Shown here one piece after another: positions 1 through 64,000 of a DNA stretch of 64,000 bases (positions are counted from its first letter, which is position 1; every line of letters begins with the position of its first letter). The stretch comes from Naegleria gruberi (Eukaryota). The translations under genes and the position numbers were made by a program. The DNA lies in the NCBI GenBank assembly GCA_000004985.1, contig GG738849.1; one strand, written 5' to 3'. The notes under the pieces were generated by a model. It was not told where the DNA came from, did no database searches, and saw only the letters and a program-made list of their open reading frames with translations.

Positions 1-99
1 TGTGTCAAAATTATCTGGCATTTGACGTATTTCAATAATTTCCAAGACTTTTAAGGGACAACCAATTGCTTATTCTCTTCGTTCCACTATGAAAAGAAT

Positions 100-1218
100 T
101 CAATTTTTTAAATCCATCTCAAAATTGATGCAAACATCGTAATATTTTGAATTTTTCAGCATGATTCTATGATATTTACAATTTGGTGATCCATAAAGCA
201 ATTCACACACAAAATCCAATTCTTCCAATGTTGAGGGAAGATACAATGCTTTTCCTCTTCTTCTACATCTTCCAGATCGCATTCTACTAATTGCCTTATC
301 ACAAATGACATCAAAATGCACAACCAATTCGCACCACTGCATGTCAATTCCATACCAATCATCATGAGTGCCAATCAAATACAACGATTCATAATACAGT
401 TGATGTAATTTCCCACACTGAGGAACAACCAATAGGGAGGGAAATATTGAATCTTTTAGAATGACATGAAACTGCTCTGCTCTGGAGTAGGTATTGCAGA
501 ATAGTACCGTAGAGACAGTTCCATTTTGAATGGATTGTAGCAAGCTGAGCTTTTGATCCATTTTTGGACAATAGACGAAATTCTCATAAATATTATCTCC
601 CAACTGCTTCTCTCTTTGATCGAATGTAATAATAAGTGAATCCTTCAAATAATCATCATACATGTAACATTCTTTGGGTAACATTCTCAAACCAGTTCCC
701 AGAATTTCACATCCTTTTGGGAGTTGATTGAAAATACTCTTAATACACTTTCTTCTTCCACATCCAATCTCTAACATGATATCCATTTCATCAATTGCAA
801 GAATTTCCAAACTAGTAAAATTAATTCTATTCTTCTTAATTGCTAATTCTGGAGTGGTAATCAAAATTCTTGGATTTTCTCTCCAATCACTAGAAATTTT
901 CGCCTCTTGAATAAAATCAGCAAGAGCAAGCATAGCACTTCTTACTTGATAGGCCAAAAACTCGTTCGGAACTAGAACTAAACCTTGCAATTGATCATCC
1001 TTCTTTGAAAAATCAACATGTTTCAATACTTTAATTATCAATCCAATAGTTTTCCCTGATCCTGCAATCCATTGAACTAGTGTGCAAGATTTCGTTGATT
1101 CAAAAGATTTCAAGATGGCTATTTGGGAGGGAAGCATCATTTCAAATCCATAGCAATAAATTCCTTTTAAAAGATTCTCCGAAACATTTAAATCCTCAAA
1201 AGATGTAGAATCAGACAT
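100..1218 (-). CDS. DEAD-box (eIF4A-like) RNA helicase family protein with degenerate catalytic motifs (DEMD in place of DEAD, SAT->GTG, PTRELA->PNEFLA, TPGR->TPEL)
   Basis: 372-aa ORF. Q-motif-like FEDLNVSENLLKGIYCYGFEMMLPSQIAI, P-loop AGSGKT, DEMD box, C-terminal SRMRSGRCRRRG (motif VI-like). Real ATG at 1218. Confidence 0.6.
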   Translation of the reverse strand: MSDSTSFEDLNVSENLLKGIYCYGFEMMLPSQIAILKSFESTKSCTLVQWIAGSGKTIGLIIKVLKHVDFSKKDDQLQGLVLVPNEFLAYQVRSAMLALADFIQEAKISSDWRENPRILITTPELAIKKNRINFTSLEILAIDEMDIMLEIGCGRRKCIKSIFNQLPKGCEILGTGLRMLPKECYMYDDYLKDSLIITFDQREKQLGDNIYENFVYCPKMDQKLSLLQSIQNGTVSTVLFCNTYSRAEQFHVILKDSIFPSLLVVPQCGKLHQLYYESLYLIGTHDDWYGIDMQWCELVVHFDVICDKAISRMRSGRCRRRGKALYLPSTLEELDFVCELLYGSPNCKYHRIMLKNSKYYDVCINFEMDLKN

Positions 1219-1410
1219 TTTTTTGATTGAGAGTAGTTAACCTTGATCATTTGGAAAATTCAATCTACAGATATTCCCATTAAATCTGTTAGGCTTTGAA
1301 AAATTTAAAACCCTTGATCGCTTTTTATCGGCAGTTGGAAAAAAATCAATGGTTATTGTATGATCACAATGAAGGTCAAATCGAAACGTTATTTTTTTAT
1401 TTTTAAAAAA

Positions 1411-4400
1411 ATGAGCCTGAACGGAAATGTTACACCTCCTACATCATTATTGAACAACAATAGAAAAAACAAAGTTATTGGTGACGATGATGATGATGAG
1501 GACATGGTGTCCTCCAATAATAATAATAATAACAATAATAACAATAATAACAGTGCTAACGTTTCGCAAGGAGGTTCTGCATCAGCTAATAGTAGAAGGA
1601 AAGAAGAAAAGAAAGTGGTGAAGAGTTATGATGAATCGGAGAGTGCTAGCGATATGGACACAGATTCTGAGTCTGATGTATCGGATACTAGTAATAGTAG
1701 TTCTTCGGGAGAAGAAGAAGAAGGTATGTTAAATAATTATTTAGAAAATTAATAGTGTCATTTTGATATATTAAAAAAACAGAGGATGGATATTTGTGGA
1801 ATATTACTGAAGAAGATGGAAAAGATGTTGCTGTCCGAGGTTATGAGCATAGGTTTGTTTTTAAAAGGGCTATATAATATTTAATATTCTCGGAATTGTT
1901 TTTAATATCATCATCGTTAGAGGCGAAAACAAAAATCCAACTGCACCAGTTATGATGCAAATGAAAAAGTCCAAAAAAATTAATTTTCCAATTACTGTGA
2001 AAGATAACAAGTGTTCTATCGGATTATCTGGGTATTGTATGATAAAGGCGTCACACTGTATGGAGAGCGGATCGTATTATTATGAAGTCAAAATTGAGGA
2101 ATCCGTATCATGTGACACAACCAAACTTCCTGATTATGCAAAACAAAGTCATTATAGATGTGGATGGAGTATGGAGCAAGGATTCGATAAAGCTTGTTGT
2201 GGATACGATAAATACTCATTTAGTTATGGAAGTAGTGACGGAAATTGTTTTCATAAAGGAAAAGGATCTAAATACGGAGAAAAGTTTGGAGTTGGAGACA
2301 TAATTGGATGTTATATTGAAATACCAGATACCTCAACACCCAATATAATTTATGTTGATGGAAGTATGAGTTTAAAAACTGGAGAAGTTTTCAGAACAAA
2401 GATTGCTACATTGGCAGAGAAAATTGTACCAAATAGCAAAATAATCTTCTTCAAAAATGGAAAATTTCAAGGTGTCGCTTTTACTGATATCCCATATGGA
2501 GCATACTTTCCAGCTATTTCACTATATATGAATGCAAGCGTAACAATGAAATTTGAAAAATATCAACTACAATATAACCCTTATGATATCTGCCCAGAAT
2601 ATATTGCTAAAGATTGGAAACCTGTTGGTGATTTGAGACACCGTAATAAGAACACTCAAAAAACTCCAAGAAAGTCAAATTCACAAAACGAATTCAAAAC
2701 TCCACCTAGTATTTCAAAAGGCAACTTGAAAGAGATTGGAAAGGGTGCTTCTAAACAATTTCATCAATCACCATCCCAAAACAGACATTCAAAAATTGCC
2801 TCAGCCACAATTACTGAAAATAAGAAACCAAAAGAAAAGAAGGAAAAATCTGAGAAATCTCATCATCATCATTCCCATTCAGGACATGGTGATAAGAAAA
2901 CTAAAAAAAAGAAGGAACCAAGGCCATCCAATTCAAGTACCACAGATTTGAAAAAACCAGTTACTGATAAGCAGCCTTCTCCTTCTATTGTTATTGAAAA
3001 ACCTCCAATTGAATTACCACCTCCTCCACCTACTGTTTCAGTTGTCACTTCTACTGAAGTTCCAAAAAGTGTTACTGAGAAGAAAGAAAAGAAAAAGAAA
3101 CCAAAGCCTTTAAGGATTATTACAGACGAAACAGACCTACCAAACATTAAGGAAACAAAACCAAAAATTCAAGATTCTCCAAGATTACCACTAACCCCAT
3201 CTAGTTTGAACCAAAGCTCTGACTCTCCTCTTGTCAGAAGTTCCTCTTCCATGTCAAGGGTGCCAAGTTACTCTGATGTTATGCCTCCTTCTCCTGTTCC
3301 TCCACAACCAAAATCAGATCAGCAAAAATCAACAACACCAACTTTGGATAAGAATACTCGTTCTCCTTCCTCTGCAGGCTCATCGTCTTCAATTAGGAAA
3401 TCTAATAGTGGAACCAGTCTAGAAAAGAGTACATCCTCATCGACACCAACTACACCTGCCACTATCTCAACACCAATCTCAGCAACAAGCACTGCCTCTT
3501 CCTCTTCTGCAAGTAACGCAACTACACCTGCAATAATTCCTCCTGTAAATGATGTCATGCCTGTAAATAAGCCATATATAACAAACATGTCTGACAAGCC
3601 TATCGTTCAATCCTCATTTCCTTCGATTGAACAAATTACACCTCAAGCCAAGGAAAGGAAATCTAAACCAAAGTCTGAAGGTTCATCAATCATGGCTAGA
3701 TCAAAAAATTTCACACCAAAGAAAGTATTAGCCAAGAAGGAAGATTCGGTACCTGTAAAAACTGCTCCTAAGAGAAAGGCTCCAAGTAAAGATGAGGAAC
3801 CTGTCATTCATCACCACACAGTTAAGCTTTTGGATCCGAAAGATCTTCAACAGGCAAAGAAAGCTAAACCTACTCCATCTGCTGAGACAACACCTGTGGC
3901 TACTAATGCACCAAGTGAACCAAAGCCATCATCACCAACTAAGAAACGAAAGACAAGCAAGGCTGAAGCAAAAGAACCAAAGGAAACTCCATCATCTACT
4001 AAAACCAAGGACGAAAACAAAAAGATTGATTCTATTGAACAGGTTACTAGTAATGTAAAAGAAGCTATTCCTGAAAGAATTATGGAGACTATTATTCCTA
4101 AACAACAAATTCAACAAACAGTACATAATCCTGTTCAACCAACAGCTGTGAATCAAACCATACAAGATGCCTCTAAAAACATTTTACAGACCTCTCAACA
4201 TTACTCATCACAACTCAATCAGATTAGTCAACCAAATGTGCAAACAGTTCAGCAACCACAACACGTTAGCACGCAACAATCTTCCACTCCTCAATATGAA
4301 AGATCGAATGCAGAACCAGCATATTCATTTTCTAGTTTGCTGTTAGGATCACCAAACACTTCAAAGAGTATACAAGATCAAATAGGTCAAATATCGTCCT

Positions 4401-5809
4401 CTTCCTCAAACAATTTGAATCACCAATCTTCACAGATACCTGTTAATAATAGTAATTTTTACAAAAATACCTCCCAAGTTTCTACTACCGAAAGAAAACA
4501 AGATTGGCCTGTACATCAGTTACAGACACCAAACAGTGTAACAGCAGCAAGCATGGCAAACACATCATCATCAGTTAGAAATATGCAAACAAGCTTGCCG
4601 AATAATGTTCAAGATATGTCACCAAGTTATCAATCTAGAATGTCTCTTGAAAATCTTATGGCTCAAAACAAACATGAAAATTTGAGATTACTGGAACAAA
4701 TTAATACTCTGCCAAAGGATATTCCAAAGCAACCAAATCCAATGCAAGTCTCTACTCCAACAATGACAAGCCATACTCCTTCTTTCCGTGAATTACTCGA
4801 AACACCAAGTAGCTTTAATTCATCCTCCAGTAGTTCACAAATGTCTAATTCCAATAATTTCTTGACTTCTCAATCAAGAAACATACCTTCAACCGTACCA
4901 CAACAGCAACAGAAGGTTGGTAATCCAAATTTTGTAAACTATCAAATTGGTAAGGATCATACCCAAGGATCAAATCTAGGCAATACCAACAACTATTCCA
5001 ACTATCTACAACAACAACAACAACAACAGCAGCAAGCAGTTAATGAAGTGAAGCAATTGAGTCAACAGGTTTCGAATCAAAATATTTCAAATAATTATGG
5101 TCAATATTCCCAACAACAAAGAGGTAACTTCCAAACCAATACTGCCTATTCATCCAATATGAACACTGCCTCACATAATTTCGCACCTCACCACCAAAAT
5201 GTATTGGTCAACAATACTTCTGCCAACAACATGAATGTAAACCAAAATAACATGACCAATATTGCAAGTATGTCAAATATGAATCAAATGACATCAAATT
5301 TGATGAATAGTCAGAATAGCTCCAAATATAATTCTCTTCAAGGTGCTTCTCTCAACTATCCAACCATGAATCAACAATCCCAGCAACAACAAATTACAAG
5401 TTCATATTCAGGAAATATGGGAGGTCAACCAAAGCAAAATATGATGAGCACTTCTCAACAAGCTTTTAATCAACACCAACATTCCCAACAAACATTGTCT
5501 CATAATCAGCAACAACATTCCCAACAACAATACTCTTCGAATAATATTCCAAGAGGTTTTGCACCACAACAAATTAATCCACAGCAACTGGGAAATAGTC
5601 AAATGACCTCTAATCACCAACAACAATCAATGAATGTTGGTAATTCCAATAACAATATGCAACAATTCCTTCCTGGTATGCATCAGCAATTGCCCAATAA
5701 TTCCCACAACTTCCAAAACTACCAACAAAACAATTCACAACAACAACAAAACACTGGGCAACAATCATCTTTCAAATACTCTTACCTCAATAATAATATC
5801 AATAAATAA
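1411..5809 (+). CDS. ash2: Ash2-like SPRY-domain protein (Set1/COMPASS subunit homolog) with ~900-aa S/T/P/Q/N-rich low-complexity C-terminal extension. Exons 1411-1723, 1783-1852, 1921-5809.
   Basis: ATG at 1411 in AAAAAAATG context. Donor GTATGT at 1724, acceptor AAACAG at 1782. Donor GTTTGT at 1853, acceptor CGTTAG at 1920. Frames join to give ...EEEE-E-DGYLWNITEEDGKDVAVRGYEH-R-GENK... into the 1285-aa ORF. SPRY core (IIFFKNGKFQGVAFTDIPYGAYFPAISLYM) closely matches the Ash2L SPRY domain. Confidence 0.65.
1516..1550 (+). repeat. (AAT/AAC)n coding microsatellite (poly-Asn) inside the ash2-like gene
   Basis: aataataataataataacaataataacaataataac, in frame, encodes N12. Confidence 0.8.
5008..5037 (+). 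repeat. (CAA/CAG)n coding microsatellite (poly-Gln)
   Basis: caacaacaacaacaacaacagcagcaagca in frame in the Ash2-like C-terminal tail. Confidence 0.8.
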
Positions 5810-5930
5810 AACCTGAATATGACAAAAGGTGCCTAACTTCTGTAACAAGTTTCCCTCCTCGGCGAATAGAACAAAAAAGAAGTACAGAACAACTAACAGA
5901 AAAAAAATGTCAGCCCTAGGAGATAGTTAG

Positions 5931-6987
5931 CAACTGTTACACAATTTCGGATATGTGTTTTTGTCTTTTTCATCATCAATTTCGATCATCTTTTGTAACA
6001 AGTATCTTTATCAATATTATCATTTTAATAGTGGTACATTGTTGATGGGACTTCACTTTGTATTTACAGCAATTTTTAGTTTTGCTCTCTCGCAAGCACA
6101 CAAATTCTTTCCTCAGTACAAGGCGTTGGAAAATTTCAAGTTGAAGAAGTTGGATTGGCAATCAGCCGCTCTTATGGGCTTGTTGTTGGCTCTTTCCGTA
6201 GTTTTTAATAACTTGAGTTTACAGTTTAATACTATTGGTGTTTATCAACTTTCCAAGTTGGTCATCATGCCAACAATTCTCGGATTGTCATACATCTTGT
6301 ACAAGGAAACAGCATCAAAACAATTATTATTATCTGTTTTATTAATTATTATTGGTTTAGCTATTACTGTCACTGCCGAAGTTAAGATTACAACATTTGG
6401 TCTTTTCACTTGTGTACTTGCTATTGCTGCAACTGCTGTTCAACAAATGCTTCTCCAAAAGAAGAACAAGGAATTGAATGCTAATCCATTCCAATTATTA
6501 ATTTATCAAGCTCCAGTTGCCTCATTGATTGTTCTTATTTGTTCGCCATTCCTTGATGGTGCAGATGTTATTGCCAATGATTGGCAAAAGATGACGGAGA
6601 GTATTGATTATTTGGTAAGTTGATTGTTTGCTTAGTAGAGGTGAATTAACAAAGAGGTTCAAGTTCTTTGTCATTCTCTCTTGTTTCATTGCATTTTATG
6701 TTAATTTGGGAAGCTTTTTGGTTATTGGTAAACTTTCAGCATTGACTTATCAAGTTGTGGGCCACTCCAAGACTATTGTCATTATTTATGTTGGATCTTT
6801 GATTTTCCAAACACCACTCAACTGGTCACAATTTTTCGGTGTTGTTATTGCCTTAGGTGGTACTATTTATTATTCCTATGTCAAGATGAATGAAACCAAG
6901 CCAGCAGCTACAACAACAACAGAAAAGGTACCAGAACAAGAACCACTCAAATCTGAGCAGCAAGAAGATGGCGAAGAAAGAGTATAA
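5931..6987 (+). CDS. Triose-phosphate/nucleotide-sugar transporter (TPT/SLC35-like) family membrane protein. Two exons (first ends 6614, second starts about 6655-6664). Start codon unresolved.
   Basis: TM-rich ORFs 5955-6623 and 6628-6987 on the same strand, separated by a canonical GTAAGT donor at 6615. Conserved NK(Y) motif near the N-terminus (IIFCNKYL). Total about 340 aa, typical of the TPT family. No in-frame ATG after the TAG at 5928. Confidence 0.5.
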
Positions 6988-7027
6988 ATCAATTTCTCTT
7001 TTTAAACATCTACTTGATTCAATTCTT

Positions 7028-9298
7028 TTATTTCCTACATGATCGAAGTATTTTCTTAAAAACTCTAAACCAGCTCTTCTTTCCATAAACTAACCTTAGT
7101 CCAACATAGCTCAAAATCTTACAAACAATCCAAAAAGAAGTGAGAATTGCCAAATAGACCCACAACATGTAATGTGGATCTGAATATCCATAATTCTTTT
7201 CCAGGAAATAGGTTCCGTTTGTGTAGTAATTTGAAGGGAGGGTAGTATTTAAAGGTGTTTCTAGTTGAATATCAAACTCATTGATAGCCATAGCTTTGAA
7301 ACCATAAAACAGATAATTGAGATATTTAAACCAAGCTAACCATTCAGTATTATGAATACCATAAACCCCACTTGTTAATATAAACATAATATTAATTACT
7401 GGTGTAATTAAATTCAATAAAGGTGGTATAGGAACAAGTGAAACAAGCATTTGAGCAAAACTCACACAAGTCCAATGATAAGTAGCAAAAATAAGGCCGA
7501 AAATTAATACTCGATCATATTCCAATGTCAATCCAGTCATAAAATAAACGATTCCACCAAAAAGCAGCGAAAATATCGACGTTTCTATTAAATCCTCCAT
7601 TGTCTTGGAAATAAAAAACGCACTAGTTCTATAGATTGAACTATTTCTCTCCTGGGTCAACATTGGAATTTGATTAATTAAATTTTTCAAACTTGCAGAA
7701 AACGTTAAAGAGATATTTAAATTGAGAAAGGTAAAAATTTTACCCTTCAATGGCATATTGTTAGGATCTATTTGAAAGTATAATAATCCAATAAATACAG
7801 ATACTGCTATTTTTTCCACGAAAGGTATTAAAAATTCCACTTTCCAATTTCTCAATCTACTCAAATAATTTCTCATTATAAGTGTAAAAACAGAGTAAAA
7901 GAAGTTGGCATAATAAGGCTCGTAGTGAAAAGTTGTTGGATCATTTTCAAGATATCGATTTTCCTCCTTATTTTTCATGGGAATGAAGAAATCGTCCAAT
8001 TGTTTGATATACTCTGTGGCAAATAACTCACTCTGATCTAACGGCTCTTGTGCATCTTCGACTAGTATTGTTTCAAATGTCTCTGTCTGAAGGAGAGAAA
8101 TAACTTGGAACAAAAACTCTACTTCATTATGATTTGATTCATCAGCACTGACACCGATTTTTGAAAAATAGGTAATTAACTTGTTCGGTGGACCAAAGTA
8201 TAATTGATTTCCCTTATTAAGTATTGATATATAATCAAATAACTCTAGTTCTTTTAAAGATGGCTTGTGAGATGTGACCACCACTCCCACACCCATAAGA
8301 GCAATTGATTTCATAATTCTAATAAAATGGGCAGCCTCTCCAATTTCCATGCCATCTGTTGGATATTCAAGAAGTAATACTCTGTGTTTGAGAACATTCT
8401 GCACGGCAATGTGTAATCTCTTCTTCTCAGCTGTTCCAAGGGCTGAATAAAACACATTCTCCTTGTTTTTCAACTCGTACTTTTTGAGGAGGTATTCCAA
8501 ACGTTCCTCTCTACAATTTGAGGCTGCACTCTTAATGTTTGTCAATTTCAATTTGACTGTGAAATTCAAAATTTCCCTCACAGTCAAAACTGGGTGGGAT
8601 GTTGCAAAATGCTTTGGGACATGAGCAACCAGAGACTTGTATTGAGTTGATGTTAGTCTAATACTCGGTTTGTCATGACACGAACAAACAACCTTTCCAT
8701 TAATTAATATTTGGCCTCCAAAATCCTTAAAATCACCTCTCTGGGATAGTATATTCAATAGAGTTGACTTGCCACTATTAGAAGAACCAATGAGAGCTGT
8801 TATCTTTCCTGGTGTCGCAAATCCACACACATTCTTAAGATGCAATGATTCATTTGTAGCTCCTAAAGGATATTGCAATCCCTTCCACTCCAAGAAACAT
8901 CTCTCATCACCCTCAACAAGTGGGTCATCATGAAATTCAACCTTTGCCAGGGAGCTTGATTTCTTAAGAAAACCTACACCTGGATGTTTGATTGGCTTAA
9001 TTGTTCCTTTCAGAGTCAATTTCCTCTGTGGAACAACATTTAATTCAAACTCTACCGCACTATTTCTCCTACTACTTTTAAAAGACAATTCATTTCTCAT
9101 GGCTGAGGCAACAGCTTGCAATGTTGATGGAGAGGCAAAATGGTTATCCTCCAGTTTATCAACAACATCGGACGACACTTGAGAAATATCGACTACTACT
9201 TGTCCTATATCATCATTGGGTGATGAAGATGTTACAACTATTGAGGGTGGAAGTGAAGATGCTTGAGATTCTTGAGTGGATACCACTGCTTCCGACAT
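7028..9298 (-). CDS. ABCG-type half transporter (NBD-TMD) with degenerate ABC signature and Walker B
   Basis: Walker A GSSNSGKST. ABC2-type 6-TM domain C-terminal. Signature LSGGE(R)KR replaced by LGTAEKKR. Walker B hhhhDE replaced by LLLEY. The track start is TTG; first ATG is at 9298 (MSEAVVSTQES...). Confidence 0.7.
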   Translation of the reverse strand: MSEAVVSTQESQASSLPPSIVVTSSSPNDDIGQVVVDISQVSSDVVDKLEDNHFASPSTLQAVASAMRNELSFKSSRRNSAVEFELNVVPQRKLTLKGTIKPIKHPGVGFLKKSSSLAKVEFHDDPLVEGDERCFLEWKGLQYPLGATNESLHLKNVCGFATPGKITALIGSSNSGKSTLLNILSQRGDFKDFGGQILINGKVVCSCHDKPSIRLTSTQYKSLVAHVPKHFATSHPVLTVREILNFTVKLKLTNIKSAASNCREERLEYLLKKYELKNKENVFYSALGTAEKKRLHIAVQNVLKHRVLLLEYPTDGMEIGEAAHFIRIMKSIALMGVGVVVTSHKPSLKELELFDYISILNKGNQLYFGPPNKLITYFSKIGVSADESNHNEVEFLFQVISLLQTETFETILVEDAQEPLDQSELFATEYIKQLDDFFIPMKNKEENRYLENDPTTFHYEPYYANFFYSVFTLIMRNYLSRLRNWKVEFLIPFVEKIAVSVFIGLLYFQIDPNNMPLKGKIFTFLNLNISLTFSASLKNLINQIPMLTQERNSSIYRTSAFFISKTMEDLIETSIFSLLFGGIVYFMTGLTLEYDRVLIFGLIFATYHWTCVSFAQMLVSLVPIPPLLNLITPVINIMFILTSGVYGIHNTEWLAWFKYLNYLFYGFKAMAINEFDIQLETPLNTTLPSNYYTNGTYFLEKNYGYSDPHYMLWVYLAILTSFWIVCKILSYVGLRLVYGKKSWFRVFKKILRSCRK

Positions 9299-9878
9299 TT
9301 TTTCGCACTTGATTAGTGTGGGTTCACAGAATGGTGTGTTTCTTTCCCGCTCTACAGTTGTTACAAGAACTGTACTTGGAATGCGTCTACTGACCTCTGC
9401 CACGTCTGGAGATTGGGTTCTTCTTAAAATGTTTAGCAAGATCTGGAATTAATGAGGATACAGAATTAAACCAAGCTCTTTCTTAATTGTTTTTAAAGCA
9501 TAGAAAACAAACATTTAGCACTCTTCTTCAAGTTAGTTTTCTTTTACATTGAAACCGTATTCAATGTTTAATTGTTGATTTTCTGCATGAAGGTTCTTCT
9601 TTCGATTTCTCTTGAAGCCTCAGTAAATCGAAGACTGAAACTTAGAGCTTGTCTCCAAGCATTTAATACAAAGGATTAAGGAATTGTTGAATGTGACTAT
9701 AAAAGAAAGGTTTGGCCGAAAGTGAACCAATAAGAACTCAAACAAAATATAATTGTCAAAACTAATTTTCAATAAGAAACTCCATCATGGAACTCATACA
9801 ATAATAGGCTCAAAAATACAATATATTTTCCCTCAAATAATTTACGGTTGTTTTCTAATTAGTAAGAAGAATAAAAAA

Positions 9879-12800
9879 ATGGATGAAGCTGAGGCGGCTA
9901 CAGAAAATGCTGATCACCATTCAGTGTATGATGAAAGTGATTTCTCCTCCGACGAAAATGAAGATGTAATCGATGATGACGAAGTGTATGATGATCTTTT
10001 TGATGATTCTGATTTGGAGGAAGATGATGATCAACTAGTAAAAAAACGGAAGCTGAAATCAGTAAGGAGAATGAGCAATTAGAGAAAATTCTTCAAATTT
10101 TCAATAATGAAAATCTATTTACAAAGAATGACGCTTTTGTATTGAGAAGTGAGGAAGAAAAAAAGTTTATTTCAACGGAGGCTGAAGCCAAACTGAAATC
10201 CCTTTACGAGTCTCTATATATTGCTCACTTGAACAAGAAAACGCTCTATCAAATCGAGCCGTTGGAGTTGTTATACTTATTGACCAATCACCGAGATTTA
10301 GATTGGATTGACATGCTAGGAAATGCAAAAGAAAGTAAACGGATTGAATTAATTCAAAAAGAAATTCAATCTCGAATAGATCAACAAACGGCTGAAGAAG
10401 CAGAGGAGGATAAGAATAATTTGGAAGGATATGTTTTGAGACGAGTTAGAAATCATAGAGATAGAGTTGTACATAATTTGGAAACGAAAGTTGAAGAAAT
10501 AATTAGGAGTATTCTCAATGTATTATTTTTTCCTGTAAAGAAAGGAACAACAGTGAAACCATTGGTTGATTTCGGTCCAAAAAAACTGAAACCCAAACTA
10601 AGGAGTATTGTTAAATCATTAGTGTATGGTGATTTAATGCATATTGAGGGGGAATCCGAAACAATTTCACCAGAGGAAGAAAGTGAAATGGTCGAAGTTT
10701 CTGGTCCTGAATTGGCTCAGAAGGAAATCGAACGAATGACAAAGGAACTGCACAACCTAAAGTCTCTCAACCTAGCATACAATGAAAAGGAGGAGGTTCT
10801 TATAGATATTACGAGGGATAAATTCTACGAGTTATTTAATGAAACAAGAAGACAAGCAATTGAGATTAGAAACTTGAAAGAGCAATTGGAAGGAAGGATA
10901 AAAATAATAGAAAAGATGAATGAGGAATATATCTATGATTTTCAGAGGTTGAAAATGACAATTATTGAAAAATTGGAACAAAAAAAGGCACTCACTGATG
11001 ATATTATGCTACTTTCAACTATGGGTGGTTCTTTAATTGCTGATTTTTCATTACTATTGGAGGAGGAAAGAAAAAAGGCACTAGATCAATTGAAATCTGT
11101 TAGAATAACTTTTGGTAAGGAAAAGAAAGTTATTGAAAACCAAAAGTTAAAAGAAATGCTCATTTGGAAGCAAAAGCTGGAATATCTTATTCAGGATCGA
11201 AACAGAATTGTCGAAGAATTGAAGAAAACTCACGAAGAAGAGAAAAAGCGCCTGATGGAAGAACTCTCTCTCCACAAGGGTAAAAAGGGACTTAAAAAAC
11301 TCAACTCTAAGGCCAATCTCTCCACCAGAAAGATTTCTTCTCCAATGCTGAGTGTGAGGGATAAACCTAAGAAACATCTCTTCATGACTCACACCAAGCC
11401 AATTAGTATTGAGCCAACCATTAAAATCTCAGCTCCAACCATAAGTGCAACAATCACCCACGGATCAACTAGACATCTTCTAACAAAACCATCTCCTTTG
11501 ATGAATATTACACATGCTGTAACCAATACTGTCACACCAACTACTCACCCACTACCTCCCCAACAAACTCCACTCACAACTACACAATCCTCAACTGTGG
11601 CCACCACTACCAACGCTAATTCCACAATACCCACTCGTGCTAGCTCAGACCTGCCCTCAAAAATTCTCACAACATCCCACTACCACAGTAATTCAAGTAC
11701 TGCACTACATCCAACAAGACCTAAGAGTGGAGGTGCAATTCTTTCAAAGAAAGAGTCTGTGGTTATTCCAGTTGACGAAGGTCCAATGTTGAGGACCTCT
11801 CTTGATAGAAAGCGAGTCAACTTACTTAGAAGTGCTAAAAAGAGTTACAGAGAAGTTTTGGATATAGACTCTGAAGAAGAAGCTTTGCTGAACGATAAAC
11901 CCGTTAAATATAAGGGAAGAAACAACATGACAAAGCTACATAGCGAAATTCTTGTCCACAAGAAACAAAACAGAGCACTCAGAGTCTTATTGAAGGAGAA
12001 GAATGAGAAACTTCGAACAGTAGTGGCAAAACTAAAGCAAGTGCGACAAAAGAGAGAAACGGCCTTGGATGAGTTGGAAAAGTTTAGAGAAATGCTAGCC
12101 CAAGAAATGAGCACCAATTCTTCTCTTAGAATTCAAATTAAGAGTCTAACCGAGCAAGTCAAAAGATACTCAAGACAGGAAAGAAACAATTCTCTCATGG
12201 AAGCCAAAAATGAAAACAAATCCATGCAAAGAATTCGAGAGGAGGGAAAGAAACGAACATTTGAGATCAGATCCAAGTTTGGTGGACTAAAAAACCAAAT
12301 GAAATTTTGGTCAAGGGAAATGAAAGAGGAGTTAATGAATGTAATAGATATAGAAGGAATAGAAGAGTTGGAAACGGCTGTTGCTGAAGCAGGAGCCGTA
12401 GATAGTGTATTTTCTAAAAACTTGGAAAAGTGGGATCGTTTCATTAGGAAAACTGCTCTCAAAAAAGCATCAAGTCAACCAGCATTAATGGTTGCTCAAA
12501 ATGGTATGTTGTCGATCTCTTTCTATTATTTTTTATTGTGAAAAGAAAACAAAAAGGCCAGCAGAGTGATGATATGTGACAGAGCAATGCAGACTGAAAT
12601 GACTTGCTTTCCAAATGCTGAGAGTGTATCAAAGCAAACCCTTAGTGTTGGAAAAACTGTTCCAAAGGATCTTGAAGACGCTTTTGATACCATTGAACAG
12701 CAAAATGTTGTTCTTGATGAACTAATTCATGATATTGAAAGAAATTACGAATTGGATAAGGCTGAAAAGACTAAATTTTACCGAATCAAAGAAAAGAAGG

Positions 12801-13435
12801 ACATATTAGAAAGGGAAAGAATGGCAAAATGGGGAAAGGTATTTTCTCTTGCTCAAAAACTTTCGAATTATGGCAATATCCGAGGAATTCCACTCTCTAT
12901 TAGTACTATTGACCAAGAGGTAGGATTGGATAAAGATATGAAAAATCAAGCCTCAATCTTTCGGCAATTTCACATATCTCAATCGACGCTGTCAGAAACT
13001 CGATCTTCTTCCCCTAACAAATCTAGAACAGCATCAAGAGCTTCACATAGAAATCCTGACATTGTAAATAACAGGTTAGAAGATTACCCATATGGAATTA
13101 ATAAGAGATCAGAGAGCGTTGGTCCCTTCATTGTTGAATATGCAGATCCTGTCAATGAATCAACACTTTCAAGATTAAGTGCCATACCAACAATCTCACC
13201 AAAGAAGACTTTACCAAAATTATTTACCACATCTCTTCATACTAGTCAGAACTCTTCATTGAACAATACCAAAGATTCAAGTATACTCAAAGGGAATTCA
13301 GATATCTTGTTGGGAAGAATGAGTGCTCCTTTAGTGAGACCAAGGAAAAAGAAAGAAAATCAAACTATGGAATCTAATGATTACAGACAGTTTCTCAACC
13401 CATACAAGCAACATCAAAAAAAACCATTCATGTAA
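9879..13435 (+). CDS. Large coiled-coil protein (about 1150 aa) with acidic N-terminus. Proposed exons 9879-10061, 10127-12503, 12546-13435.
   Basis: ATG at 9879 (AAAAAAATGG). Donor GTAAGG at 10062, acceptor ACAAAG at 10126. Donor GTATGT at 12504, acceptor GAAAAG at 12545 (42-nt intron). All three track ORFs are in compatible frames once spliced. Heptad-rich K/E sequence. No recognisable enzymatic domain. Confidence 0.45.
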
Positions 13436-13478
13436 TAATATATTTTCTTAATTTATGTAAATGCTGGTTTATGATAAA

Positions 13479-15995
13479 TTATGGATCGAAATAATTTCCA
13501 GATATTGGTCCACCAGCGGTACTGCTTGTTTCAATGTTCGTTTCAGTCTTTAATAATCCATAATCACGACGTGATTCAACTCTCTTTAATTTCTTGATTT
13601 CTTTCTTATATTTCCTGAGCATGGATCTTCTCTCCAAAAAGTTTGAATGTTGCTTAAAGTCCTGATCATAAGAAGTAGGTTCAAGATCAATTAAAGTTCC
13701 ATAAAAACCTCTGTGACGTCCCATTACAAGAACAATACACAAGATAACTTTGGAAAACGTTGTCCAAAATCCACAGTAAGCCAATGATGACCCATCCTTA
13801 CCAACAGTCAATCCAGAGTTTGCATAGGCAGAAATAACTTCAAATAGGATGAAGAAAATAGAGAAACTCTTTGGATCTTCTTTCATGGAGTTATTTTCTG
13901 CAATAGAAATAATAAATACCATGATAATCATCCACATGTTACTTGTGGAGAGAATGGTAGCAAAGTAAAACCAAAAATCTGACAAGTATTTCACTAATAA
14001 TTTTCCAGATTTCTTTGCAAACTTTTTGAACTTTTGCATACGAGGAATAGAGGCATGATTAGATTCATCAACAGGTGGAGGAAGCATTGGATGCAAAGAT
14101 GTAACTGAGGCATTTCTTGAAAGAGTATAACCGTATACTCTCTTCTCTTCTTCTTCTAGTTCTACAATGGCTTCTTGTTCTCTTGTCGTTCTCTTTTGAA
14201 GTTTAACAAATACAACATCTTCGTTCTTGGCATTACTGGTTTCAGATTCCAAGTTATCATTATTTTCTGTGGCAGGAGTTTCAACACTGATTGTTGGTGG
14301 GCTGGATGGTTTGGTTTTGACTCTTCTTTCATTCTTGTGGGCAAACTTGATTGTTTTTTTTTCATCGTTGATATGTCTAACCATGTCCACTATCTTGTAT
14401 GCATTCTCTCTCAAACTACATGCCATTTGTGGTTTTGTATACATCATAATTATATAAACAGCAAGGGTAGGGAAAGAAAGTGTAAACAAGTCAATTGAAT
14501 TGAAACCACCAGTTCTAGCACTAATTGGATGGAATAAGGCGATTAAAATTCTTGTTGCTACAGATTTATCTGCCATTCTAGGACTACCCCAATCACACGC
14601 CAATGTAATAACAATACCAAAGACCAACAGTAAGATGGTGATAATACCATAAATTGTTGTCTGTATACCAGGAAACAAGTATGGTGAAAGGTGGTGATGT
14701 TTCTCTAAAATATATTTGAAAACAACCTTTCTTTTCGATGACATTTTGTAAATTATTACAAGAACATATCTCAACACCAGAGGGAAAAGAACATTTCCTA
14801 AAATGATAAGAATACCAACAGTCATACAAATTACCCAATCATCCACAAAATTGCCTAAATTTTCGTCCAACAGTGTAGATCCGCAATTGTTAAATGCACT
14901 AACAGCAATGTAAAGACCTAGCCAGAATGGACTCTTGCCGTGCATGTATTTTTCCTCATTGTACATTCCTGCAAAAACGCCTCCCAAAATTAGAAAACCA
15001 ACACTATTAATTACTACAACTAGAATGAAGGTTATAGAGTGTAGCCATAATAAAGCAGAATATTCAATGTCACTGTGAGGAAATCTTTCCTTTTGCTTAT
15101 TGGAAGTAAATTTTTGTTTCAGAGCACTAAAGAATGAAACAATTCGTGATTGGGCTGGAAAACTAACTGCTTCGTTTTGTGGGATAGTTGGTGGTAATTG
15201 TACCATAGTTGGTTGATACTTTGCTTCTTCTTCTCTAAGCTTGAACATTCTCTTTCTAGCTCTAAAAATCTTGATGAGAAGAATTGGAATCAAGGTAAAG
15301 TGCGGTCCTCCTGAAACAATTGCAAGAAACAAACTAACTTGGGATGGGACTGTAATATCAACAATTGGTTGAGTGACAAACCCAGCCAAACAAACATTTG
15401 CAAAGCTCATCAACAAGGCGTCAATATAGGGAATATTTGCTTTTGGGTTATTGAGCTCGAATACATAAATTAAAGTACCAAATAGGAATCCGCAAAAAAT
15501 AATATAAGCAATATGAATAGGTGCATAATATCTGTATAACCATTTAGGTTTCTTCTGTGTTGTAGCTTGTTCTCCACCATTTTCAAGATTATTCTTTGAA
15601 CGTTTGCAAAAATAAAAAGTACCCAAAGTTACTCTCAAAAACTGATCAATTTTAAATCCAAAATTATCATCACGGTCAACTTTTTCGTGACCCATATCCT
15701 CTTCAATTTCATTCAATTCCTTTTCTTCCTCCGATTCATTGTCAACATTTTCCATCATGGAATTTGGTTGATTTGAAAATGCACTACCCTGATAAGAAAC
15801 AGAGTCCTGGAATTGGTCTTCAAAACGTATGTTATTATGAAGATCGGTTGGTGTCGAGAGATATTGTTCCGCAGCCAATTCTCTTATACTAATATTATCC
15901 GTATTATTATTGTTTGTATTCTCCTCCAATTCGATGGAGGTTGTCGACGGTTCTAATGATGTCTTTTCTATGTTATTGCCAGTTGTAGTAGTCAT
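13479..15995 (-). CDS. Trk/Ktr/HKT-family cation (K+) transporter
   Basis: 838-aa multi-TM ORF, ATG at 15995. Repeated membrane-pore-membrane units and TrkH-like segments. N- and C-terminal hydrophilic extensions. Confidence 0.65.
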   Translation of the reverse strand: MTTTTGNNIEKTSLEPSTTSIELEENTNNNNTDNISIRELAAEQYLSTPTDLHNNIRFEDQFQDSVSYQGSAFSNQPNSMMENVDNESEEEKELNEIEEDMGHEKVDRDDNFGFKIDQFLRVTLGTFYFCKRSKNNLENGGEQATTQKKPKWLYRYYAPIHIAYIIFCGFLFGTLIYVFELNNPKANIPYIDALLMSFANVCLAGFVTQPIVDITVPSQVSLFLAIVSGGPHFTLIPILLIKIFRARKRMFKLREEEAKYQPTMVQLPPTIPQNEAVSFPAQSRIVSFFSALKQKFTSNKQKERFPHSDIEYSALLWLHSITFILVVVINSVGFLILGGVFAGMYNEEKYMHGKSPFWLGLYIAVSAFNNCGSTLLDENLGNFVDDWVICMTVGILIILGNVLFPLVLRYVLVIIYKMSSKRKVVFKYILEKHHHLSPYLFPGIQTTIYGIITILLLVFGIVITLACDWGSPRMADKSVATRILIALFHPISARTGGFNSIDLFTLSFPTLAVYIIMMYTKPQMACSLRENAYKIVDMVRHINDEKKTIKFAHKNERRVKTKPSSPPTISVETPATENNDNLESETSNAKNEDVVFVKLQKRTTREQEAIVELEEEEKRVYGYTLSRNASVTSLHPMLPPPVDESNHASIPRMQKFKKFAKKSGKLLVKYLSDFWFYFATILSTSNMWMIIMVFIISIAENNSMKEDPKSFSIFFILFEVISAYANSGLTVGKDGSSLAYCGFWTTFSKVILCIVLVMGRHRGFYGTLIDLEPTSYDQDFKQHSNFLERRSMLRKYKKEIKKLKRVESRRDYGLLKTETNIETSSTAGGPISGNYFDP

Positions 15996-16348
15996 TTCAG
16001 ACCAGATTCGTATTGTTGATGATTATCGAACTTGTAGCGCATAAACTAACGTTGAGAGAGGACACTTGTGTGCTTAGGTAATGATAAACAGTGTTATTTT
16101 TTTAATACGTCAACAAGTAATCCTTCTCTGGATATTATTGCTTTTTACTCTGTTTTTTTATTATTTAATTAAAAACGAGTTTGGATGATGGCACTGTTAG
16201 GATTATTATTGGTGCTACAAAAAACTGTAATAATACTGAGTTGAAAAATTAGTTTATTATTTTGATGTAGTAGTTGGTTCTTCCTAACCTTCTTTTGTTC
16301 TGTTAAAATCAACAAATAATTTAATAACAAAAAGGTGGAGGCTGATTG

Positions 16349-17107
16349 TCAGACATAAATATAATGATTATCATCCAACTTTGCACCATCCTTGGATAGG
16401 TATTGGCCATCCACAAATACTACTTCCCTTCTAAAGCCCTGGTCCTTCTTTAACCAAGCTTTAATTTTAAAAGTAACTATCGGAATGAAAATCATTAAAC
16501 TCAAGCTTGTGATAATGAAACATCCGAATATTGCCATTGAAATTAGAATACTTGTGGGAGAGTTGATCTTTTCCAATAATTCCTTTCCAGAATCAACATT
16601 CTTATTTATGGAGACAAAATAAGATGTTGTTGGTGTAGAATTTGTTGCAATATAACAATTAAATAATTCTCCATTCCCAACAATACTATTCGTAATAATG
16701 ACAGAATCGGTTAAATTTCTAACAATAACAGTATTCCAATTCAATTTTGATAAAATTGCTAGTGATGTATTGGGAAATTTGTAAGGATAGTCATTCCAAA
16801 TCACTACCTTTGGATAGCACATTTTAACATTGGTACAACTTCTTGAAAAGCAATGTCTTTCAATAGTGCATTGATTATCACGATCCATCATCAAACATGT
16901 TATATTATAATTATTTGAGTTGATAACTCTATCCCGATCAATGATCCAAATGTCTTTACTAGCTTCCAATCCCGATAAAACTGCAGCTAAATAGCCTCCA
17001 CAAATTATGAAGGAAATGAATGCAATTGTTGCAACAAAACAACCAAATTTTTCGCAAAATTGCTTGCACAACAGATGATGTTTAAAAGAGAACAGTTTCG
17101 AATTTTT
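16349..17107 (-). CDS. Two-TM, Cys-rich membrane protein of unknown function. No in-frame ATG before the upstream stop.
   Basis: N-terminal signal anchor (FVATIAFISFIICGGYLAAVL), Cys/Asn-rich ectodomain, C-terminal TM plus basic tail. The reading frame is open from 17107 down to 16349, but the minus strand between 17072 and 17185 contains no ATG at all. Confidence 0.4.
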   Translation of the reverse strand, partial: KNSKLFSFKHHLLCKQFCEKFGCFVATIAFISFIICGGYLAAVLSGLEASKDIWIIDRDRVINSNNYNITCLMMDRDNQCTIERHCFSRSCTNVKMCYPKVVIWNDYPYKFPNTSLAILSKLNWNTVIVRNLTDSVIITNSIVGNGELFNCYIATNSTPTTSYFVSINKNVDSGKELLEKINSPTSILISMAIFGCFIITSLSLMIFIPIVTFKIKAWLKKDQGFRREVVFVDGQYLSKDGAKLDDNHYIYV

Positions 17108-17185
17108 TTAATAATTTTTATTAATAACTGGGAGGTGGTTAGAGCGGTTTGAAAAAGGTTCCCGCTACAAAGTTCTACAAAAAAA

Positions 17186-17628
17186 ATGGAAGACTTGAAA
17201 TTAACGTTCGATGAGGAATATAACTTGAGAGTGTTTGACCCAGCCAAGTTTAGTACTTCCGAGATGATGAAGACCAAATCGGAGGAGTTTGCTTCCAGTA
17301 AGTGTTGTATGGAAGGATTTAATTTAATAATTCATGTGAAGAGATTAAGGATTTTCAGAAACTTGTTGCTGAAGTAATGCAAATATTGAACAATCAGGGG
17401 AAAACAATTGAAGATGAAAAATTAAAAGCCATTGGTATGAGAAATCTTGTTAAAGGGGAGGAGGATCGAAGAAAGAATTTATTGAGAGAATACAACCAAT
17501 TAATAACAGACAAGCACACAGAATTGGAGAGGTATATTGATGAATTGGAGTCGCTGAAAAAAGTTGACCAAGAACAAAAGAAGCTTATTGAAAGATTGAG
17601 CAACAATGAGCCAACAGATTTAGATTAA
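17186..17628 (+). CDS. IFT20: Intraflagellar transport protein 20 (IFT20). Two exons, 17186-17297 and 17342-17628.
   Basis: ATG at 17186 (AAAAAAAATGG). GTAAGT donor at 17298, AG at 17340-41 (44-nt intron). Spliced product MEDLKLTFDEEYNLRVFDPAKF...KIKDFQKLVAEVMQILNNQ...EKLKAIGMRNL...LERYIDELESL aligns along its length with IFT20 (GLHFDELNKLRVLDP...KMKAIGARNLLK...). Confidence 0.7.
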
Positions 17629-17713
17629 AAATTGTAAAGAATATATTGAAATTGTAAATTATGATTAATTATTAAATTATTTTCGAATATGATTTATTGT
17701 TTCTGATAAATAT

Positions 17714-18619
17714 TTACACCCTGTGAGCCTCTAGTAATGGAGCTTCTTTCTTCCTGTCAACTGTAAAGAACCTAATGATGGTGACAATAATACAAATAGT
17801 AAAGAAAATTACTGGAATTGCAAAAGAAGCACCAATGATAGTACCAATCAACCAACTCTCCATTAAATTATATGGAATGTAACACATGGTATAACTTGAA
17901 GCTTGGAAATTGAAACCAGCTTTCAGCAATTCATCAGCAACAAGAGTGGTATTGAACTCGACTGTTTGATTGGCTGGGAGAGTAAAATGGGAGCTTGGGA
18001 ATGTCTTCTTGCTGGAAGCAATGTATGGTTCAATAGGCACACTTGACAAGCCATCAGCATGAGTAAAAGAAAGGAAAACAGATTCAACTGGAATTGAAAA
18101 TTGGAGAGGATAATTTACAGTGGTCATTGTTGTATCTGTAGTATTTGAAATAAATCCAATGGTACCAAGCATCTTGTAAGAAAGAACAATATTCAATACG
18201 GTACTCTTTGGTAAACTATCCAATGCTGAGAAACTGACTGCAATTACTTGAGCTGTTGCAGTACTTGTAACATCTATCTTGAAGACTTTCAAATCGGAAA
18301 TTTTAAATCCTGTTGGAGGAGTTCCCACAATTGTTGCCTTAACTGTATGAACCCACACATATTTAAGAGGAAGGTCTGTTGTTGGAATTTTTCTTTCGAA
18401 ACTTGTAACTCCATACGATGATGATACTAGTGTAATATTTTCGCTGACTGAAATCATACAGTCATCAGTACTACCTATTGTTATGGAACCTCGAAAGGAC
18501 TTGACAGAATCAAACTGTGCCGACACTAGAGAAAATAAAATTGTCATACTAAATACTAGGGCGAGAATAAACATGAGCGTTTTTCCTCTTGTAGTAGCAA
18601 TTCTATCATTTTTGAACAT
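17714..18619 (-). CDS. Type I membrane glycoprotein, unknown function
   Basis: Signal peptide, N-glycosylation sequons, single C-terminal TM (LIGTIIGASFAIPVIFFTICIIVTII), short basic tail. ATG at 18619. Confidence 0.45.
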   Translation of the reverse strand: MFKNDRIATTRGKTLMFILALVFSMTILFSLVSAQFDSVKSFRGSITIGSTDDCMISVSENITLVSSSYGVTSFERKIPTTDLPLKYVWVHTVKATIVGTPPTGFKISDLKVFKIDVTSTATAQVIAVSFSALDSLPKSTVLNIVLSYKMLGTIGFISNTTDTTMTTVNYPLQFSIPVESVFLSFTHADGLSSVPIEPYIASSKKTFPSSHFTLPANQTVEFNTTLVADELLKAGFNFQASSYTMCYIPYNLMESWLIGTIIGASFAIPVIFFTICIIVTIIRFFTVDRKKEAPLLEAHRV

Positions 18620-18908
18620 ATTCACTAGTGGTTTGAGGGAGATAGGAAAACGCCTTATTTTTTTTTAAAGTTTGTTTGACAAACGGTTTAAAGTACATCT
18701 GTAGTCAGAAATGGATTTGGCGCCATTTTCAATATCCCTTGATGGAATCTACTGGTCTTATTAATGTCTGTTCATTTAGGTATTTGAGAACATGATATAT
18801 TTTAATAATTGCTCAAAGACAATTGACTAGTATCATGATGAGAATACAAAACCTCTGAAATGAATATTTGCATACATCTAAGGCAAACTTGAATCACTAT
18901 AAAAAAAA

Positions 18909-20831
18909 ATGTCCTTCTTCTTTCGGAGAGGAAATCGTTCCACTAGTCAAAACAATAATCAGTCATCGGTGGCATCCATAAATTCAACATCGGATGATGA
19001 AGAGGAGGTGGCTACACCATCAATAACAGATCAGAATAAGGTATTAATTTCATCACCACGTTTCCGAAGTAGTAGCCTCTCACAACAGCAAAACAATCAA
19101 AGAACAGACGAAAGAATTGAGATTGCAGTGGAGGGTGATGATAGTGGCACCCCTTCAACTCTATCGAAAGTGGACATTAATAGAGTAGAACAATCGAGTG
19201 GATTATTGGAAATTCCTTCATCTGCCTACAAGAGAAAAATCTCATTCTCTGATGAATCAAGTCCAGAAACAACACCAACAAAAACAGCAACATCAGATAA
19301 TTTGTATAGTTCAGCACTTACTACTAAGGGTAATTATAAAGTGACACCAAATAGTAATAGAAGAGTTTTGAATAAGATTCCTTCCTCTCTCAGATTGGAT
19401 CCAAAAACATTTACAAGGAAGAACTCAACTCCTCAATTATTCACCTCCCCAAGAAATCCTTTATCATTATCTCTCTCTAAATTGAATGAAACAAAAATAT
19501 CATCCGAAAATATAAGCAATGTTGTGCTGAGTAGTAGGAGCTCCTCGCAGCTTGTAGTAATTATTGAAATAGGGAGAAAATATTTCAAGTGTGGAATATC
19601 TGGAGACTATTGCCCAAGAGTAGTTCTTCCTGTACCTTATGAACTTTCAGAAATGTTGTGTAAATGTAAAAATCATAATTTTAATATAGACCACATGAAA
19701 CAAGCCTTTTCCAGTTTTGAAAAAGATATTGGATCTTGTAATATAGAAACTGATGTAATTTTTGATGAGTATACACGAATTGGATTCGGGAACAGTATTG
19801 AAGATGATGCCTATTATGAAGAAAAACTGTCTCACCTTTTGGGAAAACTATTAAAGAGGATATTCATCGATGAACTCAAACTTCATTTGGATAGCATAGA
19901 TCATGTGGTAATTTTGGAGAATGTTTATTCACTACATGAAAATCTAGTGAGGAGAACAGTGGAAGACATGTGCAATAGAAAACGATTTTCCAAACTGAAA
20001 GGAATTAAATTTATCAATGCTCAAAGTTGTGCCCTAATACCTAGCTCTTGCTCGGTAAAATTTCAAACAGCAAATGATAGCAACAAATTGCTTTCTCCAC
20101 CCATCCTAAGTTTGACTTCGAGGAAAGGAAACGAAGAGATGGATGTAAATGGCTTGGTTATTGATTGTGGATTTTCAGAATGTAAAATTGTACCAGTCTT
20201 GTTTGGATGTATTGTGCAGGCTGGTGTGGTAGTTGTTGACACTGGATCAAAACATATTCTTCGACGATTGAAGGACAATTTGATGAAAATGAATCCAAAA
20301 GAATCACTGACACCTCAGCACTGTGACCATGTGGATCTCAATAAGTTATTCTATGAGCATGATGAAGGAGAAATGCTCAAGTATAGCAAACTGATGGATT
20401 GTGAAACAATGCTATTGGAAGATATTTTCACAAGAGTTTGTTATTGTGATGGTGAAGGAGATAATCCACTTGTTCCATTTTCAGATATTATTCAGTATTG
20501 GAATGGCAGGTATTGTATCTCAATTACTGACGCCATCAGAAGAGAGGCTTGTGACATTTTATTTGACCCTCTCATGGAAGGTATTGTGGAAAGTTTGAAA
20601 CGAATTGAAATTGATCCACGATCTAAAATTTTGAAAAACATTCTGGTATGTGGAGGTTTGGCTGAAATTGCTGGTTTCAAAAAGAAGCTCCTTAGAAGTT
20701 TGAGGGATATACTGAGTGAGCGAGATATGACAAGGAGTTGGTTGAAAAACATTGGAATCAATATGGATGATACAGTCTCTCATTCCATTCTCAATTGGTA
20801 TGGTGCCTCAATTATTTCCTCACAATTATAA
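18909..20831 (+). CDS. Actin-related protein (divergent Arp, Arp8-like architecture with ~200-aa Ser-rich N-terminal extension)
   Basis: Actin-fold phosphate-1 motif (LVVIIEIGRKYFKCGISGDYCPRVVLP, cf. actin [25 protein letters not shown]) and C-terminal VCGGLAEIAGFKKKL (cf. LSGGSTMFPGIADR). Confidence 0.5.
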   Translation: MSFFFRRGNRSTSQNNNQSSVASINSTSDDEEEVATPSITDQNKVLISSPRFRSSSLSQQQNNQRTDERIEIAVEGDDSGTPSTLSKVDINRVEQSSGLLEIPSSAYKRKISFSDESSPETTPTKTATSDNLYSSALTTKGNYKVTPNSNRRVLNKIPSSLRLDPKTFTRKNSTPQLFTSPRNPLSLSLSKLNETKISSENISNVVLSSRSSSQLVVIIEIGRKYFKCGISGDYCPRVVLPVPYELSEMLCKCKNHNFNIDHMKQAFSSFEKDIGSCNIETDVIFDEYTRIGFGNSIEDDAYYEEKLSHLLGKLLKRIFIDELKLHLDSIDHVVILENVYSLHENLVRRTVEDMCNRKRFSKLKGIKFINAQSCALIPSSCSVKFQTANDSNKLLSPPILSLTSRKGNEEMDVNGLVIDCGFSECKIVPVLFGCIVQAGVVVVDTGSKHILRRLKDNLMKMNPKESLTPQHCDHVDLNKLFYEHDEGEMLKYSKLMDCETMLLEDIFTRVCYCDGEGDNPLVPFSDIIQYWNGRYCISITDAIRREACDILFDPLMEGIVESLKRIEIDPRSKILKNILVCGGLAEIAGFKKKLLRSLRDILSERDMTRSWLKNIGINMDDTVSHSILNWYGASIISSQL

Positions 20832-20842
20832 ACATGACATAT

Positions 20843-22210
20843 TTATTTGTATTTAAAAACAATGTCATCAAAGAGTGGATTTTCAAAGCTGGCCTTGATA
20901 AGATCTCCCTTTTCTAATTCTCTTGACTTTCCAGTCATTGTACCACTAGAAATGATTTGACCTGCCAAAACATCACGACCAAATTCACCTGTAATTCTGT
21001 TAATACATTGCAGACAAGTATCTAATGGACCTTTAGTTTCATTTGGATCATATTGACCATTGCAAACGAAACTTCCCTTGGCCTTTGTATCAGATTCACC
21101 ATTCAAGAAGAGTTCAACATTTTCAAATGACAACTTGGCAACTTGTGTCTTATCGAAAGTTGATGGCTTTTCTGGAATGATTAAATTAATATGACCACCC
21201 AAATCAGCAATTCTTGTCAAGACACCTCCATTATTTTCAACATTATCAACTCTTGTACCAATAATTTCTACAACACCTTTAACATGATCCAATGCATCAA
21301 TTAATTCTTCCTTTGTATATGGTTCAGAACGAGCCTTTAAATCCTTAGCCAAAACAAAACCAAATTCAATTTCTACCATTGGTCCAAAGTTTGTCACATC
21401 TTCAACTTGAACAGATTCTGGATTTTTCAAAACTTGATGTTCAAAAATAGGTCCCAAGAATGGTTGCTTGATGTTCAATCTCACCAAAGCCTTTGGTTGA
21501 GTTGCTCCAATTTTCCATCCAACTAATTTCCAACCCTTTTCCTTTTCCAAGAGATCAATCAATCTCAATTGAGCATATTGAGCTTCAGTTTCAGATTTTG
21601 GAAGAATGTTTTGAGGGAATGTTAAAATAGTTCTATTTGCTAATTTTCTCTTTTTGATAGATTTGAAAGCGGCCATTGGTGTAACTTCATCAGGATCAAT
21701 TTTAGAGAGTGCTTCCTTGTTAAATTTGAGAACAGGAACATCTTCATCTTCATTTTGTGGCTTTCTTTCTTTAATTTCATTTTCTAATAACTTTTGAATG
21801 ATTTTATCATCTCTCAATGTAATTTCTTCAATTTGTTCCAAAGCTGATTTTTGTTTAGGATTAGTTTCAAGGAAATCTTGATAATTTTTATATTGAAATT
21901 TCATCAATAATCTTGCAATATATTCAATTCTTTTTTGTTCATCACTATTCCATTTATCTTGTTTAAACCACAATTGGAGTGGCTTTTCAAGTGGTTTATC
22001 AAGAATTTTGTTAATGTACTTTTTCTTTGGACGAGCTTGAGCAACCATTGGTTTTGCTTCTTCAAAGGAAGCAGCAGAAGCATTATCCTGTTGATTGAGA
22101 GTAATTTCCGATCTAGAGAAATTTCTAACAACAACATTGCTGAATAAATACTGTTGTTGTGGCGATGAGGAATTGGATAAAAGCCTTCTGATTGGGAGAG
22201 TTGTTTTCAT
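20843..22210 (-). CDS. Fumarylacetoacetate-hydrolase (FAH) family / 2-keto-4-pentenoate hydratase-like domain protein with N-terminal extension
   Basis: The C-terminal ~250 aa resemble MhpD/HpcG-type hydratase-decarboxylases (GPIFEHQVL...EIEFGFVLAKDL...GQIISSGTMTG). ATG at 22210. Confidence 0.5.
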   Translation of the reverse strand: MKTTLPIRRLLSNSSSPQQQYLFSNVVVRNFSRSEITLNQQDNASAASFEEAKPMVAQARPKKKYINKILDKPLEKPLQLWFKQDKWNSDEQKRIEYIARLLMKFQYKNYQDFLETNPKQKSALEQIEEITLRDDKIIQKLLENEIKERKPQNEDEDVPVLKFNKEALSKIDPDEVTPMAAFKSIKKRKLANRTILTFPQNILPKSETEAQYAQLRLIDLLEKEKGWKLVGWKIGATQPKALVRLNIKQPFLGPIFEHQVLKNPESVQVEDVTNFGPMVEIEFGFVLAKDLKARSEPYTKEELIDALDHVKGVVEIIGTRVDNVENNGGVLTRIADLGGHINLIIPEKPSTFDKTQVAKLSFENVELFLNGESDTKAKGSFVCNGQYDPNETKGPLDTCLQCINRITGEFGRDVLAGQIISSGTMTGKSRELEKGDLIKASFENPLFDDIVFKYK

Positions 22211-22480
22211 TTTGATTGAATTATTTTTTTTATTAAAATTTTTTAAATTTTGTTGTGATCCACATTTTCGAAAATTTTGGATAGCTGAGTTGTTTTGTAA
22301 TATTTATGAAAATTTAATTTTCCTGATACAGGATAATTCACTCTAATAATTGTTGGTCTAAGTGGCAACAATATATTTTAAAGGCTCTTGAGAGTGTATA
22401 AATAATTCAATTCTATTTTGACATGTTAAATGTTATTTTTAAAGAGCTAGAAGTTAAATAAAAGTAAAAATTGAAAGAAA

Positions 22481-23566
22481 ATGAATGAAGAAGGATTTTC
22501 CTCATTGTTGCAGCTAAGACATCAAACAGATTGCATTGGTGTTATTTTACAATTTTTTGGATTCAAGGAAAGAATTTGCAAGCTTTCTCTCGTGTGCAAA
22601 GATTGGATGAAACTCATCAAACAGCTGCCGATCAGAATCCATTTACATCAATACTCGAATTGGGTTGGTTGGGATGAATCAAATTCAAAAACTTATAGGA
22701 AAATGATCAAGAGTGAATTCTTGAATAATTTGATCGGTTTGGAAATGTCTGGATGTGTTTCCGAGGATGTGAAAAATGTTGTGAAGAAGTATTCAAAACT
22801 TGAGTATCTTTCTGTGCATAATTGTCATCCAAGAGGTGCATTTGCAGTTGCGAAATATCTCCCCAATTTGACTGCGTTGGATTTTAGTGAATCAAGAATT
22901 TTAAATATTGGTTCAATTTCTATTGTAAAGAGTGAAAATATGAGAAATTTAACAAGTTTAAATTTGGACTATTGTAAAGTTTCTGAAGTTTTTGCAAGAG
23001 AGCTTGTTAGTAGTCCTTATATGAACAATCTGAATAGTCTTTCTCTTAAATGTAATAATTTGAAAGTGGAAGGTGTCAAAATTCTTAGTCAAAGTCCAAT
23101 ACTTTCCAATCTAACATTCTTAAAATTAGAAAGAAATAGAATTGGAAAGGAAGGATTATCCTACCTATGTAATAGTATCCATATGAACAAATTAACCTCT
23201 CTCAATCTTAAAGGAAATTCATTAGGTGATGAAGGAATGGAAATTCTAACCTCTCACAATTCAATCCTCAAAAAACTAACTCTTTTGAATTTGAGTGGTA
23301 ATTCAATTACAGATGAAGGGATTAGAACGTTGGTAAATTCGCCAGATATGAGCAATTTGAGTTCTCTCTATTTGGGTAATAATGATGGTTATCGTGGATG
23401 GTTTAAGGTTTACAGTCTTTACAATAATTATACAAAACTAGCTGTCGAGATGATAGTTGAAAGTCCTTTTATGAAACAACTCAAAAATTTACAATTAATT
23501 CCTATGGCAGAGAAAGATAAGGTATTACTCAAATCTATTCCAAACCTAAAAATTGTTTCTAGATGA
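22481..23566 (+). CDS. F-box-like / RNI-type leucine-rich-repeat protein
   Basis: N-terminal F-box-like helix region followed by about 10 LRRs of the LxxLxLxxNxI(G/S)xxG type. Confidence 0.5.
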   Translation: MNEEGFSSLLQLRHQTDCIGVILQFFGFKERICKLSLVCKDWMKLIKQLPIRIHLHQYSNWVGWDESNSKTYRKMIKSEFLNNLIGLEMSGCVSEDVKNVVKKYSKLEYLSVHNCHPRGAFAVAKYLPNLTALDFSESRILNIGSISIVKSENMRNLTSLNLDYCKVSEVFARELVSSPYMNNLNSLSLKCNNLKVEGVKILSQSPILSNLTFLKLERNRIGKEGLSYLCNSIHMNKLTSLNLKGNSLGDEGMEILTSHNSILKKLTLLNLSGNSITDEGIRTLVNSPDMSNLSSLYLGNNDGYRGWFKVYSLYNNYTKLAVEMIVESPFMKQLKNLQLIPMAEKDKVLLKSIPNLKIVSR

Positions 23567-23774
23567 TTATAAAATTCCAATTATTTACTGAATCAGAATT
23601 ATTCATCACAATATTTTCTTTGTGAATTTTAATCCATTCAACTTGCTGTAATAAAGCACACTATGAAGACTTGTACAACATGAATCCTCAGTCTACTAGT
23701 ACATCTCCATAAATATCAAGGCATACCTTTCAAAACTATTTTGATTTTACACTTTCAGAGATATAATTGAAAAC

Positions 23775-24779
23775 TTATGAGTAAACCTTCTTTACAATAA
23801 TTCTATCAGATGGATGAGATTTGTTTCCCATTTCCCAAGTATAGGAAACGGCACATGCAAGATATTCACCACTAGTACTAAAAGTCAATACAGCAATGCT
23901 TGTACTATAGGGTGCTGAACGAGAAACCCTCCTCTTCTTATCCTTATCCCAGAACATTAATACACCATCACAACCACCTGTTACAAATATATTTGGATGT
24001 CTTGGATTGAAATCAATAGTATTGACTGGATAGAGTGTTTCTACAGCTTGTTGTCCTGTTTGACTTCTGTGACATTTGAAAGCATAATTCGAATTTGAAT
24101 TGTTAAAGTATTCTACTGCTACTCTTCCTTCAATAGATCCGATAGCATAAGAATTATTGTCACCAAAACACTTGACAACTCTGGTTTGATACTTCAATCC
24201 ACTTTGCTTTCTAATATGTAAGGAGAGAGGTTGATTGGAATCTTTTTGAATATGCACAATGAATATGAGCAAGTCTTGGGATGCTACCACCAATTTAGAT
24301 CCATCAGGAGTGACATCCATGCTGTAGACCTTTTTGGTCAGGTCCAAGGTCTGTATGCATGTATTCTGTTGAGTATCCCAGAGCTTGATTGTTCCATCCC
24401 AACTTCCAGTTATGATTTTCTCTGGTGTTCCAGGAATTGTTGAAATACACTTGATAGCACTCTTGTGAAAATCAGGAAATGTTCCAATCACACTTTGTTC
24501 TCCACTCTTCATATTGTATTTGACCAATTTTCCGTCCAAACCAGCACTAAATGTACACTCCTCACCATTAGAAAAACATCCACACAATACACTTGTCTGA
24601 TGTTCATACTTGGTAACTAAAGAGTTGGATTTGACATTGTAAATTCTAACGGATTTATCCCAACTTGTAACCAGTAGCAAATCATGATTCAAGGTTGAAA
24701 AATTTAGGCTAGAAATGCCATCTGTTGGTGGATCGTGCAAGTCAAAGCCTTCCTCTGTAATGAGTTGTTGTGAAGACAT
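23775..24779 (-). CDS. BUB3: Mitotic checkpoint protein Bub3 (WD40)
   Basis: 334 aa. PPTDGISSLNFS...LLLVTSWDKSVRIYNV, GLKYQTRVVKCF, SIEGRVAVEY, FKCHRS...YPVNTIDFNP...FVTGGCDG all match human BUB3 nearly motif for motif. ATG at 24779. Confidence 0.8.
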   Translation of the reverse strand: MSSQQLITEEGFDLHDPPTDGISSLNFSTLNHDLLLVTSWDKSVRIYNVKSNSLVTKYEHQTSVLCGCFSNGEECTFSAGLDGKLVKYNMKSGEQSVIGTFPDFHKSAIKCISTIPGTPEKIITGSWDGTIKLWDTQQNTCIQTLDLTKKVYSMDVTPDGSKLVVASQDLLIFIVHIQKDSNQPLSLHIRKQSGLKYQTRVVKCFGDNNSYAIGSIEGRVAVEYFNNSNSNYAFKCHRSQTGQQAVETLYPVNTIDFNPRHPNIFVTGGCDGVLMFWDKDKKRRVSRSAPYSTSIAVLTFSTSGEYLACAVSYTWEMGNKSHPSDRIIVKKVYS

Positions 24780-24796
24780 TTTTTTGTTAAATTTTG

Positions 24797-24805
24797 TGGC
24801 GGGAA
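24797..24805. promoter_or_regulatory. E2F-like site TGGCGGGAA (TTCCCGCCA on the gene strand) 18-26 nt upstream of the Bub3 ATG
   Basis: GC-rich 9-mer in an AT-rich promoter. Matches the TTTSSCGC / GGCGGGAA E2F consensus. Bub3 is a classic E2F target in other eukaryotes. Confidence 0.35.
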
Positions 24806-24932
24806 TAAAACAAAGCCTTGTTGTTTAAAAGCAAGCCTGTGTGAATGAGAAAAGGAGTGTGTTGCATTGGAGAAATGATGAAGGCTACTTGTTTGAACAA
24901 ATCCTTTTTATTATCAAGTTATTAAAAATCAA

Positions 24933-25700
24933 TTAAATACAATTTTCTCTAGATGGTTGTGAAATTGGTAATGTACGATGTGTCTTGAGGTTGCTCTTGC
25001 ACTTAAAGTTGGCACTATCTTCAACATACTTGACTTGATGATTGATAATCTTTGGTACTTTGTGTACTTGTGTGCCTGGAATTCTCTTGACTGGTAAAAT
25101 ATCCTTTTCCATAGCTTGTTGTTCTCTCTTCTTTTGTCTATCTATTCTACTCATTTGAGCATTTGCAACATTTCTTCCGTGCTTCAAACGAACAATTGGA
25201 TCCTTCACGAATGGTTCCTCTCCTTCAAAGTGGAATTGAAGTTCTGTTTGTTTGGAAATATCAGCAAGACGTGGAGCAACAACAATATATTTTCTATCAT
25301 ATACTTCATCATGAACAAATTGAACCCAACCATCTCTCAAAGCATGAAGAGTGTAATCCTTTCCTTGAAGAACATTGTATCCTGGCCAATATGTATTTCC
25401 TCTTTGTCTAATAAGAATTTCTCCAGCTTTAACTCTTTCTCCTTGTCTTCTCTTTAAACCTAATCTCTTGGAGTGAGAGTCTTTGGTTTTACTTGTAGAA
25501 CCACCACTCTTCTTGGAAGCGAAACGAAGTTGTGTTTGTTGTTGAGAAATAGAATTAATCAAAAATTGTGAAGTTGATGATGTGGTAGATGATGTTAATG
25601 ATGATGTATTGACTGAGAGTTGGGAGAATAATAAACCCGTGCTATTCAAACGTGGTTTATTAAACACGGAGAGAAGTGACGAGGAACAAAATTTCTTCAT
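24933..25700 (-). CDS. Mitochondrial ribosomal protein bL27m with presequence/extension
   Basis: [52 protein letters not shown]... is the bacterial L27 core. The N-terminal Ser/Thr-rich region looks like a presequence. Real ATG at 25700 (the track start is TTG). Confidence 0.7.
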
Positions 25701-25817
25701 TTTTTTAAAGAAATAAAAAAATTTAAAATTTATTTTCAATATTGATTATTTGAGGAAACATTTTTGATAAGGTTTGTGTAGATTGATTTCTTTTAATTTG
25801 AGCTAGATTTATTAGAT

Positions 25818-28800
25818 TTACCAGTACAAATTTTTGATTTTCAAGTACTTGACCAACAATTTTCTCATTTCATTGACAAAGAGTACCATAAACATCCACG
25901 GAAGAGGATACAACCATGAATCAACTGTTACAGGTCTAAAGCCGAAAATAGCATCATTAATGAACGGAACATAAATCAAAAAGGCAGAAAGAGCAATAGC
26001 AACCACAGCGCCAAGATAGATGTACAAATTGGAGAATAATGGGAAAGTAAATACAAATTCTCTTCTAGTTCTGCAGGAGTACATGTTGACAATTTGACAC
26101 AAAACAATACATAAAAAGTAACTTGTTTGAGCAGTAACCAAAATGTTGCTTTGATCCACTCCACTTAGAGTAATTCCAGTTTCTACAATAAACAATGGTG
26201 TTGATGAAGTGTTTTGGAAATAATTGCCTTGTCTAGCAGCCCACAAATACCTTGGGGGAACTCCATAAAATGCAAATGTGAATATAAAACAAAATATGCC
26301 ACCAAGTGATTCAATTAAACCAGAAACGAGATAACAGAACATGAGTTCAGGAATTCCAATTAGTGACTGCAATTTGTTTCTTGGTGGAATACTCATTAAA
26401 TCATTTTCTGCTTTTTCATAGGCGAGACAAATAGAAGATGCTACTTCAGTACCCAAATCGAGACAAATCATTTGCAAACCTGTCATTGGTACAGGAATAC
26501 CAAAGAACATGAAAGCAATAAATGAAGACATTTCAGGCAAGTTATGGCTTACTGTGTAAACAAGACTCTTCTTTAAATTGTCAAAAATCAATCTACCTTC
26601 TTGAATTCCGTTTACAATTGATGCAAAGTTATCATCCAACAAGATAAGGGCAGCAGCTTCTTTAGAGACAGCAGAACCACTCAAGTTCATTGCAACACCA
26701 ATGTCAGCCTTTTTGAGAGCTGGAGAATCGTTTGTTCCATCTCCTGTTACGGCCACAATATGACCATATTCTTGGAATTTGGAAACAATAAACAACTTTT
26801 GTTGTGGAGAAGTTCTAGCAAATACCAACTGCTTAATTTTCATAATTCCTTTCCAATCTTCATTAGTCAATTGATCTATTTGTTCTCCATGGATAACCAT
26901 AGCTTCAGGTTGAGAGCCATAATTCTGTTCATCCATTTCGTCCAGTATGAGCGCTTTTTGTTCTATGATACCCACTTGTTTGGCAATGGCTTTTGCAGTG
27001 AGAGGGTGATCTCCAGTGACCATGACTACTTGAATACCTCCAGTTTTACACTTGGCAACAGCTTCAGTTACTCCTACCTTTGGAGGATCAGTCAATGCTA
27101 CCATTCCCAAAAATGTCAAATTTTTGGCAAAATCTCTGATATTATCAATATCTCCAGATGGAATTTGTGACTTTGAAATGCTAGTTTGGGCAAATGCCAA
27201 AACTCTACAACCTTTTGATGCAAAAAAGTCATAAGAATCTTGAAAGTTGTTTCTCCAGTTCTCATCCATATCATATTCAACACCAGATATTAAAATTTTG
27301 GAACAAAGAGAAGCAATTCTTTCAGGGGCTCCCTTCATTAACAATAGAGCGTCATCGTTAGGTTGATTAGGAATCTCGTTGATAGTAAGCATCCACTTAT
27401 TCTTTGAACTAAAAGGAATACAATAGAGTTCTTCATGATCTTTTCTAATGCTTTTAAGACTGGCCTTTCCTCTGGATTCTACATACTTAATGAGAGCAAT
27501 TTCTGAGGCATCTCCAAGACATTCTCTTTTCATGATTGGAGTGTTTAAATTTGCTTCATTTTCAAGGAATGTGGCTGTACTACACAAGCTGCAAGCTCTT
27601 TGCAACAACTCTTCAGTAGATAAATTTTGAGGAGCATTACTAGAAGCACCATTGGTTGAAGTCGCGCTTGTGGAGTTATCCATATTGTATGGAATGGTGA
27701 TAACTGAAGAATCAATCCATGCTTCAACAACGGTCATCTTATTTTGTGTGAGTGTTCCAGTCTTGTCAGAACAAATGACTGAAACAGAACCCAATGTTTC
27801 CACATGATCCAGTTTCTTGACAACAATGTTAACCTCTTTCAAACGTTGTGCAGAGATTGAAAGACATGTGGTCACAGTAGCAATTAAACCTGCAGGGATG
27901 CAACCAGTAATTACACCAACTAAAGATGACAGTACTTAGTATTGTATGATGAAATTTGATAACTTACTGCAAAAAATAAAGCTCTGAAACCATGTGAAAC
28001 CAAAGCTCATACATACACAAAAGAAAATAATGCAACAAACAATAGCAATGGTTCCCAATATGAAAACAAATTTGTCAATTTCTCTTCTGATAGGTGTTTT
28101 TCTTTCCTTTTGACCACCTGCCAAGTGAGCAATTTTTCCCATAACTGTCTTGTTTGCTGTTCTAATTACAATTCCAAAACCAAATCCTTCGACAACAGTA
28201 GATCCAAAAAATAGTAAATTAGATGCTTCCAATGGGTTAGGAGCAGTATTTTCAATGGTTCTAGTTTGAGGATCTGATTCTCCAGTCAAAGTACTATTGT
28301 CTACCTTCATACCAGAACTACTGACACATCTTAAATCTGCTGGGATCAAATCACCTGTTGAAATTTTAACAACATCACCAAGGACCAAATCTTCAGCATC
28401 AATCTTTTGTAAAATACCATCTCTAATAACCCAACACGAATTCTTTTGTAACTGTTGAAAACTCTCAATAATTTTCTCTCCCTTTCTTTCTTGAACTAAT
28501 GTTACAATAGCATTGAATAAAACAACCACAAACAATATCAATCCAAGGAAAATATTTGGAATGGATTCAGGTGTTCTTTCGATGATGACGTCAAGAATAC
28601 TCAAAAAACCAGCAATAATCAATACCAAAGAGAATGGAGAAAGAAGTTCCTTGATAACTTTAACTATGAATAAAGTTCTCTTCGGAGGAGCCAGAATATT
28701 CTTACCATCAGTCAACAATCGTTCGGAAACAATTTTAGAGGACAAGCCTTGAGAGTTTTCAGGATGGTGAACATCAAAATTCGTGTCTAAGGACTCAACT

Positions 28801-28979
28801 ATGGAATCAATAGTAAGTAAATGTTCTTTAATATCAACAGCTTTACGAGAAGTCTTTTTTGAGACTTTAACATTCGTCTTGCTTTGAGCAATGACGATAT
28901 CAGTTGATTGTCATGCTTCCACATATAGAGCATTTTGGTTATCGATTGTGGTCGATACCTCCGACGATTCGTGAATCAT
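25818..28979 (-). CDS. P-type ATPase, type IIC (Na+/K+- or H+/K+-ATPase alpha-subunit-like), about 1010 aa. Exons 28979-28959, 28877-27968, 27919-25818.
   Basis: DKTGTLT phosphorylation site, GDGTNDSPALKKADIGVAM, TGES, PEGL-equivalent IPAGLIATVT. N-terminal block ...LTDGKNILAPPK and ...FTWFQSFIFCIGVITGCIPAGLIATV match the Na,K-ATPase alpha subunit. Minus-strand introns: GTAAGT donor (plus aacttac 27961-67) to AG at 27921-20 (48 nt), and GTATCG at 28958 to AG at 28879-78 (81 nt). ATG at 28979 (MIHESSE-). Confidence 0.75.
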
Positions 28980-29382
28980 TGTTGTATGTAGGTACTATTA
29001 CTAATAACGATACAGGTAACAAGACAATAAATTTTTTTTTTCAAAATTTTTCTTCAACGCCCATGATTTTTTCAAAGTACGTGGTAATTAATTTAATCGG
29101 GAGGTATTACCATCTTGGTTGTCCATATTGGTTAATTACAATAAAACGAGAGGAAGGGAACATGCTTCAATTTTTAAGGCCATAATTTCAATAGTAAAGT
29201 TCCCGTGTTGGGTTTTTGGTCAATGTTAACATTCAATATCTTGTTAAGAAGGAAAACAATTCCTTTAAGATAACAATCCAGGATAACAAAATAATGTATT
29301 TTTTTGACAACATCGTACTGCAGAGTTGTCTTGACTATTCACAGATGTAAAATGAAAACAAGGCCGAAAATTTACAATGAAA

Positions 29383-29441
29383 GCATTAGCAGTGTAACGG
29401 TATCACACCAGCCTTCCAAGCTGGTGACTTTAGGCTAATGC
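29383..29441 (+). other. tRNA-Gly(UCC)-like 59-nt element lacking a T-arm (possible tRNA-derived pseudogene or structured RNA)
   Basis: 7-bp acceptor-like stem GCATTAG/CTAATGC. D-arm-like GTG-AACGGTA-CAC. Perfect anticodon arm CCAGC-CTTCCAA-GCTGG with U33, anticodon TCC, A37. Only 10 nt where the variable loop and T-arm should be. Confidence 0.2.
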
Positions 29442-29510
29442 AAATCCTTTTACTAAAAACCCAAAACATCATTTTAATACTGTTTCTTTTCAAATGTTAG
29501 CATTAATTTA

Positions 29511-30251
29511 TTAAAGAAGAATAGCATTAACAAAATCCATGCCTGTTGGAACTTCAATTCTCTGCCTATTCATATTGGTATTTTTCATTCCTTCTATTGA
29601 GAGAGGATTACAATCTCTGTTGTTCCATCTTTCAAATAGCTTTTTCTTTCTGTATTCTTGATTGACAAGTTTGGATTGAGTCAAAACATGAGCCAATTCC
29701 TTCTCCGATCTCTCTAACTTTTCCTTAAAGCTTGAAGTATCCATAGAGTACAATCGCATAATATCTGCCATGTCAATAGGTTTTGTTTCAATATTAGCAA
29801 GCTTTGGTTGTTCCACTAATTGTAAAACTGGAGAAATCAATGATTCATCCTCTTCCCTTCTAGTATGTTCTTGGACAACTCTACTGGGAGGGGATAACAA
29901 TGATTCATGGCTGTCTTTTCTATTGTTTTTTGGGGGAATTTGTTTCTTCTCTTGTTTTTCTTTTAGGGGTGATGAAACTCTTTCCATCCCACTTTCAACC
30001 TTAACTTCTAGAGCTGGGGTTGAATCCGAAACACCTTCCTTCTGTGTTTGCTTCTCAATAATTGGTTTCCAAAGCCTTCTTCTTGCATTGATAAACCAAT
30101 TGTTCACCTGAACAAGTGTTAGCGAGGTTTCCTCTGCCAAGACAGCCTTCTCCTCTTCCGAAGGATACGGATGTTGAAAGTGTAAAAAAAGCCAATTCTT
30201 CAAATGCTCAACAGCCTCCTTAGGTAATGTACCTCTCGATTGTTTAACCAT
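29511..30251 (-). CDS. TALE-class homeodomain protein (MEIS/KNOX/PBX-like), 246 aa
   Basis: LPKEAVEHLKNWLFLHFQHPYPSEEEKAVLAEETSLTLVQVNNWFINARRRLWKP has a 3-aa loop insertion and the WFINARRR recognition helix diagnostic of TALE homeoboxes. ATG at 30251 (ACAGAAAATGG). Confidence 0.7.
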   Translation of the reverse strand: MVKQSRGTLPKEAVEHLKNWLFLHFQHPYPSEEEKAVLAEETSLTLVQVNNWFINARRRLWKPIIEKQTQKEGVSDSTPALEVKVESGMERVSSPLKEKQEKKQIPPKNNRKDSHESLLSPPSRVVQEHTRREEDESLISPVLQLVEQPKLANIETKPIDMADIMRLYSMDTSSFKEKLERSEKELAHVLTQSKLVNQEYRKKKLFERWNNRDCNPLSIEGMKNTNMNRQRIEVPTGMDFVNAILL

Positions 30252-30585
30252 TTTCTGTATTGATTGTTGATTGAATGATGACAATGATTATTATTTTTAC
30301 TATTACAAATCAGTGATGAAAAAATGAGTAAGGAATATATTTTTCAAAACTGCCTTAAAACTCTGCTATTTTTTTTTGTAGTTAAGTTTTGGAGGCAGTA
30401 TTTGAACAAGCTGCTGCTTGCCACAATATATAAAAATAACATTTGACATTAAGGTGCTTTGTAATATTTTGACTTTCACCAACCACAAAAGCATTTCATT
30501 CCGATCGCACAAAATAACCGCACAACATTTTCCATGTCATCACACATTCAATAATAATTAAATTAAAAATCAACCAGATAAAAAA

Positions 30586-32073
30586 ATGATCAGCAGTAAT
30601 ATTTCAAATCCTTACTCAGGATCATCAAATATTGTTGTTTCCTCTCCTCCAACAACAACCACCACTTCTAGTAAAAATCAAAAATTATATGATGTAACTA
30701 TTTTCGGAGCAACAGGTTTTACCGGAACTCTCATCACAAGATACTTGATTCAGAGATTGAGTTCTCTTGTTGAGAGTGATTCGGATTTAATGGTGAGTGG
30801 AAGAAGATTTTGTATTGCTGGTAGAAATGAGAGTAGATTGAATGAACTTGTCATGGCACACAATATTAAAATGTCAGACAAGGGAAGAAAAGATTTAATA
30901 ATTGACGTTGCAGTGATTAGTAAAGTCGAAAAGGGACCAAAGTTATTAGAATTGACAGGCAATACAAAGGTTTTACTAAATGTTGCTGGACCGTTTATTG
31001 CTTGTGGTGGATTGGAAATTGTTGATAGTTGTGTAGAGACTGGAACTGATTATTTGGACATTACTGGTGAACCAGAATATGTACTTGAATCTGCTCAAAA
31101 ATTCCACGACAAGGCACGTGAAAACAATGTCAAGATTATTCACTGTTGTGGTTTTGATAGTATTCCTGCTGATTTGGGAACAAACATCTCCTTGTTTCAT
31201 GTAAAGAACAAATTGGAAGAATTGGGAATTTCACAAACTGACAAGACAACAATTGTGACAAATGGGTATTTGTCACTCAACTTGCCAGGTTTTGTGAGCT
31301 ATGGAACTTTTAATACTCTTGTTACATCATTGGAAAATTATAGTGTTTTCAGTGGAAAGAAAACAAGTGAAAAAATTGTACAAAAGACAAGTGACAAGAA
31401 GGGATCATATAGTAAGAGAGGAACCCAATATCATGCAGGATTGCAAAACTATATTGTACCATTTTCAACTTCAGATCCACTCATTGTTAGAAGATCGAAT
31501 CACTTGATTGGCTATGATACATCCCTTTCTGAAAATACTGAAAATACTTTCGAGTATAACAATTACTTACAACTTTCCAACCGCTACTATTTATTCTTAA
31601 TGATCATCTTCTTCATGATCATGTTCATTTGTACAAGACTTTCATTTGGAGCTAGGTTTTTAAGATTCTTGTACTCTTTAAAGCCAAATCCAACCCAAAA
31701 GGAAAGAGATGAGAGTAGTTTTGAATTTGTTTTTGAAACTTTTGGTAAGGTAACACCAGCAAACTCCACCGATCCAGTCCTGTTCAAATGTAAGACCAGA
31801 ATGTACAATAATAATGATCCAGGATATACAGAAACAGCAGTTTATTGCTTAGATAGTGCTCTCTTCTTGCTGAATAATTCAAATGCTGCCAGGTCTAATC
31901 CAGGTGTTTTGACTCCAAGTAGTGTATTTGGTGTGGAGCAATGTAAAGAGGAATATTTGAGATGTTTAGGACAACATACAACCTTAAAATTCGATTTTGT
32001 TGAATTTGCTCATGCCAAGGGATCAGAAAACCCTAGCTTGAAAAAGGAAGTTGAAAAGTTCTTGAAACTTTAG
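30586..32073 (+). CDS. Saccharopine-dehydrogenase-like (SCCPDH family) NAD(P)-binding oxidoreductase with C-terminal TM segment
   Basis: YDVTIFGATGFTGTLITRYL Rossmann motif typical of the Sccpdh N-terminal domain. 495 aa. Internal hydrophobic stretch YYLFLMIIFFMIMFICT. Confidence 0.6.
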   Translation: MISSNISNPYSGSSNIVVSSPPTTTTTSSKNQKLYDVTIFGATGFTGTLITRYLIQRLSSLVESDSDLMVSGRRFCIAGRNESRLNELVMAHNIKMSDKGRKDLIIDVAVISKVEKGPKLLELTGNTKVLLNVAGPFIACGGLEIVDSCVETGTDYLDITGEPEYVLESAQKFHDKARENNVKIIHCCGFDSIPADLGTNISLFHVKNKLEELGISQTDKTTIVTNGYLSLNLPGFVSYGTFNTLVTSLENYSVFSGKKTSEKIVQKTSDKKGSYSKRGTQYHAGLQNYIVPFSTSDPLIVRRSNHLIGYDTSLSENTENTFEYNNYLQLSNRYYLFLMIIFFMIMFICTRLSFGARFLRFLYSLKPNPTQKERDESSFEFVFETFGKVTPANSTDPVLFKCKTRMYNNNDPGYTETAVYCLDSALFLLNNSNAARSNPGVLTPSSVFGVEQCKEEYLRCLGQHTTLKFDFVEFAHAKGSENPSLKKEVEKFLKL

Positions 32074-33425
32074 AGTGTTGATAGTAAATTTTCAAATTGA
32101 GTGCATATTGTTTGACACATTTCACACAAATCTGAACAATACTTGGAAATGTATTCGACTTCTTCCTTGAAAATCTGCTTTCTCAATAATGGTTCAATTA
32201 AAATCTCATCTCTCAAGTGATTTTCAATTTCAGGCTTATAGTACATGTGATAGTTTTGATCTGTAAATGGATAAATCGTATCTAGTAATTCAATTAATTG
32301 GTGCTGGGTGAGGCATTCCTCAATACATGTTTTGATTAGGTCTGAAGAGAATATCTTTTCCTCTTCTTGGTTATTGTTCAGTGAGAAGAGATTTGTAAAG
32401 GGTTGTTTTGTATTTGAATCACTCCTTGCAGGTAATGTCGACTCTTTAAATAGCTTTCTGAAATATTCCTGAATGGATTCTTGTTCATAAAATTCTACAG
32501 GTTCAGTTGATAGGATTCTTCTTATTTCTTCTTGTTTAAAACCTTTTGTTTCAATACTTTCCACTAATGGATCGAATAAGTGATTTGGATTTTCCTCACC
32601 CACAGAAATAGTATGCAACAAGAAGAAAGTTTTCAATGGAGAATCTACTTGTCTTTCAAATATGAATTTTTGAAAAGAATGCAAGCTCACTTGTTCACTC
32701 CAAATGATATTCTTGAAAAAATCATGAATTGCTTCTCGATAGCTCTCATATTGAATGAAGGAGAGCTTGAATGTCATATTATAATCAACATTTAACCAAT
32801 CTGATTTGTAAATTTCACTCAAACCCTGATTCACAAATCCAGAGTTTAAATGCTCAACTAAATTGGTCACCCTCTCAAATATATTAAAATTCTCAATGCC
32901 AAAGACTATTTCCAATTTCTTTTCAATCAATTTCATCAAAAAGCTAGATTGTTTCAATAAATTTTTAATTTGTGACAAGTAGAAAATTATACCTCTTCTC
33001 TTCTTTTGATGATTGAACTTTTTCAATGATCTCCACAATAAATCTAACCTCTTATCCAAATAAAAATCCAGTAAATCCAATCGCACTTCAGCAAGATTCA
33101 ACATTCTCGAATTATTTATAAATTTATACAATTTCTCGTCCATTTCTTCCAAATCTTCTCCTTCAGAGAGGTATTGTTCAACATTTTCCACTCTTGCAAA
33201 GCTATCCACAAATTCCGAAATGAACACTCTCTCGCTTTCCTTTACATTTTCCAAATATTTTCCCCTAGACAGATGCAAACACATATATTCAATTCCACGA
33301 CAAGTACCAAAAGGTACCAGCAACACACTGATATTTTTAATAATTTTTCTAACTTGTTCTCTCCTCCGAAATGAATGAATCTGCAAATAATCCACCAACA
33401 ATTTTGCCTTCTCATTTTTTTTCAT
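32070..33425 (-). CDS. Hypothetical 451-aa protein (helical, no recognised domain)
   Basis: Long uninterrupted ORF with ATG at 33425. Its stop codon overlaps the stop of the convergent gene at 32070-32073. Confidence 0.4.
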   Translation of the reverse strand: MKKNEKAKLLVDYLQIHSFRRREQVRKIIKNISVLLVPFGTCRGIEYMCLHLSRGKYLENVKESERVFISEFVDSFARVENVEQYLSEGEDLEEMDEKLYKFINNSRMLNLAEVRLDLLDFYLDKRLDLLWRSLKKFNHQKKRRGIIFYLSQIKNLLKQSSFLMKLIEKKLEIVFGIENFNIFERVTNLVEHLNSGFVNQGLSEIYKSDWLNVDYNMTFKLSFIQYESYREAIHDFFKNIIWSEQVSLHSFQKFIFERQVDSPLKTFFLLHTISVGEENPNHLFDPLVESIETKGFKQEEIRRILSTEPVEFYEQESIQEYFRKLFKESTLPARSDSNTKQPFTNLFSLNNNQEEEKIFSSDLIKTCIEECLTQHQLIELLDTIYPFTDQNYHMYYKPEIENHLRDEILIEPLLRKQIFKEEVEYISKYCSDLCEMCQTICTQFENLLSTL

Positions 33426-33923
33426 TTTCTAATTCATTACAAAATGTTTGTCTTATGCAGCAATATATAATCAGAAATGCTATTTGGAGATGATTAAAAG
33501 AGACATGGACAAATTATTGTATTGAATACATTTCAGATTCATGAACTTGTCCAATTATTGAAGGTATCTAGTGAAACTGCCTTAATTTATTTTGGTGTGC
33601 GAAACCAAACTTGCTTTAAATTGCGTCTCTTATTGACAGCTTAAATTGGGTGGTTTGGTTATTAACTTAGAATAAAAACAAACACAAACATACTCTCTCT
33701 GAGAATCAAGATTGATGATTAATTATTGCAAGTTATCCATTGTAGAATTTACCAAACAGCAAGGCCATGTCGACCCATTGAAGTCAAAATCCACATATCC
33801 ACAAGAGAAACGGAGACTTATTAGGACCTCCATTTCAATAACAGTATTATTAAATTAATATCTTTATTTACACGACTGTATCCTTGCATTAAAAATCTAA
33901 GGATCAGTGGGAGAAGAGAGAAT

Positions 33924-34889
33924 TTAGAACACATAATTGAACAATCTCCAAAAAACAATCATGTACCACTTATCAACAATGACACTATCATAACTATTGG
34001 ATGAGAATATTTGTCTGTACATTTCCAGGGCAACATGATCTGGAGTAATGGCACTAGAAACAACCTTGAAATAGAGTGGCTTGGTGAGTAGATAGGCCTT
34101 ATAAAAGATTGATTCCTCATTGAATGGTTTGGAGGCAACAATTTGTGTCTTACTGAAACCTGGCTCAACACAACAAACTCTCACAAATGAATTGTCATTT
34201 CCAGAGGCTTTTAACAATTCCATTTCTCTACGGAGAGAATGAGAATAACCAACAATGGCATGCTTTGTAGATGGATACACAGAGAGGAATGGAAGGGCAT
34301 CTCTGCCAGAGATTGAGGCAACATTTAAAATGATGGAAGCATTGGAATCGAGTTGAGTGTTCTTATTTTCCATGAGTGGATACAATTCACGAACCATACG
34401 AATATGACCCAAGGTGTTAACATTGAAAACTTGTTGCATTTCGTCTTCATCAAATTCAACAACTCCACCTCTCTTGACACAATTTGGACTATTTCCAATA
34501 CCAGCATTATTAACCAATGCAAATAACCGATCCTTATTCCACTTTTTCAATAGCTCCTTAACTTGCTCAGCTGCTTGCACAACTTGTTCATTAGAAGCAA
34601 TGTCAACCTGGAGAAATTCCAACTTTTCACATTTCAATTTACCCAAAGACTTTTCCAAGAATTCCATCTTGACGTCAACAGCAATTACATTAGCACCCTT
34701 GTCGAGCAATTCTCTAACTAAATTGGATCCAAATCCACCAGCTGCACCAGTCAATAATACAACCCTTCCAGATGGATCAATATCTTGTTTCAACTTTTGG
34801 AATGGTGCCAATACTTTCTTTCCAATATGAATCAATACTTGAAGAGCTGTTAATAAGTAGGCAATAACTGCCTTGAGGAGTTCAATCAT
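33924..34889 (-). CDS. Short-chain dehydrogenase/reductase (SDR) with N-terminal membrane anchor
   Basis: TGAAGGFGS Rossmann motif, NNAG, catalytic YPSTKHA (YxxxK). 321 aa. ATG at 34889. Confidence 0.7.
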   Translation of the reverse strand: MIELLKAVIAYLLTALQVLIHIGKKVLAPFQKLKQDIDPSGRVVLLTGAAGGFGSNLVRELLDKGANVIAVDVKMEFLEKSLGKLKCEKLEFLQVDIASNEQVVQAAEQVKELLKKWNKDRLFALVNNAGIGNSPNCVKRGGVVEFDEDEMQQVFNVNTLGHIRMVRELYPLMENKNTQLDSNASIILNVASISGRDALPFLSVYPSTKHAIVGYSHSLRREMELLKASGNDNSFVRVCCVEPGFSKTQIVASKPFNEESIFYKAYLLTKPLYFKVVSSAITPDHVALEMYRQIFSSNSYDSVIVDKWYMIVFWRLFNYVF

Positions 34890-35508
34890 TTTTTAATGTT
34901 TGTTATATTTGTTAGACTGAAGAGAGAGACATGCATTTATAGTTCAGCATCAAATGGTGTTGATGATATAATACCCTGAAAGATAGGACATTAATTCGCA
35001 CCTCATTGTTGGCGACAAATTGTAAAAATTAGGTTCTGGAATAATAATGGGTTGCATAATTTTCCTTATCTCCATTGAGATGTTTGACTAGACACGAATA
35101 TCATTTTAAGAATATTTGTCATGACAGTTTTGTGAATTGTTTGGACACCAGCCATCAATATAAAACAATGGAAAACTGTAGTACTCTTGAATTGGATTAA
35201 CAAAACTTCTCTCTTAAATCTTAATAATTATTCAAAAATAAATAATTCCAATCAATAATTACTTGCAATCATCCAACCACCATAACCGTGTGCTGGTAAT
35301 TTGCAAATGGATGATGAAAAAAGAGCAAAGTTTTGTTGAATACTTAAAAACTGTTAAAATTGATAAAATTCAATCAAAAAAAATTTTGAAAAAAAGGCTT
35401 GCGGAATTTAACCCTTTTTCGCTTCTTACCATCATCATAACAACAAGAATAACAACAACTATTAATCGTCGGAAGGGAATATTATTTTACTACTAACAAA
35501 AAAAAAGA

Positions 35509-37518
35509 ATGAAAAAATTATTATTAAAAAGAGTTTCATCGGTGAGAGGAGTTTCATCATCGGGGAAGATTTTTCAACTCAATTCCAAATATATTACAGC
35601 TGCTAATTGTAATTGCAATAATAGTATAATTAAGAATCAGTTTTCAACAAGTACAAATACAAGAAAGAGTTCAAGTATTGACAATGATCCACTGTTAAAG
35701 ATTTTGGATTTTGCCAAACAAGAAAAACTCAAGGAGGATGGTTTTAAAAAGACAAAAGATGGTCGATTCTTTACAAAAACATACATTGATCCGGAAATGA
35801 TGACTGAGGATGAACGTGATGAATTTCAAAATAGAGGTATTGAATTTGAGGATGAAAATGAATTTGATAAGTGGATGAAGAATTTAGAAAAGGAAGAACG
35901 AGTTTTACAGAGAAAGGCCGATGAAGCTTTCTTACAAACTGATTTACCTTCCTCAATGAAAAGTTTTAGTTTTTCTGAACTTTTGGATGAAGCAGAACAG
36001 TACCTCATTCATGGTAAACCAATTCCACATTTTAACACATTGCCAAGTCACATTCCACTAGGTGAAAAGGAAGATTTACATCAAAGACCTGACTTTTCTC
36101 ACTTTAAATCACAACCACCAACACTTAAAGATATCAGAGAGACTGTACAATTTACAGAGTCTAATGAAGAGGAAGATAGTTCACCTTCTTCTGTAAAGCA
36201 AAGGAAAAAGGAAATGATTAGAAAGAGTGATGGTAAAATTGACCACGTACAATCAGAGAGAAACATGTACTATCAAGCTCCAAAAACACAATCTACAACA
36301 CAACCACAAGAGAAACAACAAACACCAGTGGAATATAGTACACCAGATGATTATGAAAGAATCAGAGTTCCAGAAGATGCTTACTCTGCATATTACTATT
36401 TTAGAAACGAGGTATACATAAGAGGATTGGATGTTCCACGAACAAAGGAGGAGGAGGATGAGGAAATTGCTGACTTTTTCATTGAGGCCTATTCGAACCA
36501 AAACTCTGTACAGCATTATTTAGATGATCCACTTGTTAAGCAACAGCTCTTGAAGCACTATGACAAGTTTGATAAGGTTGTTGACCAAATAACGGTAGAC
36601 CAAATGCCAACACCAGCTTCTGTTTTGACTAAGGCTCTAGATATTACAGAAGCATCTGATAATCAAAAACTGAAGAGAGAGAAAAATAATGACAAATTCT
36701 TCGATCATTTGAGTGAATTGAATAGAAAGTTACACGCCAAAGGAGAAGTAGTATACAAATTCCAATATAATCCAACAACTAAACGTATTGAGAGGACACG
36801 ATCTGTGATAGATGAAGACAAGTCATTGGAAGCTATTCAAGAAAAGGATTTGAATACTGAAGATGTTGAAAAGGAAGAACCAATAGTAGACTATGATAAG
36901 GAAGGTCTTAACCAACTTGAAATTGAAATGCTTGACCAATACTTTAAAGATATGGAAGCAGAACAGTCCAATAGATCATATAGAGACGAGGCATCAACTG
37001 AGGAAATTCTTTTGAGCAGACTTATGAAGCGAGTGAATCCAAAGAAGGATGATATTGAAGAGTTTAGTGAAACTGAATTGCTTGAATTGCAAAAGTTAGT
37101 GAAACAAAACAAGCATAAATTTGCAGAACTAGAAAGAAAGAGTGGCACTGTTAAAGAACCACTTCCACCATCTAAAAACATGTTCATGCCATCCCAAGAT
37201 GAACTTGAAAGGTCATTCAAGGAAGATTTTGGTGTTAATATCGGAGAATTCCAAGAATTGATTGAACAATATCCACAATTAGGAAATTTAATGGAAAATA
37301 TGCAAGGAGATTCTGAGTTTATTTTCAATTCCCTCTCTCAATATATTGTTGAAAATGGTGGTATTCAAAAATTGGAGCATGACTTTAACGACAAGAGTAA
37401 GGTCAACAGATCCTTTAAGGAATGGGTCAAGGTGAAGAGAGAAAGTTCTGGACTCACAGATCTCTCCACAGAAGAACTTGTCAAGGAATTAGAAAATAGG
37501 TATAAAAAGAATAAATAA
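35509..37518 (+). CDS. Hypothetical 669-aa acidic coiled-coil protein with basic, presequence-like N-terminus
   Basis: ATG at 35509 in A-rich context. MKKLLLKRVSSVRGVSSSGKIF... N-terminus. E/D/K-rich, no known domain recognised. Confidence 0.4.
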   Translation: MKKLLLKRVSSVRGVSSSGKIFQLNSKYITAANCNCNNSIIKNQFSTSTNTRKSSSIDNDPLLKILDFAKQEKLKEDGFKKTKDGRFFTKTYIDPEMMTEDERDEFQNRGIEFEDENEFDKWMKNLEKEERVLQRKADEAFLQTDLPSSMKSFSFSELLDEAEQYLIHGKPIPHFNTLPSHIPLGEKEDLHQRPDFSHFKSQPPTLKDIRETVQFTESNEEEDSSPSSVKQRKKEMIRKSDGKIDHVQSERNMYYQAPKTQSTTQPQEKQQTPVEYSTPDDYERIRVPEDAYSAYYYFRNEVYIRGLDVPRTKEEEDEEIADFFIEAYSNQNSVQHYLDDPLVKQQLLKHYDKFDKVVDQITVDQMPTPASVLTKALDITEASDNQKLKREKNNDKFFDHLSELNRKLHAKGEVVYKFQYNPTTKRIERTRSVIDEDKSLEAIQEKDLNTEDVEKEEPIVDYDKEGLNQLEIEMLDQYFKDMEAEQSNRSYRDEASTEEILLSRLMKRVNPKKDDIEEFSETELLELQKLVKQNKHKFAELERKSGTVKEPLPPSKNMFMPSQDELERSFKEDFGVNIGEFQELIEQYPQLGNLMENMQGDSEFIFNSLSQYIVENGGIQKLEHDFNDKSKVNRSFKEWVKVKRESSGLTDLSTEELVKELENRYKKNK

Positions 37519-37592
37519 CTACCTTGATTCAGTTTGATTAAATTTATTATTGCGCCAAAATTTAAATAATTTAATTATAATTACTTTAAAAA

Positions 37593-38306
37593 ATGTCAAC
37601 AATTCCACCAAGAGAAGGTGCACAAACACCAAGTGGTGTCGATGATTCCATTCTCCGATTTAATTTTACTAAACCCATCCCACGATCCCAGACATTTGCT
37701 GCAAATAATGAAAGCTTACAAGAGGCAATTTCTAGTGGGGAACATTCTTTTGCTCTTCCGACAAGAACCAATGAATATATTGCCATGGTGAAAAATCAAT
37801 TCAATTTTCTTGTTAATAATTCTAACCTCCCTGCATGTAAACAAATTAAATATGATTTAATTTCAAAAATTGAGAATGAAAAGGAATTATATCCGAATGA
37901 TAAGGAAAAAATTACAGAATTAAATAATTATTTAAAATCAGGAGAGGATGATTTACAATTTTTGGATTCCTTCACGGATAATATTTTGCAAAAATCTGAA
38001 CCTAGGTATCTATTCAAATCTAACAACCATACTTTTCAAGTTGGAGAAGACTTTTCAAAAGTAGAAAATCATAGTATTTATTCAATGTATGGAAATTACT
38101 ATAATTGTATGCATAATGGATTTATGAAAATTGTTACCATGCAAACAGTTTACAACTGTAGACATGAATTGGCAGAATTTAGATCCATTCCTCTTCATTG
38201 GATTCAGACTGAATGGAAACGACAAAGATATTGGAAAAAATATGAAGATTGCATTCGCAAGTCTGCCTTAAAAACCACACGTCTCACTATAAACTTGGAT
38301 TCGTAA
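37593..38306 (+). CDS. Hypothetical 237-aa protein
   Basis: ATG at 37593 (AAAAAATGTC). Single ORF between neighbouring genes, no recognisable domain. Confidence 0.35.
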   Translation: MSTIPPREGAQTPSGVDDSILRFNFTKPIPRSQTFAANNESLQEAISSGEHSFALPTRTNEYIAMVKNQFNFLVNNSNLPACKQIKYDLISKIENEKELYPNDKEKITELNNYLKSGEDDLQFLDSFTDNILQKSEPRYLFKSNNHTFQVGEDFSKVENHSIYSMYGNYYNCMHNGFMKIVTMQTVYNCRHELAEFRSIPLHWIQTEWKRQRYWKKYEDCIRKSALKTTRLTINLDS

Positions 38307-38319
38307 ATTATTAGAATCA

Positions 38320-39996
38320 TTATTGCTTGGATTCTGGAGTGCATTTGGTGGCATCGTCATTTGAGGAATTATTTTCGTGTTTGATTTTTACATTAGTATT
38401 TGGCTTTGTTGCTGATGGACTAGACATAAATTCCTTATCGACTGATTGAAGAATATCAGCATTGTCACTATCTTCTTCAATAGGAACGTTCATCATTTCC
38501 AAATCTTGACCACCAAGTTTGGAATATTTAGGTCCACTTTGAATGCTCTTTCCACAGAAACACATTGTGCAAGCAAAGGCAATAATTGACAATCCAATGA
38601 ATAAACCAATGGCAATAACTGCTGCTATCAAGATTTGAACAAGCTTGATGAATTGATCTATTCTTGAAGAGAATTCTGGTTTGTCAATGCCCTCAAGGGC
38701 CTTTTGAATATCTCTTTCCTCTTCACTGACATCATCATGGAAACATGTTGAAGTCATTACTTTTCTTGCACATCTGAAATAGGAATTTCTGTCAGCAAAA
38801 TCAGCATCATAGTCAGAGGCACTAGCTGAGCAACCATCACTGACACTATTAATGACAACATCATTATCACGAACAACTGTAACAGATCCTCCTCCATCCA
38901 AATTGATAGCATTTTCAACTCCTAATTCGATCATAAGGGTGGCCAACTCGTACAAGGTTGGACCCTTATTGTGATTTCCATCTCCATCAATAGAGACAAG
39001 AACGAGACGCCCCTCCTTGTCATGACCCAATGCAGATCTTGAGGCTCTAACAGTGATAAATCTTTTAGCATTGCCAGTTTCTTGTATGGACATATCCTCA
39101 ATTTTAGAGCTCTCATCAACATAGGATTCACCCTTACGAACAAGCCAAATTACTCCTGAAATCATTTGATCAAAATCCTCCAATTTAGTATTCTCATCAG
39201 TATATCCAATAAAGTATTTTCCATCCTTTGTAATTCCAAAATTTACATTGTGATTAGTGCTGACATGTGAAATTCTACCATCAGATACTACATTTCCCAA
39301 ACATGTATGTTTGTGAGTATTGAAAAATCCTGCATTTGTAGTATAATGGCAAAAATAACCATTAGCATGATACTTGGCAATATCTCTCACAGGTGCTGTG
39401 ACATTATAGTAACATCCTCCTCTTAAATCTCTTTTTCCTTCATAAGCCTCCCAGACTTTTGAAATTGGTGAAGTGTTTGCTTGTTTTGATGTTTTTGGTT
39501 GGGGAGAATTTGGTGGACCTGGTTCAACAATTGAAAAATGTTTCATCGGATTCTTTAAAATCAACATGTGACCATTCACATATTGACCTCCAAAGTCCAA
39601 TCCCAAGAATTTATATTCAATATCTGCTTTTTTATCCTTTCCAACAAGCTCTCTTCTTGCAACAGGAAACATTTCATACGGAATAAATTCACTTGCAGCA
39701 TCACCCTGAGTCTCTACCATTTCCTCAGTTCCTTCCTGTCTTTTATGAGGAGACCTTTTCATCATTCCCACTCGTTTCAAATGTTCTCGGAGAGGTTTCA
39801 ATTGATTATAATTTAATTGATCCTTTGAGTAGGGATTAGAGGCAATATCCTCCGTTATTGTGTGCTCGGTTATCATTTTCAAACTCTTACTCTCAACTAG
39901 TAAATTGTGAGTGTTGACAATTGTTATCATCAATATCATAAGAAGGAGCACGGAGAACAAAACGCTACAAAGAGACGAAGAGCGGGAGAGTCTCAT
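38320..39996 (-). CDS. NAGPA-like phosphodiester glycosidase (GlcNAc-1-phosphodiester alpha-N-acetylglucosaminidase, 'uncovering enzyme' family), type I membrane protein
   Basis: Signal peptide (MRLSRSSSLCSVLFSVLLLMILMITIV). Core VSIDGDGNHNKGPTLYELATLMIELGVENAINLDGGGSVTVV with the diagnostic NLDGGGS motif. C-terminal TM plus cytoplasmic tail. Real ATG at 39996. Confidence 0.6.
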   Translation of the reverse strand: MRLSRSSSLCSVLFSVLLLMILMITIVNTHNLLVESKSLKMITEHTITEDIASNPYSKDQLNYNQLKPLREHLKRVGMMKRSPHKRQEGTEEMVETQGDAASEFIPYEMFPVARRELVGKDKKADIEYKFLGLDFGGQYVNGHMLILKNPMKHFSIVEPGPPNSPQPKTSKQANTSPISKVWEAYEGKRDLRGGCYYNVTAPVRDIAKYHANGYFCHYTTNAGFFNTHKHTCLGNVVSDGRISHVSTNHNVNFGITKDGKYFIGYTDENTKLEDFDQMISGVIWLVRKGESYVDESSKIEDMSIQETGNAKRFITVRASRSALGHDKEGRLVLVSIDGDGNHNKGPTLYELATLMIELGVENAINLDGGGSVTVVRDNDVVINSVSDGCSASASDYDADFADRNSYFRCARKVMTSTCFHDDVSEEERDIQKALEGIDKPEFSSRIDQFIKLVQILIAAVIAIGLFIGLSIIAFACTMCFCGKSIQSGPKYSKLGGQDLEMMNVPIEEDSDNADILQSVDKEFMSSPSATKPNTNVKIKHENNSSNDDATKCTPESKQ

Positions 39997-40407
39997 TTTT
40001 TTAAAGATATTTCCAATACACTTTATTTGAAAACAAACCAAGAGAGCCTTTACTTCTTATCTACCTTTCATGAATTGACATAATATTGAGATTAATTCAA
40101 AATTCATATACGGACTCAATATTTATAAAAATTTTAAAAATAATCAGAGAAAAACACTGAGGTGAAATATGGGTGTTGATAAATCAAGACACCCAAAAAT
40201 CTTATTCTAATTTTTTCACAAGTACCTTTTATTGTGGTACGAATTCCCAAACCATTATGAACTTTCTTTGTGAGATACCATTCCTTTTACAATGATGGAC
40301 TCTCTGGCCAATCACTTTTTTCAAAACAACATATTGGCTCTGAATTTGAAAGTAATTGTCTATTATTATTTCGTCCTCAATATGCTTAAAATTGGATTAA
40401 CACTCCT

Positions 40408-40674
40408 CTATACACCATCATCTGTTTCTTTTGACAATTTTTGGTTTGGTTTGTTTTCGTTTTGTTGTTGGCTTTTTAAATTTTGGATCGACTGGATAAT
40501 TTCTGCTCTCTGCCCTTCTATTTTTGCCTTACTCAAATTGTTAAGCGTATTCAATTCCTCTTCCGTTGGTTTGTAAGTAATGTTAGGTTTAACGTTAGCT
40601 TTGGGAAGACGAGGAAGGTTTTTTGTTTGTTGGTCGAAATGGGTGATTACTTCCTTAGCACTAGCGAAAGACAT
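40408..40674 (-). CDS. Small hydrophilic 88-aa protein, unknown function
   Basis: ATG at 40674 in AAAAAATATG context. K/E/Q-rich. Confidence 0.3.
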   Translation of the reverse strand: MSFASAKEVITHFDQQTKNLPRLPKANVKPNITYKPTEEELNTLNNLSKAKIEGQRAEIIQSIQNLKSQQQNENKPNQKLSKETDDGV

Positions 40675-41010
40675 ATTTTTTTCGGTTTCTGTTGCTTTAT
40701 CTGATTTGAATTAGCGTAACACTCTCCAATAAATACTTAATGGAATGATGTATTTTTATACAAAATTACAATCAAATTTATTAAATATATTAAAAATGTA
40801 AAAAATAAAAATGGTTTTTGAAAATTTCTGTAGTTTGCAAAATGATCCACATTTGGTCCATCATCAGACTACCAAATTGTTCAAGACATTGATCAATTCA
40901 ATACATGAACCCAATAATTGACTCTTTCTAGCTCTTCACATCAAGTCACTCATCACATAATAAAAACCTTACCAACACAGAGTTTCGGAAATCAACAACA
41001 AACAAAAAAA

Positions 41011-42510
41011 ATGATCATCAATACAAAGACAGCATCAACCTTCCGAGGTGTTGGTGTTGTATTTTTAGTAGTTTCCTTGATTCTTCTCTCAACACTCATT
41101 GTTGTTACTACTGCTCAACAAGTTGAACAAAAATCGAGTATTGAAATGGGAAGTGAAGAGTTTACTCCTGATGGACAATTGAAGAGTAAACCATTCTATG
41201 GAGTTGAAGAGGATTTGGAGAATGAAAATATTTCTATTGAAGAGTTGATTAAACGTCTTTCATCTTCAAGTTCACTGGAACAACATGGTGATTTGTTTTT
41301 GAGAAAGATTCCATTCGATAATGTTGCTCAAGTTGAGAAATTGGGAGATTTTTTGGGTAGTCCAAAGGCAAACAAATTGAAGAGAATTGTTTTTAATAAG
41401 AATGGTGCTGAGAAGGATGATCCAAATGTTTTGGAAGCTTCCAAGTTGGCTATTTTACTTGAGAGAGGCTTTTTGAAACAAACTCAACCTACTTTGGAAG
41501 TTATTGGTGTCACTTCTAATAATATGACATTGGAAACTTGTATGGTTTTGTCTTACTTGCTCTTCCAAAAGGGATCTGTTGTGAAAAAGCTCTACTTGTA
41601 TAATAATAATATTGATAGTGCATGTTTGAAGGTTATTTTCAGTCCAATTTTACTTCCTACTGCTAGCAATACCTCCCCTGATAAGGTCACTATTCCACCA
41701 CTTACCAAGTTGGTGATTTTGGCTAATAATGTTGGTGATGAAGGTGCCAAGTATGTTGTCAAGATTGCTGAAGCTATTCCAACATTGAATGATATTGTTT
41801 TGAAGAAGACTGGTTTGAAGGAAGAAGGTGTATTGGCACTTGCTAATTTCATTGAAAGTCATCCAGACAGATTGACCCACATTGATATTAGTGAAAATAC
41901 TCAATTTGGATTGAAGGCTTTCACTGCTTTCTGTGCTGCTGTTGAGAAGAGTACCACTCTTAACTTATTGGATATGAATGAAATTGGAATGGATAGTTTG
42001 AATGCTGTTGAAGTTTTGGTGAAGCTCATTAGAAATAATAAGAGCCTTAGAAAGATTGATATCAGTGACAATAGAATTGCTGATAATGGTGTTAAAGCTA
42101 TTGCCACAGTTTTGTCTGAACAAAATGTTCATCTTGGAAAGATTGATATTTCCAATGTTGGTCTCACTGGTGAAGGTATCAGATATGTCATTGATGCTGT
42201 CAAGAAGAATAGTAATTTGAAGAAGGTATATATTTACAGAGTTGAATTCTTCTTTGAAGATAGTGGCATTGAAAAGGATTTGAAGGAATTGAAGAAGATT
42301 ATCAAGTCTGACTTTATTGATGAGGAAGTTATTACCAGCAATGAAATTAATACTGATCCAAATGATGAAGAAAATGTCGAAGAACCATCAGAGGAAGATA
42401 TCACAGAAGAAGATGATGAAGATGATAACATTACAGATGAAGAATTGAGTGCTCACCCACTGTTTGCCTCACTGATGGAATCTGCAACACCTAAAAAGGA
42501 CGAACTCTAA
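41011..42510 (+). CDS. RanGAP/RNI-like leucine-rich-repeat protein with N-terminal signal anchor and acidic C-terminal tail
   Basis: ATG at 41011 (AAAAAAAATGATC). TM RGVGVVFLVVSLILLSTLIVVTTA. RNI-type LRRs (NNNIDSACLKVI..., VGDEGAKYVVKIAE..., GLKEEGVLALANFIE...). Asp/Glu-rich tail. Confidence 0.5.
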   Translation: MIINTKTASTFRGVGVVFLVVSLILLSTLIVVTTAQQVEQKSSIEMGSEEFTPDGQLKSKPFYGVEEDLENENISIEELIKRLSSSSSLEQHGDLFLRKIPFDNVAQVEKLGDFLGSPKANKLKRIVFNKNGAEKDDPNVLEASKLAILLERGFLKQTQPTLEVIGVTSNNMTLETCMVLSYLLFQKGSVVKKLYLYNNNIDSACLKVIFSPILLPTASNTSPDKVTIPPLTKLVILANNVGDEGAKYVVKIAEAIPTLNDIVLKKTGLKEEGVLALANFIESHPDRLTHIDISENTQFGLKAFTAFCAAVEKSTTLNLLDMNEIGMDSLNAVEVLVKLIRNNKSLRKIDISDNRIADNGVKAIATVLSEQNVHLGKIDISNVGLTGEGIRYVIDAVKKNSNLKKVYIYRVEFFFEDSGIEKDLKELKKIIKSDFIDEEVITSNEINTDPNDEENVEEPSEEDITEEDDEDDNITDEELSAHPLFASLMESATPKKDEL

Positions 42511-42671
42511 ATCCTGGAATCTAGTATTATTATTTATTGTTAATAAAATTTCTTAATGTAAATAAATTGTAAACAAATATTGAAATTCTTTTGGTCTATT
42601 TTCTACTTGATTCAAGATCTTTCAATAGTAACAACAACTGTAACTTTCACCTAATTAAATTATTCCACATA

Positions 42672-43748
42672 TTATTGTTCCTTTTTGGCAATATCTCTGA
42701 ATTGTGAAATAATCTTGTTTTCTCTTTGACTTCTTTCTTGCTTTTGTAAAAGATCCAATCTCTTCTTTTCTTCTTGCATATATACTTCGTTTTCCTTCAT
42801 GATACGAATAGCATTCATTCTGGCGTGTCTGCTACCAGACATGACATAGCCCAAATCTTCATAATTTGTAATTTGATCACTTGTCAAACCAACTTCACCT
42901 CTTCTAGGAATACGCTTATTTTGTTGAATGAATTCAGCAATAGCTGCACCTTCACCTGGTAAGAGAGGAACTTCGTATTTAGTACTTTGGTCATTCATCA
43001 AATCAGATAATAATTTAGGTCCTGCAATTTCATCATCTTGCTTGCTCGAAGATTTATCCTTCTTCTTGCTCTTTTCCTTCTTTTCCTTTTTGTTCTTTTT
43101 TTCTTTCTTTTCCTTCTTTTTTCTTTCGAATTCTTTAAATTTATTCTCACGTTCTTCCCTTCTCAAAATATGAATCTTGTTAATTTCAATTAATTGATCA
43201 ACTGATGTAGGTTTGAGAATAAAATCCTTTTCATCTGTCCAAATTTCTTTGGCAACATCCTCAAGTGAATAAACTCCATCAGCTTGTTGTTTTTCCTCCT
43301 TTTTATCATCCCCAAGATCTAAATAATCTTCATCCTCTGGTGATTTCTTTTGTCTTTTTTGTTCAGTTTGACGTTCCTCAAGTTTTCTTTTCAATGTTTC
43401 ATTCATATCCTTCTTATTATCGTTTGATGAGTTGATCCTTCTATCATTGTATTCTCTTCTTTCCGATTTATAATTGTCCCTATCGTCTCTACTATCCCTA
43501 CTATCTCTATTATCCCTATTATCGTCATACAAACGTCTTTCCCTTGATCCACCATAATTATTATCCCTTCTACTATCATTTCTATCATATCTTGAATCCG
43601 ATCGTCTGTTTGGTGAGTACCTTCTCGATGATGATCCTCTATCATTCCGATACGAAGAATTATAATTGTCGGTTTTTCTATTGTCTGATGATGAAGACAA
43701 CGACCTGGAGGATGCACTATTCGATGATTGGTTTTCAACTTTGCTCAT
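42672..43748 (-). CDS. NKAP-family protein (NF-kB activating protein / DUF926) with RS/RD-rich N-terminus
   Basis: C-terminal LLPGEGAAIAEFIQQNKRIPRRGEVGLTSDQITNYEDLGYVMSGSRHARMNAIRIMKENEVY matches the NKAP C-terminal domain. N-terminal RSDSRYDRNDSRRD repeats. K/E-rich middle. Confidence 0.7.
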   Translation of the reverse strand: MSKVENQSSNSASSRSLSSSSDNRKTDNYNSSYRNDRGSSSRRYSPNRRSDSRYDRNDSRRDNNYGGSRERRLYDDNRDNRDSRDSRDDRDNYKSERREYNDRRINSSNDNKKDMNETLKRKLEERQTEQKRQKKSPEDEDYLDLGDDKKEEKQQADGVYSLEDVAKEIWTDEKDFILKPTSVDQLIEINKIHILRREERENKFKEFERKKKEKKEKKNKKEKKEKSKKKDKSSSKQDDEIAGPKLLSDLMNDQSTKYEVPLLPGEGAAIAEFIQQNKRIPRRGEVGLTSDQITNYEDLGYVMSGSRHARMNAIRIMKENEVYMQEEKKRLDLLQKQERSQRENKIISQFRDIAKKEQ

Positions 43749-43887
43749 TTTTTTTTATTTATTGCTTCCTGTTCATTCAAGAAGTCAATTAATTAAGTTC
43801 TCACACGATCAATTTATTTACAATATTTACAGAATGATGTTAATTTCAAGTCTCACTAGATGACATATAAATTATTCGAATGAATAA

Positions 43888-44121
43888 TTAAACATTTGAG
43901 GTTCTATTGATTGGAATTTCACTTCCTTTTTGTTTGATATCAGATTCCTTGGAAAGATTTTCAACATTCTCACCTTCTCTTAATTTCTCCTTGTCCTTAC
44001 TACCAAGATTTGTAATAACATCTTTCTTTTCACTGGTATACTCTCCTCCAAGATTCTTTCCTTGGAGATTTTCTTGCTTCCAATCCTTTTCCTTATTCCA
44101 GTCTGATGATTTGTTTTCCAT
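43888..44121 (-). CDS. Small K/E-rich hydrophilic protein (77 aa), unknown
   Basis: ATG at 44121. Low-complexity sequence. May be non-coding. Confidence 0.2.
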   Translation of the reverse strand: MENKSSDWNKEKDWKQENLQGKNLGGEYTSEKKDVITNLGSKDKEKLREGENVENLSKESDIKQKGSEIPINRTSNV

Positions 44122-44404
44122 TTCTTTTGTTTCAAGTTGTTGTTTTTTAATTGATTTATAAAATGGTGTGGGTTTTATAGCATTTCCAAGATGTTTAGAA
44201 ATGGTTCATGTGAATTATGGAATTTGACTTGTTTTAGTTCAGCTTAAAAAACAGTCAACTAATTAAAACAATTTCCTAATGTATCATCAATGATAATAAC
44301 AATTCAGCTTATTGTAAAGGGTAGTTGCTCGGTCGCTCCATTAAAAATATAATAGTCACTCGCTTACCATTTAATTCTTGATTACTTGTCTCTTATCGTG
44401 GTGG

Positions 44405-44474
44405 AACCGTTTTGTAAATTTTAAAAAACTAACCGTTATAAAAATTTAAATAAATTTCTTTAAATTACGGTAGT
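44405..44474. promoter_or_regulatory. Cluster of Myb/MSA-like AACCGTT(A) motifs (x2) plus TTACGGTAG in the UBE2C-like promoter, 60-130 nt upstream of the ATG
   Basis: ggAACCGTTttg (44405-11), ctAACCGTTAta (44431-37), TTACGGTAG (44466-74). C-Myb/Myb3R sites are YAACGG / CNGTTR. Confidence 0.3.
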
Positions 44475-44534
44475 TGAAATGAAAACAAATCATAAAAAAA
44501 CACCTCCAATCACTCCATACCACACCCATACAAC

Positions 44535-45041
44535 ATGAGCTCATCAGCCATCGTGACCAGTCCATCAAAGGCTGCCTCTAAACAAGCACCATCAAATGCT
44601 CAATCTACCACCAAACGTTTGCAATCCGAGTTGATGAATTTAATGATGTCCAAGACAGCTGGTATTACAGCCTTTCCGGAAGAAGGTAATATGCTCAAAT
44701 GGACAGGTACATTGAAAGGATGCGAAGGTACATGTTATGATGGACAATCGTACAAACTCTCCCTCTCCTTCTCTAATGACTATCCATTCAAGGTTCCAGT
44801 TGTAAAGTTTATCACACCAATCTACCATCCAAATGTAGATCAATTCGGAAACATTTGTTTGGATATCTTGAAGGATAAGTGGTCTGCCACATATAATGTT
44901 AGAACTATTCTCATTTCTATACAATCATTGATGAATGATCCAAATATTGAAGATCCATTGAATGGTGAAGCTGCTCAAAATTATGCTGACCCTGTCGAAT
45001 TTAAGAGATTGGTTGATTTGACCTATCAAAAGAAACAATAA
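44535..45041 (+). CDS. UBE2C: Ubiquitin-conjugating enzyme E2 C (UbcH10/Ube2C-like, APC/C-associated E2)
   Basis: UBC fold with HPNVDQFGNICLDIL active-site Cys. N-terminal ~30-aa extension (KRLQSELMNLMMS) typical of E2-C. 168 aa. Confidence 0.8.
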   Translation: MSSSAIVTSPSKAASKQAPSNAQSTTKRLQSELMNLMMSKTAGITAFPEEGNMLKWTGTLKGCEGTCYDGQSYKLSLSFSNDYPFKVPVVKFITPIYHPNVDQFGNICLDILKDKWSATYNVRTILISIQSLMNDPNIEDPLNGEAAQNYADPVEFKRLVDLTYQKKQ

Positions 45042-45238
45042 GAAACTGAGGTGTTTCACTTTCCATTTTTACAAACATTTGTTAAAAACAAAAGATGAGC
45101 GTAATAGCAATACTCTTTAATGTACAAAATAAATCTAACTGAACAATTTCATGAATTTCTTTCCTATTGTTTTATTGTGTGATGCTGAAATCTTATAAAT
45201 AATATTGAATAAATTATTAATTAATAAATTTGAAAAAA

Positions 45239-46567
45239 ATGTTACAAGGAGAAAATGGAGCTGGGCAGCAATCATTACACGAAAAGGAAAAACAACGATC
45301 CAGATTAACTACACTGCTCCGACATTTATCACCAAATGTTTTCAAGGTGAAGGAATCAATTAATAATTTACAACAATCATCAAACTCTTCTCTGAACACT
45401 TCCGAATCATCCGAACGTGATAATCCTCAAGAAAATATTCAAAATGAAGAAGATATCATGTTACCAGTGAAGGCTCTCTTCCACAGCATGAAAAATCCAT
45501 CCAATAGAAATTCTCAACAAAATTTTGAAGAGTCTTTTCGTTCTTCTATGAATTCAATGCCCAATAGTGGATTATCAAAAGAGGAAATTAATAAGAAACA
45601 GAACAAGTGGAATATTGGATTTCCTGCAACTGATGTCAAAGCAACCCTATTCTCTCGGGAAATGGAAAGAGTTTACACAAGTACAAAACCACTCAATCCG
45701 AGAAGTGCATTAGTTGAACAGCCAAAGGGTGAACCACCAGATATTGATAAGGTTTTTGGAAGTAAGAAGGGTCAGGGTGGTCACGTTTGCATTGTTGGAC
45801 CAACTGGTTCAGGAAAGTCAACCATTGTGAGAGGTATTCTATGTGAAATGTCTGCTGAAAAGGCATTGGCAATTTATTCATTGGAATATCCTGTTGAAGT
45901 GAATTTACAAACCCACGGCTTGTTTAATGTTTGTCAAATTGATATGTTTCAAGAAATTCAAGGAAAACAAAGATCCCTTGCAGAAACAGCCAATAATTTA
46001 CTCAAACATGATCCAGATATTATCTATTTTGGTGAATTGAGACATAAGGTGGATTTTGAAACAGCAACCTCAATAGCTCTCAGTGGTGTTCAAGTTATCA
46101 GTACAGGACATGCTTCTTCACCAATCGATTTGTTGGAAAGACTAAAGTCAATGAATATTGATTTGAAAACTCAATTCAGAGCTTTCAAATGCATTATGGG
46201 AGTTAAGCGTGTCCCTATTTTATGTCCACATTGTAAGAGAAATATGGTAATTTATGGTAGAACTGATAATAGAGCACTCAAATTGCTGACCATGTATAGA
46301 GTTGTCACCACAGAAAAAGTGAATAGAAGAAAGGAAGTACCCGTAGTTTGCATGCCACCTGAACCATCGAATAGTAAGGGTCAGACATGTCCTCACTGTG
46401 TAAATGGCTACATCAGTAATCATACCATTTATGAGTTTTTATACATTACACCTGAATCTGATATGGAAACACTTCGTAAGAAGCATACTTACACAACAGA
46501 AGAAACCCTTCTGTCCCTCATTATGCAAGGTCAAGTCAATCCAATGTATTTACAGAACAGTGTTTAA
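45239..46567 (+). CDS. gspE: Bacterial-type GspE/PilB/PilT-family (type II secretion / type IV pilus) ATPase homolog, eukaryote-encoded. Candidate mitochondrial T2SS (miT2SS) GspE, C-terminal-domain type.
   Basis: Walker A GPTGSGKST. Asp-box-like LEYPVE (the bacterial consensus is EDPIE). Walker B DIIYFGELRH (cf. GEIRD). His-box region ISTGHASSP. C-terminal tetracysteine CPHC-x50-CPHC, as in GspE. The ~180-aa N-terminus is unrelated low-complexity sequence and an N1E/N2E domain is not evident. ATG at 45239 in AAAAAAATG context; same codon usage and AT-rich flanks as neighbouring genes. Confidence 0.7.
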   Translation: MLQGENGAGQQSLHEKEKQRSRLTTLLRHLSPNVFKVKESINNLQQSSNSSLNTSESSERDNPQENIQNEEDIMLPVKALFHSMKNPSNRNSQQNFEESFRSSMNSMPNSGLSKEEINKKQNKWNIGFPATDVKATLFSREMERVYTSTKPLNPRSALVEQPKGEPPDIDKVFGSKKGQGGHVCIVGPTGSGKSTIVRGILCEMSAEKALAIYSLEYPVEVNLQTHGLFNVCQIDMFQEIQGKQRSLAETANNLLKHDPDIIYFGELRHKVDFETATSIALSGVQVISTGHASSPIDLLERLKSMNIDLKTQFRAFKCIMGVKRVPILCPHCKRNMVIYGRTDNRALKLLTMYRVVTTEKVNRRKEVPVVCMPPEPSNSKGQTCPHCVNGYISNHTIYEFLYITPESDMETLRKKHTYTTEETLLSLIMQGQVNPMYLQNSV

Positions 46568-46787
46568 GAATCGTTTCAATTGAGTTTTAATTTTTGGATT
46601 GTAGTTTCGCCACCTAATTGATGATGTCATGTAAGGAATGCAGCAATCATCTATGAACGAGGAAGAGGAGGGCTAACAAAATACTTGACAAAACCAAATG
46701 TAAAGAAGTCTTACGTAGATTCTTTTTCTTCGTCGACTGTTACATGAGTCACGATGACATAAAAACATCAATCATCCAATTAAAAAA

Positions 46788-48297
46788 ATGACCACCATCA
46801 CACACTTCTTTGTTCTCTCATCAAGAGGTGATAAAATTATAGCACGTAACTGTATGTACACTCACCACTAATATATCACCAACAATTATACTAAACACCA
46901 AAAATCACAGATCGTTATGATATTTTCGATGAAGTAGAGGATTTATTCTTCCGTAATGTTCGTAACGAAAGTATGGAAAACTATGGAAAGCCAATTTTCA
47001 ATCAACTAGGAATTAATTTCTTCCATGTTCGTAAATCAGGATTATATATTGTGTGTACAAGTAGAGAAAATTGTTCACCAATAACAATTTTTGAATTATT
47101 GGAACGTGCTTGTATTTTAATTAGAGATTTTACTGGTCAATTGAGTGAAGATTCGATTAGAAAGAATTTTGTAATGGTTTATGAATTATTGGATGAATTA
47201 TTCGATTGGGGAAAGGTTCAAACAACTCAAACCAACATTTTAACATATTGTATTCACAACGAACCGATTGAAACTGTTGATGTTCCGACTACAGCTGGTT
47301 TATTGAATTTAAGTTTTATTGATCCAAAAACTGTCAAATCAACAGCAAGTATGTATTTAATTGTGTTTTTTAATTTAACATTCTAACGTTAATTAATTGC
47401 AATTAATAATAATTGATGATTATTTTAAAATTATTATTGGAAACTTGATTTTTAAACACAGCTTGTTTGCCAATTCAAAAGAAGAATGATCAAATTTTCG
47501 TTGATGTTTTGGAACGTATAAATTGTGAAATGAATGCAGAGGGATCAGTTTTGCGTTCGGAAATTATTGGATCGATTGTTGTGAAGAGTTACTTGATGGG
47601 ATCTCCACTGATTCGTATTGCATTGAATCAAGATTTAGCTATTGGAACAGATACAAACACACCATACTCTGCCATTAGAGTTGATGCTTTGAATTTTAAT
47701 GAAATTATCAATAGAGAGGAATTTGAAATGGGTCGTCAATTGTCATTCTATCCACAAGATGGTGAAACTACTCTTCTTTCATATAGAGTTACCAACAATC
47801 ATCACGTCATTATGCCATTTAGAGTTTCACCTTACATTTCCAAATTCAATGAATATAAGATTGAGGCATCATTCAAAGTGAGATCTGACTTCCCTGCTTC
47901 TACATCTGCCACAGGAGTTTTTGTTCGTATTCCAGTACCAAAGAATGCCACATCATGTGGTGTAGTTATTGGAAATGATAAGGAAACTCAGCAATCGTAC
48001 GAATATAAGGAAAAGGATAAGGTTGTCATTTGGGGTATTAAGAAATTCCCAGGAGCTTCTGAACAATTTATCAAATTGAGAATTACTCTTCCTGAACCAA
48101 ATCGTATTGATGAGAGGAAGCTTATTGGGCCAGTCTCTATGAAATTTGAAATTCCAATGCACAATATGAGTGGTCTCCAATTGAGATATTTGAAAATTGG
48201 AAATGACAGTCTCAATAACGATAACAAGAACAAACAAAAACGTTGGGTTAGATATGTTACTCAAGCAGGTTCATACTGTGGAAGAGTTTCCATGTAA
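46788..48297 (+). CDS. Adaptor-protein complex mu subunit (AP mu-adaptin; AP-3/AP-4-like short-linker type). Exons 46788-46851, 46911-47348, 47462-48297.
   Basis: ATG at 46788 (AAAAAAATGACC). GTATGT donor at 46852, CACAG acceptor at 46910 (59 nt). GTATGT donor at 47349, ACACAG acceptor at 47461 (113 nt). Spliced 445-aa product has a longin-like N-terminus (MTTITHFFVLSSRGDKIIARNYRYDIF...SIRKNFVMVYELLDELFDWG) and a mu-homology domain ending WVRYVTQAGSYCGRVSM (cf. AP2M1 WVRYIGRSGIYETRC). Confidence 0.75.
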
Positions 48298-48345
48298 ATT
48301 TCTCATCCTTCTCCTGAACTCTTTCTTTCATTCCAACAAGTAAAG

Positions 48346-49086
48346 ATGATTGAAAATTTGAAAAATAAAAAAAATAAATTTTTACGATTAAAAAAATATT
48401 CAACAACAAACATGCCTGCTCTTCCAAAGAAATTGTTGCAACAAAATCTTGTTGAAAAGTGGAAATTAGTGAAAGGAGATTTAGTTCAAATCACTACCGG
48501 AAAGGATGCCGGAAAGAGAGGTGTTATTAAAAAGGTTTTACGTGATAAGAATAGAGTTGTAGTTGATGGTTGTAATTTGGTTAAAAAGAATATTAAAAGA
48601 ACTGAAGAAAGAGCCGGTTATTCAATTATGAAGGAATCTCCACTTCATTGTAGTAATGTTGCATTGGTTTGTCCAGAAACTGATAAAGCCACTAAAGTTG
48701 CTTGGCGTTATATGGAAGATGGTACCAAAGTAAGAATGGCCAAGGAAAGTGGTTCTGTTATTCCAAAGCCTGAACCAAAGAAACGTGTCAAGAGACCAAG
48801 CAATCCATACAAAGATACAGACTCTGATGAAGTTATTAGAAAAACTTGGACTGATGAGGAACAACAACAATTGGTGAATTATTATCTTATCAAATTTGAA
48901 AAACAACATTTGAACCATCTCAAACAAGTTTCTCAAAATACTGAAAAGGCCGAAATGAAGAAGGAATTGGACGAAAAATTATTCCAAATGAGAGCATTGA
49001 AGAGAGCCAAGGAAATTATTGGCGAAGAACAACTTGCATCATCCATGTCGGAATTGAATTTGGAAGAAAAACCAACGAATTTATAA
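48346..49086 (+). CDS. Mitochondrial ribosomal protein uL24m (KOW domain) with C-terminal extension
   Basis: KWKLVKGDLVQITTGKDAGKRGVIKKVLRDKNRVVVDGCNLVKKNIKR...SPLHCSNVALVCPETDKATKVAWRYMEDGTKVRMAKESG is collinear with bacterial L24. Basic presequence-like N-terminus. Confidence 0.75.
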   Translation: MIENLKNKKNKFLRLKKYSTTNMPALPKKLLQQNLVEKWKLVKGDLVQITTGKDAGKRGVIKKVLRDKNRVVVDGCNLVKKNIKRTEERAGYSIMKESPLHCSNVALVCPETDKATKVAWRYMEDGTKVRMAKESGSVIPKPEPKKRVKRPSNPYKDTDSDEVIRKTWTDEEQQQLVNYYLIKFEKQHLNHLKQVSQNTEKAEMKKELDEKLFQMRALKRAKEIIGEEQLASSMSELNLEEKPTNL

Positions 49087-49237
49087 ATTAGGAATTATTT
49101 CTAGGATGAAACTGTAGGAATGATCATTTGTGTGAAATCAATTTCTAATGGTAAACATTCTTTTTTGGCGTAAATTAAATTCACTCAACATTAACCATTA
49201 AAATATAATAAAAAATAAAAACAATACATTTTCGGAT

Positions 49238-50887
49238 TTATCTTGAGAAACTGTTACCAAATAAGTCAGCCATGTTACCAGGTCCTGAACTATTTACATC
49301 CCTTATCAATTCCATTTGCTTTTCCAATTGTTCTTTCATTTGAGGATATTTCTTAATGGTTCTTTCTAACAATGAAAGAGCATCCTTAGTTCTAGATTGA
49401 TGGTGCAAGAATGAACTGTAGGCAATATAGTGTTGGAATTCTGTTGGTTCCAAAGAGATGACTCGCTTAAATAAAAGATCTGAAACTTGTGGACTCTTTT
49501 CTTGCATGTACAGAGCCATACAGGCAATAATTTGAGTATCTTTACCCTTTGTCATGTCGAAGGCTCTTTCTAAGAGACTGATACTTTCATCAACTTGACC
49601 CATTCCATTTGATAAAATTGCACAATTCATATAAAACTTGGCCTTCTCATTTACATCCATATCCTTAATGATTTTTTTGATTGCATCCTCTGAGAGTGCC
49701 ATGGAGGCTGAGAGTGTAGATGAGTCAACAATGTAGGCTTCTTTGGATGGGGAATCCTTTTCAATTACTTTAATCACTTGATCAAAGAGTGATTTGGCAT
49801 CACGCTCTCTCTTGAATTGTTTTAAAAGATAACAAATTGTGTTAATCACATCAGAACCAGTAACTGTTTCATTATCTTGAGCATGATATCTGTAAGAAAT
49901 ATCAGCAATTTCCAAACTTAATCCATTGCCATCATTCTCGTATGGAATGTTAATTGTAGCTCCAAATGCTGGATCCTGAAGCAGTAATTCTTGCTTGTCA
50001 CTATTTCTGAATCCTTTCATGTAGGCATCCAAATTAGAAATCAATTCTTGACTGTATTCTTGTGGAACTTTAACATCCATTTCCTTAAAATCCACAATAT
50101 AATTTGGTTCCTCCACAAGTTTTAGTAACAATTCATCCAAAATTTGGAAAGTCTTTTCTCTATATTCCTCCGAGTGGTCACCCTTTCTTGAATAAAGCAT
50201 TGCCAATTCAATCATTGCTCCCAAATGATTGTGTGTTTTATACAAGTCAGTGAATAAATATTCAGCAGCTTGAAATCTAGAACTTTCTTCAGTTTCATGA
50301 CTGGAAAATATACGAGCAAGGTGAACCTTTGCATCAACAAAATATGGGTCAATTCTAATGGCTCTCATATATAATTCAGCTGCCGAGTCTGGTCTCTTTC
50401 CTTCTCTCTCAAAAAGTGAAGCAGCATTAAACAAAATGATTGGATCATTATTATAATTGAATTGAATACTTTGTAAAAAGTAAAAGAGAGCCTCCTTTGG
50501 TTTGTTTAATTGTTGAAGACAATAATATCCCAAGTTATTGTAGCATGATGCAAGATCCTTTTGTTCACCTTCATTCAATTCTGTAAGAAAGGAAGCATTT
50601 GGCTTTTCATCCTTTGCTTGTTGAACACGTGAAGAATATTCTTGAACACGTTGATGAATGGAACGAATAGTTTCCGGATCAATTTCTGAAGGTCTCGATG
50701 TATCCAAATTTAAATAATTTTGACAAAAGTTTCTTCTTGTACTAGTAGTATAATTTGATGAAACTAGTTTAAAAATATTATTGTAATGACGATGATGGTG
50801 ATTAAATTTCCGAGAGGATGAAAACCCTCCATTTTTAAAGAGTTTGAGAAGGGTTGTGCTCGAGGAACGTAAAAACATTTTTTTCAA
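49238..50887 (-). CDS. TPR-repeat protein (549 aa) with basic, presequence-like N-terminus
   Basis: Multiple 34-residue TPR-like helical repeats (AxxYxxxG / LxxA patterns). N-terminal MFLRSSSTTLLKLFKNGGFSSSRKFNHHHRHY. ATG at 50887. Confidence 0.45.
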   Translation of the reverse strand: MKKMFLRSSSTTLLKLFKNGGFSSSRKFNHHHRHYNNIFKLVSSNYTTSTRRNFCQNYLNLDTSRPSEIDPETIRSIHQRVQEYSSRVQQAKDEKPNASFLTELNEGEQKDLASCYNNLGYYCLQQLNKPKEALFYFLQSIQFNYNNDPIILFNAASLFEREGKRPDSAAELYMRAIRIDPYFVDAKVHLARIFSSHETEESSRFQAAEYLFTDLYKTHNHLGAMIELAMLYSRKGDHSEEYREKTFQILDELLLKLVEEPNYIVDFKEMDVKVPQEYSQELISNLDAYMKGFRNSDKQELLLQDPAFGATINIPYENDGNGLSLEIADISYRYHAQDNETVTGSDVINTICYLLKQFKRERDAKSLFDQVIKVIEKDSPSKEAYIVDSSTLSASMALSEDAIKKIIKDMDVNEKAKFYMNCAILSNGMGQVDESISLLERAFDMTKGKDTQIIACMALYMQEKSPQVSDLLFKRVISLEPTEFQHYIAYSSFLHHQSRTKDALSLLERTIKKYPQMKEQLEKQMELIRDVNSSGPGNMADLFGNSFSR

Positions 50888-51192
50888 ATTTTTATTGAAT
50901 TCAATTTTAATATCAAAATAATTAAAAAACTGATTTTTTTGTTTTTATTAAAATTCTAGAAATATTTACATATTATTCAATTTAAAGTTATTTGGATTTT
51001 ACAATGTTCAGCGTTATTTCTGTAATGAAGGACGAAGATAATTAGAATTGCTCAATCTCTTTCTAAATAACATTTTCGATCAAGAATGGACATTTTTCGA
51101 AATCCTCCCCGAGTCTTGAAACAATTTTATCAATTCACAAAATGCAGTCTAAATAAGGTCAAATACTCGCATGACCTTTTTCAAAAGTTAAA

Positions 51193-51474
51193 ATGGAAAA
51201 AATGCAACAACTCCAAATGCCAAAGGATCCACTTGTTCAACACGAAAAGCTAGAAGATTGTGTACTGCCCAATCTCTCCATACTGACACCCATCAATAGA
51301 GTTATAATATGTAAAGCTCTTCTAGAAGATAATGAGGCTGTTTTACAAATTTTAGAAAAGAAGAATGATTTATTTCAGAATATAAATCGATCAACAGTTT
51401 CAAAACTGAAAGAACGATTTGATTGTAATTCGATTCTGATACAGAATTTAATTCAGTCAATCATTAAAATGTAA
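51193..51474 (+). CDS. Small 93-aa hypothetical protein
   Basis: ATG at 51193 in AAAATGG context. Compact helical-looking sequence. No match recognised. Confidence 0.25.
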   Translation: MEKMQQLQMPKDPLVQHEKLEDCVLPNLSILTPINRVIICKALLEDNEAVLQILEKKNDLFQNINRSTVSKLKERFDCNSILIQNLIQSIIKM

Positions 51475-51637
51475 AAACAAACTCTAAACGTGTAAATAGT
51501 AATTTTGTAAAATAAAACTCTCGAGGTATTATCTAATCCAATCTATACATAACCTCTGTACTTTTCTTGTCCATTATCCTACTGTTGATCATTTCAACCA
51601 TGATAAATCTCACCTCTCAATATCCAAACACAAAAAA

Positions 51638-52951
51638 ATGAGAGAACAAGAACCATCACGGACGAAAATTGTCAATCGTTCGCTTGTTGGTGATGTTAAT
51701 ATTGTTCCAGCTGGAAGTGTTGGTGATGGATCAACATCACGATCATCATCAAATATTATAGGAAAATTCGGAATTGAAAATCGAGTGTATTGGAAACAAA
51801 ATATTCTATTTATTTTATTGATTTCTTTATTTATTATTTTACTAGTTGGTAATTCGCTAGTAGTGAATGCACAAATGCCACCCAATAGAGTGATTGAAAC
51901 AGATGATGGAGTTTATGAAGTTGGAGGTTCACATCAAAATGACAATTCAGAATTTCCAATGCAACCTGATCCTCTGCCTTCCGAATCAGTGGAAGAGGGA
52001 GCCTTCTCTTCTGCCATTCACTCTTATATTAAAGAGGTAGTTGATTTTGTCAATTATTATGATTCGGATAAGTGGTGGGAAGTTGTAGTGGTCGTCTTTA
52101 CCAATTCTTTTGCACTTCCTCTCATGTACTTGTGCTATAAAATCAATACACCACATGCTGTAGTTATTGCTATAGGAACATGTATCACAAGTACATTCTA
52201 TCATACAGGAGATACGTTACAAGTTTTAATTTTTGGAATGGATCACGGAAGATGGCATAGATTGGATAATATTTTCATTATTCTTAGTTTGCAACAATTA
52301 TTCTTCCATTTGTGTTCTGTCTGTCCACCAAATACTTTGTCATGGGCTGACACTCCAAATAGGAAACAAAATAATTATGAGAAACAAATATTCTATTCAT
52401 GGTGCTCTCCACAGGAAGCAGAATATGACATGGCAACCAATGGAGAAAGTGACAGTGACATTGAACAAGATCCAGAAATGAATTACAAACCATCTGCACA
52501 CAAATCTAAAAGAGTCAAGGATGAAGCAAGAAGAATTCTCTATAGAGAGAGTAAGCTTTATGAATGGATGCAGTGGTTCTCCCTCTTTTTTGCTTTAATT
52601 TGTCAAGAAAAGGCACCATGGGTTGAGTTTTACACCTTTCTTCCAATTATTTTACCTGCATCCATTGTTCTCATTAGAAGAGTTTTCTTTATGGATGCCT
52701 TCCTTAAGCCACGTTATCACACGAAATGGATTGTGACAGGTTTATTATTCTTAATGGCTGGTCTCTTTTGTTTCGTCAGAGGATTGGACGATAAGGCAGA
52801 CTATTTGAGAATGTTCCATGGATCTTGGCACTTGTTTGGTAGTTTAGGTTTCTATGCACTCTTCAAATCCAAGAAACCATTGGATTTAGTAGAATTCAGA
52901 AAGGGAGTACTCGACCACTTGAACAAACAAAATAAGAAGAAGGTGAAATAA
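51638..52951 (+). CDS. Seven-TM membrane protein of the CREST superfamily (alkaline ceramidase / PAQR / Per1-like hydrolase fold)
   Basis: About 7 predicted TMs. His-containing motifs STFYHTGD and C-terminal FHGSWHLFGSLGFY resemble the alkaline-ceramidase C-terminal HxxWHxxxxxxxY motif. Hydrophilic N-terminal ~50 aa. Confidence 0.4.
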   Translation: MREQEPSRTKIVNRSLVGDVNIVPAGSVGDGSTSRSSSNIIGKFGIENRVYWKQNILFILLISLFIILLVGNSLVVNAQMPPNRVIETDDGVYEVGGSHQNDNSEFPMQPDPLPSESVEEGAFSSAIHSYIKEVVDFVNYYDSDKWWEVVVVVFTNSFALPLMYLCYKINTPHAVVIAIGTCITSTFYHTGDTLQVLIFGMDHGRWHRLDNIFIILSLQQLFFHLCSVCPPNTLSWADTPNRKQNNYEKQIFYSWCSPQEAEYDMATNGESDSDIEQDPEMNYKPSAHKSKRVKDEARRILYRESKLYEWMQWFSLFFALICQEKAPWVEFYTFLPIILPASIVLIRRVFFMDAFLKPRYHTKWIVTGLLFLMAGLFCFVRGLDDKADYLRMFHGSWHLFGSLGFYALFKSKKPLDLVEFRKGVLDHLNKQNKKKVK

Positions 52952-52981
52952 ACTTTGTTTTCTATTCAGTTGAGAGGTTTG

Positions 52982-53003
52982 TTGTTTCCCGCCAATTGGT
53001 TAC
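52982..53003. promoter_or_regulatory. GC-rich E2F-like motif TTGTTTCCCGCCAATTGGTTAC about 100 nt upstream of IFT38; nearly identical to the element at 55076-55098
   Basis: TTTCCCGCC is a perfect E2F consensus and contains a CCAAT. The 22-mer is shared with the Tctex1 upstream region; related GGTTCCCGCTACAA sits at 17157-17170 upstream of IFT20. Confidence 0.35.
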
Positions 53004-53103
53004 AGTCAGTAATTTTCAAAAATACTACAAACAAAAAAAATGTCTTTCAGAGAATTAAGGAGTATGTATTTTATATAGGAGGTGACAATTAATATATATA
53101 CTG

Positions 53104-54501
53104 ATGATGAGTATAGACTTTACCGAGATCATGAGGTCTCTTGGTTATTCGAGAAAGATTTCTGTTGAAAATTTTAGAACACCAAACTATTTGTTAGTCT
53201 CCGAAATTTTGTATTGGCTAGTTCAGAGGTAAGCACTATTTCTTGAAACGTTACTGAATGCAACTCATGTTGACCAATTATAGATACGATCCAAACGTTG
53301 ATATTGTGGAAGGAACAGATACTGTTGAGGAAAGATTAACTTTTTTAAAATCTATTTGTGAAGTTGTAGTATGTTTATTGATTTTGGACTATTTTATTGA
53401 ACATGAAATAATTGTGCTTAGTATTATAAAGCTAGAGTGAAATTAAATATAAAGAGGCTGTATCAAGCAGACGGGTATGCCGTTAAGGAACTGCTCAAAC
53501 TTGCCAAGCTTTTAAATGATGCTACAATTCTTGCTAAATCTGTGGAGGAAAGTGACGATTATGAAACAGCATCTCTCCAACAATTAAATAGCTCCAAGTT
53601 TCAATTAAACGTGAAACAAATCAGAAGCATTGCTACCGAGTTAACTGAACTGGGAGCTGAATTGCACGAACTTTTAGGAAAGGAACTTGAGTTGAAACAA
53701 GAAAGATTGGAAGCAATTTCATTCCCTCACAATATTGAAACAATTAAGGAACATATTGAAAAGAAGAATATTGAAGCCATTGACATGATTTCTGAATTAC
53801 AAAAAAGTATCAATGATCTTAAAAAGGATGAAGACAGTCTCAAAGATAAAAAGAAGAGAAAGGAAACCGAGTTGGAGAGAGCAAAGAAGAGATTGTCTCG
53901 AGTTTCAAACTTCAGACCTGCATTTATGGATGAATATGAACAAAAGGAAACAGATCTCCAAGAATTGTACAGAAAATACGTTGAAAAATATAGAAATATT
54001 GAATATTTGGAGCACGAATTGGAGAAACATAGAAAGGCTGAAGCCGAAATAATTGAGGAAAATAAGCGACGACTCAAATTACTGAGAAAGAAATTGAGAG
54101 CTGATGAAATCAAATATCTCAGCGGTGAAAATCAAGCCACTTATGGTGATGGAGAGGATGATGACGACGACGATGATGATGACGAAGACGATGAGGAAGG
54201 TGATGGAGAGGATGACGATGATGAATCATCAGAAGAAGAACAAGACGAAAGAGAAGTAAAGAGTAGTGCAAGGCCAAGAGCTGCCAGTGGAAGAAGACCA
54301 GAAGGTAGAACAACCACAACAGCTACTGCCAGTAAACCAAATTTAAACGTAGCTCCTTCGAATCAAAAACCACAGATAGCCTCAAGAGAAACACCTGATG
54401 GATATGATTCAGATGAATATGGAGAATCAGAAGAGGAGAGTTCAAATGAAGATAACGAAGAAGAAATGGTTATGGACTCTGAAAATGATGACTCATTCTA
54501 A
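53104..54501 (+). CDS. CLUAP1: Intraflagellar transport protein IFT38 / CLUAP1 (qilin, DYF-3). Exons 53104-53228, 53284-53368, 53422-54501.
   Basis: ATG at 53104. GTAAGC donor at 53229, TTATAG acceptor at 53283. GTATGT donor at 53369, CTTAG acceptor at 53421 (53 nt). Product [50 protein letters not shown]...[20 protein letters not shown]...[39 protein letters not shown] is collinear with human CLUAP1. Acidic (D/E)n tail. Confidence 0.75.
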
Positions 54502-54503
54502 AT

Positions 54504-54924
54504 TTATTCATAAAATAAACCAAATACCATTGCAACACAAGTTAAAGAGCTCTGTAAAGTTGTGTGTAAATAACAATATTTAAAAAAACATACATTTCTA
54601 AAAAATCCAGAAGCATAATTATCTGTCGAAGGATCCCATAAAAACCTAGAGGCAACTCTAATACCTTGGCCAGTTGAGCTAGTAATGACCACTTGAACAA
54701 TAAATTTATATCTTGGGTATCCACTCTTTTTCAAAAGATCCAAAATTTTAGTACTCAATTCCTTAGATCTAGTCACACTGTGATTAGCATCATATTCCTC
54801 ATTTTCCAATTCGGTTTTTAAGAAATCTGAAATCTTTTCCTCAACATCCAATTTTACAAACCTAAATAATTTAATTATTCATCTTATCGGAATCAACTTA
54901 CTTTTGACCTTCTTTTGGTTTCAT
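54504..54924 (-). CDS. DYNLT: Tctex1-family dynein light chain (DYNLT). Exons 54924-54902, 54861-54594, 54551-54504.
   Basis: ATG at 54924 (MKPKEGQK). GTAAGT donor (plus acttac 54896-54901) with a 40-nt intron. A second 42-nt intron (GTATGT...TTTACAG; plus 54552-54593) is in-frame and stop-free, so the track reads through it. Spliced 113-aa product has RYKFIVQVVITSSTGQGIRVASRFLWDPSTDNYASGFFRN-SSLTCVAMVFGLFYE, matching the Tctex1 C-terminal domain. Confidence 0.7.
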
Positions 54925-55075
54925 GTGGAACGACTGGACGGGATGAGCATTAAGAATAAAACACTTACGTTTGGAAAGATTTCCTCTTGTATACCATTTT
55001 CTGTATGGGTTTGGATATGAATGCTGTCCATCTTGATTTATTTACAGGGTGCTATGTATTCTCAATTTTTTTAAT

Positions 55076-55098
55076 TTGTTTGCCGCCAAAATTGTTAC
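55076..55098. promoter_or_regulatory. GC-rich motif TTGTTTGCCGCCAAAATTGTTAC in the Tctex1 upstream region; paralogous to the IFT38 motif
   Basis: 20 of 22 positions are shared with 52982-53003 (TTGTTT[C/G]CCGCCAA..TGTTAC). Lies about 155-175 nt upstream of the Tctex1 ATG (minus-strand gene). Confidence 0.3.
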
Positions 55099-55147
55099 TG
55101 ATACGTACAACAACAAAAAACAGTCCAAAGTTGTATTTTTATTGTAT

Positions 55148-56143
55148 TTACATGAATTTAGGATTGATATATCGTCCATATCGATTATCTTCTGAGAAAC
55201 TACTCGGTGAGGGTGAACTATTATTGTAAGTGTCCATTTCAGAAATTGGTTTGAATGAGGATGAAGAAGGAGCATTCCTATCATAATAATGTCTGCTACT
55301 TTCCGTTTGAAATCTGACACCATTAGTGGAGTATTCTGATGGAGGAAAATGTCCTCGAGGTGGAGGTGGATAATGTTTGTATTGATGAGATTGTTGTTGA
55401 TCGTGGTAGTATGTAGGTGATTGAGGACCAACTGGTTTAAATGATGAGCTACCACTATACGAGTAAGGATCTCTTCTAGAAGATGGTGGTACTTGGTATG
55501 AATCTTGGTGGTGATATTGACCTCTCGATCCTTGTTGGTCAAACATTGGAGGATAAGGTGAAGAAACTGGCTTGTAAATAGGTTGTTGATAAGGTGGAAT
55601 TTGAGGGCTACCGTATCTTGCGTTTCTCGAATTATCAGGAGCAAGAAGTATTCGTTTGGCTTGATTGAGTAATTCGTCTCTTCTTTGTGAACTTGTTGAT
55701 GCTTGATAGAGAGCTTCCGAGAGTGGAGGGAAAAACATATTATAGTCTGTTTGAGTCATGGCTGTTGATGTCTCTATCGGAGGTTGTTGATTTGAGGGTG
55801 ATGATGAATTTTCCTTCTTTTGTTTTTCCTCAACTTTTGATGAGATTACTTTTCCATTTTCCTTATCAATTGTAAGGGAAATATTTAAAAGTCCATCTCC
55901 ATCATTATTACTCTTCTTTGATTTCTTTTTTGATGATCGGGGAGTTTCGTCCTCTTCCTCTTCACTTTCCTCATCACTTCCTTCCTCCGAGCCTTCATCA
56001 CTATCTTCCTCTTCACTACCATCTTCCTCCTCACTACCCTCCTCACTATCATCGGATCCTTCATCATCGTCACTACCAGATTCCTCTTCTTCTGATTCTT
56101 CCTCTTCTGATTCATCAGATTCCTCTTCCTTCCTTCTTGGCAT
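55148..56143 (-). CDS. Low-complexity protein: acidic (E/S/D)n N-terminal half and P/Y/Q/S-rich C-terminal half
   Basis: 331-aa ORF from the ATG at 56143 (the track start is TTG). (GAA/GAT/TCA)n microsatellites. PY-rich motifs (PPYQQPIYKP, PPPPRGHFPP). Confidence 0.35.
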   Translation of the reverse strand: MPRRKEEESDESEEEESEEEESGSDDDEGSDDSEEGSEEEDGSEEEDSDEGSEEGSDEESEEEEDETPRSSKKKSKKSNNDGDGLLNISLTIDKENGKVISSKVEEKQKKENSSSPSNQQPPIETSTAMTQTDYNMFFPPLSEALYQASTSSQRRDELLNQAKRILLAPDNSRNARYGSPQIPPYQQPIYKPVSSPYPPMFDQQGSRGQYHHQDSYQVPPSSRRDPYSYSGSSSFKPVGPQSPTYYHDQQQSHQYKHYPPPPRGHFPPSEYSTNGVRFQTESSRHYYDRNAPSSSSFKPISEMDTYNNSSPSPSSFSEDNRYGRYINPKFM

Positions 56144-56266
56144 TTTTTTGTAGTTGAATTTTGGCGCCACCAATCCAAGTAATTCACAATATTTCCATAC
56201 AATGAATTCAAGACTGAATAATAATAATTGAAAATGTTGAGTTAAAATAATGATAAAATAAATAAT

Positions 56267-57136
56267 TTAATCTGTGAAAAACCCTTGTTTTGTAGTGACC
56301 TTTTCTTCCTTTTCCAATAACTTGTCCAATTCTTCCAAAAGTGTAGAACCAATCTTTCTAGCTGTTTGAAGCATTTTAGTCAATTCACTTGGATTAACAC
56401 CAGAATCTTTGCCACTCTTTTTAATTGAACAAATGTGGCCCTTCTTATTTACAGAAACAGTCATACGATTTGAAATACATTCTTCTTCTTCCAAGGATGG
56501 ATCAACAATGAATTTAGAACCAATCTTTCCCAAAGTAACAGAAATTGGTATATTACTACAATCAATTCTTGAATATTCATGTGGGTCATCACTCACTTCA
56601 AATTCTGTTTCTGTTGGGGAAATTTCCATAACCTCAATTTTAGGTATTCTAGTATTATAGAGAGCAGCTCTTGTAGCAATAGCAAGAGCATCGAATAAAT
56701 TACCAGCAGAATCTAACACAATACAATCTACATATAAAATCCAACATTGCTTTCCTTTCACTATACATAATTTAGTCCAATCCACAGCAAATGAATTTTT
56801 TAATTGATTTCTGAGAGTGGAAATTAATTCTGCATTGATTTCTTCAGCTCCTCTTCCTTCAAATTCATTATTTGCACTCGGAGAACATTCAACATGAACC
56901 TCTAATCTTCCTTGGTCAGGGAAATCTTGATCAACCTCTCCAATTTCAACTTTAACTCCAACAAGAACATCTGTATGATTAGCAAGTTTAACCCGAGCAC
57001 TTCCGTTTGTTTGCGAAACAATTCCTGTCTCTAAAGAAAAGTCTCTATAGTCCAATCGGGCTCTGCCGTCATTTCTCATATTTTGTTCCACACCATCAAT
57101 AATAAAATGTTTTTCTGTTTGCGATAATTTGAGCAT
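56267..57136 (-). CDS. Exosome complex RNase-PH-like subunit (Rrp42/Rrp45/EXOSC7-9 family)
   Basis: RNase PH domain 1 (DGRARLDYRDFSLETGIVSQTNGSARVKLANHTDVLVGVKVEIG) and domain 2. 289 aa. ATG at 57136. Confidence 0.65.
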   Translation of the reverse strand: MLKLSQTEKHFIIDGVEQNMRNDGRARLDYRDFSLETGIVSQTNGSARVKLANHTDVLVGVKVEIGEVDQDFPDQGRLEVHVECSPSANNEFEGRGAEEINAELISTLRNQLKNSFAVDWTKLCIVKGKQCWILYVDCIVLDSAGNLFDALAIATRAALYNTRIPKIEVMEISPTETEFEVSDDPHEYSRIDCSNIPISVTLGKIGSKFIVDPSLEEEECISNRMTVSVNKKGHICSIKKSGKDSGVNPSELTKMLQTARKIGSTLLEELDKLLEKEEKVTTKQGFFTD

Positions 57137-57359
57137 TTTTTTTGAAGTTATTTGCCATCATGGAATTGTTGTGATGATGAATATTTCATTCACTATTATT
57201 CTTTAACATCACTATTTGATGATTATTATTAAATAATGAAGAATTATTCGCACATGTTCAACTTTTCAACATTTATTGCTTTTAAAGTGTTTTGAAGTTG
57301 ATACGATAAAAAAGAATGGTGAAGTCCAACAATACACCTCAACTAAATAATTGAAAAAA

Positions 57360-58922
57360 ATGAGCAGCAAACTTGACCTGAATTTATTAACCAAGAAGAG
57401 AAAGGTTGAAAAACCATCGTCGGCAGCAGCCAACTCACAAGATGGAGAAAGGAAGAAACAATTATTACAAAAACTTGCACAAAAATATAACAAGAAAGAT
57501 ATAGATCCGGAGAATGATACTGAATTTGAAGATCAAGATGAAAAAGCTAAAATGGATTATGATGATGATTTTGAGGATGGAAATAGAGTATCAATGTTAC
57601 GTTCTCTTGATGAATCACTCACAAAAGGAGCTTATAAGGGTCATACTATTAGAAAGGAAGATTTGTTTGATGATGTAGATGATATGAGTGCACTCAAAGA
57701 TGAAGATTATTTGGCAGAAATTAAGAGACTTAAACAAATTGATTCCGATGAGGAGGAAGGTGACGATGATGAAGTGGATGAGGAAGATGAAATCATGGGA
57801 CAAATCAAGGATATTGTTGAAGAAGATTTATATGATTCCACTGATTTGGAAACTTTAAAGAAAACTCAACAATTAGAAAAACAAAAAGCAAAGAGTGTAT
57901 TGAACCAAAAGTTAATTTACGACCACTTGTTAAAGTTGAGAATTTTACTTCAAAAACCACTTTCGAATTGTAATAGATTGCCTCAAAATGAAATGTTTTG
58001 GGATTTTGTTGAAATGACCGACGATATTTTACCAAAGGAAGATAAACCTCAAGCTGTAGAAAAACAAGATGGTGAAACACCATCTGAACCAGAAAATATT
58101 CCAACACGTCTTGCAGAATTGAGAAAGGATACATTCCATCTTATTGCAGATATGCTTTCACTGCAATCTTCTCTTTTCAAGAAGGGAATGGTTGAAGAGA
58201 AGGAAATTGATGGTCATTATCTTCAAAATGTTGTCAGCTCTGAAGAAGGTGACTTGACAGAAAAAGTTTGGAAAGTTTTGGATGAATCATACAAGAGCTA
58301 TGAAACCTTTAGAAATGAATCTGTTGATAGATGGGCAACCAAAACAAAGATTCAATCAAGTGTGAGTGGAGGTTCAAAACTCAATCTTAGAAATATCAAT
58401 GCTGGTGTAATTGACCAAGTGCGTAACGTTCTCAAAAACGAAAAGGAAAGGAAAAAATTAATTGGAAGAACTCAAGTTAAACAATTTGAACCTTCCATTC
58501 TAGGTAAACGAGAAAGAGATACAAAAGTTGATGAAAATGGATTTGAATTTGATACTGAGATTTACGATGATAAGGACTTTTATCAAGTTTTACTTAAGGA
58601 TTTAATTTCAGAAGTTGGTTCTGGAACTGAAGTTTCATTCAGAAAGGCCATAACAAAGAAGAATACTAAAGGTAAATATGATGGTAAGACAAAGGGAAAA
58701 GCTATCAAATATACAGTCCACAATGAATTGGTCAACTTTATGGCTCCAAATTTCGATAATGAAATACCTGAATCAGCACAAACACTTTTTGGTAACTTAT
58801 TTGGTGGAGATACTGTTGAATTTGAGGAGGAAGAGGAAGAAGTTGATGATGCCACTACCACTCTTACTGAAGATCAAGATGAAGACAATGAATCTTCCTC
58901 TGCTTCATCAGATGAGGAATAA
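57360..58922 (+). CDS. AATF: AATF/Che-1/Bfr2-family protein (apoptosis-antagonizing transcription factor; nucleolar rRNA-processing factor)
   Basis: Acidic N-terminus, AATF leucine-zipper domain (LETLKKTQQLEKQKAKSVLNQKLIYDHLLKLRILLQKPL) and C-terminal TRAUB domain (FDDKDFYQVLLKDLI). ATG at 57360. Confidence 0.7.
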   Translation: MSSKLDLNLLTKKRKVEKPSSAAANSQDGERKKQLLQKLAQKYNKKDIDPENDTEFEDQDEKAKMDYDDDFEDGNRVSMLRSLDESLTKGAYKGHTIRKEDLFDDVDDMSALKDEDYLAEIKRLKQIDSDEEEGDDDEVDEEDEIMGQIKDIVEEDLYDSTDLETLKKTQQLEKQKAKSVLNQKLIYDHLLKLRILLQKPLSNCNRLPQNEMFWDFVEMTDDILPKEDKPQAVEKQDGETPSEPENIPTRLAELRKDTFHLIADMLSLQSSLFKKGMVEEKEIDGHYLQNVVSSEEGDLTEKVWKVLDESYKSYETFRNESVDRWATKTKIQSSVSGGSKLNLRNINAGVIDQVRNVLKNEKERKKLIGRTQVKQFEPSILGKRERDTKVDENGFEFDTEIYDDKDFYQVLLKDLISEVGSGTEVSFRKAITKKNTKGKYDGKTKGKAIKYTVHNELVNFMAPNFDNEIPESAQTLFGNLFGGDTVEFEEEEEEVDDATTTLTEDQDEDNESSSASSDEE

Positions 58923-59432
58923 ATCTCTTTTATTTATTAACAAATCTCTTTCAATTAGACTTCATGACTATCAAACAATCAAATACCATTTACTTTGATA
59001 AGTTTGATTCAGTAATGGTCAATCCAATGTCCAAATACTTTCTCTAATTCCTTACTCAAATCTTGTCAATTTTCTTGTCAAAATATTACCAAACTACAAG
59101 ACAGTAACTTTAATAAAGGAGATTTAATTATTTATTAGTTTGAATGACCATCTTTGAAACAACACGGTAATTAACATTGAATTCACTTAAGGAAGTACAA
59201 TAACCGTTTTATCAAAAAGGACGTAATATTAAATTTAAACTATTTAAAAATAGATTAAAAAAATACAAGCAAACAACAAGTAATTGGCGCCTTTACTTTG
59301 AAAATAGGCAGTTGATTGTAGACTAGACATCAAAAAAACATCATCACACACAACTACCACCTCTCGGATAGTTTTTGTATTAAAGAGAAGAGGAATTTTT
59401 GATAGGATTTGTAAATATATTGTCATCTTTGA

Positions 59433-60304
59433 ATGAATCTTCTATCACACGACATACAGGAGCTGAATATACAGCTTCCTTTGGTTTCACCATCACACAC
59501 CAATTATCATTCTAAAAAACACTCCTTTAATGAACAATCTACCATCATCAAGGACTGTATTAAATCACTCTTGTACACAATCACGTTCCATAGGGCTCTA
59601 GGAGAAGTGCCTCCAATTGGAATGGATTGTGAGGTTCTGGATGGTATCAGCTTTGTAAGTATTATTATTATATCATCTCGAATATTAATGATCTTTTATT
59701 AGCCAAGTAATTAAACCAACTGATATTACAACAATCACAAGATATTACAGCAAAATTTCAAAATTATTTACGTGAGGAAATGAAGCTCGGAGAAAACTTC
59801 TTTATCAAACCAAACTTGAAACAACCAGCACAAAAAACTGCAACTATAATTAAATTAGACGAGAGCATATTATCGAGAAGATTCTTAATTGAAATCAAGT
59901 ATTATACAGTGAAGGTTTCGGCTTCATTTTCTATTTTTGGAGGAAAGCGAGAGGAAAGAGTTTACTTTGAAACTTGGAGAATACCTATCAAAATTCATTG
60001 GAATACACAGTGGAATCATTTATTTGAAGGAATGCCTCTAGTTAAAGTTGAAAATACATCCGAAGATAATATATCAAACAAACTGGGAAAAGAAACCCCT
60101 CCTGATTCCACAAAATTACAAGAAGACCTCAGGAAGAGATTGGTGAAGATTATCAAATCAGCACACGAAGACGTTCCACATTTACCTAACGTCTCTGACA
60201 ATCTCACCTTTTTAAATGGAAAGAGTTTCTCATTTGAAGTTGAGGTAAAGAGTGACACTAAGGATGATTCCAAGAAGCCATCAGGGTGGTTTTCAATTTG
60301 GTAA
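59433..60304 (+). CDS. ATG101: Autophagy-related protein 101 (ATG101, HORMA-like). At least 2 exons. Exon 1 is 59433-59654; the exon-2 acceptor is ambiguous (59777 or 59864).
   Basis: Exon 1 STIIKDCIKSLLYTITFHRALGEVPPIGMDCEVLDGISF, then GTAAGT at 59655. Exon 2 ...SILSRRFLIEIKYYTVKVSASFSIFGGKREERVYFETWRIPIKIHW matches ATG101 (...[27 protein letters not shown]). Confidence 0.5.
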
Positions 60305-60482
60305 GCTACTGGACAAATTATTATTCGTGTACATATATAAATTTTGAATTTTTGCTTTTTAACAATCACGTTTCATGTTATTTTATTCCTCATACCTACT
60401 GAAACTACTATTTAATGTGATTATTATTTGAAAGTGAATGAATGTCCCCTTCCTAAAATCTCTTTACATTTGACTCAATTTA

Positions 60483-62444
60483 TTATTGGAAAGATCTTCT
60501 AATTCTATTTTGGAGAGCCTTTCTTTCATTCTCTTCTATTTCTTCTTTCTGTACCAAATTTTCGTATTGAATCAAATCTAAATATCTGAAACCTCTTAAA
60601 ATAAAATTGGAAGAATTCTTTACCTCCCATTCTGATACAACCTTACTAACATCAGTGTTCAACTTTTTCAACAATGAAGTAAGCTCTGAAAACTCTGAAA
60701 CTGGTGGCTTTTCCATTTGTTTCAAAGAATCCAATCTCATTTTGGTTTGTTCTCTTTCCCCAATAAGTTTATAGATCGACCCATTTTGTTGTACCATACC
60801 GCTCAGACGATTGTATTCATTGATGAATGCTCCAGAAATATTAGCAATGTACTCTTCGTTCATAACCCATCTACTATCTGATTTTTTACCTGCTTGACTG
60901 ATTGGTTTGAGAACGTGTTCATCCATAAACCTTTCTCTATCAGTGAAAGCAATATTTAAATTGTTCCACATTTGATAGGTATGGAGAACGATATTTCTCA
61001 ATCTCTCACAAGAACTGGTTCCTTTCATTTTGGAATTGAAATAGATTTCCAACAATTCTTGTTGATTTGTGAACTTTTCTTCCTTTTCCTTTTCTTCCTT
61101 CTTCCATTGTTGTACTCTTTCCTTAAGAGACAATTGTGGAGGATTAGATTTCTTCTTTGAAGCTTCCTTCTTTGTATTGTTGTTAGTGTTGGTGGTTTTT
61201 TTTACATTCGGTTTGGCAGGTTCAGTCTTCTTGTCAGATTTGAGATTTAATTGTTGAAGGATTGTTGTGTATTGGTAAATTCCCTTCACTTCCTTATAGT
61301 CCTTCTTTTTCTTTGCTTCAACAGATTCAGTGTTGACTATTGGTTTAGATTCAACTTCCTCTCTGAGTGGTGAGGCCAATTCTCTTTCAAAGTAATTATC
61401 CCCTGATAAGGATAGAGGTGGGCGAACTGGATCAACCATCACATTTTCCTCATTGTAGGTAAATTGATGATGTTGAGATTGAGGTTGAAGTGAAACTGAT
61501 TGAGGAAGTGACATTGCATTATTGAATGGATATTGTTGCATTGTTGGTGGATAGAATGGATTATTAATTTGAAAATCCATTGAGGATGCAGGAACTGGCA
61601 TGAATTGATTTGGTAATTGATTGAATGGTGGTTGATTTTGATACGATTGTGGAATCATCGTTGGTGGCATAAATTGATTATTTGTGAACATGTTATGCAT
61701 ATTTGGAGCTCCATATAGATTATTATTGAAGGAAGGTAATTGATTTGTTTCCTCATAGTGTGACGTTCCTTCATTGGTTTCTTCATCATCCTCTTCATTA
61801 TCTTCATAGTGTGGAGGTTGAACCTCTTGGTGATAGTATTCATATTGATTAGTATTATTTACATTCTCTTCATCCTCATCATCAACACTGTTATCGGTTG
61901 ATGGTTGTCTTGTTGGTTCCTTAATTTGAATGGCTGGCGTTTCTTGAAGCCATTGCATTTCTCTGGCTTGTTTGATGAGTTCTTGGGCTAATTCATCAGC
62001 AGAGGTCTCCTTTGAAGAGGCTAAGGATTTTAACCTATTTTCGAGTGCTTCACACTTGGCTTCGAGTTCTCTCTTTTCAAATCGTTCCTTCTCCAACTCT
62101 TTTTCATTCTTTAGAAACTGTTCCTTGATGATTTGTAATTCTTGTTGATATTCGGATTTCATTTGTTCCAATCTCTTCTCGACTTCTCTCTTGATTTCAT
62201 CCTTGATTCTTTCAAGCTTTTGATTAATAAGTTGAATATCAATGGTTGGATGCATCTGAAGTCGTTTAGAGTCCTTCACTTGTGGAGTCTCTAGGATGGA
62301 ATTATTTTCATCAAAATATTCGGATTGTGATGAGTTGGGTGGTTCATTGGAAATGTCCCTTAATGGTGTTCTGTATGGAGAGTCTTTTCCTGGTGTGCTG
62401 ACAACCTCTGAATCCTCATCCCCGAACATGTATCTATTAAACAT
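60483..62444 (-). CDS. Coiled-coil protein with Q/N/P-rich low-complexity middle region and conserved-looking C-terminal domain (653 aa)
   Basis: ATG at 62444 in AAAAAAAATG context (the track start further upstream is not ATG). N-terminal heptad region (IKDEIKREVEKRLEQMKSEYQQELQ...). PQ-rich spacer. C-terminal approximately 200 aa non-repetitive. Confidence 0.45.
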   Translation of the reverse strand: MFNRYMFGDEDSEVVSTPGKDSPYRTPLRDISNEPPNSSQSEYFDENNSILETPQVKDSKRLQMHPTIDIQLINQKLERIKDEIKREVEKRLEQMKSEYQQELQIIKEQFLKNEKELEKERFEKRELEAKCEALENRLKSLASSKETSADELAQELIKQAREMQWLQETPAIQIKEPTRQPSTDNSVDDEDEENVNNTNQYEYYHQEVQPPHYEDNEEDDEETNEGTSHYEETNQLPSFNNNLYGAPNMHNMFTNNQFMPPTMIPQSYQNQPPFNQLPNQFMPVPASSMDFQINNPFYPPTMQQYPFNNAMSLPQSVSLQPQSQHHQFTYNEENVMVDPVRPPLSLSGDNYFERELASPLREEVESKPIVNTESVEAKKKKDYKEVKGIYQYTTILQQLNLKSDKKTEPAKPNVKKTTNTNNNTKKEASKKKSNPPQLSLKERVQQWKKEEKEKEEKFTNQQELLEIYFNSKMKGTSSCERLRNIVLHTYQMWNNLNIAFTDRERFMDEHVLKPISQAGKKSDSRWVMNEEYIANISGAFINEYNRLSGMVQQNGSIYKLIGEREQTKMRLDSLKQMEKPPVSEFSELTSLLKKLNTDVSKVVSEWEVKNSSNFILRGFRYLDLIQYENLVQKEEIEENERKALQNRIRRSFQ

Positions 62445-62586
62445 TTTTTTTAAAATGATAACGTTCATCTTTTCAAAAAACAGCCTTAATGGCGGGAGCT
62501 TCAAGTAACGACTGACTGAATAAATCCGTAAAACACTGTATACACATTATGAAATGGAAGAATTTGAAGGGAAATCAGGAATTTCT

Positions 62587-63582
62587 TTAATTCATCAAAC
62601 TGGTTATCCATAAGAGAGGATGGGAAGTTTCAATTGTGACCTTATCACCAAGCATGTTATTACTCGTACTCACTAAACCTCCAAACTCTAAACGATCTCC
62701 ATTCAAATTCCATTCCAATCCTGTTGTGGTTACCTTTTCGCATGGAATACCCAAAGGAATGAGTGCACATGTTGTCTTTTCCCATTTGGCATTTCTGTGA
62801 ATTTCATGTTTTCCCGGAACCAGAACATGAATCAAACTGTATGGTGTTATCATGATGAATTGAAAATTGTGATTCAATTCAGAAGTTTTCAACATGGCTT
62901 CAATATATAAAGTATTAAGGTCACACATTTCTTGATCCAATCTACCACCTCCTCCAATTATGAAAATTCTATGAAATGTTGTATCTTTGGAGTTTGATTC
63001 TTTAATCAAGTCATTGATAATTTCCTCCTTCATTGTTCTGACACATTTTTGTAAATCATTTGAATCTTGTTCTGTAATTTTGATAATGTTGGTGCCTTGC
63101 TTTTCATAGAAGTTTCCAATATTTTTATCAAGAGAATCCAAATCTCCACAAATCACATTCGGTATTAAAACATTTTCCTGGTGATTCATGGCACTGACAT
63201 AGGTATATAAACGATTTGCACCTCCATCAGCACAATATTTAAATTCACACGAATTCCACAAATCCACAAACAAATCCTTTGGAAAATTATCAATTGTAAA
63301 ATAGGGAGTGTTTGAAACGATTAAATAATTATTGTGCCTAGATGTTGATGGCTGTTGTTTATCATCACCAAGAGAAAAGTGAAAAATATTATTGATATTA
63401 GAATTTGAGAATTTTGTTGTTTGATGATTTAAAAGAGCTTCCTGTTGTTGATGATGATAAATATGGCATTTGTTTAATTGACGAGAAAAACCTCTCTCGG
63501 AATTAATCACCACTTTCCGAAGCGCTAAAAACTTTCCCCTACTGCTACACATCCTTTGGACTGAACGTATTGTTTGTTGCAT
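62587..63582 (-). CDS. Thiamine pyrophosphokinase (TPK) with ~110-aa Q-rich N-terminal extension
   Basis: ADGGANRLY and GDLDSL motifs of the TPK catalytic domain. C-terminal thiamin-binding beta-sandwich. ATG at 63582. Confidence 0.7.
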   Translation of the reverse strand: MQQTIRSVQRMCSSRGKFLALRKVVINSERGFSRQLNKCHIYHHQQQEALLNHQTTKFSNSNINNIFHFSLGDDKQQPSTSRHNNYLIVSNTPYFTIDNFPKDLFVDLWNSCEFKYCADGGANRLYTYVSAMNHQENVLIPNVICGDLDSLDKNIGNFYEKQGTNIIKITEQDSNDLQKCVRTMKEEIINDLIKESNSKDTTFHRIFIIGGGGRLDQEMCDLNTLYIEAMLKTSELNHNFQFIMITPYSLIHVLVPGKHEIHRNAKWEKTTCALIPLGIPCEKVTTTGLEWNLNGDRLEFGGLVSTSNNMLGDKVTIETSHPLLWITSLMN

Positions 63583-63657
63583 TTTTTTTAAGTTGGCTTT
63601 GGTCAATCAATTACGATTCAACTAAAGGAAAGAGATTTGATTAAAATTTACAGAAAT

Positions 63658-63981
63658 TTATATGCCTGATGGAGTGAGACCAGTCCAACCGAAGAGTCTA
63701 CCAAGAATTGATGAACCTCTAGTGGCAGAAACAGTTGATGGGGATCGTCCATATAATGTATAGTAAACCAAAGCACTAACCACTGAAACAAGTCCAAAAC
63801 CGCTGGAAATCTTGAGTCCATTCTTCATGGTCTTTTCTCCAGCCTTCTTTTGAATATTATCCAAAGCTTGTTTAGTTTGTTGGGCAGATGGGTCGTCCAA
63901 ATTCTTTTCGAGTTTGACTCTCAAATCAGCAGCAAACTTTGAGAACCACTTTTGTACATCTCCCAAAGTCTTGGTTTCCAT
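63658..63981 (-). CDS. Small (107 aa) membrane protein with single TM near C-terminal third, unknown function
   Basis: ATG at 63981. Amphipathic N-terminal helix, then GLKISSGFGLVSVVSALVYYTLY TM. Confidence 0.35.
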   Translation of the reverse strand: METKTLGDVQKWFSKFAADLRVKLEKNLDDPSAQQTKQALDNIQKKAGEKTMKNGLKISSGFGLVSVVSALVYYTLYGRSPSTVSATRGSSILGRLFGWTGLTPSGI

Positions 63982-64000
63982 GAAAATTCTGGCAGTGAGA

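Follow-up and report, generated by a model that had tools for sequence, protein, structure and literature searches.

This locus raises the question of why an open reading frame resembling the bacterial GspE/PilB-type secretion ATPases lies in a contig of Naegleria gruberi (N. gruberi; GG738849.1), and what its product does there. The window, that is the whole stretch of DNA analyzed, comprises 64,000 nucleotides of this contig. A preliminary description, made from the letters alone, had proposed that the frame at 45239-46567 encodes a component of the mitochondrial T2SS-derived system (miT2SS) and had given its length as 445 amino acids. The frame is present, but that length needs a TTG start at position 45230 (45230-46567 in the open reading frame list), whereas from the ATG at 45239, which stands in the context AAAAAAATG, it encodes 442 amino acids followed by a stop codon.

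The protein encoded from this ATG is identical to XP_002681638.1 over all 442 residues. The scaffold neighbors are also the same, those of XP_002681638.1 at NCBI being the annotated N. gruberi UBE2C and NAEGRDRAFT_62991. The same accession and sequence were entered as N. gruberi GspE in Supplementary Data 1 of Horvathova et al. (2021; PMC8134430); there is no difference between the two, and the gene is that of the published NgGspE. The proposal of a miT2SS component was therefore correct. However, identity, miT2SS membership, non-contamination, and the splitting of the subunit had all been published in 2021 for the same protein, so that there is no novelty in the finding. This gene was among the observations on which the miT2SS proposal was founded, according to which the first mitochondria retained a type II secretion machine from bacteria and a small number of protist lineages have it to this day.

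Comparison with the published eukaryotic miT2SS GspE set gave the exact match, and a MAFFT alignment of eukaryotic GspE sequences (A1) gave orthologues at 53-81% identity, including those of N. fowleri, N. lovaniensis, Willaertia, Acrasis, Malawimonas, Gefionella, Andalucia, and others, as well as a metagenomic sequence (P0020) at 48%. Past these eukaryotic orthologues, the next best bacterial matches drop to E=1e-18. A mitochondrial presequence was not called in GspE by targeting predictors. When expressed in yeast, NgGspE-GFP goes to mitochondria, and the organelle proteome of N. gruberi places the protein in the mitochondrial, not the peroxisomal, cluster; furthermore, the Gefionella orthologue interacts with itself in BACTH (PMC8134430). 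Localization, the split N2E, and a functional model have been described in PMC8134430 and PMC10128026. Coordinates of the features discussed below are collected in Table 1.

Table 1. Features of the N. gruberi GspE gene, in positions of the window
Feature	Position	Strand	Basis
Intronless complete CDS of N. gruberi GspE (probable miT2SS ATPase)	45239..46567	+	Open reading frame list; exact identity to XP_002681638.1; NgGspE in PMC8134430, Supplementary Data 1
PTS2-like motif RLTTLLRHL-SP, aa 22-32, in predicted helix aa 12-30	45302..45334	+	Fits R[LVIQ]xx[LVIHQ][LSGAK]x[HQ][LAF]
Low-complexity, poorly conserved, predicted-disordered linker, about aa 46-127	45374..45619	+	pLDDT <50 at 46-95, 97-100, and 102-127; gappy and variable in A1
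Segment conserved among eukaryotes immediately before the ATPase core, NKWNIGFPATDVKATLFSREMERVY, aa 122-146	45602..45676	+	Conserved in A1; overlaps predicted beta-hairpin aa 131-152
Region aligned to the bacterial GspE/PilB profile, aa 166-406	45734..46456	+	hhalign prob 99.8, E=4.1e-28, 212 columns; Pfam T2SSE aa 181-414
Walker A GPTGSGKST, aa 187-195	45797..45823	+	Invariant across eukaryotic and bacterial sequences (A2)
Asp-box equivalent LEYPVE, aa 215-220	45881..45898	+	E216, P218, and E220 invariant (A1, A2)
Atypical Walker B DPDIIYFGELRH, aa 258-269	46010..46045	+	D258, P259, D260, G265, E266, and R268 invariant
His-box equivalent LSGVQVISTGHAS, aa 281-293	46079..46117	+	First His replaced by Val284; second His, H291, invariant
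First Cys pair CPHC, C329/C332, of the tetracysteine zinc-binding subdomain	46223..46234	+	Alignment and hhalign
Second Cys pair CPHC, C384/C387	46388..46399	+	Alignment and hhalign

The assignment to the secretion ATPases held up in profile searches, and the protein belongs to the GspE/PilB family of assembly ATPases, of whose domains it has only the CTE. Its match to Pfam T2SSE (PF00437) scores 89.4 bits (cut-off 24.9; E=2.4e-25) and begins only at profile position 143; the region aligned by hhalign corresponds to positions 298-510 of the 562 in the bacterial profile. Neither N1E nor N2E was detected in the GspE chain by hhalign or Pfam, and T2SSE_N has no Pfam match, in line with the preliminary description. 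The absence of N1E has been reported before, in a study that also describes GspEL, an inactive paralogue, and two separate N2E-like proteins, GspEN2A and GspEN2B (PMC8134430). In searches of the PDB by sequence, the closest solved structures are V. cholerae EpsE and PilT, together with PilB (1e-12), and the AlphaFold model is confident over the core (block-mean pLDDT mostly about 70-93 at aa 181-440).

With bacterial GspE/EpsE (V. cholerae 1P9R and 4KSR; V. vulnificus 4PHT), NgGspE shares the CTE, Walker A, an E-x-P-x-E Asp box, a Walker B of the form G-E-x-R, the second His of the His box, the conserved Arg, and the tetracysteine zinc site. In contrast, the N. gruberi polypeptide is without N1E or N2E, has Tyr in place of the Asp-box Asp and Val in place of the first His-box His, has a longer insert between the Cys pairs, and carries an N-terminal extension of ~165 residues that is specific to eukaryotes. 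Overall identity is about 22-23%. The top NCBIfam model is the GspE model PRK10436, but the curated cut-offs for the bacterial GspE equivalog are far from reached (85.5 vs 617 for PRK10436; 67.9 vs 630.25 for TIGR02533). On these scores, the protein is best described as derived from, rather than belonging to, that equivalog.

Just upstream of the ATPase core, the model has strands at 131-139 and 144-152 (block-mean pLDDT 76-81), and MAFFT suggests that aa 128-150 correspond to the last N2E beta-hairpin of bacterial GspE. As the hhalign alignment begins only at aa 166, we do not claim this segment as an N2E remnant.

Taken with its published counterparts, the gene very probably encodes the nuclear-encoded ATPase of the miT2SS. 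GspE would be imported and would then assemble as a hexamer at the inner membrane, on its matrix side, docking on GspF, with the missing N2E domain supplied in trans by GspEN2A. By using ATP, it would polymerize GspG, and the pseudopilus so formed in the intermembrane space would push cargo through the outer-membrane GspD pore. The suspicion that the N. gruberi protein might be one part of a split subunit had likewise been anticipated in print, with N2E supplied by GspEN2A and GspEL as the inactive paralogue (PMC8134430).

One could instead suppose that GspE is a PilB-like type IV filament ATPase driving a task other than secretion, for example a pilus-like fiber for the handling of organelle membranes or DNA. 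The best Foldseek matches to the AlphaFold model are PilF, PilB, and GspE, in which the T4P extension ATPases (5OIU, 5IT5, and 5TSH; E=7.6e-20 to 1e-17) rank slightly above GspE and have the core fold and zinc subdomain in common with NgGspE, from which they differ in the same ways as bacterial GspE does; NCBIfam scores for TfpB, ComGA, and PilB lie near that for GspE, and bacterial models do not allow every Gsp protein to be assigned to T2SS rather than T4P (PMC8134430). However, the GspE model scores highest among the NCBIfam models (85 bits, vs 60 for PilB), and GspE co-occurs with the secretin GspD, the platform GspF, and a GspG-type pseudopilin. We therefore regard a PilB-like, non-secretory role as unlikely.

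The hallmarks by which the frame had been recognized as a secretion ATPase, namely Walker A, the Walker B Glu, TGH, and two CPHC pairs, are present in the sequence, TGH as part of a His-box equivalent. A second alignment, of eukaryotic with bacterial sequences (A2), shows what has been kept: Walker A, both Asp-box glutamates, the Walker B Glu, R268 and a further invariant arginine (R301), the second His of the His box, and the four cysteines of the predicted zinc site (C329, C332, C384, and C387), which align with the bacterial CxxC...CxxC although the spacer between the pairs is longer in N. gruberi. Three residues have changed. In place of the bacterial Asp-box Asp, every aligned eukaryotic sequence has Y, F, or S (Tyr in N. 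gruberi); where Asp follows the Walker B Arg in bacteria, eukaryotes have H, N, or T (His in N. gruberi); and one His of the His box is gone. The preliminary description had noted all three. It had taken the lost His for the second, whereas in A2 it is the second His of the bacterial box (STLHTN) that is matched by S-T-G-H291-A; the one lost is the first (bacterial T-G-H), which is Val284 in all eukaryotic orthologues aligned. Nor are the substitutions peculiar to the N. gruberi copy: they are conserved across the eukaryotic orthologues examined, and hence do not reflect local decay.

Loss of the Asp-box Asp and of the first His-box His could alter or weaken catalysis, and these two changes, together with the His after the Walker B Arg and the existence of a related inactive paralogue (GspEL) in the same system, might be taken to mean that GspE is a catalytically dead pseudo-ATPase, acting as a scaffold or regulator that does not hydrolyze ATP. 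We consider this quite unlikely, given that bacteria and eukaryotes alike keep the Walker A Lys, both Asp-box glutamates, the Walker B Glu, R268, R301, and H291 without variation. The substitutions are moreover fixed across jakobids, malawimonads, and heteroloboseans in a strongly conserved protein (53-81% identity for the named orthologues in A1), which points to a working variant rather than decay. The truly degenerate copy is a separate protein: GspEL has a homologous nucleotide-binding domain (NgGspEL matches the GspE gene in tblastn at 23% identity) and the same type of N-terminal motif, but its Walker A, Asp box, and Walker B are abrogated and it has no zinc subdomain. NgGspE retains these motifs, the Asp box in the form E-x-P-x-E, and the subdomain.

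The only possibly new point concerns the N-terminal motif. In GspE, RLTTLLRHL (aa 22-30) fits both the classical consensus for PTS2, (R/K)(L/V/I)X5(H/Q)(L/A), which is exemplified by RLQVVLGHL of thiolase, and its refined form; like PTS2, it is N-terminal and lies within a predicted helix (from the AlphaFold model). It is conserved in the full-length GspE orthologues of A1 and is the only strict PTS2 match in the 17,175 residues of the open reading frames of the window. Similar motifs, mostly followed by x-P (39 of 59 cases), occur near the N-terminus of GspE, GspF, GspG, GspEL, GspEN2A, and GspEN2B across lineages, although, unlike in PTS2, I, V, or M frequently stands at position 9. No such motif was found in GspD, GspDL, and GspDN1-3, or in Gcp8, Gcp10, and Gcp11; Gcp9 and Gcp12 have in common only an element, phi-phi-F-P-R-phi, that resembles the part downstream. 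MAFFT aligns the motif with 'LAELCKHLGLEF', as though it were left over from a bacterial N1E helix, a reading that we reject because the unrelated families GspF and GspG carry the motif as well. A PTS2-like signal in Gsp proteins is not mentioned in the literature searched, coverage of which is incomplete, and an earlier description elsewhere is possible.

Pex7 is the receptor for PTS2. The proteins Gcp1-3, which co-occur with the miT2SS, are Pex7-like according to published work. It is tempting, if rather speculative, to suggest from the sequence pattern that R-[LVI]-x-x-[LI]-phi-x-[HQ]-[LIV]-x-P may be a PTS2-derived signal on GspE, GspF, GspG, GspEL, GspEN2A, and GspEN2B that is read by the Pex7-like WD40 proteins Gcp1-3. 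The carriers are the subunits expected on the matrix or inner-membrane side, and the non-carriers (GspD, GspDL, and GspDN1-3) those expected at the outer membrane or in the intermembrane space. The likeness of Gcp1 to Pex7 varies with the comparison: a phmmer search of the PDB places WDR24 first (6.5e-21) and yeast Pex7 at 4e-13 over just 82 residues, and Pfam returns generic WD40 families, while in UniRef the orthologues from N. fowleri and N. lovaniensis bear the name 'Peroxin-7'. At its C-terminus, Gcp1 has a PTS1-like -SKL. If the suggestion is true, a receptor module of the peroxisome type was taken on for the targeting, assembly, or shuttling of the miT2SS, which would account for the 'peroxisome link' of the system. 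A motif of 9-11 residues on six protein families would offer a direct handle on the function of the miT2SS, on its targeting in heteroloboseans, for which predictors call no presequence, and on the role of Gcp1-3, and further carriers in proteomes possibly include miT2SS cargo.

A stronger claim, that RLTTLLRHL is a working PTS2 and GspE wholly or partly peroxisomal, appears very unlikely to us, even though the fit to the consensus is perfect, the distance from the N-terminus typical, and several associated proteins have PTS1-like ends. The amphipathic R-phi-x-x-phi-phi helix presumably also resembles a Tom20-binding presequence element, which counts against peroxisomal import. In the organelle proteome, GspEL, with the motif RLTSLLSHL, does fall into the peroxisomal cluster, but NgGspE does not, and the mitochondrial location of its GFP fusion was seen in yeast, which has a PTS2 pathway; the Gsp carriers of the motif are, unlike proteins with PTS2, experimentally mitochondrial (PMC8134430).

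The GspE gene sits in ordinary N. gruberi nuclear DNA. As the preliminary description had indicated, it is flanked by genes for UBE2C and an AP mu-adaptin: upstream lies a UQ_con E2 gene (44535-45041) and downstream an adaptor mu subunit gene, whose two exons are at 46973-47386 and 47467-48297. Further neighbors are mito-L24 and NKAP, and the window also holds actin-like, Cluap1, AATF, and P-type ATPase genes. The AT-rich codon usage already remarked upon is like that of the neighbors (GC3 of 0.28, vs 0.20-0.36), and the tetranucleotide distance of the gene is at the 22nd percentile of window segments. Orthologues in N. fowleri and Willaertia are on contigs of 814 kb and 1.0 Mb, with genes for Noc2 and Arf beside them; that of N. 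fowleri spans more than its CDS and is therefore spliced. That the frame comes from a bacterium, through contamination or a chimeric contig, is effectively refuted: the protein family is otherwise bacterial and the N. gruberi gene intronless, but codon usage and composition are indistinguishable from those of the neighbors, eukaryotic genes lie within 200-400 bp on both flanks, three further heteroloboseans have orthologues on large contigs of eukaryotic DNA (one of these genes being spliced), the best bacterial match is about 29-33% identical over less than half of the query, and an endosymbiont was excluded by FISH (PMC8134430).

No tRNA genes were found in a scan of the window, nor any other miT2SS gene by tblastn with 13 N. 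gruberi Gsp/Gcp proteins (NgGspD, DL, DN1-3, F, G1, G2, EL, EN2A, EN2B, Gcp8, and Gcp9), which matched GspE alone, via GspEL. The accession of GspG1 is 34 numbers away from that of GspE, and its gene is therefore probably on the same scaffold, beyond the window.

The GspE ORF lies uninterrupted on the plus strand, with AAAAAA directly before its ATG. Our preliminary description had given 445 aa to the stretch from this ATG; the ORF itself stands, whilst that length is reached only from an upstream TTG (see the table of features). In an exact-sequence look-up, the product was found to be XP_002681638.1 (EFC48894.1; UniProt D2V2G5), and the annotated N. gruberi ORFs flanking it are UBE2C (XP_002681637.1) and NAEGRDRAFT_62991. 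This accession and sequence are listed as N. gruberi GspE (NgGspE) in Supplementary Data 1 of Horvathova et al. (2021; Nat Commun 12:2947, PMC8134430), a study that began when GspD, E, F, and G were discovered in N. gruberi. There, NgGspE is flagged "M" (in the mitochondrial proteome), a mitochondrial proteome cluster contains all five Gsp proteins, NgGspE-GFP was mitochondrial in yeast, and the Gefionella orthologue interacted with itself; a 2023 review (PMC10128026) restates this account. The protein is therefore already known, having been published and partly characterised, and the original reading of it as the GspE of a mitochondrial T2SS-derived system (miT2SS) was correct.

Features of the GspE locus in the window, and of GspE loci in contigs extracted from two relatives
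Feature	Nucleotides	Residues	Remarks
GspE ORF (+), from TTG	45230-46567	445 aa	uninterrupted
GspE ORF (+), from ATG	45239-46567	442 aa
PTS2-like element R22-L-T-T-L-L-R-H-L30-S-P	45302-45334	22-32	within predicted helix aa 12-30
Eukaryote-conserved segment	45602-45694	122-152	predicted beta-hairpin directly before ATPase core
Walker A, GPTGSGKST		187-195
Asp-box equivalent, LEYPVE		215-220
Walker B, DPDIIYFGELRH		258-269
His-box equivalent, LSGVQVISTGHAS		281-293
Two CPHC pairs		C329/C332, C384/C387
AP mu-adaptin gene	46973-47386 + 47467-48297		two ORFs split by a short intron (about 80 nt)
Mitochondrial L24-like gene	48346-49086
N. fowleri GspE locus	6001-7642		extracted contig
Willaertia magna GspE locus	6001-7341		extracted contig

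All of the hallmarks of T2SS/T4P ATPases first read from the ORF, from Walker A to the CPHC pairs, were found again, and they are far beyond chance. The expected secretion-ATPase domain was recovered by Pfam T2SSE (89.4 bits, gathering score 24.9; E=2.4e-25), the top NCBIfam model was GspE, and the closest solved relatives by sequence were V. cholerae EpsE and PilT. Profile-profile comparison of the eukaryotic orthologues with bacterial GspE/PilB gave a probability of 99.8 (E=4e-28) over aa 166-406. The protein is a member of both the T2SSE superfamily and the published orthogroup of eukaryotic GspE. Its NCBIfam scores are below the curated cut-offs for the bacterial GspE equivalog (85.5 vs 617; 67.9 vs 630), and it lacks the N1E and N2E domains; GspE-derived is the most fitting name for it. 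The suspected absence of these two domains agrees with the published eukaryotic GspE, which is the CTE domain alone; N2E is resembled by the separate proteins GspEN2A and GspEN2B, and an inactive paralogue is termed GspEL (Horvathova et al., 2021). GspE may have kept an N2E stub at aa 122-152, which in the MAFFT alignment lies opposite the final N2E hairpin of bacteria (D-[VI]-R-x-S...G-E-[RK]-x-V); the hhalign match of GspE with a bacterial profile did not reach this hairpin.

Substitutions noticed in the Asp box, after Walker B and in the His box had raised the question of a regulatory subunit. When the eukaryotic orthologues were aligned with bacterial GspE, PilB, and PilT-like proteins, the substitutions proved to be present, not as peculiarities of this copy, but fixed in all aligned eukaryotic GspE. 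The eukaryotic Asp box is [LM]-E-[YFS]-P-V-E, in which the Asp alone is replaced; the proline and the two glutamates are invariant in bacteria and eukaryotes alike. Walker B retains D258, P259, D260, G265, E266, and R268, and the residue after this Arg is H, N, or T in eukaryotic GspE and D in bacteria. The second His of the His box had been thought lost; it is the conserved His291 (S-T-G-H-A), which aligns with the second bacterial His (S-T-[LI]-H-T-N), and it is the first (T-G-H) that is Val in all aligned eukaryotic sequences. R301 and E399 are likewise invariant, and the zinc-site cysteines of the two CPHC pairs are retained. With its catalytic residues invariant, GspE is unlikely to be an inactive regulatory subunit. 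As judged from the sequences, the changes look like a stable variant and not decay, since orthologues across jakobids, malawimonads, and heteroloboseans hold 53-81% identity (MAFFT alignment of eukaryotic GspE). It is a separate protein, GspEL, that has degenerated; its identity to the window GspE is only 23%.

AlphaFold modelling with 14 orthologues gave a mean pLDDT of 70.7 and a confident core (block-means mostly about 70-93 over aa 181-440), and Foldseek returned PilF, PilB, and GspE as its top matches (E down to 7.6e-20). The marginally higher rank of PilF/PilB would suit a T4P-like, non-secretory role, and a T2SS/T4P ambiguity was also noted by Horvathova et al. (2021); we consider such a role quite improbable, and NCBIfam ranks GspE first. 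In a secretory system, a GspE hexamer would sit on the matrix side, on GspF, and could be completed in trans by GspEN2A, the same authors having proposed a GspE-GspEN2A heterodimer. ATP hydrolysis by GspE would then bring about GspG polymerisation in the intermembrane space, by which cargo would be expelled through the GspD secretin.

The variable N-terminal extension of GspE contains a sole conserved island in the orthologue alignment, R-x-x-x-L-L-x-H-L-x-P. In the window protein, this element fits both the classical PTS2 consensus, (R/K)(L/V/I)X5(H/Q)(L/A), with RLQVVLGHL as model signal, and the refined one, which reportedly goes back to Petriv in 2004 and Kunze in 2015 and reads R-[LVIQ]-x-x-[LVIHQ]-[LSGAK]-x-[HQ]-[LAF]. 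Over 17,175 residues of window ORFs, GspE was the sole match to the strict pattern. Among the N-termini in Supplementary Data 1 of Horvathova et al. (2021), an element R-[LVI]-x-x-[LI]-phi-x-[HQ]-[LIV]-x-P was found near the start of GspE, GspF, GspG, GspEL, GspEN2A, and GspEN2B from jakobids, malawimonads, and heteroloboseans, and also from hemimastigotes for the families they possess. Counts were made on the first 59 N-termini of these six families (80-96 residues each) and on 39 of GspD, GspDL, and GspDN1-3. The a priori refined pattern matched 18/59 (shuffle expectation 0.23); relaxed post hoc, which makes the count circular and descriptive only, it matched 56/59 (expectation 0.37). Neither pattern occurred in the 39 GspD, GspDL, and GspDN1-3 N-termini. 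Across the 59 instances, position 2 is L/V/I in 52, position 5 is L in 46 and I in 10, position 8 is H in 46 and Q in 13, position 9 is L in 35 and I in 13, and position 11 is P in 39; the element is longer than a nonapeptide, continuing x-P-[RNK]-phi. An independent database search recovered the motif in 15 of 20 eukaryotic GspE homologues, among them environmental sequences and the proteins of Willaertia, Acrasis, and N. lovaniensis; the five without it have shorter sequences (279-347 aa), perhaps with part of the N-terminus missing. None of 100 bacterial matches had it in the first 120 residues.

The element is found in subunits whose expected position is towards the matrix or inner membrane, and is missing from outer-membrane or intermembrane-space subunits. 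PTS2 is mentioned just once by Horvathova et al. (2021), without a Gsp motif, and no description of one was found in that paper, its supplement text, the preprint, the 2023 review, or other literature searched; a conserved PTS2-like signal in Gsp proteins is apparently undescribed so far. Two proteins co-occurring with miT2SS, Gcp9 (N-termini, e.g., IMFPRVIDN) and Gcp12 (internal, e.g., FLFPRVLNN), have a common phi-phi-F-P-R-phi, which is like the Gsp motif in its downstream half (H-L-F-P-R-V) but lacks the Arg and His/Gln.

The signal opens the questions of miT2SS targeting and of its peroxisome link to experiment. This link was raised, unexplained, by Horvathova et al. (2021), who also found that Gcp1-3, with the same phylogenetic profile as miT2SS, are WD40 proteins closest to the PTS2 receptor, Pex7. 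We tentatively hypothesise that these Pex7-like proteins could be the readers of the Gsp element. The Gcp1 sequences in Supplementary Data 1 of PMC8134430 end in PTS1-like tripeptides, -SKL (three heteroloboseans), -AKL, -ARL, or -PRL; those of GspDN2 also have PTS1-like ends (-PRL, -SRL, or -ANL), which PTS1 prediction scores highly; and in UniRef the N. fowleri and N. lovaniensis orthologues of Gcp1 bear the name "Peroxin-7". If the Pex7-like protein were itself a Pex5 ligand, Gcp1 would resemble the Pex7/Pex5 co-receptor arrangement. Other points speak for caution: when NgGcp1 was compared with PDB sequences, WDR24 ranked above yeast Pex7; the Gsp element runs on past the nonapeptide, with a relative of its downstream part in Gcp9 and Gcp12; and its R-phi-x-x-phi-phi helix is presumably also like a Tom20-binding presequence element. 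A peroxisomal role for GspE through its PTS2-like signal is very improbable, the protein being mitochondrial in yeast, a host with a PTS2 pathway (Horvathova et al., 2021).

GspE is a nuclear gene, as had been supposed. No GC break crosses the locus, its GC3 (0.28) lies within that of its neighbours (0.20-0.36), and by tetranucleotide distance from the window average it ranks at the 22nd percentile among equally sized segments. Its immediate neighbours encode a UQ_con E2, an intron-split adaptor mu subunit, mitochondrial L24, and an NKAP-domain protein; the remainder of the window holds eukaryotic-type actin-like, Cluap1/IFT38, AATF, SPRY, ABCG, P-type ATPase, and NAGPA genes. The contigs with the N. 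fowleri and Willaertia magna orthologues measure 814 kb and 1.0 Mb. Bacterial contamination or a chimeric contig is excluded for practical purposes by this unbroken composition, the eukaryotic flanks, and the orthologues in large eukaryotic contigs. In both relatives, GspE adjoins Noc2 and Arf GTPase genes, a synteny not shared with N. gruberi, where UBE2C and AP-mu flank it, which means that the locus has undergone rearrangement. With 1642 nt for 510 aa, the N. fowleri gene appears to have an intron, whereas those of N. gruberi and Willaertia are intronless.

The best bacterial matches to GspE had only about 29-33% identity over 25-41% of the query. The best-scoring were not canonical GspE but PilT/PilU-like by annotation and about 710-770 aa long (79-85 bits vs 68 or less for GspE/PilB), mostly from Alphaproteobacteria MAGs and apparently with two ATPase-like halves. 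The alignment is confined to the core from Walker A to the His box, so it may have no bearing on origin.

N. gruberi GspG1 (XP_002681672.1) is not in the 64-kb window, but is probably on the same 850-kb scaffold as GspE, because the accessions are only 34 apart. Finally, the NCBI model of the L24-like gene looks truncated, since its product is a 109-aa partial model and the window ORF has 246 aa.

What the first reader, a model, noticed from the sequence alone, without database searches (positions are those of the whole stretch)
52982..55098. Shared about 22-nt GC-rich element (TTGTTT[C/G]CCGCCAA..TGTTAC) upstream of two flagellar genes, with related TTCCCGC cores at IFT20 and Bub3
In a 33%-GC background, the near-identical GC-rich sequences at 52982-53003 (upstream of IFT38) and 55076-55098 (upstream of the Tctex1 dynein light chain) are unlikely to arise by chance. 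A related GGTTCCCGCTACAA lies 16-29 nt upstream of IFT20 (17157-17170), and TTCCCGCCA is 18-26 nt upstream of Bub3 (24797-24805 on the opposite strand). The core matches the E2F consensus TTTSSCGC. It may be the cis-element that co-induces flagellar and basal-body genes during the amoeba-to-flagellate transition, possibly using cell-cycle (E2F/DP) machinery, since centrioles are assembled de novo.
Basis: seen in the sequence. Interest (0 to 1): 0.7.

Follow-up and report, generated by a model that had tools for sequence, protein, structure and literature searches.

The report
E2F-like promoter element at Naegleria flagellar genes
A short GC-rich DNA motif that looks like the binding site of the cell-cycle transcription factor E2F lies just upstream of three flagellum-building genes of the amoeba Naegleria gruberi, is kept at the same genes in related species, and so is a testable candidate for the unknown switch that turns flagellar genes on.

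Summary
The window is Naegleria gruberi NEG-M. TTTCCCGCCAA (52985-52995) lies 45-55 nt upstream of IFT38/Cluap1. TTTGCCGCCAA (55079-55089) lies 48-58 nt upstream of Tctex1, on the opposite strand. Weaker TTCCCGC cores lie upstream of IFT20 and a Bub3-like gene.

The real element is the roughly 11-nt core, consensus TTTSSCGCCA, which matches the E2F site. The 22-mer is not supported, because the GTTAC tail is neither enriched nor conserved.

All 6 strict and 8 of 10 relaxed matches fall within 150 nt upstream of start codons, which is 8.7% of the window (P about 1e-7). The core is retained upstream of IFT38, Tctex1 and IFT20 in N. fowleri, and upstream of IFT20 in two metagenomic Naegleria relatives, within otherwise unalignable DNA.

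Across 99 promoters it occurs at 9 of 10 flagellar genes and 13 of 89 others. N. gruberi encodes E2F, DP, DEL and RB, and the E2F recognition segment is identical to human E2F4.

A second sense-strand element, CTACA(A/G)A, lies just before the ATG at 7 of 10 flagellar promoters and 1 of 89 others.

E2F binding and induction during differentiation are untested. CDK1 (N. fowleri) and UBE2C lack the motif.

The parts
52985..52995 (+). E2F-like site TTTCCCGCCAA, 45-55 nt upstream of the IFT38/Cluap1 ATG (53040). It lies in an 88-nt spacer after the stop codon of the DUF3522 gene.
   Evidence: The orthologous N. fowleri site is TTGCCGCCAAAA, about 24-35 nt upstream.
55079..55090 (+). E2F-like site TTTGCCGCCAAA, 48-59 nt upstream of the Tctex1 ATG (55031, minus strand). 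It is inverted relative to the gene and lies in a 116-nt spacer.
   Evidence: The N. fowleri orthologue has TTTTGGCGCCAATT 93-104 nt upstream.
17159..17166 (+). Weaker E2F-like core TTCCCGCT, about 20-27 nt upstream of the IFT20 ATG (17186).
   Evidence: Orthologous promoters carry TTTGCCGCC (species Y), TTCCCGCC (species X) and ATGGCGCCAT (N. fowleri).
24798..24805 (-). E2F-like core TTCCCGCC, 19-26 nt upstream of the Bub3-like WD40 gene (ATG 24779).
   Evidence: Conservation could not be tested.
9343..9350 (+). E2F-like site TTTCCCGC, 45-52 nt upstream of the ABCG transporter gene (ATG 9298, minus strand). It is inverted relative to the gene.
18716..18724 (+). Near-palindromic site TTTGGCGCC in the divergent spacer between gene 62978 (ATG 18619, minus strand; about 100 nt away) and an actin-related gene (ATG 18909; about 185 nt away).
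37552..37559 (-). E2F-like site TTTGGCGC, 34-41 nt upstream of an unknown 237-aa gene (ATG 37593, plus strand).
56160..56168 (+). Site TTTGGCGCC, 17-25 nt upstream of an unknown acidic-protein gene (ATG 56143, minus strand). This gene also carries CTACAAA.
62491..62498 (-). Degenerate core CTCCCGCC, 23-30 nt upstream of an unknown 661-aa gene (ATG 62468).
59284..59291 (+). Orphan TTGGCGCC in intergenic DNA, about 240 nt upstream of the ATG101 start. It has no adjacent start codon.
17165..17181 (+). Two copies of the sense-strand element CTACAAA (17165-17171 and 17175-17181) between the E2F-like core and the IFT20 ATG.
   Evidence: Conserved in species X, species Y and Willaertia IFT20.
53025..53031 (+). 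CTACAAA, 9-15 nt upstream of the IFT38 ATG.
   Evidence: ACTACAAA aligns with the N. fowleri orthologue.
56147..56153 (-). CTACAAA on the sense (minus) strand, 4-10 nt upstream of the ATG of the unknown acidic-protein gene.
53040..54501 (+). IFT38/Cluap1 gene (NAEGRDRAFT_62998), four exons.
54504..55031 (-). Tctex1-type dynein light chain gene, tail-to-tail with IFT38.
   Evidence: The same arrangement occurs in N. fowleri and in a metagenomic relative.
17186..17628 (+). IFT20 gene, two exons.
23775..24779 (-). Bub3-like WD40 gene (NAEGRDRAFT_62982).

Best explanation
The element is a roughly 11-bp double-stranded DNA site, consensus TTTSSCGCCA(A/T). It sits in the very short promoters of a subset of Naegleria genes, usually 20-105 nt upstream of the ATG. 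It works in either orientation and is often palindromic.

It is most likely bound by the organism's E2F-family winged-helix factors. These are the single E2F-DP heterodimer under RB control, and/or the two-domain atypical E2F called DEL.

It is preferentially attached to flagellar-assembly genes (IFT20, IFT38, Tctex1, and a CFAP74-like gene in Willaertia). At most of these genes it is paired with a sense-strand CTACA(A/G)A element directly before the A-rich start region, which is probably an initiator or 5'-UTR element. Together these would give a class of promoters that can be switched as a block when the amoeba turns into a flagellate.

Shown here:
- the sequence and its promoter-proximal enrichment;
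- retention at orthologous genes in three to four species;
- preferential occurrence at flagellar genes in a small sample;
- presence of E2F, DP, DEL and RB with a conserved recognition helix.

Inferred:
- that E2F-family proteins bind it;
- whether it activates or represses;
- that it times expression to differentiation.
For: 1. Match to E2F. There are 6 strict TTTSSCGC hits against 1.38 expected. The matrix of 18 promoter sites has, at positions that were not used for selection, T 16/18 and 11/18 on the 5' side and C 13/18 and A 15/18 on the 3' side. This gives TTTSSCGCCA. Variation among orthologous sites (CC, GC, GG) falls on the degenerate SS positions.

2. Promoter location. 6 of 6 strict and 8 of 10 relaxed hits lie within 150 nt upstream of an ATG (P about 1e-7). 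TCCCGC is the only GC-containing 6-mer among the top upstream-enriched words.

3. Conservation in otherwise unalignable DNA. The site is present at N. fowleri IFT38, Tctex1 and IFT20, and at IFT20 of species X and species Y. The per-promoter chance under dinucleotide shuffling is 0.01-0.1, and the product over the five promoters is about 1.5e-8.

4. Association with flagellar genes. The site occurs at 9 of 10 flagellar against 13 of 89 other promoters (Fisher 2.5e-6; orthologues are not independent). In N. fowleri alone the figures are 3 of 3 against 2 of 42 (7e-4).

5. Orientation independence. Tctex1 and ABCG carry the site inverted, and there are palindromic TTTTGGCGCCAA sites in divergent promoters. 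This argues for recognition of double-stranded DNA.

6. Cognate factors. NgruE2F, DP, DEL and RB appear in the Medina et al. 2016 source data (PMC4862756). They are exact matches to NAEGRDRAFT_54558, 50903 and 71591. Pfam finds E2F_TDP, CC-MB and DP domains. The E2F DNA-binding domain hits human E2F4 in its DNA complex 1CF7 at E 7e-25, and the segment [27 protein letters not shown] is identical.

7. Precedents. E2F4/5 with MCIDAS/GEMC1 drives the multiciliated-cell programme (PMC12183034). Giardia E2F1 is an encystation-induced activator whose sites sit next to AT-rich initiators (PMC7866390).
Against: - No binding or expression data could be obtained. The differentiation microarray and RNA-seq tables are not held.
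- The motif also precedes genes with no known flagellar role (ABCG transporter, secreted/TM protein 62978, three unknown genes, N. fowleri PDEase).
- Two classical cell-cycle genes lack it: N. fowleri-type CDK1 (445-nt upstream region) and N. gruberi UBE2C. No S-phase gene was in the sample, so the canonical E2F regulon could not be checked.
- Willaertia IFT20 has no such site within 150 nt.
- The N. fowleri IFT20 site (ATGGCGCCAT) fits only the relaxed definition.
- CTACA(A/G)A is more specific to flagellar genes than the E2F-like core, so the class-specific signal could be that element.
Confidence: 0.58

Rival explanations
1. The element is a functional, conserved promoter element, but it is bound by a factor other than E2F. 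Candidates are a lineage-specific factor or a GC-box/zinc-finger-type factor. On this view the resemblance to TTTSSCGC is coincidental.
For: - CCCGCC/GGCGGG is also the core of GC boxes.
- No binding data exist.
- CDK1 and UBE2C lack the motif.
- The 2025 review states that the factors for Naegleria cilia genes are unknown.
Against: - A GC-box reading does not cover the GGCGCC/TTTGGCGCCAAA variants, which interchange with CCCGCC at orthologous genes (Tctex1 and IFT20).
- The flanking T-run and CA/AA preference fits E2F specifically.
- The E2F recognition helix is fully conserved in N. gruberi.
Confidence: 0.2
2. The element is a generic core-promoter or housekeeping GC element, possibly an ordinary E2F site, used by 10-20% of genes. 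It has no special relation to flagella. That all three flagellar genes carry it is a sampling accident.
For: - About 15% of non-flagellar promoters carry it.
- The genes were picked post hoc.
- Willaertia has a high background (5 of 11 promoters, partly from shared divergent promoters).
Against: - There is an independent replication in N. fowleri (3 of 3 against 2 of 42, P 7e-4).
- The site is retained at IFT20 in four species.
- A further flagellar gene (CFAP74-like) in Willaertia carries it.
- It co-occurs with CTACA(A/G)A.
Confidence: 0.13
3. The element acts at the RNA level. It would be a 5'-UTR signal that controls translation or the known rapid turnover of flagellar mRNAs, not a DNA binding site.
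For: - The sites lie only 20-55 nt from the ATG in N. gruberi.
- Transcription start sites are unknown.
- CTACA(A/G)A is strictly on the sense strand and at a fixed position, so that element could be transcribed.
Against: - The E2F-like core occurs in both orientations relative to the gene. It is inverted at Tctex1 and ABCG.
- It is often palindromic and is shared by divergent gene pairs.
- Its distance from the ATG varies from about 20 to 105 nt between orthologues.
Confidence: 0.06
4. The similarity arose by chance, or the two 22-mers are copies from a local duplication or a repeat family.
For: The two best sites are 2.1 kb apart, in the same plus-strand orientation, and share TTG on the 5' side and GTTAC on the 3' side.
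Against: - Flanks do not align.
- The exact 11-mer occurs only twice.
- Enrichment and positional bias are strong.
- The orthologous sites in N. fowleri differ from each other and lack the flanks.
- GTTAC is not enriched.
Confidence: 0.03

Closest known systems
Canonical E2F-DP sites (TTTSSCGC, including the plant-type TTTCCCGCC and the palindromic TTTGGCGCCAAA) in cell-cycle promoters of animals and plants
   Same: - Same consensus, including the degenerate SS positions, the T-run and the CCAA flank.
- Close to the start of the gene.
- Orientation-independent.
- The cognate E2F, DP, DEL and RB are present, with an identical recognition segment.
   Different: - The genes are intraflagellar-transport and dynein light-chain genes, not S-phase genes.
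- No replication gene was in the sample.
- CDK1 and UBE2C lack the site.
- Binding has not been shown.
E2F4/5-DP1 with MCIDAS/GEMC1 in vertebrate multiciliated cells (as reviewed in PMC12183034)
   Same: E2F-family factors are used outside the division cycle to drive mass or de novo basal-body production and a ciliogenesis programme. This is what a Naegleria amoeba has to do.
   Different: - In vertebrates E2F acts mainly on centriole-biogenesis genes and on FOXJ1/RFX, which then activate IFT and axonemal genes. Here the site sits directly on IFT genes.
- RFX and FOXJ1 are absent from Naegleria.
- Whether any MCIDAS/GEMC1-like co-activator exists in Naegleria was not examined.
Giardia lamblia E2F1, an encystation-induced activator of cyst-wall-protein genes (PMC7866390)
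   Same: - A protist uses an E2F-family factor for a differentiation programme.
- The sites lie in short promoters directly next to AT-rich initiators.
   Different: - The target programme is different (cyst wall, not flagella).
- Giardia E2F1 binding was shown experimentally, whereas here it is inferred.
RFX X-box and FOXJ1 sites, the cilia-gene cis-elements of animals
   Same: Proposed function: a short promoter-proximal motif shared by cilia genes that allows them to be induced as a block.
   Different: - The sequence is unrelated. The X-box is a GTNRCC...RGYAAC palindrome.
- The factor family is unrelated.
- The factors are absent from Naegleria.

Membership tests
E2F-responsive promoter element (E2F/DP or atypical-E2F binding site) | DNA sequence matching TTTSSCGC, optimally the palindrome TTTSGCGCSAAA. 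| tested here: met
   There are 6 strict and 4 further relaxed matches in the window. The matrix of 18 promoter sites gives TTTSSCGCCA.
E2F-responsive promoter element (E2F/DP or atypical-E2F binding site) | Located in the proximal promoter and functional in either orientation. | tested here: met
   Location: 6 of 6 strict and 8 of 10 relaxed hits lie within 150 nt upstream of an ATG. Both orientations and shared divergent promoters are seen. Function in either orientation is inferred, not measured.
E2F-responsive promoter element (E2F/DP or atypical-E2F binding site) | The genome encodes E2F-family proteins with the conserved RRXYD DNA-contact motif. | tested here: met
   N. gruberi E2F, DP and DEL sequences (PMC4862756) are present in the protein collection. 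Pfam finds E2F_TDP in each. The E2F domain matches human E2F4 of PDB 1CF7 with an identical recognition segment.
E2F-responsive promoter element (E2F/DP or atypical-E2F binding site) | Physical occupancy by E2F-family proteins (EMSA, DAP-seq, ChIP). | not testable with these tools
   This needs an experiment.
E2F-responsive promoter element (E2F/DP or atypical-E2F binding site) | Presence at canonical cell-cycle or S-phase target genes of the same organism. | tested here: inconclusive
   The Bub3-like gene has it. N. fowleri-type CDK1 and N. gruberi UBE2C do not. No replication gene was sampled. N. gruberi loci for E2F, DEL and the cyclins could not be fetched.
Cilia/flagella gene regulon element (functional class, such as the X-box) | Enriched upstream of flagellar genes relative to other genes. 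| tested here: met
   The site occurs at 9 of 10 against 13 of 89 promoters, and in N. fowleri alone at 3 of 3 against 2 of 42. The sample is small, orthologues are not independent, and there is no genome-wide test.
Cilia/flagella gene regulon element (functional class, such as the X-box) | Motif-bearing genes are co-induced during ciliogenesis or differentiation. | not tested
   The expression tables of Fritz-Laylin and Cande 2010 and Kennard et al. are not held.
RFX X-box | Imperfect palindrome GTNRCC-N(0-3)-RGYAAC, with RFX factors encoded in the genome. | tested here: not met
   By my own reading of the sequence (no scan was run), the sites have no second half-site. The review reports that RFX and FOXJ1 are absent from Naegleria (PMC12183034).

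The most novel reading that the evidence does not exclude
The E2F-DP/RB module, or the atypical E2F DEL, is the master transcriptional switch of the amoeba-to-flagellate transition in Heterolobosea. It would act directly on IFT, dynein and axonemal genes through a bipartite promoter: an E2F site plus the CTACA(A/G)A initiator-like element. If so, the link between E2F factors and centriole or cilium biogenesis, known from vertebrate multiciliated cells, is ancient or convergently favoured, not a vertebrate invention.
Probability: 0.25. Interest if true: 0.85.

Novelty: new variant of a known kind. Interest (0 to 1): 0.62.

Why it matters
Naegleria builds basal bodies and flagella from nothing within about an hour, with a burst of transcription. 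A 2025 review states that the transcription factors responsible are unknown, because RFX, FOXJ1 and XAP5 are all absent (PMC12183034).

A conserved E2F-type site on IFT and dynein light-chain genes names a concrete candidate factor family. That family has only one E2F, one DP, one DEL and one RB gene. The finding also gives a second candidate element, CTACA(A/G)A. The question therefore becomes directly testable with existing RNA-seq data, DAP-seq or EMSA, and start-site mapping.

It would also bear on whether the use of E2F in ciliogenesis is older than animals. In addition it predicts new flagellar or differentiation genes, such as the unknown acidic protein at 55148-56143, which carries both elements.

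Tried and rejected
1. Expression test. PMC2987438 and PMC11753955 are not held, and the preprint PMC10802493 has no held supplements and does not mention IFT, Bub3 or E2F. Timing of expression could not be checked.

2. A chimeric query of four window proteins to fetch several N. fowleri orthologues at once returned nothing. There were 8000 low-complexity candidates and none scored. One search was wasted.

3. Bub3 conservation. Two metagenome scans found only distant Bub3 genes, at most 44% identical, and no Naegleria relative.

4. Fetching N. gruberi loci failed, because gene positions of this assembly are not on record. N. fowleri CDK1 was used instead.

5. Identifying the unknown motif-bearing proteins. 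A phmmer search of eight unknown proteins against the PDB gave no ciliary or axonemal match. Only gene 46154 hit anything, a hydratase fold.

6. The 3' GTTAC part of the 22-mer was rejected. It is not enriched and not conserved.

7. A Myb/MSA-like AACGG element as a mitotic-gene signal was seen at UBE2C and at N. fowleri CDK1. It is not enriched upstream (3 of 29), so it remains anecdotal.

8. The X-box/RFX reading was rejected (see the membership test).

9. Reading the WD40 gene as Rae1: the PDB best hit is Rae1 at 146 bits, but the alignment to recalled human BUB3 scores higher at 228 bits.

10. A tRNA or other RNA gene under the sites was excluded. ARAGORN found none, and Rfam found only one unrelated hit.
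Full report
**Source and gene map.** Exact protein look-ups show that the window comes from an 850,158-bp scaffold of Naegleria gruberi NEG-M. The window is 34% GC. Pfam scans of the long ORFs give about 39 genes.
- IFT38/Cluap1 spans 53040-54501 on the plus strand (E 3e-53).
- A Tctex-1 dynein light chain spans 54504-55031 on the minus strand (E 9e-25).
- IFT20 spans 17186-17628 on the plus strand (E 8e-22).
- A WD40 gene spans 23775-24779 on the minus strand. It aligns end to end with human BUB3 (sequence recalled from memory) at 39% identity and 228 bits. That is better than its match to Rae1 in the PDB (146 bits).

Start codons almost always sit in an AAAAAATG context.

**Checking the observation.**
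- The IFT38 element (52985-52995, TTTCCCGCCAA) lies 45-55 nt upstream of the ATG. It sits in an 88-nt spacer.
- The Tctex1 element (55079-55090, TTTGCCGCCAAA) lies 48-59 nt upstream of a gene on the minus strand. It is therefore inverted relative to its gene, and it sits in a 116-nt spacer.
- TTTSSCGC occurs six times against 1.38 expected, and no shuffle out of 100 reached six.
- The exact 11-mer TTTSCCGCCAA occurs only at these two places.

**The element is promoter-bound.** I compiled 39 start codons. All six strict matches and eight of ten relaxed matches (TTSSCGC) fall within 150 nt upstream of a start codon. That zone is 8.7% of the window and has only 28.7% GC (binomial P 4e-7 and 1e-7). 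Looser definitions of the core give the same picture.

In an unbiased scan for words enriched upstream, everything in the top fifteen 6-mers is A/T-rich except TCCCGC, which has 5 of its 6 occurrences upstream.

- an ABCG transporter (9343);
- gene 62978, in a spacer shared with a divergent actin-related gene (18716);
- an unknown 237-aa gene (37552);
- an unknown acidic protein (56160);
- in degenerate form, an unknown 661-aa gene (62491).

One site (59284) has no nearby start codon.

**What is constrained.** Eighteen promoter sites from three species were aligned on SSCGC. At positions not used for selection they show T at -2 (16/18) and -3 (11/18), and C (13/18) then A (15/18) on the 3' side. 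The consensus is TTTSSCGCCA(A/T). This is the E2F consensus, including the plant-type TTTCCCGCC and the palindromic TTTGGCGCCAA forms (established knowledge of the family).

GTTAC is not enriched upstream (8 of 73, P 0.3), and neither the 5' TTG nor GTTAC appears at the orthologous sites.

**Conservation.** The N. fowleri IFT38 orthologue was found by homology search and its locus was fetched. IFT38 and Tctex1 are again tail-to-tail there. Upstream of N. fowleri IFT38 is TTGCCGCCAAAA, about 24-35 nt from the ATG. Upstream of N. fowleri Tctex1 is TTTTGGCGCCAATT, 93-104 nt from the ATG.

IFT20 orthologues and their upstream DNA were obtained for N. fowleri, Willaertia magna and two metagenomic Naegleria relatives. 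The IFT20 sites are:
- N. gruberi: TTCCCGCT;
- species Y: TTTGCCGCC;
- species X: TTCCCGCC;
- N. fowleri: ATGGCGCCAT.

Around the sites the DNA does not align. Under dinucleotide-preserving shuffles each promoter has a 1-10% chance of carrying such a core. The product over the five non-gruberi promoters is about 1.5e-8. The differences between orthologous sites fall on the two degenerate S positions of the E2F consensus.

Willaertia IFT20 has no site within 150 nt upstream. Its spacer to the divergent Snapin gene is only 38 nt. A CFAP74/HYDIN-like flagellar gene 0.8 kb away has TTCCCGCGC 26 nt upstream.

**Specificity.** I counted 99 promoters: 39 from N. gruberi, 45 from N. fowleri over four loci, 13 from Willaertia, and two from the metagenomic relatives. 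The core lies within 150 nt upstream of 9 of 10 flagellar promoters and 13 of 89 others (Fisher 2.5e-6). N. fowleri alone, which serves as a replication, gives 3 of 3 against 2 of 42 (7e-4). The window alone gives 3 of 3 against 6 of 36 (0.009).

Two caveats apply. Orthologues are not independent, and the gene families were chosen after the fact. The effective sample is three or four gene families.

**A second element.** CTACA(A/G)A lies on the sense strand 9-21 nt before the ATG at:
- N. gruberi IFT20 (two copies) and IFT38;
- N. fowleri IFT38;
- IFT20 of species X, species Y and Willaertia;
- the Willaertia CFAP74-like gene.

That is 7 of 10 flagellar promoters against 1 of 89 others (6e-8). 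The single other promoter belongs to the unknown acidic protein at 55148-56143, which also has an E2F-like site. The strict orientation and fixed position of this element suggest an initiator or 5'-UTR element. Tctex1 lacks it in both species.

**Are the factors there?** The source data of Medina et al. 2016 (PMC4862756) contain one N. gruberi E2F, one DP, one DEL (E2F7/8 type) and one RB.
- The E2F, DP and DEL sequences are exact matches to NAEGRDRAFT_54558, 50903 and 71591.
- Pfam finds E2F_TDP plus CC-MB in the E2F, E2F_TDP plus DP in the DP, and two E2F_TDP domains in DEL.
- The E2F DNA-binding domain matches human E2F4 of the DNA complex 1CF7 (E 7e-25). The recognition stretch [27 protein letters not shown] is identical.

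Canonical specificity is therefore expected. This is an inference.

**Cell-cycle side.** Only the Bub3-like gene links the motif to the cell cycle. N. fowleri-type CDK1 has no site in 445 nt of upstream DNA. N. gruberi UBE2C has none either. No replication gene was in any fetched locus. N. gruberi loci for E2F, DEL and the cyclins could not be retrieved. Membership in the class of E2F sites that control the cell cycle therefore remains inconclusive.

**Literature.** No paper in the held library connects an E2F motif with Naegleria flagellar genes.
- A 2025 review states that RFX, FOXJ1 and XAP5 are absent from Naegleria and that the factors are unknown (PMC12183034).
- The same review summarises the use of E2F4/5 with MCIDAS/GEMC1 in vertebrate multiciliated cells.
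- In Giardia, E2F1 is an encystation-induced activator with sites next to AT-rich initiators (PMC7866390).

**Conclusion.** In the accessible sample it is preferentially attached to flagellar-assembly genes, and it is usually combined with a second element, CTACA(A/G)A.

Three things remain inference: that E2F-DP or DEL binds it, whether it activates or represses, and whether it times expression to differentiation. My estimates are:
- about 0.9 that this is a functional cis-element;
- about 0.6 that it is bound by E2F-family proteins;
- about 0.4 that it is a main driver of flagellar-gene induction.

Noticed in passing
window 17165-17181, 53025-53031, 56147-56153; L001 ~9536; L004 ~9180 and ~9990; L007 ~313; L010 ~114: The sense-strand element CTACA(A/G)A lies 9-21 nt before the ATG at 7 of 10 flagellar promoters and 1 of 89 others. 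It is conserved at IFT20 and IFT38 across species. It may be an initiator or 5'-UTR element of a flagellar promoter class.
   Followed up: partly
window 55148-56143 (minus strand): An unknown protein with an acidic, Ser-rich N-terminus and a P/Q/Y-rich tail has no Pfam or PDB match. It carries both an E2F-like site (56160) and CTACAAA (56147). It is therefore predicted to be co-regulated with the flagellar genes.
   Followed up: no
window 53040-55031; L001 9548-11677; L002: The tail-to-tail IFT38-Tctex1 gene pair is conserved in N. gruberi, N. fowleri and a metagenomic relative. The surrounding gene order is not conserved.
   Followed up: partly
window 45239-46567 (plus strand): A eukaryotic gene for a bacterial-type type II secretion ATPase (Pfam T2SSE; NCBI name 'type II secretion system protein E'). 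From memory, this is the GspE component of the mitochondrial T2SS-derived system described in Naegleria.
   Followed up: no
window 29383-29442 (plus strand): An Rfam tRNA hit (37 bits, 60 nt) lies in the spacer upstream of the P-type ATPase gene. ARAGORN did not call it.
   Followed up: no
window 44427-44445 (upstream of UBE2C, ATG 44535); L095 ~9830: The palindrome TAACCGTTA lies about 100 nt upstream of UBE2C. TAACGG (on the opposite strand) lies upstream of N. fowleri-type CDK1. Both resemble the Myb/MSA core AACGG of mitotic genes. The word is not enriched upstream in the window (3 of 29).
   Followed up: partly
window 59284-59291: An orphan TTGGCGCC site lies in a roughly 600-nt gene-free stretch, about 240 nt upstream of ATG101. 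It may mark an unannotated transcript.
   Followed up: no
L001 6262-6290; L004 2190-2205 and 12190-12205: Full palindromic sites (TTTTGGCGCCAATT, TTTTTGGCGCAAAAA) sit in the middle of divergent promoters: PDEase/FHA in N. fowleri, and unk423/cyclase and SUN/proteasome-alpha in Willaertia.
   Followed up: no
window 29511-30251 (minus strand): A TALE-class (Homeobox_KN) homeodomain gene. CTACAAA lies 125 nt upstream of it.
   Followed up: no
window 52952-53039 and 55032-55147: The complete intergenic spacers upstream of IFT38 and Tctex1 are only 88 and 116 nt long. The promoters must be extremely compact, or must overlap the 3' ends of the neighbouring genes.
   Followed up: no
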